A stretch of 55,520 bases of DNA from Candidatus Uhrbacteria bacterium (lineage in GTDB: Bacteria; Patescibacteriota; Patescibacteriia; UBA9934): the NCBI GenBank assembly GCA_003453595.1, contig DMOG01000001.1, forward strand, positions 1 to 55,520. The letters are read 5' to 3'. A model generated the notes under the pieces. It did no database searches, was not told the DNA's origin, and saw nothing but the letters and a program-made list of their open reading frames with translations. Shown one piece after another: positions 1 to 55,520 of this stretch. How positions within the stretch are numbered: the first letter of the stretch is position 1; each line of letters opens with the position of its first letter. Both the position numbers and the translations under genes were made by a program.

Positions 1-1
1 G

Positions 2-124
2 GAGGAATTAAGCAACAAAGCCGAGTCAGACTATAAAATTCGGCTTGGATTAAATTTGAGTGATTATTCAAAAGTAGAAGTCCCGCTGGGTAATTTAACA
101 AAAGATGCAATTACAATTGAATAA
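2..124 (+). CDS. 3' end of an unidentified gene (partial, N-terminus outside window)
   Basis: Frame 2 is open from the window edge to TAA at 122-124 (...GNLTKDAITIE*). No recognisable motif. Confidence 0.3.
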   Translation, partial: EELSNKAESDYKIRLGLNLSDYSKVEVPLGNLTKDAITIE

Positions 125-145
125 ATAATTCTTAACCAAACAAAT

Positions 146-337
146 ATGAAAATATTTCGAGCATGGACATTTAAATGGTGGGAGGTCGGCTTGATAAAAG
201 TATGCCTTTTATCAATTGGTTTGATTCTTGGCATTTATTTTCACCAGTATCTCGATGGATTAATGTGGCTTTGGTGGACGATATTTATTGTTACTGCTAT
301 TTATTTCTTAGTTCAAATGTTTAGAGGGAAGATGTAG
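146..337 (+). CDS. small two-helix membrane protein (63 aa)
   Basis: ATG-initiated ORF with two hydrophobic stretches. A rho-independent terminator follows immediately. Confidence 0.45.
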   Translation: MKIFRAWTFKWWEVGLIKVCLLSIGLILGIYFHQYLDGLMWLWWTIFIVTAIYFLVQMFRGKM

Positions 338-357
338 CTTATAACCAAATAAAATAA

Positions 358-386
358 AACAGAGCCTGTTCTGGGTTCTGTTTTTT
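358..386 (+). terminator. rho-independent terminator
   Basis: aacagagcc / gggttctgtt stem (one G-U pair) with a 6-nt loop, followed by TTTTTT at 381-386. Confidence 0.7.
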
Positions 387-395
387 GTTTTTGCG

Positions 396-404
396 TGCTA
401 TTAT
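396..404 (+). promoter_or_regulatory. extended -10 promoter (TGcTATTAT), 8 nt from ATG 413
   Basis: TG at 396-397 and TATTAT at 399-404, then cctaatat and the ATG. The same architecture occurs at 1118-1126. Confidence 0.5.
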
Positions 405-412
405 CCTAATAT

Positions 413-862
413 ATGAAATATCTATTTTTTCTTTTAATCCCTTGCATGATACTTATCGGCGGGGGATGTACTGACGACTTACCAGAAGATCAACAGATTG
501 ATTATGAGGAAGATGTAAAACCGTTGATTGAAGAAACCTTTGCTAATAATGCGGTTGTAGGAAGTTGCAATATGATTGATTCGGGAAGCCATTGTGAGGA
601 TTACATTGGTTCATACTGGACTCCAGAGACAATGAAATTGCAATGTGAGGGAGTTGGAGTCTGGAGCCCAAATAGTTGTCCATACAGTGAAAACGGTGGA
701 TGTCGAGTTACTGCAGGAACAATTATTGATAATGTTCTTTGGTCATATCCATATGGAAGCGATCCTATCATAGGCGAAAGCATTGTTTATGAATCCATGG
801 CCTGTAATGCAATAATCGGCGCGCAATGGATTATGCCTGAAGATTTGCTTGAAAGTAATTAA
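413..862 (+). CDS. secreted lipoprotein, Cys-rich mature domain (149 aa)
   Basis: N-terminus MKYLFFLLIPCMILIGGGC is a signal peptide with a lipobox-like LIGGGC. Confidence 0.6.
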   Translation: MKYLFFLLIPCMILIGGGCTDDLPEDQQIDYEEDVKPLIEETFANNAVVGSCNMIDSGSHCEDYIGSYWTPETMKLQCEGVGVWSPNSCPYSENGGCRVTAGTIIDNVLWSYPYGSDPIIGESIVYESMACNAIIGAQWIMPEDLLESN

Positions 863-873
863 TTTAAAAAAAT

Positions 874-1104
874 ATGAGATTAAATAGACCAGGGATAGGA
901 AAAACAGCGAAGCTTGGTGGGCCAGGACCATCGCCAATGTTGCGTCGCGGACCGCGAAGATTTGGACCTCGACCTTTTAGACCAAGGCTATGGCGGGGAA
1001 GACCTGATCAAAATAATGTTGTCTTTCAGGGTTCTCGAAGTTGCTCAACGATTTTTGTTGGCGTAGTAGTGATATCTGGATTTATAGTTTTTGCTTTACT
1101 TTAA
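874..1104 (+). CDS. possible small Arg/Pro/Gly-rich protein with C-terminal membrane anchor (76 aa)
   Basis: ATG ORF with the basic low-complexity N-terminus GPGPSPMLRRGPRRFGPRPFRPRLWRGRP and a hydrophobic tail VGVVVISGFIVFALL. Locally GC-richer than its neighbours. No homology recognised. Confidence 0.3.
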   Translation: MRLNRPGIGKTAKLGGPGPSPMLRRGPRRFGPRPFRPRLWRGRPDQNNVVFQGSRSCSTIFVGVVVISGFIVFALL

Positions 1105-1117
1105 TAATTTTTCTTCG

Positions 1118-1126
1118 TGCTATAAT
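1118..1126 (+). promoter_or_regulatory. extended -10 promoter (TGcTATAAT), 8 nt from ATG 1135
   Basis: TG at 1118-1119 and TATAAT at 1121-1126, then caattcat and the ATG. Confidence 0.55.
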
Positions 1127-1134
1127 CAATTCAT

Positions 1135-2097
1135 ATGGAAAAACAAAACAAAACATCGGTTAGTTCTGCTAAAGATGTGTTCTCTTATTTATTAATGATC
1201 GGCATGCTTTACACTAGCGTAATTAGCTTTATCACGCTTTTGTCACAGTATATTAATGTCCAATTCCCTGACTATCTTGAGTTTTACTACACCAATGCAA
1301 CAAATATAATTCGAATTTCGATGTCAGCCTTGATTATTGCCTGGCCTGTATTATTACTTGTTTCTTGGATGATTATTAAAGATTTAAAAAAAGATGTGCA
1401 GAAAAGTAATGTCTGGATTCGAAAGTGGATGCTACATTTAACCATCTTTGTTGCCGCCATTACAATTATTGTCGATTTAATCACTCTTGTTGATCATTTC
1501 CTTGGTGGAGAAATAACAATCAGATTCGGACTGAAAGTTGCAGTTGTCTTGATTGTCGCAGCTTTGGTATTTGGTTATGAGCTTTGGGATTTGAAGAGAG
1601 ATACTTCCGCAAAAAGTCGTTTGCCGCTTATATCAGCGATCATCGGATCAGTATTGATTCTTGGCTGGGTGATTAGTGGATTCTTCATCGTCGGTTCACC
1701 GACGACTCAACGAAATATCAGAATGGACCAGCAGAGAATATCTGATTTGCAGATTATTCAATCTCGGCTACTGGAGCAATGGACACAAAAAGGTGAGCTT
1801 CCAAAAGTATTATCTGACCTTGAAGATCCAATTTATGGATTTGTTGAGCCAATAGACCCTGAAACTAAAGAGCAATATACTTATACTTTGAAAGATGAAT
1901 TAAGTTTTGAGCTTTGTGCAACATTTAATCAGAAATCAGACGCTGGAATTAAGAATGATAGAACTAGCATGATTATCCCGTATTTCTACGGCGTGACCGA
2001 TAGCTCGATGGATTTTTGGGATCATGAAGTAGGTTATACATGTTTTGAACGGACAATTGACCCAGACCTTTATCATACTGAGGCAATAGTTAAATAA
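1135..2097 (+). CDS. multi-pass membrane protein with soluble C-terminal domain (resembles DUF5671-type proteins common in Patescibacteria)
   Basis: 320-aa ORF with about five N-terminal hydrophobic helices followed by a polar domain. The family assignment is from memory only. Confidence 0.6.
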   Translation: MEKQNKTSVSSAKDVFSYLLMIGMLYTSVISFITLLSQYINVQFPDYLEFYYTNATNIIRISMSALIIAWPVLLLVSWMIIKDLKKDVQKSNVWIRKWMLHLTIFVAAITIIVDLITLVDHFLGGEITIRFGLKVAVVLIVAALVFGYELWDLKRDTSAKSRLPLISAIIGSVLILGWVISGFFIVGSPTTQRNIRMDQQRISDLQIIQSRLLEQWTQKGELPKVLSDLEDPIYGFVEPIDPETKEQYTYTLKDELSFELCATFNQKSDAGIKNDRTSMIIPYFYGVTDSSMDFWDHEVGYTCFERTIDPDLYHTEAIVK

Positions 2098-2100
2098 AGA

Positions 2101-2135
2101 AAAAAACCAGCGATTGATCGAACGCTGGTTTTTTA
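2101..2135. terminator. bidirectional rho-independent terminator
   Basis: accagcg (2106-2112) pairs with cgctggt (2123-2129). It is flanked by AAAAAA upstream and TTTTTT downstream and lies between convergent genes. Confidence 0.8.
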
Positions 2136-2149
2136 TTACTTATTTTGAC

Positions 2150-2420
2150 CTCCTTTCCCCATCTCGACATTATCTTTATTTCCCATTTCGAGCAACGGGA
2201 GAAATCTTATCGATTTTGATCGAACTGAGAGGATTTCTTCCTCTGGTCGAAATGGGGACTCTGCTTATCCGATTTCGACGATAAGTGAGTTTTTCTCACT
2301 TCGAAATAGGAATCAGTCGAAAAGATTTCTCACCCCGCCAGAAGCGGTGTTCGAAATGGGAGAATCTTACTTTCCCCCATTTCGACGATAGGAGAAATCT
2401 TCTCGGGTTAGAAAAAGGGA
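2150..2420. repeat. cluster of interspersed inverted copies of CCCATTTCGA / TCGAAATGGG and GAGAAATCTT-like motifs
   Basis: CCCATTTCGA occurs at 2182 and 2376. Its complement TCGAAATGGG occurs at 2247 and 2351. ATTTCGA/TCGAAAT occur at 2272/2301. Several GAGAAATCT / AGATTTCTC variants are also present. Confidence 0.5.
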
Positions 2421-2465
2421 ATTAAATAAAATTGCTGGTAAATATAAAGTTGCTAGACCTCTGAA

Positions 2466-3827
2466 TTAAAACTGAGAATAGAGAACTACCAAGCTAAATA
2501 CTGAAAAGAACAAGAATATAATTCCGATAATTACTTTTCGCCACCAAGACGCACGATAAAGTTTAGATAAAGATTTTTGATTTAGGATTGAGACCAATCC
2601 TATATGAACCGCCATGGCAAAAGCGTTAATGCAGGCTCCAATCACGATAAGAGTCTTTGGCTCTGTGATATTAAATAAGAATAAGATTATTCCAAAAGCA
2701 ATTTGTGACCAAACAAAAATTGAATAAAGTTTGGAAAGATTATGATTTCCAGTTTTTAATGATGCATTTTCCGCCATGATTCTTGAGGTTGAATCCATAA
2801 CGCCCAGTTGAGTTTGAAAAAGCATTATCGCTACTGCAAATAAAAATACAATGCCAACCCATGGGCCGAGTTTTGTAGCAATCACTGATCCTTCTAAAAT
2901 CACAAATCCAATCCCTTGTTCCACCCCAGACATGCCAAAAACAGTTGTGTATGAAAGGATCATTAGTAAACAAATTGATAAAGCACCCATAAACCAGAAT
3001 ACCAGTAAATGCTCAATACTAATGCGTTTCCACCAAGTTTTAAAGTTATTGTAAGACTCTTTTGTTTCGGCGAATTCATATCCCTCCAGTCTTATCTTTT
3101 CAATTTTCTTTGATGATCGAAATAGGCCAGCAAGTTTTTGCGCGTATTTTCCCATGCCATAACCTTTTTCTTTGATATAAATAGATTGAGTAAGATTCAA
3201 ATTACCACCAGCGCCCGCGTATGCGAAAGCACCTAAGAAAGTTGCTAAAACAATACCCTCTGGAATAAATAAATAACCATCACCTTGGCCGATAAATCCT
3301 TGCACAAGTGTTGTCCAATCAGATGCGTCTGCTAGAAAGAAAACAATAATAAAGATAAAGGGAACGCCAATTAATAAAATTGTTTTTGTTATTCGCTCAA
3401 GCATTCCATAAACTGTTTTGCCAGAGCTAAGGATTAGCCCGATGATTAAAAGAAAAATGATTGCGATCCACTTAAAATTATCCATTCCAAGAATTGATGC
3501 AAAGACTTGTGCTGAGGCTGCGATAATTCCCGGTAAACCAAATCCTAAAAATGTTGAACCAATAAACCAGATCGGAGCTTTTTTCCAAAATTTATTTATC
3601 CCCACAAATACGCTTTCACCCTTCACGAGTGCATAGCGTTCAATTTCCATGTTGATAAAATATTGGAATGTTATTCCAAGTAACGCGCCCCAGGCTATGC
3701 CTAGTCCATAATTTGATGCTAGGTATGGCCAGAGAATTATTTCACCAGAACCAAGTCCAAGGGCGAGAATTAAAAAACTTGGACCAAAAAGTTTTTTAAT
3801 TGGTAAAGCTTTGGGAAATTTTTTCAT
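2466..3827 (-). CDS. polytopic membrane transporter, Nramp-like (divalent metal transporter family, distant)
   Basis: About 11 hydrophobic helices. The N-terminal GLGSGEIILWPYLASNYG segment resembles the Nramp/MntH-related fold. Start moved to ATG 3827 because the TTG at 3875 lies inside the cfa terminator hairpin. Confidence 0.6.
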   Translation of the reverse strand: MKKFPKALPIKKLFGPSFLILALGLGSGEIILWPYLASNYGLGIAWGALLGITFQYFINMEIERYALVKGESVFVGINKFWKKAPIWFIGSTFLGFGLPGIIAASAQVFASILGMDNFKWIAIIFLLIIGLILSSGKTVYGMLERITKTILLIGVPFIFIIVFFLADASDWTTLVQGFIGQGDGYLFIPEGIVLATFLGAFAYAGAGGNLNLTQSIYIKEKGYGMGKYAQKLAGLFRSSKKIEKIRLEGYEFAETKESYNNFKTWWKRISIEHLLVFWFMGALSICLLMILSYTTVFGMSGVEQGIGFVILEGSVIATKLGPWVGIVFLFAVAIMLFQTQLGVMDSTSRIMAENASLKTGNHNLSKLYSIFVWSQIAFGIILFLFNITEPKTLIVIGACINAFAMAVHIGLVSILNQKSLSKLYRASWWRKVIIGIIFLFFSVFSLVVLYSQF

Positions 3828-3835
3828 ATGAGATA

Positions 3836-3844
3836 AGTATATCA
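3836..3844 (-). promoter_or_regulatory. extended -10 promoter (TGaTATACT), 8 nt from ATG 3827
   Basis: The minus strand reads tttttTGaTATACTtatctcatATG. Confidence 0.5.
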
Positions 3845-3872
3845 AAAAAAGCTGAGACATTTGAGTCTCAGC
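3841..3872 (-). terminator. rho-independent terminator of cfa
   Basis: On the minus strand, gctgagac / gtctcagc hairpin (3851-3872) followed by TTTTTTT (plus-strand A-run 3844-3850). Confidence 0.7.
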
Positions 3873-3885
3873 CAATTTAACTATG

Positions 3886-5007
3886 CTATCTTATAGAATG
3901 ATATCCTCCAATTACTCCATTTTTCGATAATACGATTTGCCAAAGTTGATTTTTTCGACAGCGGAATGATCCTGCGCATGAAAGTAAGTAGTATTTCCAC
4001 ATTCGATAGAATCTCTCATCGTACTGATCTTTGAGGCGCGGCCAGGCATCATCAAAGTTTTTAAACCACGCCATTAATGTTTTGTCGTAATCTGCGCCGA
4101 AATTTTCGATATCCTCGACCACAAATGATCCTTCCATAGACTTGGTAAGCTGTGCTAAAGAGGGAAGCATTGAATTTGTGAAAATATATTTTTCAATCCA
4201 TGCGTCTGTGCTTTTTACTGACTTTTGACCGCCAATGGTATGAAGTAAAAAAAGTCCATTGTCTTTCAAACATCGATTAGCTACCTTGAAGTATGTTTTG
4301 TAATTTTTGTAACCGACATGCTCGATCATTCCTAGTGAAACTATATGATCGAATTTTTCATTTACATCTCGATAATCTTGTAGGCGAATCTCAACTGGCA
4401 GACCTTGGCATCGATCTTGAGCTAACTTTTGCTGTTCCTTTGAAACTGTGATGCCAACGACTGAAGCTCCGTATTTATTTGCAGCAAATTTGGCAAAGCT
4501 TCCCCAACCACAACCAATATCAAGAACTCTATCTCCTTTCTTTAGTCCTATCTTTTTACAGACAAGATCAAGCTTTGCTTTTTGCGCTTCATCAAGATTG
4601 TGTGCATTTTTCCAGTATCCACAAGTATAAACCATGTTTTTATCAAGCATGGCCTGATAAAGGTCATTGCCGGCGTCATAGTGAGACTTGCCAATGCTAT
4701 AAGCTCGCTTGCCTGATTGTCGATTTAATAAAATTGATGCGAGAGTAAGTGCAATCACTGGCCAATTTGCCCGCATCTTTTGGCGTACATCGTCTTTAAG
4801 AATTCTGTCAATCAGTCCATCTATTTGATCACAATCCCACCAACCGTCCATATAGCTCTCTCCCAAGCCCAAAGATCCTCTGGTCAAAACTCGACGATAA
4901 AATCGTTCGTTAATAATTTTTGGGTCCCATTTATTATTACCATTAAGCTTAATTCCAGTGCCATCCAATAAAATCTGTATTCGCTTTTCAGTTTTTGATG
5001 CACTCAT
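3886..5007 (-). CDS. cfa: cyclopropane-fatty-acyl-phospholipid synthase
   Basis: Long collinear matches to the Cfa family: GSLGLGESYMDGWW, the SAM motif VLDIGCGWG, HTIG, and NFGADYDKTLMAW. ATG 5007 is preferred over TTG 5037. Confidence 0.9.
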   Translation of the reverse strand: MSASKTEKRIQILLDGTGIKLNGNNKWDPKIINERFYRRVLTRGSLGLGESYMDGWWDCDQIDGLIDRILKDDVRQKMRANWPVIALTLASILLNRQSGKRAYSIGKSHYDAGNDLYQAMLDKNMVYTCGYWKNAHNLDEAQKAKLDLVCKKIGLKKGDRVLDIGCGWGSFAKFAANKYGASVVGITVSKEQQKLAQDRCQGLPVEIRLQDYRDVNEKFDHIVSLGMIEHVGYKNYKTYFKVANRCLKDNGLFLLHTIGGQKSVKSTDAWIEKYIFTNSMLPSLAQLTKSMEGSFVVEDIENFGADYDKTLMAWFKNFDDAWPRLKDQYDERFYRMWKYYLLSCAGSFRCRKNQLWQIVLSKNGVIGGYHSIR

Positions 5008-5056
5008 AAATTTTTTACAGTTTACAAAATTTTGCAACTAAATTCAATACTAATAA

Positions 5057-5560
5057 TTATTCGATGGTTATGATTTCATATTCGATCTCTTTTCCCTGTA
5101 TCTCGATCTTGATATTGTCGCCCGACCTATGCCCAAGAAGCGCCTGACCGATGGGGGATAAATGCGATATACGACCCTTGAGTGGATTTGATTCATGCGA
5201 GCCAAGAATCTCAAGTTGTTTTTGTTTGCCATTGGCTACAACAGTAACAATTGAACCAATGCTAACAACATCGCATTTATCAGGTTTGTCAATAATAATT
5301 ACATCCTTAATGCGTTGTTTTATGTTTTCAATTTGACTCATTGTTTTACGCAATGCAAATTTTGCCTCCTGATAAGCAGCGTTCTCGCTTAAATCACCCA
5401 TTTCTTGTGTTCTTGTAACTTCACGGGCAAGTTCGTGAAGCGATTTTTCCAACTTGGCTAATTTTTCTTTAAGCCTATCAAAGGCCTCTTTGGTCATATA
5501 ATTATCGTCTTTTTGAGTTTGTTGACGAAATAATTCAGATTTTCTAGTTGGTAAACGCAT
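5057..5560 (-). CDS. greA: transcription elongation factor GreA
   Basis: Coiled-coil N-terminal region with the acidic tip GDLSENAAYQEAK, and a C-terminal GreA/B globular domain (ISHLSPIGQALLG). Confidence 0.9.
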   Translation of the reverse strand: MRLPTRKSELFRQQTQKDDNYMTKEAFDRLKEKLAKLEKSLHELAREVTRTQEMGDLSENAAYQEAKFALRKTMSQIENIKQRIKDVIIIDKPDKCDVVSIGSIVTVVANGKQKQLEILGSHESNPLKGRISHLSPIGQALLGHRSGDNIKIEIQGKEIEYEIITIE

Positions 5561-5643
5561 AATTGATGGATATTTTGTTCACATTATCATACTCCCTGCG
5601 GAGCCAGAAAACAAAAAAGAATAATACAATGTCTGACCTTGCT

Positions 5644-5677
5644 AAAAAAAGATCGAGGCAAGCCTCGATCTTTTTGT
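5644..5677 (-). terminator. rho-independent terminator of the pilin gene
   Basis: gatcgagg (5651-5658) pairs with cctcgatc (5663-5670). Flanked by an A-run and a T-run, so usable in either direction. Confidence 0.75.
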
Positions 5678-5691
5678 TTTTTTGTTTAAAA

Positions 5692-6165
5692 CTAGCGTGT
5701 CAAAGTAATGGCTGATCCACCTTCTGGGTCACAAGATCCAACCTCAACAGTTCCATTTGCTTTCTTGGAAATGTAGTAATCTGTTTTTCCGGCAGTACCT
5801 GTACTTGGATCCATTGGAACTGATCCCAAATATCCTTCTGTAACAAGCCCTGTCAAATCTGCACAAGCAGCTTGAGTAACTTGAGCTGTACATCCAGCGT
5901 CGCAAGCAGCAACATCTGTTCCAATAGTGTAGAACAAATCGTCAGTTAATCCTGTAACCGCAGCGATATATGTTCCGCCATTATCAACCTGATCTGTAAC
6001 AACAGCTGTAAGCGTGTTGTTAAGGTCATTGTAACGACGAGCGTCACGAGCTTCCTGGAAACGTGTAACAGGATCTAAAGCAACGAAAATTGCGGCTGCT
6101 AGAATTGCAATGATTGCAATTACGATCAACAGCTCGATAAGTGTAAAACCTTTTTTGGTTCTCAT
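5692..6165 (-). CDS. type IV pilin (major pilin candidate)
   Basis: Class III signal and N-terminal helix KKGFTLIELLIVIAIIAILAA with Glu at +5. C-terminal Cys pairs are present. Confidence 0.85.
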   Translation of the reverse strand: MRTKKGFTLIELLIVIAIIAILAAAIFVALDPVTRFQEARDARRYNDLNNTLTAVVTDQVDNGGTYIAAVTGLTDDLFYTIGTDVAACDAGCTAQVTQAACADLTGLVTEGYLGSVPMDPSTGTAGKTDYYISKKANGTVEVGSCDPEGGSAITLTR

Positions 6166-6196
6166 AAATCAAAATTAAATTAATTAGCTTAATCAC

Positions 6197-6205
6197 AGTA
6201 TATCA
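6197..6205 (-). promoter_or_regulatory. extended -10 promoter (TGaTATACT) for the pilin gene
   Basis: The minus strand reads aTGaTATACTgtg about 30 nt upstream of ATG 6165. It is divergent from the pilB promoter region. Confidence 0.45.
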
Positions 6206-6252
6206 TCTACGCAGATAATTGTGTATAATATAAGTAATGTTTTCCACAACCT

Positions 6253-7542
6253 ATGTTTTCAAAAAAGGAGGACAAGTCAGAAAAATCAGCAACTGCAAAA
6301 TTAGTTGTTAAAGCTGACTTGGAAAAAATGATTCAATCTGCATCAGGCAAAGAGCCAAAAGAGACTCTGGTCATTGATTTTGTTGATTCACTGATGGTTT
6401 ACGCTGATAAGGCCAGAGCATCAGACATTCACTTCGAACCAAAGCCAAACGGTAAAGCGATAACTCGTTTGCGCATTGACGGAATGCTAAGAGATGAATT
6501 TGAGTTACCGATTCAACTTCATTCGCAATGTATTGCTCGTTTAAAAATCATGACTGACATGAGATCAGATGAGCATCGAGCTCCACAAGATGGAAGATTT
6601 TCGTTTCAAACTGAAAAAGAAATAGTTGATGTGCGGGCATCGTTGATCGCCACGGTTTATGGAGAAAAGGCCGTACTTCGACTTTTGTCAGGAACAACTC
6701 ATGGACTTTCATTATCTGAACTTGGATTTTCAGAAACTGACCTTAATCGTTTACAGGCTCAAATCAAAAAACCGTGGGGAATGATTTTGGCTACTGGCCC
6801 AACCGGATCTGGTAAAACAACTAGTATTTATGCAGTGCTTGAGGAATTAAACCGAAGAGAAGTGAACATTTCCACAATTGAAGATCCAGTTGAATTTAAA
6901 ATTGGTGAAGTAAACCAAAGCCAGGTTGATCGAGCGGCAAAGTTTACTTTTGCCACTGGACTGCGATCATTGTTGCGACAAGATCCTGATATTATTATGG
7001 TTGGAGAGATTCGTGACAGTGAAACAGCTAAGATTGCTGTTAATGCTTCGCTGACAGGTCACAAACTTTTATCAACATTACACACGAATGATGCGCCAAC
7101 TACTATTCCTCGACTAATGGATATGGGTGTTGAGCCATATCTGGTTGCATCAACATTTAATTGTGCGATTGGACAGCGACTGATGCGACGCATCTGTGAT
7201 AAATGTGGAAAAACAATTTCAGTTTCAAAAAAAGATTTAGAGGGAAAAATGCCAGAAGCGATATTATTGGCATTGTTTGAAAAATCAGAAAAAATCGAAG
7301 TGGCTCAGGCTGTTGGCTGTGAGGTGTGTGGAAAATCAGGATACATCGGTCGAATTGGAATTTATGAAGTGCTCGTTAATACGGCCGAGATTCAGAAACT
7401 TATTGCACAACACGCCGAGAGCACAGATATAAAAGAAAAAGCTATTCAGCAGGGAATGACCACCATGGAACAGGACGGGGCAAGAAAAGTTTTGTTAAAA
7501 ATCTCCACTATTGAAGAATACATGAGAGTTTTACATGAATAA
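6253..7542 (+). CDS. pilB: type IV pilus assembly ATPase (GspE/PilB family)
   Basis: Walker A GPTGSGKTT, Asp box, Walker B IIMVGEIRD, His box, and the tetracysteine CDKCG...CEVCG. Confidence 0.9.
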   Translation: MFSKKEDKSEKSATAKLVVKADLEKMIQSASGKEPKETLVIDFVDSLMVYADKARASDIHFEPKPNGKAITRLRIDGMLRDEFELPIQLHSQCIARLKIMTDMRSDEHRAPQDGRFSFQTEKEIVDVRASLIATVYGEKAVLRLLSGTTHGLSLSELGFSETDLNRLQAQIKKPWGMILATGPTGSGKTTSIYAVLEELNRREVNISTIEDPVEFKIGEVNQSQVDRAAKFTFATGLRSLLRQDPDIIMVGEIRDSETAKIAVNASLTGHKLLSTLHTNDAPTTIPRLMDMGVEPYLVASTFNCAIGQRLMRRICDKCGKTISVSKKDLEGKMPEAILLALFEKSEKIEVAQAVGCEVCGKSGYIGRIGIYEVLVNTAEIQKLIAQHAESTDIKEKAIQQGMTTMEQDGARKVLLKISTIEEYMRVLHE

Positions 7543-8659
7543 AAAAATCGAAACAAAAAAACCACAAGAAAAAACCGCTTCCATAGCCAAGCGGAAAATT
7601 TCAGCTTGGGAAAAACTAAATATTCGTCTATCAGCAAAAGAAAAGGTTTTGTTCATCAAGTACCTGCATGTTTTATTAAAATCAGGACTTTCGCTTAACG
7701 ATGCACTTGATGTACTTTTGAGTCAATCAACCGGACCTTTGAAAAAGATTTTAGAAAGACTTGTTAGAGAAGTTGAAAGTGGCCGAACACTGGCTAGCGG
7801 ATTATCATATTATCCTCATATTTTTTCCGATGTCTTTGTTAACCTTGTTCAAGCCGGAGAAAACTCTGGCACTTTGGAAAAAAATCTTGAGTACCTAGCC
7901 GAGCAAACACAAAAGCAATATGATTTGCGACAGAGTATAAAAGGTTCAATGATGTATCCAATTATTGTACTTGTTGGCGGACTGGGCGTGAGTATTTTTA
8001 TAATTGTCTTTATTTTTCCAAGCATTATTTCACTATTTGAAACACTCAATGTTGATCTGCCATTTGCTACTCGCATGCTTCTATTTATTGCCAATACCAT
8101 TACTGGCCGACCGTTGGAAATAGTTTTGGGAATTATTTTGGTAATAATTTTGTTTATTATTGCTGCCAAGATAAGACCAACGAGATATATTTTAGATTCC
8201 ATACTACTAAAGATGCCAGTTGTGGGCACGATAATATGTGACAGTATTCTTTCCAATGTTTTTAGACTTTTAGGAACTCTTTTACAAAGCGGAATGCCAT
8301 TAAAGCAGTCAATCTATATTACTGAATCAACTGTTAGTAGTTTGCCATTTCGAAAAATGTTTGATGATTTGGACGCCAAAGTAACCCAAGGTGGCGAGCT
8401 AGTAACGGTTTTGCGAAATTATGATGGTATTGTTCCAATAATGGCTATTCGTCTTATCCATGTTGGAACACAGACTGGGGAATTAGAAAATATGCTTTTG
8501 TATCTTGGAGATTTTTACGGAAAAGAAGTCGATGAATTGTCAAAAAGAATTTCAATCATTATAGAGCCAGTATTAATTATTGCTATGGGCGTTATGGTTG
8601 GATTTTTGGCTTTTGCTGTTATTTCTCCTATTTATCAGGTTATTACAAATGTCTCATGA
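7535..8659 (+). CDS. pilC: type IV pilus platform protein (GspF/PilC family)
   Basis: Two GspF-type repeats with three transmembrane segments. 8-nt overlap with pilB (ATGAATAA). Confidence 0.85.
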   Translation: MNKKIETKKPQEKTASIAKRKISAWEKLNIRLSAKEKVLFIKYLHVLLKSGLSLNDALDVLLSQSTGPLKKILERLVREVESGRTLASGLSYYPHIFSDVFVNLVQAGENSGTLEKNLEYLAEQTQKQYDLRQSIKGSMMYPIIVLVGGLGVSIFIIVFIFPSIISLFETLNVDLPFATRMLLFIANTITGRPLEIVLGIILVIILFIIAAKIRPTRYILDSILLKMPVVGTIICDSILSNVFRLLGTLLQSGMPLKQSIYITESTVSSLPFRKMFDDLDAKVTQGGELVTVLRNYDGIVPIMAIRLIHVGTQTGELENMLLYLGDFYGKEVDELSKRISIIIEPVLIIAMGVMVGFLAFAVISPIYQVITNVS

Positions 8660-9150
8660 AAAAAGGTTTTACTTTACTTGAGATTATAATTGTTATCGGC
8701 ATTTTTTTGCTACTGGTAAGTATTGTGTTTTCATCAGTGAGAGTTGCTAACGACAGCTTAAGAGCAAAAACACATCAAGAAATTTATACTCAACTTTTAG
8801 GTGCCTCTCGCAGGGCCCGTGATGGAGCATACAATTCCAGCTGGGGAGTTTATTTTAATTATAATGAAGTAACCAAAGAAGCTGATTCACTTATACTTTA
8901 TGCTGGCGATAATTACGCTTCTCGCGATGTAAATTATGATCTTGTTACCAAAATCGATCCTCAAATTAATTTTTCCAATATAAGTCTCGAAGATGTTGCC
9001 CTTTTTGTTGGTGATGGCAATGAAGTTACATTTGAAGCATATTCTGGAGATCCGCATCAGATTGGAAGTATCATATTAAAAACCGGAAATAAGGAAACAT
9101 TAATCACTATTGATTCAACCGGTGTGCCACTAATTAAATATGTTGAGTAA
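8656..9150 (+). CDS. minor pilin / pseudopilin
   Basis: Prepilin N-terminus KKGFTLLEIIIVIGIFLLL. Start overlaps the pilC stop (ATGA). Confidence 0.7.
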   Translation: MKKGFTLLEIIIVIGIFLLLVSIVFSSVRVANDSLRAKTHQEIYTQLLGASRRARDGAYNSSWGVYFNYNEVTKEADSLILYAGDNYASRDVNYDLVTKIDPQINFSNISLEDVALFVGDGNEVTFEAYSGDPHQIGSIILKTGNKETLITIDSTGVPLIKYVE

Positions 9151-10015
9151 TCGTTGGAAAAAGGGCAGTGTTATTTTGGAAGTGCTAATTGCAGTTGGAC
9201 TTTCTGCTTTTTTCTTTTCCGCCATTGCTGGCCTAATGATGGCCTCAAATAAAAGCATGGAATCACTTTACAATTCACAAAAAGCAATTTGGCGCGCACA
9301 GGAAGGACTTGGAGCTTTGCAGTCAATGAGTTTTACGGATCTTTCAACCACTGAAAATGGGCTTGTAACATATTTGGCTGTGAATGAAGGTTGGACTTTA
9401 GGATCAGGAATTCAGGAGTGGGATGATGGGCAATCGCGTGAGATAGTTATTTCTGAAGTAGAGCGAGATAATTCATGTCAAATTATCGAATCTGGCGGTC
9501 AAGTTGATCCTGACACTTATCAACTTGAAAGTACTGTTTTTTGGACTGGTCCCACTGGCATAATTCATAACCGAAGTTTGCAATCATTAGTTGTAAATTG
9601 GGAGGATCCTCAAGGAGATTGTTTTAGGCCAACAGATGCTGGTGGGATTCAATTAGATTGGTCTGGTGGTTACTGGGGTGGTTCAAAACAGCTTCGTGGA
9701 GTTTGGATTATAAATAATACGAGTAGAGATATTACCATTACAAAAATGACAATTTGGTGGAATCGTCCGGCTGCAAAGCTCCAACAAATATTTGCTATTG
9801 GAACAAAAGTTTGGTCAGACTCCGGACCAGGCACGCCGGGAGGATTGCAAACTTCTGGGACCGTAATCGACACTCTTGATGCAATAATTCCGGCCGGATT
9901 TATAGACGACACTCATAAAATTCAATTTACTGACGCCATGGATGAATCGACATTAATAATTTCATTCGAATTTGCTGATGGATCAATTCTAATAACTGAT
10001 CCATTTACTCCATAG
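9140..10015 (+). CDS. minor pilin-like protein (291 aa)
   Basis: N-terminus KKGSVILEVLIAVGLSAFFF has Gly at -1 and Glu at +5. Lies in the pilus operon. Confidence 0.55.
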   Translation: MLSNRWKKGSVILEVLIAVGLSAFFFSAIAGLMMASNKSMESLYNSQKAIWRAQEGLGALQSMSFTDLSTTENGLVTYLAVNEGWTLGSGIQEWDDGQSREIVISEVERDNSCQIIESGGQVDPDTYQLESTVFWTGPTGIIHNRSLQSLVVNWEDPQGDCFRPTDAGGIQLDWSGGYWGGSKQLRGVWIINNTSRDITITKMTIWWNRPAAKLQQIFAIGTKVWSDSGPGTPGGLQTSGTVIDTLDAIIPAGFIDDTHKIQFTDAMDESTLIISFEFADGSILITDPFTP

Positions 10016-10016
10016 T

Positions 10017-10568
10017 ATGAAAGCAAAAGGATTTACATTGATTGAAACAGTTTTATACATTGGCTTAATCATGATTCTTTTGCCATCTATTGTTTTAATG
10101 TTGCTAGAAGTTCAAAAAAATCAAGCACATACATACAGCCGAATGTTAATTGAACAAACAAGCGCGATACTTCTTTCAGAATTTGAAAATGAATTACTTG
10201 ACGCCTATTCAATTGTCTCGTCAAGTTCGACCTTAAATTCTGATCAGTCAATTCTTGTTTTTAAAAAAGTTGACGGTGGGTTAAACTATGAATTATCTTT
10301 TGAAACAGATGTGGTTGTAATCGGAGACATCCAACATAACATTGGTAGAATTAATTTTTTCGACGGATCTAATCATTGGCTAACTCCAGAACAAATTAAT
10401 GTGACAGTCTTTAGAATCGAGCCAGCACGAAACAGTGATGGGGAATTAACAGGATTAAATATTGAACTTGAGCTTTCACCCTTAGCTATATTATCCGATG
10501 AAGATAGGGCCAATATTCTTAATACCCAAACAACACTTTATCTTTTTCCAACCGTTTCTGAGCAATGA
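10017..10568 (+). CDS. minor pilin / pseudopilin
   Basis: Prepilin N-terminus KAKGFTLIETVLYIGLIMIL. Confidence 0.65.
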   Translation: MKAKGFTLIETVLYIGLIMILLPSIVLMLLEVQKNQAHTYSRMLIEQTSAILLSEFENELLDAYSIVSSSSTLNSDQSILVFKKVDGGLNYELSFETDVVVIGDIQHNIGRINFFDGSNHWLTPEQINVTVFRIEPARNSDGELTGLNIELELSPLAILSDEDRANILNTQTTLYLFPTVSEQ

Positions 10569-10569
10569 T

Positions 10570-10947
10570 ATGCAAAAACATAAATCACCAAAAGGAGTAG
10601 CACTACTTATTACCGTTGTTGTAATAGGAATCACTGGTTTTGCAGTGATGGCCTTTTTGGCCCGTTCAGGAATAATTTCAACACGCAATACCCAATTGCA
10701 AAATATCGGAATAATCGCCAGAAATCAGGTATTTGGATGCGTTGATGAAGTTATGGCTCAGCATTTGCGAAATCCTGATTTTAATCAGTCCACAGTGACA
10801 CTTGGCTTTACAGATTGTACAATAACAATACTTGATTCAAATCCAAATGAGAAAACACTGGAATTAGAAGTCTCAAAATCAAATGCTACGCAAATAATTC
10901 AAATTATCACTGGACTGACACCAGTTTCACTAATATCAATTGAATAA
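10570..10947 (+). CDS. PilX-like minor pilin candidate
   Basis: ATG one nt after the preceding stop. N-terminus MQKHKSPKGVALLITVVVIGITGF is a hydrophobic helix lacking Glu at +5. The longer ORF from 10498 overlaps the upstream gene. Confidence 0.5.
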   Translation: MQKHKSPKGVALLITVVVIGITGFAVMAFLARSGIISTRNTQLQNIGIIARNQVFGCVDEVMAQHLRNPDFNQSTVTLGFTDCTITILDSNPNEKTLELEVSKSNATQIIQIITGLTPVSLISIE

Positions 10948-11146
10948 TATGAGCACACTTGGCTTTACAATTCAGACCATCGGAGAAGTTATGATTGGTA
11001 TAACGATTTTATATGTCCATCACAAGATGTTACGGGAAAAAAAATTTGATAAAAGCGTCTTGACTGATATACGCATAGAACAATGGACTGGACTGATTGG
11101 TATTTTAATGATAATAATTGGATATCTAATCCAAGTAACAAATTAA
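10940..11146 (+). CDS. small two-helix membrane protein (68 aa)
   Basis: ORF overlaps the previous stop. Two hydrophobic segments. Confidence 0.4.
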   Translation: MNNMSTLGFTIQTIGEVMIGITILYVHHKMLREKKFDKSVLTDIRIEQWTGLIGILMIIIGYLIQVTN

Positions 11147-11147
11147 T

Positions 11148-11495
11148 ATGAAGAAATATATTTTGTTCCTTCTTCCTTGTCTTTTGCTAATTGGTGGTGG
11201 TTGTTCGTCGTCTAGTGACTCGACAAATAACGACTATTACGACTCCTATGATTCCTATGACTCATACGATTATTCTGACACTGAAAATATTCCTCAAGGT
11301 TCAGCGACAACTCTTGGCTGCAATCTTGATACTGAATATTGCGCATCTTTAGATGTTTATATCGAAGGTAATGAAGTGTCTTCTGTCTTTGATAACGATA
11401 ATTTTGAGTATGTTTCAGTTGACTATTCAGTATGCGACGAACTTGGTTGTGTATTTCATGATTGGTACGGTGATCAATGGTATTTTGAGTTTTAA
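11148..11495 (+). CDS. lipoprotein with Tyr/Asp/Ser repeat (115 aa)
   Basis: Signal peptide and lipobox MKKYILFLLPCLLLIGGGC, nearly the same as the ORF at 413, followed by YYDSYDSYDSYDY. Confidence 0.6.
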   Translation: MKKYILFLLPCLLLIGGGCSSSSDSTNNDYYDSYDSYDSYDYSDTENIPQGSATTLGCNLDTEYCASLDVYIEGNEVSSVFDNDNFEYVSVDYSVCDELGCVFHDWYGDQWYFEF

Positions 11496-11503
11496 GTAAG
11501 AAT

Positions 11504-11542
11504 AAAAAAATCGACCAGAGATAATCAAAGGTCGATTTTTTT
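11504..11542. terminator. bidirectional rho-independent terminator
   Basis: atcgacc (11510-11516) pairs with ggtcgat (11530-11536). Flanked by AAAAAAA and TTTTTTT, between convergent genes. Confidence 0.8.
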
Positions 11543-11547
11543 GTTTC

Positions 11548-12213
11548 CTATAAACTATAAAGTGCGATAGCCAGAGCACTGGCAACATTTAAAGATTCAA
11601 GTTTTGGATTGTGCTCGATAAAGATTGATATTCCTTCAATGTTTAAGCTTATTCCCGACCCTTCTGATCCAGCGATTAAAACGATTTCTTTATCAAATTT
11701 GGTTGCTTTAAGGCCTTTGGCATTTTGTCTTTTTTCAAGTCGATAAATCTGTCGTTTTAAACTTGAGATAAAATTAATAGCATGATTTCGATCAACTTCG
11801 ATCCAAGGAACATCAAATATTGCACCAGCTGATGAACGGATGACTTTTGGATTTGTTGGGTCAGCACTATCGACAAGAATCAAAGACGCATCAAATCCAA
11901 GACAAAGTCGAAGTATTGTACCCACATTTCCTGGATCCTGAACGCCATCAAGTACAACTATTGTTTTTTTGGAATTGATTTCATCGTGTGACCACGCTGG
12001 TATTTTGGCAACTCCGGCAATATCTTGTGGGGTTTGGGTTGTCACAAGTTTGTCAAAGTTTTTTACCTCATCAATTGAAAAAGTAAATTCAATTGTGCCT
12101 TGCGCAGCGTCAATGATTTTTTGACCTTCGAGCAAACAAAGCCCAGTTTCTTTTCTGCCTTTTTTAGTTTGTAATGATTTAACTAATTTTTCCTGCGCGT
12201 TTGTTAATTGCAT
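11548..12213 (-). CDS. SpoU/TrmH-family RNA 2'-O-methyltransferase
   Basis: SPOUT motifs PGNVGTILR, LIAGSEGSGIS and LNVASALAIALY. Confidence 0.8.
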   Translation of the reverse strand: MQLTNAQEKLVKSLQTKKGRKETGLCLLEGQKIIDAAQGTIEFTFSIDEVKNFDKLVTTQTPQDIAGVAKIPAWSHDEINSKKTIVVLDGVQDPGNVGTILRLCLGFDASLILVDSADPTNPKVIRSSAGAIFDVPWIEVDRNHAINFISSLKRQIYRLEKRQNAKGLKATKFDKEIVLIAGSEGSGISLNIEGISIFIEHNPKLESLNVASALAIALYSL

Positions 12214-12221
12214 ATGTGTTG

Positions 12222-12250
12222 ATAATACGACCGACTAATTCCTGCGTCAA
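12222..12250 (-). promoter_or_regulatory. sigma70-type promoter, -10 element 8 nt from ATG 12213
   Basis: The minus strand reads TTGACG, a 17-nt spacer, TATTAT, then caacacat and the ATG. Confidence 0.65.
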
Positions 12251-12292
12251 TTAATTGAATCAAAAACCCCCACGATTTTCGCAGGGGATTTT

Positions 12293-12421
12293 TTAAGCTT
12301 GTGCTTCTTTTTTAGCGCAACGAATTGCTTTCTTTTTTCGGCAAACTCGAGCTGCTATCACTCGGCGTACAGCTTCAAGAGCTCGCGCCTTTTTTCTTTT
12401 CATTTTTGTTCTATGTGGCAT
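12293..12421 (-). CDS. candidate 42-aa highly basic protein (below the ORF-track cutoff)
   Basis: My translation is MPHRTKMKRKKARALEAVRRVIAARVCRKKKAIRCAKKEAQA*. It has its own promoter (12442-12470) and a downstream hairpin with a T-run (12262-12292). Confidence 0.35.
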   Translation of the reverse strand: MPHRTKMKRKKARALEAVRRVIAARVCRKKKAIRCAKKEAQA

Positions 12422-12441
12422 ATCATCAATGTTCGTGGCCA

Positions 12442-12470
12442 AGCATACCTAAGTTAATTGATTTTGTCAA
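12442..12470 (-). promoter_or_regulatory. sigma70-type promoter for the small basic ORF
   Basis: The minus strand reads TTGACA (plus 12465-12470), a 17-nt spacer, then TATGCT (plus 12442-12447). Confidence 0.45.
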
Positions 12471-12484
12471 ACAATAATTTTAGC

Positions 12485-12513
12485 TGGACAAAAAGCTTAA
12501 AAATCGATAAAAC
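12485..12513 (+). promoter_or_regulatory. sigma70-type promoter, -10 element 8 nt from ATG 12522
   Basis: TGGACA (12485-12490), a 17-nt spacer, TAAAAC (12508-12513), then ctaagaat and the ATG. Confidence 0.45.
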
Positions 12514-12521
12514 CTAAGAAT

Positions 12522-13994
12522 ATGAATATCACATCACAAAAAGGGGATATTTTAAAAACCGAAGCCGAAGTCCGAGTTGTTGGCATTTATGAAGGTGAGG
12601 ACTGGGAAAATAGCTTTATTCAACGCCTTGGCGAGGAAACTGGGGGAAAACTCCAGATTAATGCTAAGAAAAAGGACTTTACAGGTAATGCTGGCCAAAT
12701 CCTTTCATTTCCCGACCTTTTGATTGTTGGTCTTGGTAAATCAGAGACTTTATCCACAGCTTTGCGCGAGATCACAGGATCAGTTTATAGCCAATTACAA
12801 AGCCTGCCTGTTACTCATGTTGCTTTTGAACTTTTTGGAGAAGACGATGAGTCTTTTGATCCAAATCAGACTGCGCAACTTATGACCGAAGCTTTGCTCT
12901 TGGCTTCGTATCAATTTGATACATACAAAAAACCAAAACAGAAAAATATCTTGGAAGAAATTATATTAATTGCTGAGGACGGAAAAGATGCAATTAAGGC
13001 AGAGAAGGGAATCAAAAAAGCAAAGCAAATAATTGACGGCGTAACTGTGGCACGAGATTTAGTCAACACCCCGGCTCAAGATATGAATCCAATTAGACTT
13101 GCTCAAACTGCTGAGCGCATTGCCAAGCTTGGGTCTCACATTCGTGTTCGAGTTTATAACCGAGAGCAGATTGAGAAAAAGAACATGAATGCATTTTTGG
13201 CAGTTGCTCAAGGATCTGATGTTGAGCCAAGACTTATTCACCTAACATACAAACCTGAAAAAGCAAAAAAGAGTATTGCGATTGTTGGCAAGGGAATTAC
13301 TTTTGATTCCGGTGGACTTTCACTTAAGCCAGCTGACTCAATGCAAAGTATGAAATGCGACATGGCTGGCGCTGCGTCTGTTCTTGGTCTTTTCGTTGTT
13401 TTAGCCAAACTTGAACCAAACATTGAGGTCCACGGAATTATTGCTGCGACTGAGAATATGCCCTCAGGAAAAGCAATGCGACCCGGAGATGTTGTGCGAG
13501 CGGCAAACAAAAAAACTATTGAAATCCTAAATACTGACGCTGAGGGTCGTCTAACCTTGGCCGACGCCCTTGTTTATGCGCAAAAACAAAAGGTTGACAC
13601 AGTCATTGATTTAGCAACTCTAACTGGTGCTTGTGTTGTGACACTGGGTGAAGAAATTGCTGGAGTTATGAGCAATAACTCAGATCTTGCTCATAAATTG
13701 ATCGAATCAGCCACAGTGGTCGGGGAAGAATTATGGGAACTTCCACTTTTCGGTCGATATGCAAAACTTGTTGAGTCAGATATTGCTGATTTAAGAAATA
13801 TTGCTACTTCAAGATATGGTGGTACTTTGACTGCTGGTCTATTTCTCAAAGAATTTATCGAAGAAGGTCAAAAATGGGCGCACATTGATATTGCCGGTCC
13901 AGCCTATGCCGAACGACCACTGTCGTCATACATTGGTAAAGGCGGAACAGGTTACGGTGTCCGCACGCTGGTAAAATGGATTGAAAGCTTGTAA
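12522..13994 (+). CDS. pepA: leucyl aminopeptidase (M17 family)
   Basis: M17 signature NTDAEGRL, plus VGKGITFDSGG and the metal-ligand context. Confidence 0.9.
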   Translation: MNITSQKGDILKTEAEVRVVGIYEGEDWENSFIQRLGEETGGKLQINAKKKDFTGNAGQILSFPDLLIVGLGKSETLSTALREITGSVYSQLQSLPVTHVAFELFGEDDESFDPNQTAQLMTEALLLASYQFDTYKKPKQKNILEEIILIAEDGKDAIKAEKGIKKAKQIIDGVTVARDLVNTPAQDMNPIRLAQTAERIAKLGSHIRVRVYNREQIEKKNMNAFLAVAQGSDVEPRLIHLTYKPEKAKKSIAIVGKGITFDSGGLSLKPADSMQSMKCDMAGAASVLGLFVVLAKLEPNIEVHGIIAATENMPSGKAMRPGDVVRAANKKTIEILNTDAEGRLTLADALVYAQKQKVDTVIDLATLTGACVVTLGEEIAGVMSNNSDLAHKLIESATVVGEELWELPLFGRYAKLVESDIADLRNIATSRYGGTLTAGLFLKEFIEEGQKWAHIDIAGPAYAERPLSSYIGKGGTGYGVRTLVKWIESL

Positions 13995-14022
13995 AATATA
14001 GGTATTAAAATAATGATAATCT

Positions 14023-14553
14023 ATGAAGGAAAATTCACATAGACCAGAGTCACAGCTCGTTATCGATGCAAAGAAACGCAGAGCGCTATCAAAAGAAGAG
14101 GTAGCAGAAAACGACGAATTTTTAGATAAGCTGAAAAAATTTGCTGAATCAAAGATTGATTCACGCAGTGTTGAGTTCATAAACGAACAATATGAAAAAT
14201 TCAGCACCCTTCTACAGCACGGTAGATTACTAATAAAAAGAGGTGATTCTATCGACAGCCAATTATCAAAGGCTATATTTGAAGGTGTGAGCGCAATCGC
14301 CCGAGAAATTAATGTAGAATTACAAACTCTCCGCAACCAAATTATCGATGATGCCATTGCTGAATATCCAGATAGGATAGATGAAAATAGACAAGTACTT
14401 GAATATGAGTACCTATACAGAAAAAATCGATCAGAAGGGCTACCTGAACCTTATAGAGATCTAAACGATATAGTAAATCAGGTGTTGAAAGAAAAACTTC
14501 CATTCGCAGATACAATAAGCGATGATGAAACTATAATTGGAATTAAGCGTTAA
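14023..14553 (+). CDS. hypothetical charged helical protein (176 aa)
   Basis: Clean ORF followed by a strong terminator. No motif recognised. Confidence 0.6.
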   Translation: MKENSHRPESQLVIDAKKRRALSKEEVAENDEFLDKLKKFAESKIDSRSVEFINEQYEKFSTLLQHGRLLIKRGDSIDSQLSKAIFEGVSAIAREINVELQTLRNQIIDDAIAEYPDRIDENRQVLEYEYLYRKNRSEGLPEPYRDLNDIVNQVLKEKLPFADTISDDETIIGIKR

Positions 14554-14573
14554 TGCCTGGATATAGTTATGTG

Positions 14574-14600
14574 AAAAAAACCACCATTCGGTGGTTTTTC
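14574..14600 (+). terminator. rho-independent terminator
   Basis: accacc (14580-14585), loop attc, ggtggt (14590-14595), then TTTTT. Confidence 0.85.
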
Positions 14601-14619
14601 TTGTGTTTAATGGCGGGCG

Positions 14620-14628
14620 TGCTATAAA
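14620..14628 (+). promoter_or_regulatory. extended -10 promoter (TGcTATAAA)
   Basis: TG at 14620-14621 and TATAAA at 14623-14628, about 40 nt upstream of ATG 14669. Confidence 0.45.
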
Positions 14629-14668
14629 TAAAGGGAACCAATGGTCTGTTTCCAGACAAGGAGTCACT

Positions 14669-14890
14669 ATGCCACCAGCGCTCCCGAGGATCATTTCTGT
14701 CCGCTTCTACAGCGAAGATCGGCCAGATGTCGAGATCAGCGACCCAAGGTCTATCTCAATCATCATGAGTAAGGATCATGCTCAGGGCGATGAAATCACC
14801 CTCAAAACTAATGATGGCGAGACCAGAATCTATATTATAAGTGTAAGGATCGATGGCGACAGGCTCATCATCAACTGCAGTGTGTGCTGA
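14669..14890 (+). CDS. small hypothetical protein (73 aa) in a GC-richer islet
   Basis: ATG preceded by AAGGAG (14658-14663) at 5-nt spacing, one of the very few SD motifs in the window. A hairpin terminator follows. Confidence 0.5.
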   Translation: MPPALPRIISVRFYSEDRPDVEISDPRSISIIMSKDHAQGDEITLKTNDGETRIYIISVRIDGDRLIINCSVC

Positions 14891-14943
14891 TGATGCGACT
14901 GACACCTTCAAAATGCCATCATCCAACTCCGACTCCCCGTCTA

Positions 14944-14969
14944 CCGCTCCATGTAATGGAGCGGTTTGT
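14944..14969 (+). terminator. hairpin terminator
   Basis: ccgctccat (14944-14952) pairs with atggagcgg (14956-14964), followed by TTTGTG. Confidence 0.6.
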
Positions 14970-14974
14970 GCATC

Positions 14975-14998
14975 AAAAAGTGCGCGATCGCACAAAAA
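14975..14998 (-). terminator. hairpin terminator for the 15025-15375 gene
   Basis: gtgcg (14980-14984) pairs with cgcac (14989-14993). The plus-strand A-run at 14975-14979 gives a T-run on the minus strand. Confidence 0.5.
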
Positions 14999-15024
14999 GT
15001 GATTTTTTATTCTTCCCACTTTTC

Positions 15025-15375
15025 TTAAAGCTCCTCCTCGGTTGTATTAAAGGCTTCATGCTCGTCCAAGCCTCTTGATCGTTCGTCTGTGTCTAATTCT
15101 TTAAAAACTTCTTGCAAAGCCTCTGACTCGCGTATAGCTTTTAATTCTTTACGCACATCTTTTTCAATTAGTGTTCGTACGCGCCTAAAAGTATCTCGAT
15201 CTGGCAATCTTAATGATTGCGTCGCTTGATAAACAGCCTGATGTATATTGAAGTTTTCTTTAAAAATCTTTGCTAAAGCAAATTCTACGCCAGCTTTAAT
15301 ATATTCTTTGTATATTTCACGATCTTTCTGCTCCTGCACCTCAGCACCTTCGCCTTTTCGTTTAAATTCAGGCAT
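15025..15375 (-). CDS. hypothetical charged helical protein (116 aa)
   Basis: Clean ATG ORF. CATAAT lies 9 nt upstream of the ATG on the minus strand. Confidence 0.6.
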   Translation of the reverse strand: MPEFKRKGEGAEVQEQKDREIYKEYIKAGVEFALAKIFKENFNIHQAVYQATQSLRLPDRDTFRRVRTLIEKDVRKELKAIRESEALQEVFKELDTDERSRGLDEHEAFNTTEEEL

Positions 15376-15384
15376 ATATTAATA

Positions 15385-15390
15385 ATTATG
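15385..15390 (-). promoter_or_regulatory. -10 hexamer CATAAT, 9 nt from ATG 15375
   Basis: The minus strand reads gCATAATtattaatatATG. Confidence 0.4.
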
Positions 15391-15489
15391 CTTTTTCAAT
15401 AGTACTTAGTTAATGACTATAGTATACTTATTTGCGTAATATCTTGCCAATTCCTTAAAATCTGGTAAAAATATAAGAAACATAAAACT

Positions 15490-16698
15490 ATGACTATCAA
15501 GAAAGAACAGAAAAACTTACTTATCGGACTTGGAATTTTTATCCTTGTCATACTAATTCTTACGCTTATTCGAACATGGCGAATGTCTAATGTTGAAAAA
15601 ATGATGCAGGGCGCCGAGCTACCATATGGTTTACTAGAAGAGGCAGTGTCCTATGACGGCGATTCTTATCTTGTTCCACCAACTCAAATTTATGAATCTG
15701 GATCAGAGCTACCGGCTCTAACAAATCCAGATTTTGACACAGTCGCTCAAGCTGACGCCTATCTTGCTGATGATATTCCCGGAGTTGATGTGGAGGTAAA
15801 TGGTCAACACAGATTTTACTCATATCAAATTTTAAACTGGCACGAAGTTGTAAACGACACATTTGGCGAAGTCGATCTAGCAGTTACCCATTGTTCATTT
15901 TGTAAAAGCTCGGCCGTATACGACCGGAATGTAGATGGCAAAACTCTAGAATTTGAGAATAGCGGACTTGTATACAACAATAATCAATTACTCGAGTCAA
16001 ATGATGAATCTTTGTGGATTCAATTGAGCGGAAAAGCAATTTCTGGAAAATATCTTGGTGAAAAACTCAACGCATATCAATTCAATGTTTTGACTTGGGC
16101 GCAGTGGAGCGAACATTATCCAAATGGAGAGGTTCTATCAACTGACACAGGCTATGTTCGCGACTATGGTATGCATCCAAATCAAAACTATGATGTTGCC
16201 AAAACAATTTATTATCCAATGAATGTGGATATTAAGTATATGGCAGCTAAGTGGGATATTGATGGATTAGCAATCAACAATGACGCAATTGCATTTTCTG
16301 ACGACATTATGAAAGGTATGTATGCGGCCAATGAGGTTGTTGACGGCATGTCGATTGTTGGTTTTTGGAATGAAGACCTTAAGCAAACATTTATTTATGC
16401 CAGCCAAGTTAATGATCAAGTATTAACATTCTCATATGATTTTAATACTCAGACCATGACTGATGATCAAACTGGCTCGACTTGGAACTCAAACGGATTA
16501 GCTCTTTCTGGTTCATTGACCGGAACTCAACTAACAAGAATTCAAACTCGTCCAAGCTTTTGGATGTGCTGGTATGCAATCTATCCACAAACACAAATCG
16601 CGTTTATTGATACTGCTTCAGACAATACTGATGAGGCAGAGCAAGGCTCATCTTTAGAAATCAACTCTGACACACTCAATGCCACACTTAAAGAATAA
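15490..16698 (+). CDS. DUF3179-domain protein with N-terminal membrane anchor
   Basis: The pattern ILNWHEVVND...LAVTHCSFCKSSAVYDR...LEFENSGLVYNNN...SLWIQLSGKAISG matches the DUF3179 family as I recall it. Confidence 0.75.
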   Translation: MTIKKEQKNLLIGLGIFILVILILTLIRTWRMSNVEKMMQGAELPYGLLEEAVSYDGDSYLVPPTQIYESGSELPALTNPDFDTVAQADAYLADDIPGVDVEVNGQHRFYSYQILNWHEVVNDTFGEVDLAVTHCSFCKSSAVYDRNVDGKTLEFENSGLVYNNNQLLESNDESLWIQLSGKAISGKYLGEKLNAYQFNVLTWAQWSEHYPNGEVLSTDTGYVRDYGMHPNQNYDVAKTIYYPMNVDIKYMAAKWDIDGLAINNDAIAFSDDIMKGMYAANEVVDGMSIVGFWNEDLKQTFIYASQVNDQVLTFSYDFNTQTMTDDQTGSTWNSNGLALSGSLTGTQLTRIQTRPSFWMCWYAIYPQTQIAFIDTASDNTDEAEQGSSLEINSDTLNATLKE

Positions 16699-17359
16699 CA
16701 ATGCGCTTTTTATTGTTGCCACACCAATTGGTAATCTAGGGGACTGTTCTTGGAGAATGGTTGAGGTTCTTAAATCTGTTGATCTGATTGCTTGCGAAGA
16801 CACGCGGGTGACTGGAAAACTACTTTCTCATTTTGAAATAAAAACTCGCACAATCTCATTCCACCAGCATTCTAATCAATCAAAAACACAAGAGTTGATT
16901 GATCTTCTAAAATCAGGCTCATCAATAGCGCTCGTGACTGATGCTGGCACTCCTGGAATATCTGACCCAGGCGGAAAACTAGTTGAAGCTGCTGTTAAAG
17001 AAGGGGTTAATGTTATTCCCATCCCAGGACCGTCAGCAATCATCACAGCTCTTAGCGCGTCTGGATTTCCTACTGATCGATTTTCTTTTCTTGGATTTCC
17101 ACCAAACAAAAAAGGACGGCTAACATACTTTAAAAATCTTGCAAAAGTTAATGATACATTCGCGTTCTATGAATCAACCCACCGGATAGAAAAAACTCTA
17201 GAACAGGTTCCGCAAGATCGACAAATGATTGTGTGTAGGGAACTGACAAAAATGCATGAGCATATTTATCGTGGAACAGCAAAAGAAATTCTTTCTCAGC
17301 TGGCGCGAACATCATCCAAAGGTGAATTCGTCGTAGTCATGGCACCGAGAAGGAAATGA
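16679..17359 (+). CDS. rsmI: 16S rRNA (cytidine1402-2'-O)-methyltransferase
   Basis: LFIVATPIGNLGD, CEDTR and DAGTPGISDPG motifs of the RsmI/tetrapyrrole-methylase fold. Confidence 0.85.
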   Translation: MPHLKNNNALFIVATPIGNLGDCSWRMVEVLKSVDLIACEDTRVTGKLLSHFEIKTRTISFHQHSNQSKTQELIDLLKSGSSIALVTDAGTPGISDPGGKLVEAAVKEGVNVIPIPGPSAIITALSASGFPTDRFSFLGFPPNKKGRLTYFKNLAKVNDTFAFYESTHRIEKTLEQVPQDRQMIVCRELTKMHEHIYRGTAKEILSQLARTSSKGEFVVVMAPRRK

Positions 17360-17384
17360 TATAAGCGAGTCAGCAGTGGAAATA

Positions 17385-17530
17385 TATTTAACCCCCACCC
17401 ACTCCCCCTTGTGAAAGGGGGAGAGACCGAGTCTCGACTTCCCTGAGGAAGCCCGGCGGAGCCGGGTCCGGCTTCACCCCGTCTGACAGGGCTTCGCCAG
17501 AGAGAGTCTAGGGGAAGTCCTCGTTCCTCA
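17385..17530 (+). other. GC-rich intergenic element with nested helices (unclassified)
   Basis: Hairpin 17402-17408/17417-17423. Nested helices 17436-17443/17512-17519, 17448-17453/17470-17475 and 17454-17457/17461-17464. Much GC-richer than its flanks. Confidence 0.4.
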
Positions 17531-17577
17531 TAACCCCTATAACCTCTTCAACCTCCACCACTTTTACCACCTTTATT

Positions 17578-19008
17578 ATGACCCCCTACTACATCACCAC
17601 CACCCTCCCATATGTAAACGCCGATCCGCATATTGGTTTTGCTTTGGAAATTATTCAAGCCGATGCACTTGCCCGATATCATCGGTTGCAAGGTGATGAG
17701 GTGCTTTTTAATACTGGAACTGATGAACATGGACAAAAGATTTATGAAAAGGCCATCAAAGAAGGAAAGGATACGCAGGCTTATGTTGATGAATATGCAG
17801 CTAAATTTGATCGATTAAAAGAGGCACTGAACCTTACTTATACAAATTTCATTCGAACCAGTGATCCAAATCATAAAAAAGCTGCTCAGGAGTTTTGGAA
17901 TCGTTGTTTGGCCAATGGCGATATTCATAAGGATCAATATCAAACAAAATACTGTGTTGGATGTGAGTTAGAAAAATCAGATTCAGAACTGGTTGATGGC
18001 AAGTGTCCTGTGCATCCAAATCTTGAGCTTGAAACACGAGACGAGGAAAATTACTTTTTTGCATTTTCCAAATATCAAAAACCACTTCAGGATTTGTATT
18101 TAGCAAATCCTGATTTTGTTATTCCGGATTATCGATTTAATGAAATAAAAAGTTTTGTTGATGCTGGACTAAAAGATTTCAGTATTTCTCGTGTAAAAGA
18201 AAAAATGCCTTGGGGCGTGCCAGTGCCAGGAGACGAAAATCATGTGATGTATGTTTGGTTTGATGCGCTTGTCAATTATATTTCCACTCTTGGTTGGCCA
18301 AACGAGGAAGGGGACTTTAAAAAATTCTGGCCTGGGGTTCAGGTTGCTGGAAAAGATAATCTTCGTCAGCAATCAGCTATGTGGCAGGCCATGCTTTTAT
18401 CAGCCAGTATTGAGCCATCAAAACAAGTCTTTATTCATGGATTTATAACCTCGGGCGGACAAAAGATGAGTAAGAGCCTTGGCAATGTGGTTGATCCGTT
18501 TACGCTTGTTGATGAATTTGGAACTGATGCTGTTCGCTATTATCTTCTGCGCGAAATTCCATCACATGACGATGGCGACTATTCAGCCGACCGCATGGAG
18601 GAAAGATTTGCTGAACTTGCCAACCAGCTTGGCAATCTTGTTAGTCGAGTTGCAGCCATGGCTGGTAAATATTTTGACGGCAAGCTCGACAGGGTTGATC
18701 GAGATTGGTCAGAACAAAACGCCAAGCTAGACCTATGCATGAAAAACTATGACTTTAAAACTTATACTGATCAAATTTTTCAAGTAGTATCAGACGCAAA
18801 CGAAATAATAGACAAAAAAGCTCCATTTAAACTTGTCAAAACCGATGAAGCTGGAGCAAAAAAGATTTTAAGCGAACTAGCCGACATGATCAGATTTATC
18901 GGCCAATCACTTCTCCCAATCATTCCTGTATCAGCTCAAGAAATCCTAAATCGTTATGCGGGTGAAAAGATTATTGTCGGCGACCCCATTTTCCCTCGAC
19001 GAGATTAA
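17578..19008 (+). CDS. metG: methionyl-tRNA synthetase
   Basis: N-terminus YITTTLPYVNADPHIGF, Zn-knuckle CVGCE...CPVH, and KMSKS. Confidence 0.92.
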   Translation: MTPYYITTTLPYVNADPHIGFALEIIQADALARYHRLQGDEVLFNTGTDEHGQKIYEKAIKEGKDTQAYVDEYAAKFDRLKEALNLTYTNFIRTSDPNHKKAAQEFWNRCLANGDIHKDQYQTKYCVGCELEKSDSELVDGKCPVHPNLELETRDEENYFFAFSKYQKPLQDLYLANPDFVIPDYRFNEIKSFVDAGLKDFSISRVKEKMPWGVPVPGDENHVMYVWFDALVNYISTLGWPNEEGDFKKFWPGVQVAGKDNLRQQSAMWQAMLLSASIEPSKQVFIHGFITSGGQKMSKSLGNVVDPFTLVDEFGTDAVRYYLLREIPSHDDGDYSADRMEERFAELANQLGNLVSRVAAMAGKYFDGKLDRVDRDWSEQNAKLDLCMKNYDFKTYTDQIFQVVSDANEIIDKKAPFKLVKTDEAGAKKILSELADMIRFIGQSLLPIIPVSAQEILNRYAGEKIIVGDPIFPRRD

Positions 19009-19021
19009 TAAATAACAATAT

Positions 19022-19510
19022 ATGACTTTAACACTTGCTGACTTAGCGCTTCTGATAATTGCTGGTATATTTATCATCTCTGGTCTTTATCACGGTTTTA
19101 TCCGTACAGTCGGAGGCTTGATTGGACTGATTGGCGGAATATTTGCTGCGATCTTCATCGTGCAATGGATCGAGGGATTCTGGACGATCAGTGATCGACC
19201 AATCTTGCAAGTCATTCTTTTCTTCGTAATCATGGCTATTGCCAGTCAACTAATCGCTTGGATTTTCGAGTTGCTTGACCGTGCTTACAAACTTTTAACA
19301 ATCATTCCATTTGTCGAAAGCATTAACAAACTTCTTGGTGGAATCCTAGGAGCAATCGAAGCTTTCGTTGTCCTTTCCGGAATCATCTACTACGCCACAA
19401 CATATTTATCAGACGGAACCTTCAAATCAGCCGTCCTCGACTCCCAAGTAATAACCTGGCTCTCCTGGGCAGGGAATTGGATCATGTGGATTGTGGGGTT
19501 GTTTGTTTAA
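19022..19510 (+). CDS. CvpA-family membrane protein
   Basis: Four transmembrane segments. The N-terminal IISGLYHGFIRTVGGLIGLIGG segment is typical of CvpA-like proteins. Confidence 0.65.
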   Translation: MTLTLADLALLIIAGIFIISGLYHGFIRTVGGLIGLIGGIFAAIFIVQWIEGFWTISDRPILQVILFFVIMAIASQLIAWIFELLDRAYKLLTIIPFVESINKLLGGILGAIEAFVVLSGIIYYATTYLSDGTFKSAVLDSQVITWLSWAGNWIMWIVGLFV

Positions 19511-19540
19511 ATTATAGGTCCTATAGGACTAATAAGACCT

Positions 19541-20383
19541 ATGAACTTAAAACTGATTGACACTCACTGTCATGTTAACTTCTCGGCATACAAGGATGAT
19601 ATGGATGCTGTTATTGGGCGTTCGTTAGATGAGGGGATTGGGATGATTATTGTGGGGACGCAGTCTGATACTAGTCGGCGAGCGGTTGAAGTGGCGGAAA
19701 AATATGATGGGGTTTGGGCTAGTATCGGACTTCATCCGTCACATTTACATAAACAAGAGTTTCATGATGTTGGAGAATTTGATTCTGTAAAAACTCGCAC
19801 TGAGTTTTTTGATCCAGAGTTTTATCGCCAGCTTGCGTCTCACCCAAAAGTCATGGCTATTGGTGAGTTTGGTCTTGATTATTATCACCTGCCGCCAGAT
19901 ATTGATGAGGCGCAAGTTCATAAGGATCAAATCAATGCGACAAATTTGCAAATCGATCTTGCGACTGAATTTAATAAACCAATCATTGTTCATTCCCGCG
20001 ATGCTCATGATGATCAATTTGAAATTCTGCGATTGGCGGTTGAGGCTGGCAAACTTCCCAGGCGCGGGGTCGTGCATTGCTTCACCGGTACACTTAAAGA
20101 CGCTCAACGCTATATTGATCTTGGATTCATGATCTCGTTTACTGGAATTCTCACTTTCTCAAAAGAACTACAAGTAATCGCCCGCGAACTTCCAATTGAA
20201 TCGATCATGGTCGAAACCGACGCTCCATACTTATCCCCAGTGCCACATCGAGGCAAACGCAACGAACCATCATATGTTAAATTCATCGCCCAGACTCTAG
20301 CGGATGTCAAAGGTCTGTCATACAAGCAAGTTGCCGAACAAACAACCGCAAACGCGATTAAATTTTTTGGATTAGATATTTAA
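19541..20383 (+). CDS. tatD: TatD-family metal-dependent hydrolase/DNase
   Basis: IDTHCHVN, GEFGLDY, HSRDA, VHCFTG and ETDAPYL motifs. Confidence 0.88.
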   Translation: MNLKLIDTHCHVNFSAYKDDMDAVIGRSLDEGIGMIIVGTQSDTSRRAVEVAEKYDGVWASIGLHPSHLHKQEFHDVGEFDSVKTRTEFFDPEFYRQLASHPKVMAIGEFGLDYYHLPPDIDEAQVHKDQINATNLQIDLATEFNKPIIVHSRDAHDDQFEILRLAVEAGKLPRRGVVHCFTGTLKDAQRYIDLGFMISFTGILTFSKELQVIARELPIESIMVETDAPYLSPVPHRGKRNEPSYVKFIAQTLADVKGLSYKQVAEQTTANAIKFFGLDI

Positions 20384-20385
20384 AC

Positions 20386-21639
20386 ATGAAGAAAAGCTTT
20401 GACATAATTGTTGTCGGAGGTGGGTCAGCGGGGATGATGGCTGCTGGACGAGCGGGTGAGCTTGGGGCTCGTGCGCTTTTAGTTGAAAAGAACGATCGAC
20501 TTGGGAAGAAATTAAGCATGACAGGTGGACGAAGATGTAATATCACTAATGCAGAAACTGACAATCGGGTTTTTCTGGAAAATTTTCCTGAGTCAAAACA
20601 ATTTTTGTTTTCTCCTTTTTCACAGTTTAATGTCAAAGATACTTTTGAGTTTTTCGAAAAACTTGGTCTACCATTGGTTATTGAAGATCGTAAACGGGCA
20701 TTTCCCAAATCTCAAAGTGCACAAGATGTTTGCAATGCTCTTATCAATTACATTAATCAAAGCAAGAATGTTGATGTACAACTAAACACTGCCTTTAAGT
20801 CTTTTAAAATTAAGGCTGGAAAAATTATCGGAATTAACACATCGGCTGGCACTTTTTTTGCTGACAAAGTGATTATTGCTACCGGAGGTTTAGCTGCACC
20901 CGAGACTGGATCAACGGGAGAGGGTTTAAATGCACTTAATGAGATCGGACACAAAATTAAAGAGCCAGACGCGAATCTGGCTCCGCTTCGCACAAAATCA
21001 AAATGGGTCCATAAACTTTCCGGGACTAGTCTAGACGACATTGGATTGCGTTTCATCCAAAAAAATAAAACTCAATTTAAAGTTCGCGGTCGAATTCTTT
21101 TTACCCATTTTGGCATCTCTGGTCCGATGGTCATCAACTCCGCTCACAAAGTTAAAGGCTTACTTAAAAAAGGAGAGGTGGAAGCCTCGATTGATCTTTT
21201 TCCAGATCACGACTTGGGAAGTCTGGATAAATTTTTTATAAAACTATTTGACGACCAAAAAAATAAGAAGCTAAAAAGTCTACTTAACACGCTATTGCAA
21301 AAGAGTCTTGTAGAAGCGATGCTAAACATGCTCGAATCAGATATGATCGACCTGCAAGTACATTCAATAACAAAACAACAAAGAAAGTCTCTTGTTCAAA
21401 TCATGAATGATCTGCGCTTTCCAATTCAAGGAACAATGGGACTGGAATGGTCGATTGTAGCTGATGGAGGAGTTGATCCAAAAGAAATTAATTTTAAAAC
21501 AATGGCATCTCGCCTCTATCCAAATCTCTATCTAATCGGAGACACAATAGACATAAATAGACCATCGGGCGGATTCTCATTGCAGCTTTGCTGGACAACT
21601 GGCTTTGTGGCCGGGACACATTCTACAAAAGGCTTTTAA
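20386..21639 (+). CDS. FAD-dependent oxidoreductase, HI0933/YhiN/BaiN family
   Basis: DIIVVGGGSAGMMAAGRA dinucleotide fold and GGRRCNITN, a family hallmark. Confidence 0.85.
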   Translation: MKKSFDIIVVGGGSAGMMAAGRAGELGARALLVEKNDRLGKKLSMTGGRRCNITNAETDNRVFLENFPESKQFLFSPFSQFNVKDTFEFFEKLGLPLVIEDRKRAFPKSQSAQDVCNALINYINQSKNVDVQLNTAFKSFKIKAGKIIGINTSAGTFFADKVIIATGGLAAPETGSTGEGLNALNEIGHKIKEPDANLAPLRTKSKWVHKLSGTSLDDIGLRFIQKNKTQFKVRGRILFTHFGISGPMVINSAHKVKGLLKKGEVEASIDLFPDHDLGSLDKFFIKLFDDQKNKKLKSLLNTLLQKSLVEAMLNMLESDMIDLQVHSITKQQRKSLVQIMNDLRFPIQGTMGLEWSIVADGGVDPKEINFKTMASRLYPNLYLIGDTIDINRPSGGFSLQLCWTTGFVAGTHSTKGF

Positions 21640-21798
21640 AGAGTTAAGTATTACAAATATCAAATATTCACACCACCCAGGGACATCACCCTTTCTTGTC
21701 TAAAAACGAAAGTACTCGCCCTGCTGTCGAGTGATGACAAGCTCTTCTTTTTACCGAGTCCTAGTAAAGTTATCCACAGTAGCTGATATAAGAAAGAC

Positions 21799-21827
21799 TT
21801 GAAAGCGTATTCTAATCGTGGTAGGGT
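21799..21827 (+). promoter_or_regulatory. candidate promoter of the hairpin-repeat sRNA
   Basis: TTGAAA (21799-21804), a 17-nt spacer, then TGgTAGGGT (TG at 21819-20, hexamer 21822-21827). The T and A positions of TAnnnT are kept. Confidence 0.35.
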
Positions 21828-21833
21828 AATAGT

Positions 21834-22005
21834 GTACTAAGGCTCACAAGAGTAGCTGATTCTAAACAGCACCTGAATATAAACAGGTAGTACAAGCACA
21901 GCTTAAGCCTCTGCATATAAACAGAAAAGCTAAAGCAGCCGAGTTTTAACCGGCAACTGTGTTCTAAACAGTGTGCAGAAAGAACCCCACCTAGGAGGGT
22001 TTTTT
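21834..22005 (+). ncRNA. candidate sRNA with four repeated NCUG-N4-5-UAAA-CAGN hairpins (unclassified)
   Basis: Hairpins at 21855-21870, 21871-21888, 21910-21925 and 21956-21972. There is no ATG anywhere in the interval. It ends in cccacc/ggaggg followed by TTTTTT (21986-22005). Confidence 0.4.
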
Positions 22006-22030
22006 CATTTATTTCAAAATTTGCTTAATC

Positions 22031-22059
22031 TTGACCCATTTCGCTTATCAAGCTATACT
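22031..22059 (+). promoter_or_regulatory. sigma70-type promoter of the atp operon
   Basis: TTGACC (22031-22036), a 17-nt spacer, then TATACT (22054-22059), 20 nt before GTG 22080. Confidence 0.6.
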
Positions 22060-22079
22060 ATGGCCGAAATTTAAAACCT

Positions 22080-22340
22080 GTGGATACACCAAACAAGCCA
22101 GAAAAAAAGGTCTCTGACCGATACTATTACGCTCTGGCAATCCGAATTGCTGCTGACTTTGGTGTCTCGATTGCAGTACCTGCGTTGGTAGCAGCATACG
22201 CAGGTGTAAAATTAGATGAAAGGTTTGGCACAAAACCTTGGATACTATTTATTCTGTTGGCATTAGCACTCACTCTTACTGCAGTCATTATTGTGAAAAA
22301 GGCAAATTACTATGCAAAGCTGTACAAAAAGGGAGAATAA
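22080..22340 (+). CDS. atpZ: AtpZ/AtpI-family small membrane protein
   Basis: GTG start. Two transmembrane helices with the AGVKLDERFGTKPW motif typical of ATP synthase protein I-like ORFs. First gene of the atp operon. Confidence 0.65.
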   Translation: MDTPNKPEKKVSDRYYYALAIRIAADFGVSIAVPALVAAYAGVKLDERFGTKPWILFILLALALTLTAVIIVKKANYYAKLYKKGE

Positions 22341-23181
22341 AATTGAACTTGCACTTGCTAGCATCCCACTTGCAGCTGAACCAATTTTTGAAATCGGAAA
22401 ATTTACAATAACAAATACCATGTTAAACGCGTACATAGCAGTCGCGTTTTTTTGTTTAGTTGCCTACATTGTTACAAAACGAAGATCAATTATCCCAAAG
22501 GGAATCTATAATTTTATAGAAATGTTAATTGAATTTGTTTTATCTGAAATCGAAAAAGTAACAAATAACAAAGCCAATGCCAGGAAATTTTTACCGCTTG
22601 TGGCCACCATCTTCTTTTTCATTCTATTTTCTAATTGGTTAGGTCAGCTACCGGGCACTGGATCGATCGGGGTTTATGGACTCATGCACGGCGAAATGGA
22701 ATTAATCCCTCTTCTTCGACCAGCGACCAGTGATCTTAATATGACGCTTGGTATTGCAATTATTGCAATCCTTTCTACTCATCTAACAGGTCTTCGTAGC
22801 GTTGGCGTCTTTAATCACATTAGCAAGTTCTTTAATGTTCGTGGCATATTAAGATCATTTAAAAAAGGTCCAATGGCAGTGGTGGTGGCAGTGGTTGAAT
22901 TTTTTATTGGTTTAATTGAAATCATCGGAGAGTTTGCCAAAACACTTTCACTTTCACTTCGACTTTTTGGAAATATTTTTGCGGGTGAGGTGCTAATGAC
23001 TGTAATGCTCGGACTTTTCTCATATGTTTTGCCAATTCCATTTATTTTCTTAGAGATTTTGGTAGGAATCATCCAGGCAACAGTATTTGCCATGCTAACT
23101 TTGGCATTCTTGGTTGTAGCAACCATGAGTCATGGTGAACACAAAGAAGAACATCATCAAAAAGTCACTGCTCACGCATAG
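22312..23181 (+). CDS. atpB: F0F1 ATP synthase subunit a
   Basis: Subunit a hallmarks LSLSLRLFGNIFAGE (essential Arg) and five transmembrane helices. The start is uncertain because it overlaps atpZ by 29 nt. Confidence 0.88.
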   Translation: MQSCTKRENKIELALASIPLAAEPIFEIGKFTITNTMLNAYIAVAFFCLVAYIVTKRRSIIPKGIYNFIEMLIEFVLSEIEKVTNNKANARKFLPLVATIFFFILFSNWLGQLPGTGSIGVYGLMHGEMELIPLLRPATSDLNMTLGIAIIAILSTHLTGLRSVGVFNHISKFFNVRGILRSFKKGPMAVVVAVVEFFIGLIEIIGEFAKTLSLSLRLFGNIFAGEVLMTVMLGLFSYVLPIPFIFLEILVGIIQATVFAMLTLAFLVVATMSHGEHKEEHHQKVTAHA

Positions 23182-23254
23182 CTTGTGAACCTTGATGCGC
23201 TCAAAGATTATTTGATCGCATCAAGTCTCATAAGACTACAATCTAAATAATTAA

Positions 23255-23491
<237 letters not shown>

Positions 23492-23548
23492 TCAATTCAC
23501 TTCGATGAGCTCTTGCTTAAGGAGATCATCGAGACTGAGTTAATTACT

Positions 23549-24157
23549 ATGAGTCAAACAGAAACAACAAATCAGGAACTATCTGCTCAAGAACTTGAGG
23601 ATACACACGCTAAGGAAAATCAAGAGCTTAGTGCTCATGAGGAAGTCTCAGATAATCCAGCGCAAATAGTGGCCGGCCAATTTGGACTTAATGGTCAAAT
23701 TTTTGCCGCACAGATTATTAACTTTTTGATTGTTTTAATTATTTTGTGGAAATTTGTTTACAATCCTATTGTAAAAATGCTTGACCAACGATCAGAAAAA
23801 ATTGAGCAAAGCATGAAACATGCAGACGAAATTGAAAAACGAGTTGCACTAATTGAAAAAGAAAGAGACCAAGTTATTACTCAGGCACAAAAGCAAGCTC
23901 AAGAAATCATTGAAAAAGCTCATGCTCAAGGCGAGACAAGACAGGATGAAATAATCTTAGCTGCAAAACGAGAGGTTGAGCGCGTTATTACAAAAGGGAA
24001 AGATCAACTAGCTGATGAAAAAACAATAATGATTAAGGAAATGAAAAAGGAAATTGTTGATTTGGCTATGAAAGCAACAACTCGTATTCTCAGAGATCAA
24101 GTGGACGAAGTAAAATCAAAATCTTTAGCTGAAGAAACTATCCGCAAACTTATCTAA
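23549..24157 (+). CDS. atpF: F0F1 ATP synthase subunit b (with acidic N-terminal extension)
   Basis: One transmembrane helix (IINFLIVLIILWKFVY) followed by a long charged helix. The start is ambiguous (TTG 23513 or ATG 23549). Confidence 0.75.
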   Translation: MSQTETTNQELSAQELEDTHAKENQELSAHEEVSDNPAQIVAGQFGLNGQIFAAQIINFLIVLIILWKFVYNPIVKMLDQRSEKIEQSMKHADEIEKRVALIEKERDQVITQAQKQAQEIIEKAHAQGETRQDEIILAAKREVERVITKGKDQLADEKTIMIKEMKKEIVDLAMKATTRILRDQVDEVKSKSLAEETIRKLI

Positions 24158-24158
24158 T

Positions 24159-24542
24159 ATGGATGCTAAGATAAAAACAATCACCAGAGTTCTGATTGAT
24201 CAGGTGGAAAAGAACAAAGAAAATGATATTAAAAAAATAATGAATGACTTTGTTCAATTCCTTGCTCAAGAAAAAATGATTGACAGATGGAGGGAAATCG
24301 AACTGGCGATTCATCAATCTTGGAAAGAAATATACGGTGCGTCAGCAATCACGGTTGTATCAGCTCATCCACTAACAGAGGAATTAAATAAACAAATTGA
24401 GGAATTGGCCAAAGGGGCAGACATTGAACGCCGGGTCGATGAAAGACTTATTGGCGGATCAGTAATCAGGATAGATGATCGCCGTATAGATGGATCAATT
24501 GCCGGTAATCTACAAAAACTCAAAATGACACTCTCAAAATAA
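24159..24542 (+). CDS. atpH: F0F1 ATP synthase subunit delta (short form, 127 aa)
   Basis: C-terminal OSCP signature [29 protein letters not shown] and the expected operon position. Confidence 0.75.
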
Positions 24543-24547
24543 AATAT

Positions 24548-26056
24548 ATGGCACAAAAACAGCAAATTATCGATGAGTTGCGAAAACAGATTGAGCAATT
24601 CAAATCTGACTCACATGTGGAATCTGTTGGCACGGTTTTATCGGTTGCCGATGGAGTTGTTCGCTTGAGCGGTCTCTCTGATGCAAAATCAATGGAGCTG
24701 CTTGATTTTGGAGGTGGACTCATGGGTGTTGCGCTCAATGTGGAAGAAGAAAGTATTGGTGCAATTATTCTTGGAAGTTCAGAAAAAATTAATGAGGGCG
24801 ATACAGTAAAATCAACTGGTCGTATTCTTTCAATTCCAGTTAACGATCAAGTTGTTGGACGAGTCTTGGATCCACTAGGAAAAGCATTGGATGGAAAAGG
24901 AGAAATTCAAACTGATAATTATCAACCAATTGAAAAAATTGCTCCTGGTGTTATTACTCGAAAATCTGTTTCTGTGCCACTTCACACAGGACTAAAAGCC
25001 ATCGATGCTCTTATCCCGATCGGGCGCGGACAGCGTGAGCTTATTATTGGTGATCGACAAACAGGAAAAACAGCCATTGCTATTGATACAATCATCAACC
25101 AAAAAGGTGAAGGTGTGAAATGTATTTATGTGGCCATCGGACAAAAAGAATCAAAAATCGCTAACATCACTGCCCGACTTGAAAAAGAAGGTGCAATGGA
25201 ATATACCACAATCGTACTTGCCGGAGCATCTGACCCAGCATCACTTTCTTATATTGCTCCATACGCTGGTTGTGCCATTGCCGAGTATTTTATGGCCAAA
25301 GGTGAGGATGTACTTGTAATCTATGACGATCTTTCTAAGCACGCTTGGGCATATCGAGAAATTTCTTTGCTCTTGCGCCGACCACCTGGACGAGAAGCTT
25401 ATCCTGGAGATGTTTTCTATCTACACTCACGACTTTTAGAGCGTTCAGCTCGTTTGAGCGAGGAATTTGGTGGCGGATCAATCACAGCACTTCCAATCAT
25501 TGAAACACAAGGTGGAGATGTATCTGCTTATATTCCAACTAATGTTATTTCCATCACCGATGGACAGATCTACCTTGAAAGTGATTTGTTTTACAAAGGT
25601 CAAAGACCAGCTCTTAACATTGGGCTTTCAGTTTCTCGAGTTGGATCATCAGCACAAACAAAGGCAATGAAGTCTGTTGCCAAAACTCTCAAAGTTGATT
25701 TGGCTCAGTTTAGAGAACTTGAGGCCTTTGCTCAATTTGCTACTGATCTTGACGAAGCCACAAAGAAACAGCTAGAACGTGGAAAGCGGTCAATGGAACT
25801 CATCAAGCAGGCTCAATACCACCCGATATCATTTGTTAAGCAATCAATTTTAATCTTCTTACTTAATGAAGGCTATCTTGATCAGATTGATGCTAAGGAA
25901 ATCAAGAATTTTGAAGACAAATTCCTAAATTATCTCGACACAGCTGGAGCTGATGTAATCAAAAAGGTTACTGATGAAAAAGAGCTTTCTGATGAAACAA
26001 AAAATAGAATTAAAGAACTTACTGATTCATTTCTAAAAGGATTCCTTAACGCCTAG
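24548..26056 (+). CDS. atpA: F0F1 ATP synthase subunit alpha
   Basis: Walker A GDRQTGKT, plus the conserved YDDLSKHA and [20 protein letters not shown]. Confidence 0.95.
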
Positions 26057-26059
26057 TCT

Positions 26060-26965
26060 GTGGCCACAAATGCAAAAACAGTAAAGCGACGCATCAAATC
26101 CATTGCTAATACCAAGAAGATTACCAAAGCAATGGAGCTTGTTGCTGCCAGCAAAATGAGAAGAGCTACTCAGCTTGTCACTGCTTCTCGTCCTTTTGCG
26201 CAACTTTCATGGCAAACAATCAATGCTATTGGTAAAGCCACGCAAAAATCCAGTCATCCACTTTTGGAAAAAAATGAAGATGCAGAAAAAACCCTATTTG
26301 TCCTAATTACAGCTGACAGAGGATTAGCTGGCGGGCTAAATAGCAACATGATTAAGGAGGCGATGTTGGCAATCAAGTCAGTTGATGATGGCACAACCAT
26401 TGACGCCATTGCTATTGGTCGTCGCGGCGGAGACGCTTTAACTCGAAATAAGGTTGAAGTTATTGCTCGATTTGAGGATCTTTCCAACAAACCAACATTT
26501 GGAGCAATCCTTCCGGTTGGCAATCTCATATTAGAAAGCTATTATCAAAAAAAATATAAGCGAGTATTGCTTGGTTACACAGACTTTGTTTCAAGCTTGT
26601 CACAAAAGCCTCGTATTATAGAACTACTTCCACTCGGTGCAGCAGACAGGGAACTTGGCAGTGTTAGCAAGAATGACTCAGTTGCGGAGGAGAAACAAGA
26701 GCAAAAACTAGAATATTTATTTGAGCCAGATCCACAAGAAGTGCTAAATAGAATGTTGCCTAGATTAGTTGAAACCATGCTTTATCAGGCGCTACTTGAA
26801 TCGTCAGCATCAGAACACTCTGCTCGTATGCTGGCCATGAGAAACGCCACGGACAGTGCTAACGATATGCTAAAAGAATTAACCTTTACATTTAACCGCA
26901 TTCGCCAAGCATCAATTACCCAAGAAATTGCTGAAATCTCAAGCAGTAAAGCAGCAATTGAATAA
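26060..26965 (+). CDS. atpG: F0F1 ATP synthase subunit gamma
   Basis: GTG start. N-terminus IKSIANTKKITKAMELVAASKMRRA and C-terminus ITQEIAEISSS. Confidence 0.9.
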   Translation: MATNAKTVKRRIKSIANTKKITKAMELVAASKMRRATQLVTASRPFAQLSWQTINAIGKATQKSSHPLLEKNEDAEKTLFVLITADRGLAGGLNSNMIKEAMLAIKSVDDGTTIDAIAIGRRGGDALTRNKVEVIARFEDLSNKPTFGAILPVGNLILESYYQKKYKRVLLGYTDFVSSLSQKPRIIELLPLGAADRELGSVSKNDSVAEEKQEQKLEYLFEPDPQEVLNRMLPRLVETMLYQALLESSASEHSARMLAMRNATDSANDMLKELTFTFNRIRQASITQEIAEISSSKAAIE

Positions 26966-26973
26966 ACTTCTAA

Positions 26974-28359
<1,386 letters not shown>

Positions 28360-28406
28360 TCAGGTCTGACCTACCTTCTACATTCTACCCTCTACATTCT
28401 AGTCCT

Positions 28407-28847
28407 ATGCAAAAACTCCATCTTAAAATAGTTACCCCCGAACGAATTGTCTTTGAAGACTCAGTTGATTCGGTTTCAGTAATGACAGAAAATGGAGAAA
28501 TTACCATTTTGCCAAACCATGTTCCTTTAGTTTCACTATTAAGATCTGGTGAGATGCGTCTTAAGGATGATAAACAAGAAACCTTACTGGCTGTTTCTAC
28601 TGGATTAATCGAAGTAAAACCTGGCAACATCATTGTCGTTCTAGCCGATACTGCCGAGCGATCAGACGAATTGACTCTGGAGGAAATAGTAAAAGCAAAA
28701 GACCTTGCCCAAAAACGTTTGGAAGATGCCAGAGACAAGAACGATGTCGCCTATGCCGACGCTCTGGTTCACATGGAAAGAGAACTCGCCCGCTACAAAG
28801 TCGCATCAAAAGGGAAATATAGGGATGTAGGCGGAAGTGGAAAGTAG
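28407..28847 (+). CDS. atpC: F0F1 ATP synthase subunit epsilon
   Basis: N-terminal beta-sandwich (KIVTPERIVFE...GEITILPNHVPLVS) and a C-terminal helical hairpin. Last gene of the operon. Confidence 0.88.
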   Translation: MQKLHLKIVTPERIVFEDSVDSVSVMTENGEITILPNHVPLVSLLRSGEMRLKDDKQETLLAVSTGLIEVKPGNIIVVLADTAERSDELTLEEIVKAKDLAQKRLEDARDKNDVAYADALVHMERELARYKVASKGKYRDVGGSGK

Positions 28848-28884
28848 AAAGCTAAAAGTACAAAGTATAAAATTTAAACAAAGA

Positions 28885-28909
28885 AGACAGGCCGAAAGGC
28901 CTGTTTTTG
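28885..28909 (+). terminator. rho-independent terminator of the atp operon
   Basis: acaggcc (28887-28893), loop gaaa, ggcctgt (28898-28904), then TTTTT. Confidence 0.85.
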
Positions 28910-28911
28910 TA

Positions 28912-28939
28912 TTGACATAATCATAAAAATTGATAAACT
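28912..28939 (+). promoter_or_regulatory. sigma70-type promoter with extended -10
   Basis: TTGACA (28912-28917), a 16-nt spacer, then TGaTAAACT (28931-28939). Confidence 0.55.
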
Positions 28940-28974
28940 GCTGTAGCAATTTTGCACACTCTCAAGAGGTAAAG

Positions 28975-29403
28975 ATGTCACACACCTGCTCGCACTTGCT
29001 TGTCCGTTGTATGGATTTTAGACTTGAGGATCCGATCCATGAATACCTAAAGAAGCATGGACTGGTCGGAAAGACTGACATTATTTCTCTTCCAGGTGGA
29101 ATAAAAGACCTTGTCGCCAACGGCAGGGAAAGCGTCACGATCCAGCAGATCTGCATGGCAGTTGAACTTCACGGAGTTTCCACCATCATGCTCATGAACC
29201 ACTCGGATTGTGGCGCATATAGTCAACATCACTTTGGAAACTCTTCTGATGAAACAGCGTTCCATTACAGACAACTCTGCCAGGCAGTGGAAACGCCTCG
29301 AGTCGTCTTCGACAACAATATGATCTACACCTTGCTGTACGGCTACAAAAATCAGCCAAAGGACCCGAGCTTCAAGATCCAACAACTCTACATAGTTCGC
29401 TGA
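28975..29403 (+). CDS. small beta-carbonic-anhydrase-like protein (142 aa), GC-richer paralog
   Basis: CMDFR and NHSDCGA motifs parallel the CxDxR / HxxCG zinc-ligand motifs of Cab-type beta-CAs. AAGAGG lies 5 nt upstream of ATG 28975. Confidence 0.55.
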   Translation: MSHTCSHLLVRCMDFRLEDPIHEYLKKHGLVGKTDIISLPGGIKDLVANGRESVTIQQICMAVELHGVSTIMLMNHSDCGAYSQHHFGNSSDETAFHYRQLCQAVETPRVVFDNNMIYTLLYGYKNQPKDPSFKIQQLYIVR

Positions 29404-29422
29404 TTTGCCTATCGATCTCCAT

Positions 29423-29444
29423 CCGGCCCCTCGTGGCCGGTTTT
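29423..29444 (+). terminator. rho-independent terminator
   Basis: ccggcc (29423-29428) pairs with ggccgg (29435-29440), followed by TTTT. Confidence 0.8.
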
Positions 29445-29514
29445 GCGCATTTATGTTAATATATCCACGAATTAATCACTTTTCCAACCTTTAATCACTT
29501 CTAATCACTTTTTT

Positions 29515-29925
29515 ATGTCCCACTCTTGCACCCACGCCATTGTCCATTGTATGGACTTCCGTCTTAATCCTTCAATCCAAGACTTTCTGGAAACCCACGA
29601 TTTAGTCAACACAACCGACATTATCGGTGTGGCTGGAGCTGTCAAAGACATCAACGACACAGAACAAGGTTTTGTTGAAACTCAGATTGATCTTTCAGTA
29701 AAACTTCACGCAATCACAACGCTCATGCTCATGAACCACACAGATTGTGGAGCATACGGCGGATCTGATAAATTTGAGACTAAGGAAGAAGAAAAAGAAT
29801 TTCACATTGGCGAGCTTCGTAAAGCACAAGCAAAACTAAAAGCAAAATATCCAAATCTAGAAATTGTCATTATGCTCGGAGACACAATAAACAATGAGCA
29901 AACGAATATTGTAGTAGTCGAGTAA
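29515..29925 (+). CDS. small beta-carbonic-anhydrase-like protein (136 aa), paralog of 28975-29403
   Basis: MSHSCTHAIVHCMDFRL...MNHTDCGAYG aligns along its whole length with the upstream paralog. Confidence 0.55.
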   Translation: MSHSCTHAIVHCMDFRLNPSIQDFLETHDLVNTTDIIGVAGAVKDINDTEQGFVETQIDLSVKLHAITTLMLMNHTDCGAYGGSDKFETKEEEKEFHIGELRKAQAKLKAKYPNLEIVIMLGDTINNEQTNIVVVE

Positions 29926-29939
29926 TCAGAACCCAGACT

Positions 29940-29969
29940 AAAAAAGGACGGCACATGCCGTCCTTTTTT
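29940..29969 (+). terminator. rho-independent terminator
   Basis: aggacggc (29945-29952) pairs with gccgtcct (29957-29964), followed by TTTTTT. Confidence 0.85.
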
Positions 29970-29976
29970 AAATACG

Positions 29977-30005
29977 CAGAGTTGAACTCCCCAGAGTTCA
30001 ACTCC
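29977..30005. promoter_or_regulatory. two adjacent 11-bp palindromes GAGTT-N-AACTC (candidate operator pair)
   Basis: cagagttgaactcc (29977-29990) and cagagttcaactcc (29992-30005), period 15 nt, about 45 nt upstream of the helicase -10 element. Confidence 0.4.
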
Positions 30006-30047
30006 GATCAACAACCTTCCTCGGAAACATCAACCAATTTCAATCTG

Positions 30048-30056
30048 TGGTAAAAT
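30048..30056 (+). promoter_or_regulatory. extended -10 promoter (TGgTAAAAT), 9 nt from ATG 30066
   Basis: TG at 30048-30049 and TAAAAT at 30051-30056. Confidence 0.45.
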
Positions 30057-30065
30057 GAGGTCAAT

Positions 30066-33044
30066 ATGAGTCAAAACCTTTTGGAAAACTTAAATCCTCA
30101 GCAACTTGAGTCTGTTATGCATGATCAGGGGCCTTTGATGATCATTGCTGGTGCTGGAACCGGGAAAACTACTGTTATCACCCAGCGGATAGCTTGGTTA
30201 ATTGAGCAAGGAAAAGCCAAACCCGAGGAAGTGTTGGCTCTGACTTTTACTGAAAAAGCAGCTACCGAGATGGAAGAGCGAGTTGATCAGCTTTTGCCAA
30301 TTGGCTATGTACAAATGTGGATTTCAACCTTTCACGCCTTTTGCGAGCGTATTTTGCGTGAACACGCACTGGATATCGGCATACCACATGAGTTTACTTT
30401 ACTTGATGAAGTTGATACCTACCTCTTAATGCGAAAAAACTTTGACCGCTTTGAGCTTGATTATTATCGCCCAAAATCAAACCCAACTCGTTTTATCAAA
30501 GCTCTTTTGCAACATTTCTCCCGCATTAAAGACGAAATGGTAACACCAGAGCAATATTTGAAATTTGCCGAAGATCTGCGGGCAGATCTTGATATTACCG
30601 AGGGGATCAAACAAATAAAAGGCAACACCCCTAAATCCCCACTTGGGAATGGGGGAAGCGAGGTATCAAAGGATCAACAGGCTCAGATTGATGAGGTTGA
30701 TCGGATTAGTGAACTAGCTAATGCTTATCATATATATCAACAAATATTGCTGGAAAATAGTTCATTGGACTTTGCTGATCTTGTTAGCTATACAATTGAA
30801 CTTTTTCAAAAAAGACCGGCAATTTTAAAAAAATACCAAGAGCAGTTTAAATATATTTTAGTTGACGAGTTCCAAGACACAAACTCTGCGCAATACATGC
30901 TGGTCAAACTTCTGCTAAAAGAACCAATGAACATCACGGTTGTTGGCGATGATGACCAATCAATCTATCGTTTTCGAGGCGCATCATTATCAAACATCCT
31001 TTCCTTTAGTTCTGATTTTTCAGAAGTCAAAAGAATAGTCTTAAACGAAAATTATCGAAGCTCTAATTCGGTTTTGAAATATGCCTATGACATGATTCAG
31101 AACAATAATCCGCATCGGCTTGAGCATCGTGAAAAAATAAGTAAAGAACTAAGGCCAAATCTAGGGATTGAGGGAAAAGTTGATTATGTAATTGCGTCAA
31201 ATCAAAACGAAGAGGTCGGAGATGTTATTGCAAAAATTATTTCTCTAAAGTCAGAACACGACTGCCCCTGGAACAGCTTTGCAATTCTAGTTCGTGCCAA
31301 TGACCACGCAACCCCGTTTATAGAAACCATGGACGCCTTAAACATGCCATATCGATTCTTAGCGCTTTCCGGACTCTACACTAAGCCACTGATCCTTGAT
31401 TGTCTTTCCTGGATGCGGGTAATTGATCTTCCTTATGACAGCCCATCTTTATATAGAATTTTAAGTCATCCGGAACTGGGAATTTCTCAGGACGACATTG
31501 CTAAATTATCAATGCAAAGCCGAAAAAAGGGATTAGCTCTTTTTGATACACTAGAACAAACTCCTGAGTTGTCTAACTCTGCCAAACCTAGAATTACAGA
31601 ATTTTTAGGAGCTTTAACCGAGCTAAGAACTCTTTCCAAGCGAAAACCAACATCTGAACTTTTCGTTGAAATCATTAAGCAAACTGGTATTTTTGGACTA
31701 ATCCAACAGCTTCCAGAACTAAGTCAGCAGGAACACAACAAGCTTTTGAATCAATTTTTTGATCGGATTAAGCGCTTTGAAGCTGCCAATGATGACAAGG
31801 CTCTGCATCATTTTCTTGAGGAATTTGAACATGAGCGAAGCTCTGGGGAAGCTGGCGCACTATCCTCTGACATGGAAAGTGGACCAGATGTGGTGCAAGT
31901 TATGACCATTCATGCCTCAAAAGGCCTGGAATTTCGCTTTGTCTTTGTTGTTAATATGGTGGAGCAAAGATTTCCATCACAACGAAGATCTGACCCGATA
32001 TCAATTCCCAGTGGCCTAATACAGGTTCTAACTGACCCTAATCGCGATGAGCACATCGAGGAAGAACGCAGGCTTTTTTATGTGGCCATGACCAGAGCAA
32101 AAGAGCACTTATATCTTTATTCTGCAGATGATTATGGTGGAACACGAAAGCGAAAACCGTCACGATTCTTGCAGGAGCTTGGGATCAAACCAACCGCAAT
32201 TCTGGATCTTAAAAATATTGCAGTAGAACAAGAGCCAATAAATCCAAGTTCACAAATTGTTCATACTTTGCCAAATGCTATTAGCTTTACCCAAATTGCC
32301 GCATTTGCTAATTGTCCACTGCAGTATAAGTTTGCTCACATTTTGCGAGTCCCTGTTTTTGGCAAACATCAAATGAGCTTTGGAAAAACCATGCATAATG
32401 CTCTTGAACAGTTTTGCAAAGCCTATATCGAAACTCAAAGTCTTGAACAAACATCACTACTTAAGACAGCCGAGCATTGTATTAGTCCGATCCCATCAGA
32501 GGAACAACTGCTTGAGTTTTATTATCAATGTTGGATTGATGAGTGGTATCCTGATGATGAAGTTAGAGAGGAATATCGTCAAAAGGGAAGAGATAAGCTA
32601 ATTGAATATCGGGCAATAATCGATATATCTCGACCAAAAATTGAATTTTTGGAAAAAGACTTTACCTTGAAAATTGGAGATATTTCCATGAAAGGTCGCA
32701 TCGACAGAATCGACAAACTTAATGATGGTTATGAAATTGTTGACTATAAAACTGGAAATCCAAAGACAAAATTAGACTGGGATGAGAAAAAGCAGCTTGT
32801 GCTTTATGCTCTTGCCTGTGAAAGGTGCTTTGATCCGGCTTTAGAGGTTAAAAAAGTTACTTATCATTATCTCGAAGATAATACATCATTATCATTCATG
32901 CCGTCTGATAAAGATAAGCAAAAGCTCATTGATGAGGTTATATCTGCAGTTGAAACTATGCGCCAAAGTACTTTTGATCCAACTCCGGGATTCCACTGTC
33001 AGTATTGCGACTTCCGCGACATCTGCGAATTTAGCGACTTTTAA
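30066..33044 (+). CDS. UvrD/PcrA-type SF1 helicase fused to a C-terminal PD-(D/E)XK nuclease with a 4-Cys cluster (AddB/Cas4-like)
   Basis: Walker A AGAGTGKT, DEFQDT, VGDDDQSIYRFRGA and VMTIHASKGLEF. The C-terminus has DRID, EIVDYKTG and CQYCDFRDIC, plus an upstream Cys in FANCPLQYKF. Confidence 0.88.
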   Translation: MSQNLLENLNPQQLESVMHDQGPLMIIAGAGTGKTTVITQRIAWLIEQGKAKPEEVLALTFTEKAATEMEERVDQLLPIGYVQMWISTFHAFCERILREHALDIGIPHEFTLLDEVDTYLLMRKNFDRFELDYYRPKSNPTRFIKALLQHFSRIKDEMVTPEQYLKFAEDLRADLDITEGIKQIKGNTPKSPLGNGGSEVSKDQQAQIDEVDRISELANAYHIYQQILLENSSLDFADLVSYTIELFQKRPAILKKYQEQFKYILVDEFQDTNSAQYMLVKLLLKEPMNITVVGDDDQSIYRFRGASLSNILSFSSDFSEVKRIVLNENYRSSNSVLKYAYDMIQNNNPHRLEHREKISKELRPNLGIEGKVDYVIASNQNEEVGDVIAKIISLKSEHDCPWNSFAILVRANDHATPFIETMDALNMPYRFLALSGLYTKPLILDCLSWMRVIDLPYDSPSLYRILSHPELGISQDDIAKLSMQSRKKGLALFDTLEQTPELSNSAKPRITEFLGALTELRTLSKRKPTSELFVEIIKQTGIFGLIQQLPELSQQEHNKLLNQFFDRIKRFEAANDDKALHHFLEEFEHERSSGEAGALSSDMESGPDVVQVMTIHASKGLEFRFVFVVNMVEQRFPSQRRSDPISIPSGLIQVLTDPNRDEHIEEERRLFYVAMTRAKEHLYLYSADDYGGTRKRKPSRFLQELGIKPTAILDLKNIAVEQEPINPSSQIVHTLPNAISFTQIAAFANCPLQYKFAHILRVPVFGKHQMSFGKTMHNALEQFCKAYIETQSLEQTSLLKTAEHCISPIPSEEQLLEFYYQCWIDEWYPDDEVREEYRQKGRDKLIEYRAIIDISRPKIEFLEKDFTLKIGDISMKGRIDRIDKLNDGYEIVDYKTGNPKTKLDWDEKKQLVLYALACERCFDPALEVKKVTYHYLEDNTSLSFMPSDKDKQKLIDEVISAVETMRQSTFDPTPGFHCQYCDFRDICEFSDF
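30625..30660 (+). repeat. GC-rich palindromic element embedded in frame in the helicase gene
   Basis: acacccctaaatccccacttgggaatggggga resembles the elements at 17391-17423 and 44493-44525. Encodes ...NTPKSPLGNGGSE... Confidence 0.4.
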
Positions 33045-33096
33045 CCACTTATACTTCCTCTACCTCATTTACCACTTTTACCCCCTATTTTTGCCC

Positions 33097-33489
33097 ATGT
33101 CCTGGAACAAACCAACATACAAACTTCCAAAAAAGGCTGATCGACCCTTTCGTAAAAATGCCGTTTTGATGGGAAATCTGGTTTCAGATACTCTGGCACG
33201 ACATGGAATTGGAGCACAAGTCAAAGCAGCGATGATTGTTCGCGAAGGAAATTTAATACTAAACGAATTAATCGAAACAACTTTGCGCCAGGATTTTCGA
33301 GTTATATCGTTTGTAAGAGGGAACTTAACAATTACTTGTCGCCATAGCGCTTCTGGTCATTTAATGACTTCACTAAGAGCAGAATTACAAAATAGTATTG
33401 AACAAAGAGTACCAGACGCTATAATTTCTGAAATTTATATTAGGATTGATCCACACGCTGTCGATCATTCTGCCGAAAGCTTGGTATAA
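33097..33489 (+). CDS. DUF721/DciA-like protein
   Basis: 130 aa. The pattern ...RVISFVRGNLTITCRHSASGHLMTSLRAELQNSIEQRVP...ISEIYIRI fits the DUF721 core as I recall it. ATG 33097 was chosen because the upstream part of the ORF overlaps the helicase. Confidence 0.6.
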   Translation: MSWNKPTYKLPKKADRPFRKNAVLMGNLVSDTLARHGIGAQVKAAMIVREGNLILNELIETTLRQDFRVISFVRGNLTITCRHSASGHLMTSLRAELQNSIEQRVPDAIISEIYIRIDPHAVDHSAESLV

Positions 33490-33622
33490 TGGCAATGGAT
33501 GTTTAAATTGTTGAAAATGTTTATTTAGAAAACAACAACTTAAACAATTAAACATCTTAAACCCGCCTCATAACCTCTTTGATCTCTTTAATCCCTCCAA
33601 TCCTCTCAATCCCATCGCCACT

Positions 33623-34015
33623 ATGTCTGTAAAACAATATATCTTATTTCTGGCTTCAGGAACTGCTCTCACTGCCTGTGCCTGGTTTATTGTCCTAATT
33701 AGCATTAATCCTGTCTCCTCTGGTGTATTTGGCTTTTTGGCGTTTTATGTGGCTCTGTTTTTAGCATTAATGGGTTTTTTCTCAACCATCGCCACAATCC
33801 TTCGCATTATCCGCAAAAAACATGTAACTACTGAGGCAATGATAAAAGTGTCATTACGCCAAGGACTTTTACTGGCAATTCTTTTTGAAGGCGCATTAAT
33901 CCTTGTTTCAAAAGGATATTTATCAATTCCTCTACTATTGCTTCTCATTCTAATCATTTCGATTATTGAATTTATTGCTCTTTCTTTTGAAACTGGCTCC
34001 CACAAGAGCTCTTGA
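33623..34015 (+). CDS. membrane protein (130 aa, four hydrophobic helices)
   Basis: Clean ATG ORF of hydrophobic character. No motif recognised. Confidence 0.55.
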   Translation: MSVKQYILFLASGTALTACAWFIVLISINPVSSGVFGFLAFYVALFLALMGFFSTIATILRIIRKKHVTTEAMIKVSLRQGLLLAILFEGALILVSKGYLSIPLLLLLILIISIIEFIALSFETGSHKSS

Positions 34016-34059
34016 AGGATAATACTTCATGGGATAAAATAGAGGTTCAAGAAGCACCT

Positions 34060-35112
34060 ATGTTGAACACATTTTTTGGTCGTTTTTCTGAAGATATTGG
34101 AATAGACTTAGGAACCGAAAATACCCTTCTTTATGTTAAAGGAAAGGGGATTGTTATTAATGAACCTTCCATAGTTTCCATCAATCAAAGAACCAATCAA
34201 ATCGTAGCTGTTGGCCATAGCGCCAAAGACATGCTAGGAAAAACCCCTCCACACATTCGAACATCCAGACCTTTAACCAAAGGTGTAGTGTCAGACTTTG
34301 AGGTAACAGAAAAAATGCTCAAATTCTTTATTGATCAAATTCACGACGATAAATTTACAATTGTTCCTCGACCAAGAGTTATTATCGGTGTTCCGCTAGA
34401 AATCACAGAGGTTGAGCGCAAGGCTGTGGAAGACGCAGTAATCAGTGCTGGTGCTCGAAAAGTTATTCTAGTTGAAGAACCAATGGCCGCAGCTATTGGT
34501 GCCCGCTTGCCAGTCTCAGAATCAATTGGAAATATGATCGTGGACATCGGCGGTGGCACAACCGAAATCGCTGTCTTATCACTTAACGGCGTAGTGACAT
34601 GGAAATCGCTTTCCATAGCTGGTGACGAAATGACAAAGAATATAACACAATATATTCGCGATGTTTTCAACCTTTTAATAGGTGATAAGGTCGCAGAGAT
34701 GGTTAAATTTAGAATTGGTAATGCAGTGGCTTTTGATCAAATAATTAACATTGAAGTCCGTGGCCGCGACCTGATGACTGGTTTACCAAAAGAAATACTA
34801 GTATCAGACGGTCAGGCCCGTGAGGCATTACAAAAGTCGATCAAGATGATTATTGAAAATGTTAAATCAACTCTTGAGCTCACACCACCTGAGTTGGTGG
34901 CTGACATTTATGAACGAGGAATCATTCTCTGTGGTGGAGGGTCCCTGCTAAGAGGTATCGATCAAATAATTTCCAAAGAAACTGATGTACCGGTTAGAAT
35001 CGCAGAAGATCCACTAACAACTGTGGTTAGAGGAACTGGCGCTTTACTAGAAGACGAACAATTACTTAATGAAATAGCTCTACCTTCAACATCAGACGAG
35101 CCATACGCATAG
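34060..35112 (+). CDS. mreB: rod shape-determining protein MreB
   Basis: Actin-fold motifs GIDLGTENT, EPMAAAIGA, DIGGGTTE and CGGGSLLRG. ATG 34060 is preferred over TTG 34012. Confidence 0.92.
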   Translation: MLNTFFGRFSEDIGIDLGTENTLLYVKGKGIVINEPSIVSINQRTNQIVAVGHSAKDMLGKTPPHIRTSRPLTKGVVSDFEVTEKMLKFFIDQIHDDKFTIVPRPRVIIGVPLEITEVERKAVEDAVISAGARKVILVEEPMAAAIGARLPVSESIGNMIVDIGGGTTEIAVLSLNGVVTWKSLSIAGDEMTKNITQYIRDVFNLLIGDKVAEMVKFRIGNAVAFDQIINIEVRGRDLMTGLPKEILVSDGQAREALQKSIKMIIENVKSTLELTPPELVADIYERGIILCGGGSLLRGIDQIISKETDVPVRIAEDPLTTVVRGTGALLEDEQLLNEIALPSTSDEPYA

Positions 35113-35117
35113 AACAC

Positions 35118-35948
35118 ATGCCTCTTCTTGCGCAAAAGCAATCATCAAAGACAACAAAGCCGGTACGCATAATCAGTACTATCACCTTTGTTATTTTTTT
35201 CTTATTTATTATATTTTCATGGACTCCAGCATCGATTGTGCTAGAAAAAACACAACACATACTTTATTCAACAAGTAGTTCATTGAATACATTTATTGTT
35301 CAAATATTTTCACCATCTGATTCGCTTAACTCGCAAATAAATTATTACCAAGAGCTGGCTGCAAATTCTGTATCAAGTCAAACAGAGACGGCTCAGCTTA
35401 AACGGCGTGTTAAAGAGCTTGAAGAACTACTAGGATACCAACAATCAGTTGAATATAAAACAATTGCCGCCAAAGTCTTGTCATACGCCCCGTCTGAACA
35501 ACTCACTTTACTTATTGATCAAGGATTTCATGATGGTGTAAAAACCGGGTTAGCCGTTGTTATTAATACTGGATTTTTAATCGGAACCATTGATTCAGTT
35601 TCTGAATATACTTCTACAGTTCGGCTACTAGAAGACCCGCAAAGCTCCATCCCAGTATCAATTATCAACGGAGAATCAACCAGCGGAATGCTAAATGGTG
35701 AGGAAGGATTTCTACTTCATATGTATTTCATTCCTCATGACCGAATTTTATCAATCGGTGACATAATCGTAACTTCTAATCTCTATGAGCGCATTCCAAA
35801 TGAACTACCAATTGGAACTATCCACGAAATTATTCTGGATGAAACTTCTCCATTTCAAGAAGCTTTAGTTGAGCCACTATATAGCACATCTGAATATTCT
35901 AATGTTCTGATTATTGACACAACATCGGTGCGCATTTATGAAGAGTAG
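35118..35948 (+). CDS. mreC: rod shape-determining protein MreC
   Basis: N-terminal transmembrane segment, a coiled coil (LKRRVKELEELL), and a beta-barrel region GFLIGTIDSV. Positioned after mreB. Confidence 0.8.
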   Translation: MPLLAQKQSSKTTKPVRIISTITFVIFFLFIIFSWTPASIVLEKTQHILYSTSSSLNTFIVQIFSPSDSLNSQINYYQELAANSVSSQTETAQLKRRVKELEELLGYQQSVEYKTIAAKVLSYAPSEQLTLLIDQGFHDGVKTGLAVVINTGFLIGTIDSVSEYTSTVRLLEDPQSSIPVSIINGESTSGMLNGEEGFLLHMYFIPHDRILSIGDIIVTSNLYERIPNELPIGTIHEIILDETSPFQEALVEPLYSTSEYSNVLIIDTTSVRIYEE

Positions 35949-36426
35949 TTTTATTTTTTTATTACTAATCATTTCATGTGTAATTATTGAATCATCAGTA
36001 ATTCAACCATTTTTTTATCCATTTAATCTTATATCCCTTAGCTTTATTGTTGGCGTGCTTATTTTTCATGCGTTTCCGCTTAGCTATGGCTTGTCATGGT
36101 TTATCCTTTTGCCCTTAGTGGAATCCTTTTTTGGATACTCATATATGCCATTTGTCACCTATCCTCTATTGGGAATAATTGGTTATATTCTTCTAAAAAG
36201 GTCATTTGCCCGACGATCAATATTTGGATTATTCGGTTTTGGTATCACTCTTTATACTTTAATGTTGCTAATAAATATAATTTTCGGTTTTAACTCTTTT
36301 TCTTTTTATCCCTTCTTCCAGACTTATTCTTACCAAATAGTGATTAATATTATTATATTATTTTTGGGTTTTACATTCATTCAAAGAACCTCGATTATAA
36401 ATAGCCGCGATCTTTTTCCAGGATAA
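35938..36426 (+). CDS. mreD: MreD-like membrane protein
   Basis: Polytopic 162-aa ORF overlapping the mreC stop. The call rests on position between mreC and mrdA. No sequence motif recognised. Confidence 0.55.
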   Translation: MKSSFIFLLLIISCVIIESSVIQPFFYPFNLISLSFIVGVLIFHAFPLSYGLSWFILLPLVESFFGYSYMPFVTYPLLGIIGYILLKRSFARRSIFGLFGFGITLYTLMLLINIIFGFNSFSFYPFFQTYSYQIVINIIILFLGFTFIQRTSIINSRDLFPG

Positions 36427-36431
36427 GAGTT

Positions 36432-38339
36432 ATGGAAACCGAAGAAAACAACAAAAATCCATGTCCATTTCCTAATTTCGAAAGTGAATATTCTTCTATT
36501 CACAACGAATATCACGATGATATTTTTTTTGAGGAAGCATTCTCTTCGCAAAAAACAAAAGCGTCTGACCCGAACCGTTCATTTTTGCATGATACTGTTT
36601 CAAAATTCCGAACCAAGGCAGTGATTGTGGCTGTATTTTTAATTTTTGGAATTTTTCTTTGCAGAACAGCCTATCTTCAAATCATTAAAGGTGATGAATA
36701 CAAACTACTCGCTGAGGAAAATCGAGTTATCCACCATACGCTTATTTCTCAGCGAGGAATTATCTATGACCGAAACGGCATAGCATTATCTAAAAATACC
36801 CCGACATTCAATATTATTATTTCCTCTTCTATCATTAACGAACCCTTGTATCAAGATAAATTGCAGACGCTTGCCAAGCAATTATCAGTTTCCCTGGAGG
36901 AAATAAAAGAATCAACAAAAGCCATACTTAGCCCAACTGATATACTTTTTGCCAGGCATGTTTCCTATGACCAAGCACTTTCAATAATGGCTCAAAAATC
37001 CGAGTACCCTTGGATTTCCGTGGAAACAAATGCATTGCGCCAATATGTTACTGACTCAATTCCATCACTGTCCCATATACTTGGCTATACAGGAATTATA
37101 AATGAAGATGAATATTTAAATTACAAATTTGCAGGATATAGATCTTTTGATCCAATTGGAAAACAAGGACTGGAAAAACAATACGAACAATTGTTACGCG
37201 GCAACTATGGAGAAGAACTGCTAGAAGTTGATGCTATGGGAAATGTTGAGCGTATTCTTGCTAAAACAAATCCTGAAAATGGACAAAATTTGTATACAAC
37301 CCTTGACTCTAACCTTCAATCCTATATCGAGACTGTGCTTGAAGAAAGAATGAAGGGAACAAACACTGCCAAAGCATCAGTAATTGTTATGGATCCAAAC
37401 AACGGGGAAGTGCTTTCGCTTGTTTCTTGGCCTGCTTACGACGCAAACCTATTTAGCGCTGGTATTGATCAAGAATCTTATTCAAAGTTAATTGAGGATA
37501 TAAATCAACCACTTTTTCCAAGGGCCACATCTGGAGAATTCCCATCAGGATCAACCATTAAGCCGATTTATGCAGCCGCAGCATTGATCGAACACATAAT
37601 CACACCTTCAACTTCTTTTCTATCAACCGGCGGCATATGGGTAAGTGTTTGGTTTTTTCCTGACTGGAAGGCGGGTGGACATGGTGTAACAAATATTTAT
37701 CACGCTATCGCCGACTCAGTTAACACATTTTTCTATTACATCGGTGGCGGAGTTGATGATTTTGAAGGACTTGGGCTGGAGAGAATGATGGATTATTTAA
37801 AATTATTTGGATTTGGTTTAATGACTGGTATTGATCTACCTGGCGAAGCTGATGGATTTTTACCTAGCAAACAATGGAAAGAAGAAACAAAAGGTGAGCA
37901 ATGGTACATTGGAGACACATACCATGTCGCAATCGGGCAAGGAGATCTGCTGGTAACTCCGGTACAAATCACCCAAGCAATATCAGTCTTTGCCAACGGC
38001 GGCTCGCTTGTTAACCCACACTTAAACAGCGAGTTTTCAACTCAATCAACGAAAATTATTGACGATTGGACTGCTGAGGTTGTCCGGGATGCAATGCGAG
38101 AAACCGTAACCAACGGCAGTGCGACCATGCTCCAATCAGTGCCAGTGAGCGTTGCAGGAAAAACCGGAACAGCCCAGTGGTCAACTAATGGCACGCCTCA
38201 CTCATGGTTTGCTGGCTTTGCCCCATTTGATGATCCTCAAATTACTATCACCATCCTCATCGAAGAGGGAGGTGACGACTACCTAGCCGTCCCAGTAGCC
38301 CTCGACATCCTAACCTATTGGTTTTCTGCTGAGAGATGA
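36432..38339 (+). CDS. mrdA: penicillin-binding protein 2 (elongation transpeptidase)
   Basis: N-terminal transmembrane segment, PBP dimerisation region, SxxK (GSTIKP) and KTGTA motifs. Lies in the mre operon. Confidence 0.88.
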   Translation: METEENNKNPCPFPNFESEYSSIHNEYHDDIFFEEAFSSQKTKASDPNRSFLHDTVSKFRTKAVIVAVFLIFGIFLCRTAYLQIIKGDEYKLLAEENRVIHHTLISQRGIIYDRNGIALSKNTPTFNIIISSSIINEPLYQDKLQTLAKQLSVSLEEIKESTKAILSPTDILFARHVSYDQALSIMAQKSEYPWISVETNALRQYVTDSIPSLSHILGYTGIINEDEYLNYKFAGYRSFDPIGKQGLEKQYEQLLRGNYGEELLEVDAMGNVERILAKTNPENGQNLYTTLDSNLQSYIETVLEERMKGTNTAKASVIVMDPNNGEVLSLVSWPAYDANLFSAGIDQESYSKLIEDINQPLFPRATSGEFPSGSTIKPIYAAAALIEHIITPSTSFLSTGGIWVSVWFFPDWKAGGHGVTNIYHAIADSVNTFFYYIGGGVDDFEGLGLERMMDYLKLFGFGLMTGIDLPGEADGFLPSKQWKEETKGEQWYIGDTYHVAIGQGDLLVTPVQITQAISVFANGGSLVNPHLNSEFSTQSTKIIDDWTAEVVRDAMRETVTNGSATMLQSVPVSVAGKTGTAQWSTNGTPHSWFAGFAPFDDPQITITILIEEGGDDYLAVPVALDILTYWFSAER

Positions 38340-38409
38340 CGAGATAATGGATCTTTAAAATTAAATATGATATATTATTATTATTATTATAAATAATTAA
38401 AAGTAATTT

Positions 38410-38724
38410 ATGTCAAAACTTTTTGGTAAAGTATTAGCAGTGTTCTCAATTTTTCTCGCAACTGCCAGCACAGCTCTGGCTGAATGCACACTAAACGGAC
38501 AAATAGTTCCGTGTGAAGATGTACCTTCATGGATTTTTCTCTTTCCAATTTTAATATTCGTAATAAGTATTGCTTTCTTTGTTTTCTGGATATGGATGTT
38601 GGTAGATGCAATCCAAAATCAAAAAGAGGATAGACCAATGTGGATTCTGATTATTGTATTCCTAAACTTCCTTGGTTCAATAATTTACTACTTTTCTGAG
38701 AAGAGAAAACGAAACAAAAAATAA
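38410..38724 (+). CDS. small membrane protein with PLD-nuclease N-terminal (PLDc_N) type domain
   Basis: WIWMLVDAIQNQKEDRPMWILIIVFLNFLGSIIYYFSEKR matches the PLDc_N pattern. Confidence 0.6.
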   Translation: MSKLFGKVLAVFSIFLATASTALAECTLNGQIVPCEDVPSWIFLFPILIFVISIAFFVFWIWMLVDAIQNQKEDRPMWILIIVFLNFLGSIIYYFSEKRKRNKK

Positions 38725-38755
38725 GCTCAGATCTTAAACAAAATTAAATACAGCA

Positions 38756-38789
38756 ACGCACCCGTTTCTTGCGGGTGCGTACTATTTTT
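38756..38789 (+). terminator. rho-independent terminator
   Basis: acgcacccg (38756-38764) pairs with cgggtgcgt (38772-38780), followed by actaTTTTT. Confidence 0.75.
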
Positions 38790-38824
38790 GTCAAATTAAA
38801 TAAATCTATACACAAGCGACTTTG

Positions 38825-38853
38825 TTGACCTTTTGATGGTTTGATGCTATATT
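38825..38853 (+). promoter_or_regulatory. sigma70-type promoter of the second greA
   Basis: TTGACC (38825-38830), a 17-nt spacer, then TATATT (38848-38853). Confidence 0.55.
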
Positions 38854-38919
38854 TTAGCTATATAAATTAGCAAAAACCGCCAACAGAGGCGGTATTTCAT
38901 ATCTATTATTCTTACTTAT

Positions 38920-38959
38920 ATTTTTCATAGTTTGAACGATCGTTCAAACTATGAAAAAT
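38920..38959. promoter_or_regulatory. perfect 40-bp palindrome covering the greA-2 start codon
   Basis: atttttcatagtttgaacga (38920-38939) is the exact reverse complement of tcgttcaaactatgaaaaat (38940-38959). ATG 38951 lies in the right arm. Confidence 0.5.
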
Positions 38960-39427
38960 TATCATCTTATGTCTCAACACTATTTATCCCAAGACGCACT
39001 TAATGCACTAAAAATAGAACTGCAAGAACGAAAAACAGTTCAACGAGCTGAGCTATCAGAGCAAATCGGGTCAGCTAAAGAACTTGGCGACCTTTCTGAA
39101 AATTTCGAATATCATGATGCAAAAGAGCGCCAAGGTCAAAACGAAACTCGAATTCTGGAAATTGAGGACATGTTGCGAAATATTGTTTTAGTAGAATCAA
39201 AATCCGGTGGTTCTAAAATCATGCTAGGAACAACCTTCAAAGCAAAATCTGGAAATATTGAAAAAACCTTTGAAATTGTTGGCGCCTCAGAATCAGATCC
39301 AATTAATGGAAAAATTAGCAACGAATCACCACTGGGAAATGCATTTCTCGGACTGGCAGCAGGGGACATAGCTAGCATTACTACGCCAGCTGGTAAAATA
39401 GAGTATAAAGTGATTTCGATAGATTAA
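38951..39427 (+). CDS. greA: transcription elongation factor GreA (second copy)
   Basis: GDLSENFEYHDAKERQ acidic tip and the C-terminal domain ISNESPLGNAFLG. An alternative ATG exists at 38969. Confidence 0.85.
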   Translation: MKNYHLMSQHYLSQDALNALKIELQERKTVQRAELSEQIGSAKELGDLSENFEYHDAKERQGQNETRILEIEDMLRNIVLVESKSGGSKIMLGTTFKAKSGNIEKTFEIVGASESDPINGKISNESPLGNAFLGLAAGDIASITTPAGKIEYKVISID

Positions 39428-39491
39428 AGAGGTATTGAAGGCTCAGAGACCAGACCCCTAAACTCTTTTCACTTCTCGGGCTTAAAAATTT

Positions 39492-39521
39492 TTGACAATA
39501 GGTTGATTTCAAAGGTAGAAT
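39492..39521 (+). promoter_or_regulatory. sigma70-type promoter of lysS
   Basis: TTGACA (39492-39497), an 18-nt spacer, then TAGAAT (39516-39521). Confidence 0.55.
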
Positions 39522-39546
39522 ATCCCTGAAATTGACCTATTTTTAT

Positions 39547-41040
39547 ATGACTGAAGAAGAACAAATCCGCAGTGAGAGATTAAAAAAAATAGAGGATTTA
39601 GAGATAAATCCATATCCTTCAAGATCTCATCGATCACACACAGCTCAGGCTGTAATTGATGGCTTTGAAGAACTGGAGCAATCTCAAACACCAATCACTG
39701 TTTGTGGGCGCATTCGTGCACTTCGTAAACATGGCGGGATTAGCTTTATATCGCTCCAGGACGCATCAGGAACGATTCAAATAGTCTTACACAAACAAGA
39801 CTTGGGCGATGATGTTTTTGACCAATTCCACGCTGTTTCAGATCTGGCTGACTTTTACGAATTTCATGGTGTAGTATTTCTAACCAAGCGTGGCGAAAAA
39901 TCAATCAAGGTTTTATCATATCGAATTTTAGCTAAAAGTCTTTTACCACTTCCAGAAAAGTTCCATGGACTTTCTGATTTGGAAATTAGATATCGACAAC
40001 GCTATCTTGATCTAATTGCTAACGAGGAATCAATGAAGGTTGCCAAAGCACGCGCGCGAATGGTAAGGGCAATGCGTGAATATTTGGAAGCTCAAGATTT
40101 TTTGGAAGTTGAAACTCCAATCTTACAACAAATTCCTGGTGGCGCAAATGCCCGACCATTTATCACCCACCACAACACACTGCACACGGATCTATACTTG
40201 CGGATCGCCCCTGAGCTTTACCTCAAGCGACTAATTGTGGGTGGTTTTGAAAAAGTATATGAATTTGCTCGCTGTTTTAGAAATGAAGGAATCAGCCCCC
40301 AACACAATCCAGAATTCACACAGATTGAAACTTACTGGGCTTATGCGACTATTGAAAATCTTATTGATCATCTCGAGGGTCTTATTAAAACAGCACTACA
40401 CGCAGTAACTAACGGATCAGATGAGATAATGTTTGAAGATACGATAATTTCTTTCAAAAACATTGATCGTAAAACATTCCGTGAAGTAATTCTTGAACAC
40501 ACTGGAATAGACATTGATGGCTATCAAAACGAATCAGATCTCCGCAATGTAATAATGGAGCAGGGAGTAAATGTTGAAGGAGTATACGGATATGGCGAGC
40601 TTATTGATGCTCTGTATAAACACGGCGCTCGTCCAAAAATAATTCAACCAATGTTTGTCACTGATTATCCATCAGCCATGAAGCCATTGGCAAAACGCCG
40701 AGAAAATAATCCTTTCTACAGTGCCAGCGCTCAACTTGTAGTGATGGGAATGGAAATGTGTAATGCATTTAATGAGCTAAATGATCCGCTCGAACAGGAA
40801 GATCGTTTCCGTGAGCAAGAAGCTTTACGCGAGCAGGGAAGTGAAGAAGCACAAAGGATTGATGATGACTATCTAACTGCCTTAAAACATGGCATGCCGC
40901 CAACTGCAGGCTATGGAATCGGCATCGATCGTCTAGCAATGCTTTTGACAGGATCAAAAACAATCAAAGATGTAATCCTATTCCCAACCCTTAAACCAAA
41001 ATCAGAAGAAGAATCTAGACAGCCCGAGGAAAAGGAATAA
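39547..41040 (+). CDS. lysS: lysyl-tRNA synthetase (class II)
   Basis: OB-fold N-terminal region and class II motifs (FRNEGIS, GIGIDRLAML). ATG 39547 is preferred over TTG 39532. Confidence 0.92.
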   Translation: MTEEEQIRSERLKKIEDLEINPYPSRSHRSHTAQAVIDGFEELEQSQTPITVCGRIRALRKHGGISFISLQDASGTIQIVLHKQDLGDDVFDQFHAVSDLADFYEFHGVVFLTKRGEKSIKVLSYRILAKSLLPLPEKFHGLSDLEIRYRQRYLDLIANEESMKVAKARARMVRAMREYLEAQDFLEVETPILQQIPGGANARPFITHHNTLHTDLYLRIAPELYLKRLIVGGFEKVYEFARCFRNEGISPQHNPEFTQIETYWAYATIENLIDHLEGLIKTALHAVTNGSDEIMFEDTIISFKNIDRKTFREVILEHTGIDIDGYQNESDLRNVIMEQGVNVEGVYGYGELIDALYKHGARPKIIQPMFVTDYPSAMKPLAKRRENNPFYSASAQLVVMGMEMCNAFNELNDPLEQEDRFREQEALREQGSEEAQRIDDDYLTALKHGMPPTAGYGIGIDRLAMLLTGSKTIKDVILFPTLKPKSEEESRQPEEKE

Positions 41041-41042
41041 AT

Positions 41043-41447
41043 ATGAAAACAGCGTTGATCTTTGGAGTTTTTGACAAGCTTCATAAAGGCCACTTTGATC
41101 TGTTTAATCAAATTAAAAATCAAGGATTTAATATATCTGTTTGCCTGGCGCTTGATGAAGTTGTTAAATATCGAAAAGGTCAGACTCCAATACAAAGTTT
41201 TAATGAGCGGAAACAAGCTCTTGAGTCCACGGATGGTATAAATAAAGTTGTTGCTGGTGATAAGCAAGAAGGAACATTTGGTGCGATCAAATCTGAAGAC
41301 CCGGATGTTATCGCTATTGGCTATGATCAAATCGAGCTTTCTCGGGCGATTGAAAAATGGTTAAAAGATAAACAAATAAATATTCCTCTTATTTTCCTAA
41401 GGGCATTTGAACCGCAAAAATATAAATCATCTCTTCTTAGAAATTAA
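41043..41447 (+). CDS. cytidylyltransferase-like nucleotidyltransferase (HxGH family)
   Basis: N-terminus LIFGVFDKLHKGHFDLF is the (T/H)xGH motif of the CTP_transf_like fold. Confidence 0.7.
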   Translation: MKTALIFGVFDKLHKGHFDLFNQIKNQGFNISVCLALDEVVKYRKGQTPIQSFNERKQALESTDGINKVVAGDKQEGTFGAIKSEDPDVIAIGYDQIELSRAIEKWLKDKQINIPLIFLRAFEPQKYKSSLLRN

Positions 41448-41451
41448 TTAT

Positions 41452-42723
41452 ATGATTGACATAAAACTTCTTCGTGAAAATACACAACAAATAAGGGAGG
41501 CGGCAAAAGCTAAAAATGTTGAAATTGATTTTACTAGAATTTTGGAGTTGGACAAACTAGTTCGATCACTTGAAAATAATATCCAGCAGATAGCAACACA
41601 AAAAAATGAAGCTTCAAAAAGAATTCCCCAAGCCTCTGAGTCTGATAGAGCTAAGCTTATTGAGGAGATGCGTCAGATTGATCGTAAAGGCGATGAATTA
41701 AAGGCTGAGCTTACCCCACTATCTGAGGAATTAGATGAACTTTTGTATAAAATTCCAAACCCAGCATTACCTGATGTTAAAATTGCAAAAAATGAATCTG
41801 AAAACGAAATTATCAAAACAATTGGAGAAATTCCAAGTTTTAATTTCACGCCCAAAGATCATTTAGAGCTTGGAGATATTCTTGGAATTATTGATACTCA
41901 ACGAGCAGCCAATGTATCTGGTGCTCGTTTCAATTATTTTATAGGTGACGGCGTTCTTCTTGAATTTGCGCTTATTCAATTTGCACTTGCCACTCTCTCT
42001 GAGTATGGCTTTACACCTGTTATCACCCCACACATGATAAAACCGCAAGCGATGCGTGCCATGGGTTATCTCGAACACGGTGGCCACGATGAAATTTACT
42101 ATCTACCTAAAGATAATCTATATTTGATTGGAACCGCAGAACAATCAGTGGGCGCAATGCACATGGATGAGATCCTTGACGGAACAAAACTGCCAATCCG
42201 ATATGTTGGTTTTTCACCTTGCTACCGACGCGAAGCTGGATCATATGGAAAAGATACCCGTGGCATCTTGCGCGTTCATCAATTTGATAAGATCGAAATG
42301 TTTACATTTAGCACTCCAGAAGATTCTGATGCTGAGCACAGCCTAATTCTAGAGATTGAAGAAAGATTAATGCAATCACTTAAAATTCCATATCAGCTTG
42401 TAAAAATGGTTACTGGCGACCTAGGACTGCCTGCGGCTCGTAAATACGATATTGAGGCATGGATGCCAGCACAGGACGCATACCGGGAGACTCATTCATG
42501 TAGTAGTTGTACTGATTTCCAGGCACGAAGACTTAATACTCGATACAAAGATGATTCTGGAAAAACGCATTTTGTCCACACATTAAATGGAACCGGATTT
42601 GCTATTGGCAGAACAATAATCACCATTTTAGAAAACTTCCAGCAAGAAGATGGCTCAGTTATTATTCCTGAAGTTTTGCGACCATTCATGGGTGGCCGAG
42701 ATAGAATTTTGCCAAAATCTTAG
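41452..42723 (+). CDS. serS: seryl-tRNA synthetase
   Basis: MIDIKLLREN N-terminal coiled coil and class II motifs (FRREAGS-like YRREAGSYG, GTGFAIGRT). ATG 41452 is preferred. Confidence 0.92.
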   Translation: MIDIKLLRENTQQIREAAKAKNVEIDFTRILELDKLVRSLENNIQQIATQKNEASKRIPQASESDRAKLIEEMRQIDRKGDELKAELTPLSEELDELLYKIPNPALPDVKIAKNESENEIIKTIGEIPSFNFTPKDHLELGDILGIIDTQRAANVSGARFNYFIGDGVLLEFALIQFALATLSEYGFTPVITPHMIKPQAMRAMGYLEHGGHDEIYYLPKDNLYLIGTAEQSVGAMHMDEILDGTKLPIRYVGFSPCYRREAGSYGKDTRGILRVHQFDKIEMFTFSTPEDSDAEHSLILEIEERLMQSLKIPYQLVKMVTGDLGLPAARKYDIEAWMPAQDAYRETHSCSSCTDFQARRLNTRYKDDSGKTHFVHTLNGTGFAIGRTIITILENFQQEDGSVIIPEVLRPFMGGRDRILPKS

Positions 42724-42725
42724 CT

Positions 42726-43874
42726 ATGAGCTCAAACCGTGAAAAGACTTGGGTTGAAATCGACTCACAGGCTTATGCTCATAATATCCAGATAATTAAG
42801 TCACTTCTGGCACCAGAAGTGACTTTTTGCTCGGTAATAAAGGCAAATGCTTATGGTCATGGAATTGAAGAAATGACCATGTTGGGAATTCGCTCAGGAA
42901 TTAGATGTTTTGGAGTTGACTCAATTGATGAAGTTGAAAAAGTCCGCCGAATCGCTCAACAAGAAGCTATATTAATTCTTGGATATACGCCCGAAGATCG
43001 ATTATGCGATGTTGTTCGGCTGGGTGCAATTCAAACAGTTTATGAAGAAAAAACCGTGGAAAATCTTGCTTTGGAATCAATAAAGCAACAATGCCCATGT
43101 TTTGTAAATGTAAAATGCGAAACAGGAACTCAACGACAGGGAATTGGCGAACGAGATTTTAAACATTTACTCGCAAGTATCGAGAAAACACACGGGGCTG
43201 TTGAGCTTTGGGGACTTAGCTCACACTTTTCTTCATCAGAAGATCCACAAAGATTTGATGTAACAAAATCTCAAAACCAAAAATTTACATATTTTATTGA
43301 AGAATGTCAAAGATTTAATTTATCACCCAAACAAATCTCTATTTCCTGCAGTGCATCAACAATTCTTTACCCCGAGACTCATCTTTCCATGGTTAGGATT
43401 GGTATTAGTCAATATGGTTTTTGGCCATCATCAGAATTAAAAGAATTATTTACCAAAACAAGACCAACTTTTCAGCTTAAGCCGATTTTAAGTTGGAAAA
43501 CTCGAATAGCACAAATCAAAGACATTAAAAGTGGAACTCCAGTTGGATATGACCAAAAATATATTAGTGACCGGCCTATCCGCATTGCGATTTTACCGGT
43601 CGGATACTATGACGGATTTGTGAGAAATCTATCAAACATGGGATATGTACTTGTAAAAGGACAAAAATGTGCAATTCTTGGAAATGTTTGTATGAATATG
43701 TGCATTATTAATGTGTCATCAGTTCCACAAATTCAAATAGGCGATGAAGTAAATATATTTGGGCGCGACGGTATGCATCTAATTGGAGCCGAAGACCATG
43801 CGAAATGGACCAATACAGTCCATTACGAAGTTCTAACAAGAATTGGTCAGCACATAAAAAGAATAATCGTTTAG
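42726..43874 (+). CDS. alr: alanine racemase
   Basis: PLP-lysine motif VIKANAYGHG and the C-terminal beta domain. Confidence 0.9.
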   Translation: MSSNREKTWVEIDSQAYAHNIQIIKSLLAPEVTFCSVIKANAYGHGIEEMTMLGIRSGIRCFGVDSIDEVEKVRRIAQQEAILILGYTPEDRLCDVVRLGAIQTVYEEKTVENLALESIKQQCPCFVNVKCETGTQRQGIGERDFKHLLASIEKTHGAVELWGLSSHFSSSEDPQRFDVTKSQNQKFTYFIEECQRFNLSPKQISISCSASTILYPETHLSMVRIGISQYGFWPSSELKELFTKTRPTFQLKPILSWKTRIAQIKDIKSGTPVGYDQKYISDRPIRIAILPVGYYDGFVRNLSNMGYVLVKGQKCAILGNVCMNMCIINVSSVPQIQIGDEVNIFGRDGMHLIGAEDHAKWTNTVHYEVLTRIGQHIKRIIV

Positions 43875-43883
43875 ATTTATTTT

Positions 43884-44801
43884 ATGAGAAGAAGAAATTT
43901 CCTCAAATCTCATCAAGCTAATGTCTATAAACGATCTCGTTTTGAAAATCCTTATTTTTCGGGGGAAAAACAAACATCATGGACAAGATACTTAATTATT
44001 CCTGGAATCTTCTTTATCTTAACTTTGATTGCCTGGGGATTAATAGCATTACCAATGATGCGTATTAAATCAATAGAAACAGTCGGCCTAGTAACTATTC
44101 AGCCATCAGCAGTTGAGCAGACAGTCAAAGATCTTATTTCTAAGCCTGTATTTTATTTTTTTCCTGGTGATCACCACTGGTTTTTACAAACACAAAAAAT
44201 TGCTAATCAATTAAAAGAAATCTACCAATTAAACGAGGTGGATGTTCAACAAGTTGGCAGAAGACTATTAATTACAATTTCAGAGAGGATCACTCGCGCT
44301 ATTTGGGTCTCGAATGATCGATATTTCTTTCTAGATGAAAACGGAACCATAGTACGAGAACTGTCACCTGAAGAACGATTAGAAGCTGAGGAACAGATCA
44401 ACACCCAAACTCAACCATCAAACTATCTTCAATCTCCAATATTTGCGATCTGGGACACATCAAATTCACAGACACAAGCGGAAACCTCAACAACCACCCC
44501 CAACCCCTCCTTGGAAAATGAGGGGGGCCGGATATCCACACTTCTTTTATCAACAATTGATAATTTTGACTTGTTATTGCGAAGTTCAACAATTCAACCA
44601 ATATCCTATTTAATAGAAAAACCGAATGAAATTTGGGTAACAGCCAAAACTACGCTTGGAGTTGATATATATATAAATGGGGCAGGGGACGCACAAGAGC
44701 AATTTGATTATTTGCAGCTAGTTCTATCAGACTACAGAAATCAAATCCAAGACTTAGAATACATTGACTTGCGATTTGGCAATCGTATCTATATTCGATA
44801 G
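43884..44801 (+). CDS. FtsQ-like cell-division protein (TM + POTRA-type region)
   Basis: N-terminal transmembrane helix followed by IKSIETVGLVTIQPSAVEQTV, a POTRA-like segment. The assignment is tentative. Confidence 0.55.
   Translation: MRRRNFLKSHQANVYKRSRFENPYFSGEKQTSWTRYLIIPGIFFILTLIAWGLIALPMMRIKSIETVGLVTIQPSAVEQTVKDLISKPVFYFFPGDHHWFLQTQKIANQLKEIYQLNEVDVQQVGRRLLITISERITRAIWVSNDRYFFLDENGTIVRELSPEERLEAEEQINTQTQPSNYLQSPIFAIWDTSNSQTQAETSTTTPNPSLENEGGRISTLLLSTIDNFDLLLRSSTIQPISYLIEKPNEIWVTAKTTLGVDIYINGAGDAQEQFDYLQLVLSDYRNQIQDLEYIDLRFGNRIYIR
44493..44525 (+). repeat. GC-rich palindromic element embedded in frame in the FtsQ-like gene
   Basis: ccacccccaacccctccttggaaaatgagggg with stem 44504-44509/44520-44525. 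Encodes ...TTPNPSLENEGGR... Confidence 0.4.
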
Positions 44802-44805
44802 GCCA

Positions 44806-45289
44806 TTTTACGACACCATACTTTTCAACAACCTAGTAGGGCAGGGGGTAATAAAATTCCTGCACATATGTCATTGCTGATATATTTTTCTTTATTTCAT
44901 ATCAAAGTACTTTTCACGATTTAGATAATTTTAGGGTATTAAATTAGATGAGCCTTGCCTGATATTGATTCGCAGAGGAGATAATTAAAACCAGCATACC
45001 CAAGCAACAAGAATAAAATACACAAGCGTCGCACATTATACCTTATACGACACCACGCTATTTTTAACATGATGTAGGGTGCATGTAGCTTAAGAAAATA
45101 AAACTAAAATAAGACAAATATTGCAAAATAATTATATAGATAAATTATTTTATCTATATATCCGGATAAATATAATTTGTATCTTAAAAGTAAGATAAGT
45201 CAGAATTAAAAAGAGTATACATATACTTCTAGCAAAAATAAAACACCCCTTCTCTTCAAAAAGGGGCACTACAATCCTGTGTCGTAAAA
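44806..45289. other. AT-rich non-coding region bounded by inverted TTTTACGACAC repeats
   Basis: TTTTACGACACC at 44806-44817, TTATACGACACC at 45043-45054 (each followed by about 40 nt of related sequence), and the inverted copy at 45279-45289. There is an internal 12-bp-arm palindrome at 45133-45160. Confidence 0.3.
45233..45266 (-). terminator. rho-independent terminator of the M23 peptidase gene
   Basis: On the minus strand, cccctt / aagggg stem (plus 45246-45251 / 45261-45266) followed by tgTTTTATTTTT. Confidence 0.6.
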
Positions 45290-45306
45290 CGAAAAACTTC
45301 TCAACC

Positions 45307-46494
45307 CTAATTACCTAAATACAATTGGGGGTCAACAGGGATTCCATTTTCTCTAACTTCAAAGTGAAGATGTGGCCCTGTGGAAAATCCAGTTGTCCCC
45401 TCGTATCCGATTATATCTCCCCTACTCACATATTGATCTGCACTTACTACCATGCTGCTCATGTGCGCATAAAGAGTGGCATAGCCATTAGCATGGATAA
45501 TCATCACATAATTCCCGTAAGAATTTCCGTATCGCGCCCAAGCAACATAACCTGGGGCAGCTGCCCTAATTGGTGTGCCAGCCGGAGCTGCAATATCTAG
45601 CCCATTGTGTTCCCCGATAATATTTCTAAATGGATAAGTGGGGTCATGGAATGTGGCTGTTATTATTCCGTTTAATGGCCAAGAAAAGACGGTTTCCCCA
45701 ACATAATCATCGCTCCCTGAAACCATATCGTCCATCTGCAACTGAAGGGCGCTAATTTGTTGAGTTATATTTTGCTGCTCTTGACGCATCTGGCTAAGAA
45801 GAACGCGATACTGTGACTCTGATTGCTCTGTGTAATCCAAAAGTACATCCTTGGCCTCCATTTGACTTTCTAATGTTAATTTTTGCCCCTCAAGCTCATC
45901 TTGAAGATCAACCAACTGATCCAGGCGATCCTGCAGATCTGCTTTATTTTCTTCAAGAGCCAATTTTGTTTCTTTTGTCTGTTCTAATGCGTTTTGTATG
46001 TCAGCATTAAGCGTTTCCAAAAGCTCAATTTCTGTAAATAAATCATTAAAGTCATTTGAACTAAATAAAACCTCTATAAAACCAACTCCATCACTCTTAT
46101 TTAGTTCAAAGATCATTTCCTTGAGCATTTCCTTTTGCATCTGAATTTGCACTTCTTGTTGGGCGATTGATTCTTCTATAATTTGAAGCTGTAATCCTTG
46201 AGACTCAATTTCTATTTGCGTTGCTTGAATATCAAGCTCAGTTAGGACAACTTGGTTTTCGATCATTGAGATATCGCTCTGCAGACTTGCTGACTGCGAT
46301 GCGTACTGATTAACTTTTTCTCGATACTCATCAATCTTGCTATTTATTTGATCTATCTGTGATTTTCGTACGCCAATTTGATCTTGAAGATCATCTATAT
46401 TAGTCTCGGTTGCAAAAACAAGACTTGCACCAGACAAGCTTAGTACGGTTGATAAAATCAACACTGTGGAAACAATGCACTTGAGTTTATTCAT
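45307..46494 (-). CDS. M23-family murein endopeptidase with N-terminal coiled coil (EnvC-like)
   Basis: Signal peptide, a long Q/E/L-rich coiled coil, and the C-terminal M23 motifs HNGLDI and GPHLHFEV. Confidence 0.88.
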   Translation of the reverse strand: MNKLKCIVSTVLILSTVLSLSGASLVFATETNIDDLQDQIGVRKSQIDQINSKIDEYREKVNQYASQSASLQSDISMIENQVVLTELDIQATQIEIESQGLQLQIIEESIAQQEVQIQMQKEMLKEMIFELNKSDGVGFIEVLFSSNDFNDLFTEIELLETLNADIQNALEQTKETKLALEENKADLQDRLDQLVDLQDELEGQKLTLESQMEAKDVLLDYTEQSESQYRVLLSQMRQEQQNITQQISALQLQMDDMVSGSDDYVGETVFSWPLNGIITATFHDPTYPFRNIIGEHNGLDIAAPAGTPIRAAAPGYVAWARYGNSYGNYVMIIHANGYATLYAHMSSMVVSADQYVSRGDIIGYEGTTGFSTGPHLHFEVRENGIPVDPQLYLGN

Positions 46495-46502
46495 CTGCTT
46501 TA

Positions 46503-46508
46503 ATTATA
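46503..46508 (-). promoter_or_regulatory. -10 hexamer TATAAT, 8 nt from ATG 46494
   Basis: The minus strand reads gcTATAATtaaagcagATG. Confidence 0.45.
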
Positions 46509-46545
46509 GCGCAGAAGATGGGAAGAAGGAAATAAAAATTGTTTA

Positions 46546-48009
46546 TTAACCCAAAAATTCTATAGCTTTACTTATTCTCTCAATTCCCTTTTCTTTACCA
46601 AAAACCCACAAAAGTTCAAATGGTGATGAGGATTTTTCTTGACCTGACAATGCAACACGCAATGGCCAAAGCACGGATCCATTATCAAGTTCATTTTTTA
46701 CAATATAAGCGCGTACTTCCCTTTCAATTGCTTCAGAGTTTACAAAAGAAGCATCTTCTAAATCTTCAATAAAATTCTTAATTTGCTTAAGTTGTAATTT
46801 TGCGTCTTGTGCGGTTGATTTTTTCCAAACAAGAAGTGATGAATCGTATTGAAACTCGGCAACATAAGGCTCAAGTTTTTCCTGCAGTTCATCTAATTTG
46901 TTTATACGATCTCGCTCAATTATTAAAGCTCGAGCAATCATATCATTATCTAAATCAAGACTAACAAATGGTCGGGCAACCTCAATAATTTCTTTAAGCT
47001 CCATGTTTTTTAAATATTGATTATTCATCCAATCTAACTTTTCCAAATTCATCACTGCTCCACTTTTTTTAACTTTTGATAAATCAAACATCGCAATTAA
47101 TTCTTCAAAATCATAAATCTCTCTATCCCCTGTTGGATTAAAACCAAGCGTACCAATAAAATTTAGCAATGCCTCTGGCAAATAACCTTTGTTTAGATAA
47201 TCTTCAACTGCAACATCACCCTGTCTTTTTGAAAGCTTTGTTTTATCAGCGTTGAGGAGTAATGGAACATGAGCAAAAACCGGCACATCAAATCCTAGCA
47301 TTTTAAAAAGCATAATATGTTTTGGAGTTGACGGCAGCCATTCTTCTCCACGAATAACATGAGTTATTTTCATTAATGCATCATCGATTACAACTGCTAG
47401 GTGATATGTAGGAAATCCGTCAGACTTTAAAATGACCTGATCGTCAATGTCTGCATTCTGAAATTTTACAGAACCTCTAACAACATCATCAACAATAGTT
47501 TCACCTTCCGGAACCTTCATGCGCACCACATACTGCTCGCCAGCTTCAATACGAGCTTTAACTTCTTCCCCGGATAAATTTAGGCAATGACGATCATATT
47601 TTGGCGTTTGTTTTGTAGTTCGTTGTTGTTCTCTCATTCCTTCTAACCTTTCTTTTGAACAAAAACAATGATACGCATCTTTTTGTTTTAGCAGCTGATC
47701 AACATATTTTTTATAAATATCTAATCGAGCTGATTGAACATAAGGACCACAATCCCCTTTTTCGACAATTAAGTTTTCATTATCGATTCTTGGACCTTCA
47801 TCTGGTTCTATTCCTAATTTTTTAAATGTTCTTAAAAGGCTTTCCAATGCCCCAGCGACTAATCTGGTTTGATCAGTGTCCTCAATCCTTAAAATAAATT
47901 CACCTCCAGTTTGTTTGGCTAGAAAATAATCAAACAAAGCAGTTCTTAAAGTCCCGATATGGATAAAGCCGGTTGGGCTTGGGGCAAGGCGCGTTCGTGC
48001 TGGAGTCAT
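46546..48009 (-). CDS. gltX: glutamyl-tRNA synthetase
   Basis: RLAPSPTGFIHIGTLRTALF (HIGH region) and KLSKR. Confidence 0.92.
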   Translation of the reverse strand: MTPARTRLAPSPTGFIHIGTLRTALFDYFLAKQTGGEFILRIEDTDQTRLVAGALESLLRTFKKLGIEPDEGPRIDNENLIVEKGDCGPYVQSARLDIYKKYVDQLLKQKDAYHCFCSKERLEGMREQQRTTKQTPKYDRHCLNLSGEEVKARIEAGEQYVVRMKVPEGETIVDDVVRGSVKFQNADIDDQVILKSDGFPTYHLAVVIDDALMKITHVIRGEEWLPSTPKHIMLFKMLGFDVPVFAHVPLLLNADKTKLSKRQGDVAVEDYLNKGYLPEALLNFIGTLGFNPTGDREIYDFEELIAMFDLSKVKKSGAVMNLEKLDWMNNQYLKNMELKEIIEVARPFVSLDLDNDMIARALIIERDRINKLDELQEKLEPYVAEFQYDSSLLVWKKSTAQDAKLQLKQIKNFIEDLEDASFVNSEAIEREVRAYIVKNELDNGSVLWPLRVALSGQEKSSSPFELLWVFGKEKGIERISKAIEFLG

Positions 48010-48068
48010 ATAATGTTTAAAAATTGGAATTGTTTAAGATGGTGAATTTCTCAAAGTGTTTAAAGCGT

Positions 48069-48884
48069 TTATTTTCCAATTAGCTGCTTAGCAATCTCAG
48101 GAACAGTATTCATCACCGCTTTGATAAATCTATGATTTTTTATAGCTTCAGATACAACATAGATTGGAAAAAAAATACTTGCCAAGATAATCCTACCAAT
48201 CCTTGAGGGTTCAATCAAGGCCCGCCAAATCCATTCTAAACCCATTTTCTGCATCAATCTTGGTGCTCGTTTACGCTTACCGGCAATCATATCTATGGCG
48301 CCACCAACACCAATCATCACTTTTACATCTGGAAATTCATCTTTAAATTGATTCATGAAAATCAGTTGTTTCTTATGCGAAAGTGCAATAGCAACTACAT
48401 CTGGATTAATCTTGTGAATTTCATCTATAATTTCATCCCTGACATAAATCCAACCAGATCTTATTAATAAGTAATCTGGATCAAGAATATCAATTATCAA
48501 ATTTTCATGACTCTGTAATAATTTAGTTTTTGCTTTTTCTAAAATCTCATCACTAGCACCAAGCAAGAGAATCTTTTTCCCCTGTTGCTCACAAAGATCA
48601 ATCAGATTCTTAAATGTATCTACCCCAGTATGCCGATTCTTTAGTCTATCATCAGTTAAGGCCGATATTGCAAAACGCATTGTTACCGAATCAGGCAAAT
48701 TTACATCAGTATTGCCAAGCGCTTTCTTAAAATCTAAATCATGTTTTGCATCAAGAAACATCTCAGCGTTCGGGGTGGCAATTATTTTTGTATTTTTAGA
48801 ATTTAAGAAAGAAAAAAGTTTTTGATCAAGTTCATGATCATTCAAGTCATCAAGTTTAATATTAAAAATCTCATGAATATACAT
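48069..48884 (-). CDS. WecB/TagA/CpsF-family glycosyltransferase
   Basis: GVGGAIDMIAGKRKRAPRLMQKMGLEWIWRALIEPSR is the family signature. ATG 48884 abuts the upstream stop at 48886. The ORF-track start at 48926 would overlap that upstream gene. Confidence 0.85.
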   Translation of the reverse strand: MYIHEIFNIKLDDLNDHELDQKLFSFLNSKNTKIIATPNAEMFLDAKHDLDFKKALGNTDVNLPDSVTMRFAISALTDDRLKNRHTGVDTFKNLIDLCEQQGKKILLLGASDEILEKAKTKLLQSHENLIIDILDPDYLLIRSGWIYVRDEIIDEIHKINPDVVAIALSHKKQLIFMNQFKDEFPDVKVMIGVGGAIDMIAGKRKRAPRLMQKMGLEWIWRALIEPSRIGRIILASIFFPIYVVSEAIKNHRFIKAVMNTVPEIAKQLIGK

Positions 48885-48885
48885 A

Positions 48886-49299
48886 CTATTTCCGCCAGAA
48901 TGCAACCAACGATAAAATTCCTCCAATTAAATCCATCGTAAAGTCCATCATAGTATCTGGAATATCTGGCTGACGCTTGAACTCATCAATTACGACCGGG
49001 AAAATCACATCAAGAACAAACTCATGCAACTCCCACAAAATACCAATCAATGAAACAAAGCCAAGCACAATCCCCGGCACTAGCCACCATTTTAAATGTT
49101 TTTGAAACCAACCCTTAAACTTAACTTCTTCCACGCCCTCCAACCAAATAGCCAGTCCAAGCGCACTCATGGCGAATCCTCCACCTAGGTGCATGAAAAT
49201 ATCATACCAACCAAAAATTTCATAAAGATTAAAAATTAGGCCAAGTGCATGAAATCCGAGCACAATTAAGATTATCAATATCGCTTTTTTGATTGTCAT
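48886..49299 (-). CDS. membrane protein (137 aa, four helices)
   Basis: Clean ATG ORF, hydrophobic. TAAAAT lies 9 nt upstream of the ATG. Confidence 0.6.
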   Translation of the reverse strand: MTIKKAILIILIVLGFHALGLIFNLYEIFGWYDIFMHLGGGFAMSALGLAIWLEGVEEVKFKGWFQKHLKWWLVPGIVLGFVSLIGILWELHEFVLDVIFPVVIDEFKRQPDIPDTMMDFTMDLIGGILSLVAFWRK

Positions 49300-49308
49300 A
49301 ATAGATAT

Positions 49309-49314
49309 ATTTTA
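49309..49314 (-). promoter_or_regulatory. -10 hexamer TAAAAT, 9 nt from ATG 49299
   Basis: The minus strand reads ccgTAAAATatatctattATG. Confidence 0.4.
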
Positions 49315-49345
49315 CGGTAAAATAAGCTTTTTCGCAATAAAACGC

Positions 49346-49374
49346 TTGACAAAATACTAAAAATTGGGTTTAAT
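49346..49374 (+). promoter_or_regulatory. sigma70-type promoter of the small GC-rich ORF
   Basis: TTGACA (49346-49351), a 17-nt spacer, then TTTAAT (49369-49374). Confidence 0.45.
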
Positions 49375-49403
49375 TGTTGTCCACCCAAGCACAGGACCCA
49401 AAA

Positions 49404-49607
49404 ATGGAAATCTTAATGATGTTCGGCATGATCTTCTGGATCATTCTCTTGACAGCTTGGGCTGCGATGCTCGCATCCCTGTTGATGGGGATGATCGAGG
49501 CCAGACCATGCCTGAAGATCTTCATATGGCTGATGATTATCAGCCTGCTGGCAACGATGGCTGTCGTCGCAATCGACGGCGCCATCAAGTGGTCAGCTAT
49601 GTTCTAA
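49404..49607 (+). CDS. small hydrophobic two-helix protein (67 aa) in a GC-rich islet
   Basis: MEILMMFGMIFWIILLTAWAAMLASLL...IWLMIISLLATMAVVAI. This is the first ATG after the promoter. An imperfect hairpin follows at 49618-49641. Confidence 0.45.
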   Translation: MEILMMFGMIFWIILLTAWAAMLASLLMGMIEARPCLKIFIWLMIISLLATMAVVAIDGAIKWSAMF

Positions 49608-49678
49608 TCTTCTCGTCCCGTCACTCGCGTGGCGGGATTGCGCGTTATAATTAAAATTTTTCAAAAATTTTTCAAATC

Positions 49679-49707
49679 TTGACTTTTTAAAATTAGCACT
49701 CTATACT
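49679..49707 (+). promoter_or_regulatory. sigma70-type promoter of clpB
   Basis: TTGACT (49679-49684), a 17-nt spacer, then TATACT (49702-49707). Confidence 0.7.
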
Positions 49708-49719
49708 TGTGAGTGCTAA
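49693..49719. promoter_or_regulatory. CIRCE operator (HrcA binding site)
   Basis: TTAGCACTC-N9-GAGTGCTAA is a perfect match to the CIRCE consensus. It overlaps the -10 element. Confidence 0.9.
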
Positions 49720-49797
49720 TGGAAGATTAAGAGTTAAAAGTATAAAGTATAAACATAAGCTTTGTGCTCTCTACTTTCAACTTTTTACTATCCTGCT

Positions 49798-52437
49798 ATG
49801 ATTCCCAATAACTTCACTTCCAAATCCCAAGAAGCTGTACAGCTAGCGCAGATGCTTGCTAATGAAAATGGTCAGCAGGCTATTGAGCCAATTCATCTCT
49901 TGGCAAGCTTACTAAACCAAGACGACGGAATTATTCCAACTCTTCTTGCCAAGATGCAAGTAAATACCAATGCGATTTCCCATAACATTGATCAAATTTT
50001 AAATAACCTACCAAAAAACTTTGGCTTTGCCCAAGCTGGAATGGGCCAAATTCTTCTCTCCCCTACTCTGGCAAAAGCCTTACAAGAAAGTGCTAAGCAG
50101 GCAAAACAATTTGGTGATGATTTTATTTCAACTGAACATTTATTTCTTGGACTTTTTACTAACAAACAAATCGCTCAATTTCTAGCTTCCCAAGGAATAG
50201 AGATTAATTCCACTTTGGAAGCATTAAAAGATGTCCGCGGGAATCAAAAAGTTGATTCGGCTGATCCAGAAGCAAAATTCCAAGCCCTGGAAAAGTACAG
50301 TATCAATCTCACAGATTATGCGCGAAAGGGAAAGCTGGATCCAGTTATCGGCCGCGATCAAGAGATTCGGCGTGTTATGCAGATTCTTGTCCGCCGAACA
50401 AAAAATAATCCTGTTCTAATCGGTGAGGCAGGAGTTGGGAAAACTGCCATTGTGGAAGGATTAGCCCAAAGAGTAATCGCCGGTGATGTGCCTGAGATGT
50501 TAAAGGAAAAAGAACTGATATCATTGGACATGGGCGCACTAGTTGCCGGAACAAAGTTTCGTGGTGAATTTGAAGAAAGATTAAAAGCGGTTATTAAAGA
50601 AATTGAAAAATCACAAGGAAAAATGATTCTTTTTATCGACGAACTGCACACCCTTGTTGGCGCTGGAAAAGGAGAGGAGTCCCCTATGGACGCATCCAAT
50701 ATGCTAAAGCCTGCCTTGGCGCGTGGTGAAATTCGAGTTATTGGAGCAACTACTACTAAAGAATATCAAAAGTATATTGAAAAAGACGCTGCCTTAGAGC
50801 GTCGATTCCAACCAATCGTGGTGGAAGAGCCATCAGTAACTGACACTATTGCCATCTTGAGAGGAATTAAGGAAAAGTATGAAATCCACCACGGTGTTCG
50901 CATAAGTGACGCGGCGATTGTTTCTGCAGCTGAACTTTCCAATCGCTATATTACCGATCGTTTTTTGCCTGACAAAGCCATTGATCTAGTGGATGAGTCA
51001 GCGGCTGCACTGCGAATGCAAATCGATTCCATGCCTGAAGATCTTGATCGCCTCAAGCGTGAAGAAATGCGACTGGAGATTGAAAAACAATCACTTCTTA
51101 AAGAAAAAGATAAGCATTCCAAACAAAGACTTAAGGATATTGAAAAAGCTATTGCTGACTCAAAGGAAAAATCTTCAGAACTTGAACTGCGATGGAAAAA
51201 CGAAAAAAACATTATTGAAAATATTCGCGCTTTAAAAAATGAGATTGACAAACTAACCAGTCAGGCCGAGATAGAAGAACGCAAGGGTGACCTACAAAAA
51301 GTTGCCGAAATTCGTTACAGCACAATACCAGCAAAAAGAAAGTCACTGGAAGACTCTCAAGAAACTCTCAAAGTTTTTCAAGAAGAGCGAGGTTTGCTCA
51401 AGGAACACATTGGTCCTGAGGAAATCGCCACGATCGTTTCTCGCTGGACTCATATTCCAATTTCCAAAATGCTACAAAGCGAAATGGAAAAACTGGCAAC
51501 CATGGAAGATGAAATTAAAAAACATGTCGTCGGTCAAGATGAGGCGATAACTGCAGTAAGCAATGCACTTCGTCGCTCTCGAGCAGGAATCTCAGAAGAA
51601 AAACGGCCAATTGGTTCTTTCATTTTCTTAGGTCCAACTGGAGTTGGTAAAACAGAGCTTGCTAAGGTTTTGGCCCAATTCATGTTTGATGACCAAGAAG
51701 CTCTAATCCGTGTCGACATGTCTGAATACATGGAAAAACACAGTGTTAGCAAAATGATTGGGTCACCTCCTGGTTACATCGGACACGATGAGGCAGGTCA
51801 GCTAACAGAGAAAGTTCGTCGTCGACCATATAGCGCAATCCTCTTTGATGAAATCGAAAAAGCTCACCCTGATGTATTTAACATGCTTTTGCAAGTACTC
51901 GATGACGGACATCTAACTGATGCCAAGGGTCGTCGTGTTAATTTCAAGAACACTATAATCATCATGACCTCAAACATTGGCTCTGACATGATTCTTAAAT
52001 CTGGAAAAAATGGTGCGATTGGTTTTGATGATGAGAACCAAAAAAAGGATAATGAAGAGCACGGCATCAAGAAACGAGTAATGGAGATGCTCAAGGAACA
52101 ATTCAAACCTGAGTTTTTAAATCGAGTTGATGAAATAATCTTCTTCTCTGGATTAAGCCAAGACCAAATTGCGGAAATTGTTCAGTTGCAAATTGATTTG
52201 GTGGCACAACGACTTAGTGAACAAAAACATATCACTATTAAAGTCACTGAAAGAACAAAAAAGTTTTTGGCCAAAGAAGGCTATGATCCACAATACGGCG
52301 CCCGACCATTGAAACGCATTATTCAACATCTAATCCTTGATCCGCTGGCAATGAAAATAGTCAAAGGCGAAGTTCCAGAAGAAAGCCATGTCGCTATCGA
52401 CACTATCCAAGACCAAATCAAAATCGCAGTAAAGTAA
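49798..52437 (+). CDS. clpB: ATP-dependent chaperone ClpB
   Basis: Clp N domain, two AAA+ modules ([16 protein letters not shown]), a long middle coiled coil, and GARPLKR. ATG 49798 ([13 protein letters not shown]) is preferred over the upstream alternative start. Confidence 0.93.
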
Positions 52438-52452
52438 TCTACTAAATCCAAA

Positions 52453-52489
52453 AGACCTATAAGTAAATAACTTGCTTATAGGTCTTTTA
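52453..52489 (+). terminator. rho-independent terminator of clpB
   Basis: agacctataag (52453-52463) pairs with cttataggtct (52475-52485), followed by TTTT. Confidence 0.8.
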
Positions 52490-52490
52490 T

Positions 52491-52519
52491 TTGACATTTT
52501 TCGTGTTCTGGGTAATAAT
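52491..52519 (+). promoter_or_regulatory. sigma70-type promoter of the large candidate ncRNA
   Basis: TTGACA (52491-52496), a 16-17 nt spacer, then TAATAAT (52513-52519). Confidence 0.55.
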
Positions 52520-52524
52520 CATTT

Positions 52525-52995
52525 CACTGGTAGAGTTGTCCATTGGATCACAAACAACGTCCAGACCCTGGTCCAGCTGGGAAACCGTTCTCTACCACAA
52601 ACTTAGTCACGGTTGCGCCTGGCTCCGCATAGAGGAGCCAAGAGGCATCCGCGCCTCATTGCCCCGCTACCGAGGGGATTGAAGCAACCGTGACTTCATT
52701 TTTGACTGCGGGGTCGTGCATAACGGATCCTGCCACAGTCGCGTATCGCATAGCCAAACGGTAAAAAAAGCGAAGACCGCTCGAGCCAGCTTGGGCAAGC
52801 CCAGCACATGGCATTCAGTGGTCCTCGAGGAGCGAAAACTGCCTAGGCAGTGGCTGGCGAAGTTTAGTCGCGACCCCGCAGTCATCCATTTCTCGTAAGG
52901 TATTTCGCTGAACGGCTCCTTTCATAGCCTAATGAAAGTAACGCTGAGCCGAAGCGACTCACCTCCTGCCATCTGATTTCGGTCAGATGGTTTTC
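52525..52995 (+). ncRNA. candidate large structured RNA (about 470 nt, unclassified)
   Basis: GC-rich block with perfect long-range helices 52605-52616/52684-52695 (12 bp) and 52703-52716/52871-52884 (14 bp). Further helices at 52528-52535/52590-52597, 52621-52626/52634-52639 and 52913-52918/52946-52951, among others. Only short ORFs in mixed frames. Confidence 0.45.
52969..52994 (+). terminator. rho-independent terminator
   Basis: ccatctga (52969-52976) pairs with tcagatgg (52983-52990), followed by TTTT. Confidence 0.8.
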
Positions 52996-53002
52996 GTATA
53001 CA

Positions 53003-53033
53003 AAAAAACAGGCATCGCCTGATTTTATTTTTT
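53003..53033. terminator. second, bidirectional terminator
   Basis: caggc (53009-53013) pairs with gcctg (53017-53021). Flanked by AAAAAAA upstream and aTTTTaTTTTTT downstream. Confidence 0.7.
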
Positions 53034-53044
53034 ATTACCCTTAT

Positions 53045-53114
53045 TTTTGCGATAACTAAAGCGAAGAATGGCCGTGCCATCCGTAGCTTTTGCGATAACT
53101 AAAGCGAAGGATGG
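53045..53114 (+). repeat. 27-nt direct repeat x2 (one mismatch), period 43
   Basis: ttttgcgataactaaagcgaagaatgg (53045-53071) and ttttgcgataactaaagcgaaggatgg (53088-53114). Confidence 0.6.
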
Positions 53115-53391
53115 TGGGGGCTCATTAACACGATTGGAACCGGAAACCAAAGGGTTGGTAAAGAAAAGGATGACAGTTGAGAAATATTTGGAAAATCAAC
53201 CGGAGGAAGAAATGGATGATTCTGAGCAAATTTCAAGGATTTTGGATTCGGATGCTGAAGTGTGGCTTAGGGTGCATTGGCGACTTTCTGAGTAATTATT
53301 CTTGTTTTGGTATATTTGGTTGAAGGATAATTCGGCGATGGTGAAGGCGTTTGTGGAGGAGGTGAAACGGGGTGTAAGTACGGCTAACTAA

Positions 53392-55520
53392 TTATTTTTC
53401 TCCATATTCGCGTTTACGATGATCTATATCTTCATCAGCACGTTTTTTCTCCCAAACAATCCTATCATTCAGGTACTTTTCATAATTTGTAACAAAATTT
53501 TTAACAACCTTACTTTTATCGGATTTCCAAGACTGCACATCGGCAATTTTTGCCTGATACGCATCTACGAATCCATATTCACCAGAAACTACCCCTGTTT
53601 GCGAAAGAATCACAAATATTTCATTCTGGTATTTTTTATTGTTTGGAAATTGCTTAATGAACTCCTTGCAAACATTATGCAGGAAACCTTCTCCTTCATA
53701 AGCCCTCAACACGGCAATAGCAGTCCGTGCTTTATTCGTAGCCTTACTCTTTAACAAAGCTATTAACTTTGACTCTAAGCACGAATCTAACCGAGGGAAT
53801 AGATTTTTTAACAAGTGAGCACCTTCCCAGTAATTCAACCAGTGAGCCCCCTTGAACCACTTAAAAATCTCATCAATAAATAATTTTTTTGTAGCTTCTG
53901 ACAGATTGCTCAGATCTCCAGCCTGCCTAGGAGTGAAATTAAAAGGAATGGCATCATATCTATCGTCTCGTTTTGTTTTTTTCTTTAACTTTACACGTCT
54001 TTCAAAGAATTGAATGAATTCCTTCGGATCGTTTTTTGCGACCAAGGAGAGTATTGCTTCAGCTTCATAGCTGAGATTTGGAACTGACACTAAACTATCC
54101 AGTACTACCATCCATTCCTCCTTGTTTAAGCTTGCAAACAAAGATTCTGAACTATACCAAATATTTTGTATCCACAATGTATTTTTCAAATCAGTCAGTG
54201 CCTGAATAATATCGATCAGTAAAGATTGAAGGTCTTTAGTGGAATTCGGAAATTTTTTAAATCCAATCGCTCTCACAAGGTGATTCAGCGTATTTACATC
54301 ACCATCAGTCTTCGCTTTTTTAACAAGCTTCTGTATTAACGGTAATGCCAAAGGCAAGTCTTCCTCAGAAATAAATTCATATACCACAGCCATCGCTGGC
54401 AGGAATTTCCCCTGAGTTATCCAGTCATTGAGAATGCCCTTTGCTGTTTCTTTTTCGGTGCTACACCAAATTCCAGCGATGATAATATCTGTAAACGGTT
54501 CAAATACTTTCTCTTCAAGAAGCTTGAGTCCTATTTTGGGTTTTGCTTTAGAAATCTCATTCAATAATTTTCTGAAATAATTAAACTCTCCACGTTCTTC
54601 AGTGTCTGGGTAGTTTTTAATAATTAACAATATTTTTGTAAGCCACTCCTCATAGTTTGTTTCAGAAATATCTTGGACGATTTCCGTAATTTTTTCGTCA
54701 CGTATTTTTCTTGACTCTTCAAAATCCACATCAGGTAAATAGTCGCCGTCATACCCCACGAGTATCCGATACAACTGGTAAGGTTCATTCTTCTGAATTA
54801 CTGCATCTAGCTCAGCTAGGTTTATTGGTGCATCTTTTTCAAATCGTCTCTTAAACCGATGCAACTGCTTCTCGATTTTATACACCACATCAAGATCAGT
54901 AGAAGGAGCAATGGAGATATAAAACTTTAAAATCTCGTCCAGATTATCTCGAACCATGGTCTCCATATCCTCGCCATAATGAGCACTCATTGGGGTATGC
55001 GTTGCAATTTGCAATGCTTCTAAGATAGCAAACTTATTCAGTATACTTTTTTGCAATTGATAGGCCTTTTTAAGAAGACTTATCATTCGAGTCCTCATCT
55101 TTTTGACCGTATCGGTTACTGGTACTGCGCCGTGCCCAATTGTAACGCTACTGGAAGTCCATGTGCTGGCATCAAATTCCGAGTGCAGGACATGTTTCCC
55201 AACCTCTGCGATCAAGGCGGTATTAGTCATTAACTTTGAGTTGTCCCATTTTTCCATGATTTCCAAAATTGCTAGCTGGGCATGAAAATATATTTTTTTA
55301 TCTTTTTCCACATAAACAGGCTCTGTCATTTTCTCCACCACCTCAAAAACCTTCTTTTTATCTTTAATTTTTTCATCAATGGCTAGTTCGGCTAGCACGG
55401 CAAAAACTTTATCCAAGTGCACAAAACGAAGCAGTTTTGATATATCTAATACGACAGCGACCACATCATCATAGGACTGCCCTCTAAGCTCTCCCCATAG
55501 GGGCCTGTTCCTGAATAACA
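53392..55520 (-). CDS. large all-helical repeat protein of unknown function (partial; N-terminus beyond the window)
   Basis: My translation shows the reading frame stays open upstream of the ORF-track GVG... start at 55464 (...LFRNRPLWGELRGQSYDD-VVAVV...) to the window edge. At least 709 aa visible, HEAT/ARM-like helical character, no catalytic motif recognised. Confidence 0.8.
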   Translation of the reverse strand, partial: LFRNRPLWGELRGQSYDDVVAVVLDISKLLRFVHLDKVFAVLAELAIDEKIKDKKKVFEVVEKMTEPVYVEKDKKIYFHAQLAILEIMEKWDNSKLMTNTALIAEVGKHVLHSEFDASTWTSSSVTIGHGAVPVTDTVKKMRTRMISLLKKAYQLQKSILNKFAILEALQIATHTPMSAHYGEDMETMVRDNLDEILKFYISIAPSTDLDVVYKIEKQLHRFKRRFEKDAPINLAELDAVIQKNEPYQLYRILVGYDGDYLPDVDFEESRKIRDEKITEIVQDISETNYEEWLTKILLIIKNYPDTEERGEFNYFRKLLNEISKAKPKIGLKLLEEKVFEPFTDIIIAGIWCSTEKETAKGILNDWITQGKFLPAMAVVYEFISEEDLPLALPLIQKLVKKAKTDGDVNTLNHLVRAIGFKKFPNSTKDLQSLLIDIIQALTDLKNTLWIQNIWYSSESLFASLNKEEWMVVLDSLVSVPNLSYEAEAILSLVAKNDPKEFIQFFERRVKLKKKTKRDDRYDAIPFNFTPRQAGDLSNLSEATKKLFIDEIFKWFKGAHWLNYWEGAHLLKNLFPRLDSCLESKLIALLKSKATNKARTAIAVLRAYEGEGFLHNVCKEFIKQFPNNKKYQNEIFVILSQTGVVSGEYGFVDAYQAKIADVQSWKSDKSKVVKNFVTNYEKYLNDRIVWEKKRADEDIDHRKREYGEK

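Follow-up and report, generated by a model that had tools for sequence, protein, structure and literature searches.

The window analysed here is a 55,520-nt stretch of DNA from Candidatus Uhrbacteria (CPR), and it carries a block of about 470 nt directly 3' of the heat-shock gene clpB, whose product is encoded at 49798-52437. The ClpB of the window is identical to that of NCBI GCA_001791655.1 and of many metagenome contigs, and in the contigs with identical ClpB the RNA encoded by the block is identical too. The block has a GC content of 0.53-0.57 (52500-52900), compared with 0.39 for the window, which bears out the original prediction of a block richer in GC than the genome. The clpB terminator forms the upstream boundary of the RNA unit. 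The promoter predicted next to it was recovered as TTGACA-17-AATAAT at 52491-52519, matching 11 of 12 consensus positions, with transcription predicted to start near 52526; the strong and the second terminator proposed at the other end were likewise found, at 52968-52991 and 53009-53021. The features of the locus are as follows (window coordinates).

52450-52488, plus strand: clpB terminator, bidirectional; 17-nt inverted-repeat arms of 94% complementarity with A-run and T-run flanks
52491-52519, plus strand: sigma-70-type promoter TTGACA-17-AATAAT; 11/12 consensus positions
52528-52597, plus strand: D0, a hairpin domain closed by UGGUAGAG/CUCUACCA; MFE fold
52605-52695, plus strand: D1, a four-way junction with a 12-bp closing helix around hairpins A, B and C; MFE fold
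52657-52685, plus strand: hairpin C with its tail (CAUUGCCCCGCUACCGAGGGGAUUGAAGC); partial match to Rfam CRISPR-DR10
52703-52884, plus strand: D3, a multi-branched domain of ~180 nt closed by GACUGCGGGGUCG/CGACCCCGCAGUC; covariation in homologues
52884-52900, plus strand: pyrimidine-rich single-stranded tail (AUCCAUUUCUCG...), directly 3' of the D3 helix; alignment
52905-52957, plus strand: D4, a 3' hairpin UCGCU-CGGCUC-CUUUCAU...AUGAAAG-GAGCCG-AGCGA; kept in L007 and L028
52968-52995, plus strand: intrinsic terminator of the RNA; 10-bp stem, then UUUUCGUAU
53009-53021, detected on both strands: second terminator hairpin, bidirectional; A-run/T-run flanks

Fold, coding potential and known RNA families

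Reading the sequence directly, we found every helix of the original prediction in place and perfectly complementary: an 8-bp helix (tggtagag, 52528-52535, with ctctacca, 52590-52597), a 12-bp helix (agtcacggttgc, 52605-52616, with gcaaccgtgact, 52684-52695) and a 14-bp helix (tgactgcggggtcg, 52703-52716, with cgaccccgcagtca, 52871-52884). An inverted-repeat search extended the 14-bp helix to 21-nt arms (52703-52723/52864-52884, 86% complementarity) and recovered the region of the 12-bp helix as 21-nt arms at 52596-52616/52684-52704. Two perfect helices of at least 12 bp had been called unlikely by chance; our own calculation, assuming uniform base composition, gives an expectation of ~5e-4 (14 bp) and ~7e-3 (12 bp) perfect inverted repeats per 500 nt, in agreement with that claim.

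The plus strand folded with an MFE of -197.4 kcal/mol, against -150.5 +/- 6.7 kcal/mol for dinucleotide shuffles (z = -7.0; 0/100 shuffles as good), and an independent repeat of the test gave z = -7.3; the minus strand of the block reached z = -4.5. The domains lie in series in the order D0, D1, D3, pyrimidine-rich tail, D4 and terminator, each closed independently and with no pairing between the 5' and 3' ends, and within D1 hairpins A and B occupy 52620-52640 and 52642-52657. Approximately 93% of the helix pairs are Watson-Crick and ~7% are G-U. Because the helices are nearly all Watson-Crick, the two strands have near-equal absolute folding energies, and strand assignment therefore rests on the promoter, the terminators, the few G-U pairs and the z-scores.

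We then compared the block with known RNA families. Rfam 15 gave no match at gathering score anywhere in the window, and in the 1-kb region searched at E <= 10 the only notable match was the partial CRISPR-DR10 hit at 52657-52685. GOLLD, ROOL, OLE, raiA, HEARO/omega RNA and group I/II introns gave no match at E <= 10 in this 1 kb, nor at E <= 1 in six homologous loci. The size and GC-richness of the block are typical of stable RNAs in AT-rich genomes, and might suggest a divergent housekeeping RNA (RNase P, tmRNA, SRP or 6S) or a protein-coding gene; this reading is effectively refuted. No such family appeared at E <= 10, and ARAGORN reported no tRNA or tmRNA on the RNA, consistent with the earlier failure to find RNase P, tmRNA, SRP or 6S signatures; a terminal helix between the 5' and 3' ends is absent, and sequence turnover is far too fast for a housekeeping RNA. 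On the coding side, the tblastx signal was equal in all six frames, the homologues show no frame-specific conservation, and indels are not multiples of three (1- and 2-nt indels break the frame in the alignment of the window with L007), so that the non-coding call of the original prediction holds.

Further candidates were rejected individually. A GGAAAGUCC-like string in D3 of L028, reminiscent of RNase P, had no covariance-model support, and a tRNA-like cloverleaf in D1 was backed by neither ARAGORN nor the Rfam tRNA model on either strand. CsrA-type GGA motifs, judged by eye, are not enriched. A mobile-element origin was dismissed, there being no phage or plasmid match for the RNA; a single viral-contig match to the D3 pattern (L116) lies inside a GC-rich phage gene and was set aside as chance, and the repeat pattern of hairpin C gave no viral match. 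Other GC-rich blocks (L005 12150-12695, L006 5143-5739, L032-L034) proved to be real GC3-rich ORFs unrelated to the RNA.

On sequence evidence, these results show a stand-alone gene for a predicted non-coding, heavily structured RNA of ~470 nt with its own near-consensus sigma-70 promoter and terminator. The proposal of an unclassified, independently transcribed, base-paired RNA of this size is thereby supported, with no family-level Rfam match.

Homologous units and compensatory change

We fetched the loci of ClpB relatives (L-numbers) and compared them downstream of clpB. A homologous unit follows clpB in six further lineages (ClpB 76-91% identical), and short units are found in two more.

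L007: ClpB 91% identical, full unit
L028 (= L026 = L029): ClpB 84% identical, full unit
L030 / L031: ClpB 84% identical, full unit
L006: ClpB 83% identical, full unit
L005: ClpB 82% identical, full unit
L011-L013: ClpB 76% identical, full unit
L114: ClpB 75% identical, short units
L008: ClpB 76% identical, short units

In each of these loci the clpB terminator comes first and a TTGACA promoter next; in the full units, a GC-rich structured block 440-630 nt long follows and ends in a terminator, whose stem resembles that of the window and precedes UUCUUCGCAU or UCUUUGCGU. The promoter is present in every homologue, and a perfect TTGACA stands 38-68 nt past the clpB stop in 8 of 9 related loci. 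The RNA family is known from 7-9 lineages, all in one Candidatus Uhrbacteria subclade and always just 3' of clpB. Synteny around the locus is conserved (tRNA synthetase genes, alanine racemase, clpB), and no gene besides clpB is conserved beside the RNA in the window and the related loci. Downstream of the RNA, depending on the lineage, lies a small ORF, tRNA-Ala, an MFS transporter or a transposase; given this variation and the strong terminator after the RNA, we rejected a cis-regulatory leader. More distant ClpB relatives carry other genes at the post-clpB site (DUF5654, GIY-YIG or GC3-rich ORFs), and the RNA family is therefore narrow. A metagenome search with the ClpB C-terminus as query added, among the matches listed, distant relatives without the RNA.

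The architecture differs between lineages. L005, L006 and L028 have the order D1-D2-D3, with D4 added in L028 and extra hairpins in L006; the D1 topology is the same in L005 and L006, and its three hairpins are kept also in L028. A D0-type domain replaces D1 in L007 (UGG-CUCUGA/UCAGAG-CCA) and L030 (UGG-CCGUGA/UCACGG-CCA), these counterparts keeping the pairing with different sequence. L011, L008 and L114 hold just the D3-like long helix followed by a pyrimidine tail, and in L008 and L114 two or three short units take the place of a single one, each with its own terminator in L008 and its own promoter in L114. The tail has the form C(A)YCC-YUUYY in all six aligned lineages, with similar tails in L011, L008 and L114. 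Since the D3-type helix and tail are present even in these reduced loci, the universal core comprises the promoter, the long D3-type helix, the C(A)YCC-YUUYY tail and the terminator. These results show an RNA built from modules that fold independently, each behind a long near-perfect closing helix; from one lineage to the next, modules appear, disappear or become small transcription units of their own. The RNA is modular, evolves fast and occurs only in a narrow clade, which sets it apart from the broadly conserved ornate RNAs.

Such an arrangement could also reflect a precursor of several small RNAs, in which the perfect helices of 12-17 bp serve as RNase III sites and each domain of a polycistronic small-RNA operon is freed as its own small RNA. 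The serial, independently closed domains, the lack of pairing between the 5' and 3' ends, the stand-alone units of L008 and L114 and the domain set that varies between lineages all agree with this proposal; however, helices of 12-17 bp are near the lower limit for RNase III substrates. We regard the precursor reading as rather unlikely, and as compatible with, not exclusive of, the scaffold explanation given below.

We then investigated whether structure is under selection. Sequence diverges so fast that nhmmer barely connects the window to L006, and the helices persist. The folding z-score against shuffles was between -5.5 and -8.0 in six of seven long homologues and -2.7 in L030, and across seven lineages the plus strand always scored better than the minus strand, by 2-3.5 z-units. 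In the D3 closing helix, all 66 cells pair across six aligned lineages, both bases are replaced in four of 11 pairs, and four pair types occur at one position; its covariation score was reached by 0/500 shuffles, and slid controls pair at 39-58%. In the D3 interior, where the window and L007 differ by ~15%, all 62 predicted pairs are kept, with three double and five single compensations. The D2 closing helix carries four double compensations in 13 bp between L005 and L028, and hairpins A and B maintain their stems with different sequences. Across the window, L007 and L028, the middle helix of D4 does not vary, its apical helix stays paired although the sequence differs completely, and its basal helix contains a C-G to U-A change. 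G-U pairs on the plus strand occur in the D3 and D2 helices of L006 and L028 and, in the predicted fold, in the D1 closing helix of L005. Of the two longest helices, for which covariation had been sought, the 14-bp one is supported by compensatory changes, as are the hairpins inside the 12-bp one; the 12-bp helix itself has a topological counterpart only, in three homologues. These comparisons show an RNA apparently selected for its structure, with helices preserved by compensatory change.

This evidence bears on whether the block is a functional RNA at all. It could instead be a GC-rich insertion in a post-clpB hot spot, either decayed foreign DNA or nested palindromes kept by DNA mechanisms, the mechanisms named being hairpin-mediated conversion or inversion. 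The post-clpB site is indeed variable, with GC3-rich ORFs, DUF5654, GIY-YIG or a transposase in relatives; the helices are near-purely Watson-Crick with similar absolute energy on both strands, and the D4 apical loop of L028 resembles, by eye, the reverse complement of that of the window. We consider this very improbable, however, as every lineage has a near-consensus promoter before the block and a terminator after it, helices with arms 140-180 nt apart are kept via compensatory changes, the G-U pairs and the better z-score fall on the plus strand, and hairpin C and the pyrimidine-rich tail are constrained at the level of sequence.

The conserved tail suggests a further possibility, a pairing regulator of the RNAIII type, in which target mRNAs would be bound at their purine-rich translation-initiation regions through base pairing with the pyrimidine-rich tail and with CACCUCCU (52960-52967). 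In favour, every lineage keeps the tail, which is single-stranded; CACCUCCU equals the anti-Shine-Dalgarno core; and the small ORF next to the RNA contains, at 53208-53219, a perfect 12-nt complement of tail positions 52882-52893. The genes of the window lack Shine-Dalgarno sequences, which weakens the idea of an anti-Shine-Dalgarno seed, and CACCUCCU occurs in exact form in the window alone. L028 does not preserve the 12-nt complementarity: its corresponding codons are different, without any matching change in the tail, so the complementarity is probably due to chance. Taken together, a pairing regulator appears quite unlikely.

A hairpin resembling CRISPR repeats

The small cccc/gggg hairpin at 52662-52677 had been noted in the original prediction, which missed its likeness to CRISPR repeats. 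In hairpin C, a 4-bp CCCC/GGGG stem carries an 8-nt G...GA loop and is followed by an AUUGAA(G/A)C tail; the repeat form is CCCCG-N8-GGGGATTGAAAC. Against CRISPR-DR10 (gathering score 39), the window copy scored 28.1 bits (E 5e-4, 1-kb search) and the L006 copy 25.8 bits; the L028 copy matched the whole model and, at 42.4 bits, exceeded the gathering score. By blastn, hairpin C shares 92-97% identity over 26-30 nt with true repeats, and no other part of the RNA matches them. Its orientation agrees with the direction of transcription, with the AUUGAAAC handle on the 3' side. In the four lineages that bear D1, hairpin C is near-invariant between flanks that diverge until they cannot be aligned; it is absent from L007, L030 and L011, and is therefore not part of the essential core. 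Hairpin A has a G...GA loop like that of hairpin C, and its sequence resembles a diverged duplicate of C. The loops of A and C contain complementary bases that may form a kissing contact (UAG/CUA in the window and L028, GUUA/UAAC in L005).

We scanned a 22-nt pattern derived from the Uhrbacteria copies of hairpin C over 185,579 species genomes (GTDB representatives). The pattern matched genuine arrays in two Myxococcota-type MAGs, with the repeats GTCGCAGACCCCACCCCGACACAGAGGGGATTGAAAC and GTCTCGGGACCCTCCCCGCTACAGAGGGGATTGAAAC, and one of these two full arrays adjoins cas1; the other matches were one two-repeat mini-array and a few single sites. The sole match among the Patescibacteria was the RNA itself, and no Patescibacteria array with the hairpin C repeat was found in these genomes. 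The motif occurs once per locus, with no direct-repeat family of it in 52440-53400. Furthermore, we found no array, second repeat or cas gene within the 55-kb window or any related locus, and no cas domains among the scanned ORFs of the window or the called genes of the related loci. CPR bacteria are nearly devoid of CRISPR-Cas, with arrays in 1.4% of MAGs according to the passage of PMC11608272 that cites Burstein 2016. Judged by its sequence, hairpin C is a solitary CRISPR-repeat look-alike.

A direct link of the RNA to CRISPR would take one of two forms. Cas6 could cut at the base of hairpin C and yield a crRNA-like guide, the released RNA keeping its 8-nt AUUGAAAC handle and joining a type I or III effector; alternatively, the uncut RNA could titrate Cas6 and the Cas proteins that bind the handle, in the manner of Racrs. 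Hairpin C and its tail are indistinguishable from the 3' 26-30 nt of genuine repeats and 92-97% identical to those of the cas1-linked array; the orientation, the sequence-level constraint and the L028 score fit as well, and repeat-like RNAs that stand alone and act as regulators or anti-CRISPRs have been described (10.1101/2023.03.03.530964; PMC10651486). Either form is nonetheless doubtful: beyond the missing arrays and cas genes and the rarity of CRISPR-Cas in CPR, the would-be guide is unconserved and base-paired within the RNA, the hairpin is missing from three lineages, and the context is a housekeeping chromosomal locus, not a mobile element.

Racrs (PMC10651486) and cr-like RNAs or mini-arrays (10.1101/2023.03.03.530964) likewise have a single repeat-like unit, made up of a Cas6-type hairpin and an 8-nt handle, outside an array, conserved and in transcript sense; they occur in phages, plasmids or CRISPR-cas loci, and are approximately repeat-sized or are mini-arrays with a spacer. 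Here, in contrast, the repeat unit forms an arm of the four-way junction within a 470-nt RNA; the gene lies in a housekeeping region of a CPR chromosome, no cas genes are in view, and some lineages dispense with the unit. The encoding by mobile elements that is typical of Racrs was not seen, with no phage or plasmid match and no true viral-contig homologue. Among the traits of a CRISPR array, the match to a repeat family is present, but regularly spaced repeats and linked cas genes are not.

Putative function and significance

The whole RNA can be compared with two further groups. OLE, GOLLD, ROOL, raiA and HEARO/omega RNA are likewise stand-alone, multi-domain, several hundred nt long and GC-rich relative to their genomes. 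GOLLD and ROOL are often noted next to tRNA genes, and a tRNA gene lies beside the Uhrbacteria RNA in two lineages. OLE, GOLLD, ROOL, raiA and HEARO/omega RNA, however, retain a constant architecture and numerous conserved unpaired nucleotides across a wide phylogenetic range, whereas the Uhrbacteria RNA turns over both sequence and domains within a clade whose ClpB is 76-91% identical, and has neither an adjacent IscB/IsrB nor a phage context. RNAIII, CsrB/RsmZ and 6S/Ms1 share with it a strong promoter and terminator of their own, hairpins arranged as beads on a string, and fast evolution that keeps short functional motifs. It differs from CsrB in having no GGA-loop repeats, by eye, from 6S in having no rod with a central bubble, and from Staphylococcus RNAIII in having no embedded ORF; C/U-rich seed pairing to Shine-Dalgarno sites is unlikely in a genome without them. 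The nearest analogues would be the solitary repeat-like RNAs for the module, and the orphan large RNAs or multi-hairpin regulators for the RNA as a whole.

The RNA is a real, new, lineage-restricted family. Its best explanation, to which we assign a probability of about one half, is a stand-alone modular non-coding RNA acting as an abundant protein-binding scaffold or decoy (RNP). The long, fast-evolving helices would form a rigid, nuclease-resistant scaffold, and function would reside in the sequence-constrained pieces: the D3 closing stem with the pyrimidine tail in all lineages and, where D1 is present, the twin G...GA-loop hairpins A and C as well. Hairpin C with its AUUGAAAC tail would imitate the Cas6-binding hairpin and 8-nt handle of type I/III CRISPR repeats, and it is this imitation that leads us to read the RNA as a scaffold or decoy. 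The hairpin may be recognised, and possibly cut, by a putative protein of the Cas6/RAMP kind or by an unrelated protein of the same specificity, and a second putative partner would bind the D3 stem and tail. Against the scaffold or decoy explanation, we count clpB as the sole conserved neighbour, the absence of hairpin C from three lineages, the rarity of CRISPR-Cas in CPR, the small number of lineages (7-9) and the near-purely Watson-Crick helices with similar energies on both strands, which leave some room for palindromes maintained at the DNA level.

A bolder variant is a new CPR-specific class of large RNA that has co-opted a CRISPR repeat module although its hosts lost CRISPR-Cas or never possessed it, an idea we hold to be distinctly improbable. 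It has two versions: the hairpin could be an orphan site for a Cas6-derived RNA-binding protein working outside immunity, or a repeat-mimic decoy used by the episymbiont against foreign CRISPR-Cas machinery.

Searches of the literature turned up no lineage-specific non-coding RNA of CPR/Patescibacteria. These bacteria make up a large share of bacterial diversity, and the RNA would be a documented case of a large, independently transcribed structured RNA among them. It shows unusually clear helix-preserving evolution across short phylogenetic distances, together with domain shuffling, the modules being fused in one transcript in some lineages and kept as separate units in others. If abundant, it would be a tractable target for metatranscriptomics, pull-downs and cryo-EM. 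Finally, a sequence-constrained copy of a Cas6-type repeat in a lineage near-devoid of CRISPR-Cas raises the question of whether repeat hairpins have been recruited outside CRISPR immunity, or whether a cognate protein is hidden in these genomes.

Predicted control of clpB, and neighbouring GC-rich small ORFs

Two features were placed 5′ of clpB, the upstream neighbour of the ~470-nt structured RNA:

window 49693–49719: perfect CIRCE operator, TTAGCACTC-N9-GAGTGCTAA, overlapping the clpB promoter
window 49348–49650: region of a GC3-rich small ORF (ATG 49405, stop 49608; 67 aa)

Because the perfect operator overlaps the clpB promoter, HrcA control of clpB is implied as a prediction; the CIRCE element was also found in L006, a related locus carrying a homologous RNA unit. 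The 67-aa ORF encodes two hydrophobic segments, and has a separate TTGACA promoter and a terminator styled like that of the RNA. At the equivalent position, L006 carries a 198-aa GC-rich ORF. Small GC-rich ORFs were also present in L005 (12150–12695) and L032–L034, with a GC content of ~60–65% versus 36–51% for the genomes.

Gene starts and the block upstream of the methionyl-tRNA synthetase gene

Across 30 gene starts in the window, almost no gene showed a Shine-Dalgarno sequence. At some genes (e.g. 1135 and 46494), a TATAAT-like box sits a few bases 5′ of the ATG, which suggests that the corresponding mRNAs are leaderless. One further block was located:

window 17370–17577: GC-rich block (0.54–0.57) with several short GC hairpins, immediately preceding the gene for methionyl-tRNA synthetase

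This block, which may be a leader element, is separated from the methionyl-tRNA synthetase gene by a 55-nt G-poor, C/U/A-rich tract reaching the ATG. An Rfam search of the block gave no match, and its fold z-score was only −2.6.

Solitary CRISPR-DR10-like units in other genomes

Units resembling hairpin C, the solitary CRISPR-DR10-like element of the RNA, also occur singly and outside arrays in Alphaproteobacteria (L014, L024, L025 and L027):

L014 3216–3243: solitary unit, 96% identical to window hairpin C over 27 nt
L024 5792–5813 and L025 5545–5566: intergenic unit after a terminator, a conserved copy common to both
L027 4283–4304: stand-alone copy, with a full array in the same genome

Variation at the 3′ end of the RNA and downstream

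The following features were placed downstream of the RNA:

window 53045–53071 and 53088–53114: 27-nt direct repeat, TTTTGCGATAACTAAAGCGAAGRATGG, copies 96% identical, just upstream of the small conserved ORF
window ~53173 (ATG) to 53295 (stop), placement approximate: small conserved ORF, MTVEKYLENQPEEE...WLRVHWRLSE
L005 9274–9350 and L030 5114–5190: tRNA-Ala(GGC) gene directly 3′ of the RNA
L028 3280–4086: mutator-family transposase, an insertion that separates the RNA from the small conserved ORF

The small ORF stops earlier in the window than in its L028 homologue, with TAA replacing GAA. A 12-nt perfect complementarity between the RNA tail (52882–52893) and this ORF (53208–53219) is lost in L028, and is probably due to chance.

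Judged by eye, the L028 apical loop of D4, the 3′ hairpin domain, UUAAGGCUUAC (~3207–3227), resembles the reverse complement of the window loop region AUAGCCUAAU (52920–52939). The difference looks like a hairpin-loop inversion, and the resemblance hints at palindrome dynamics at the DNA level.

Unlike L005 and L030, the window contains no tRNA-Ala(GGC) gene. The L028 transposase shows that the site downstream of clpB accepts insertions.
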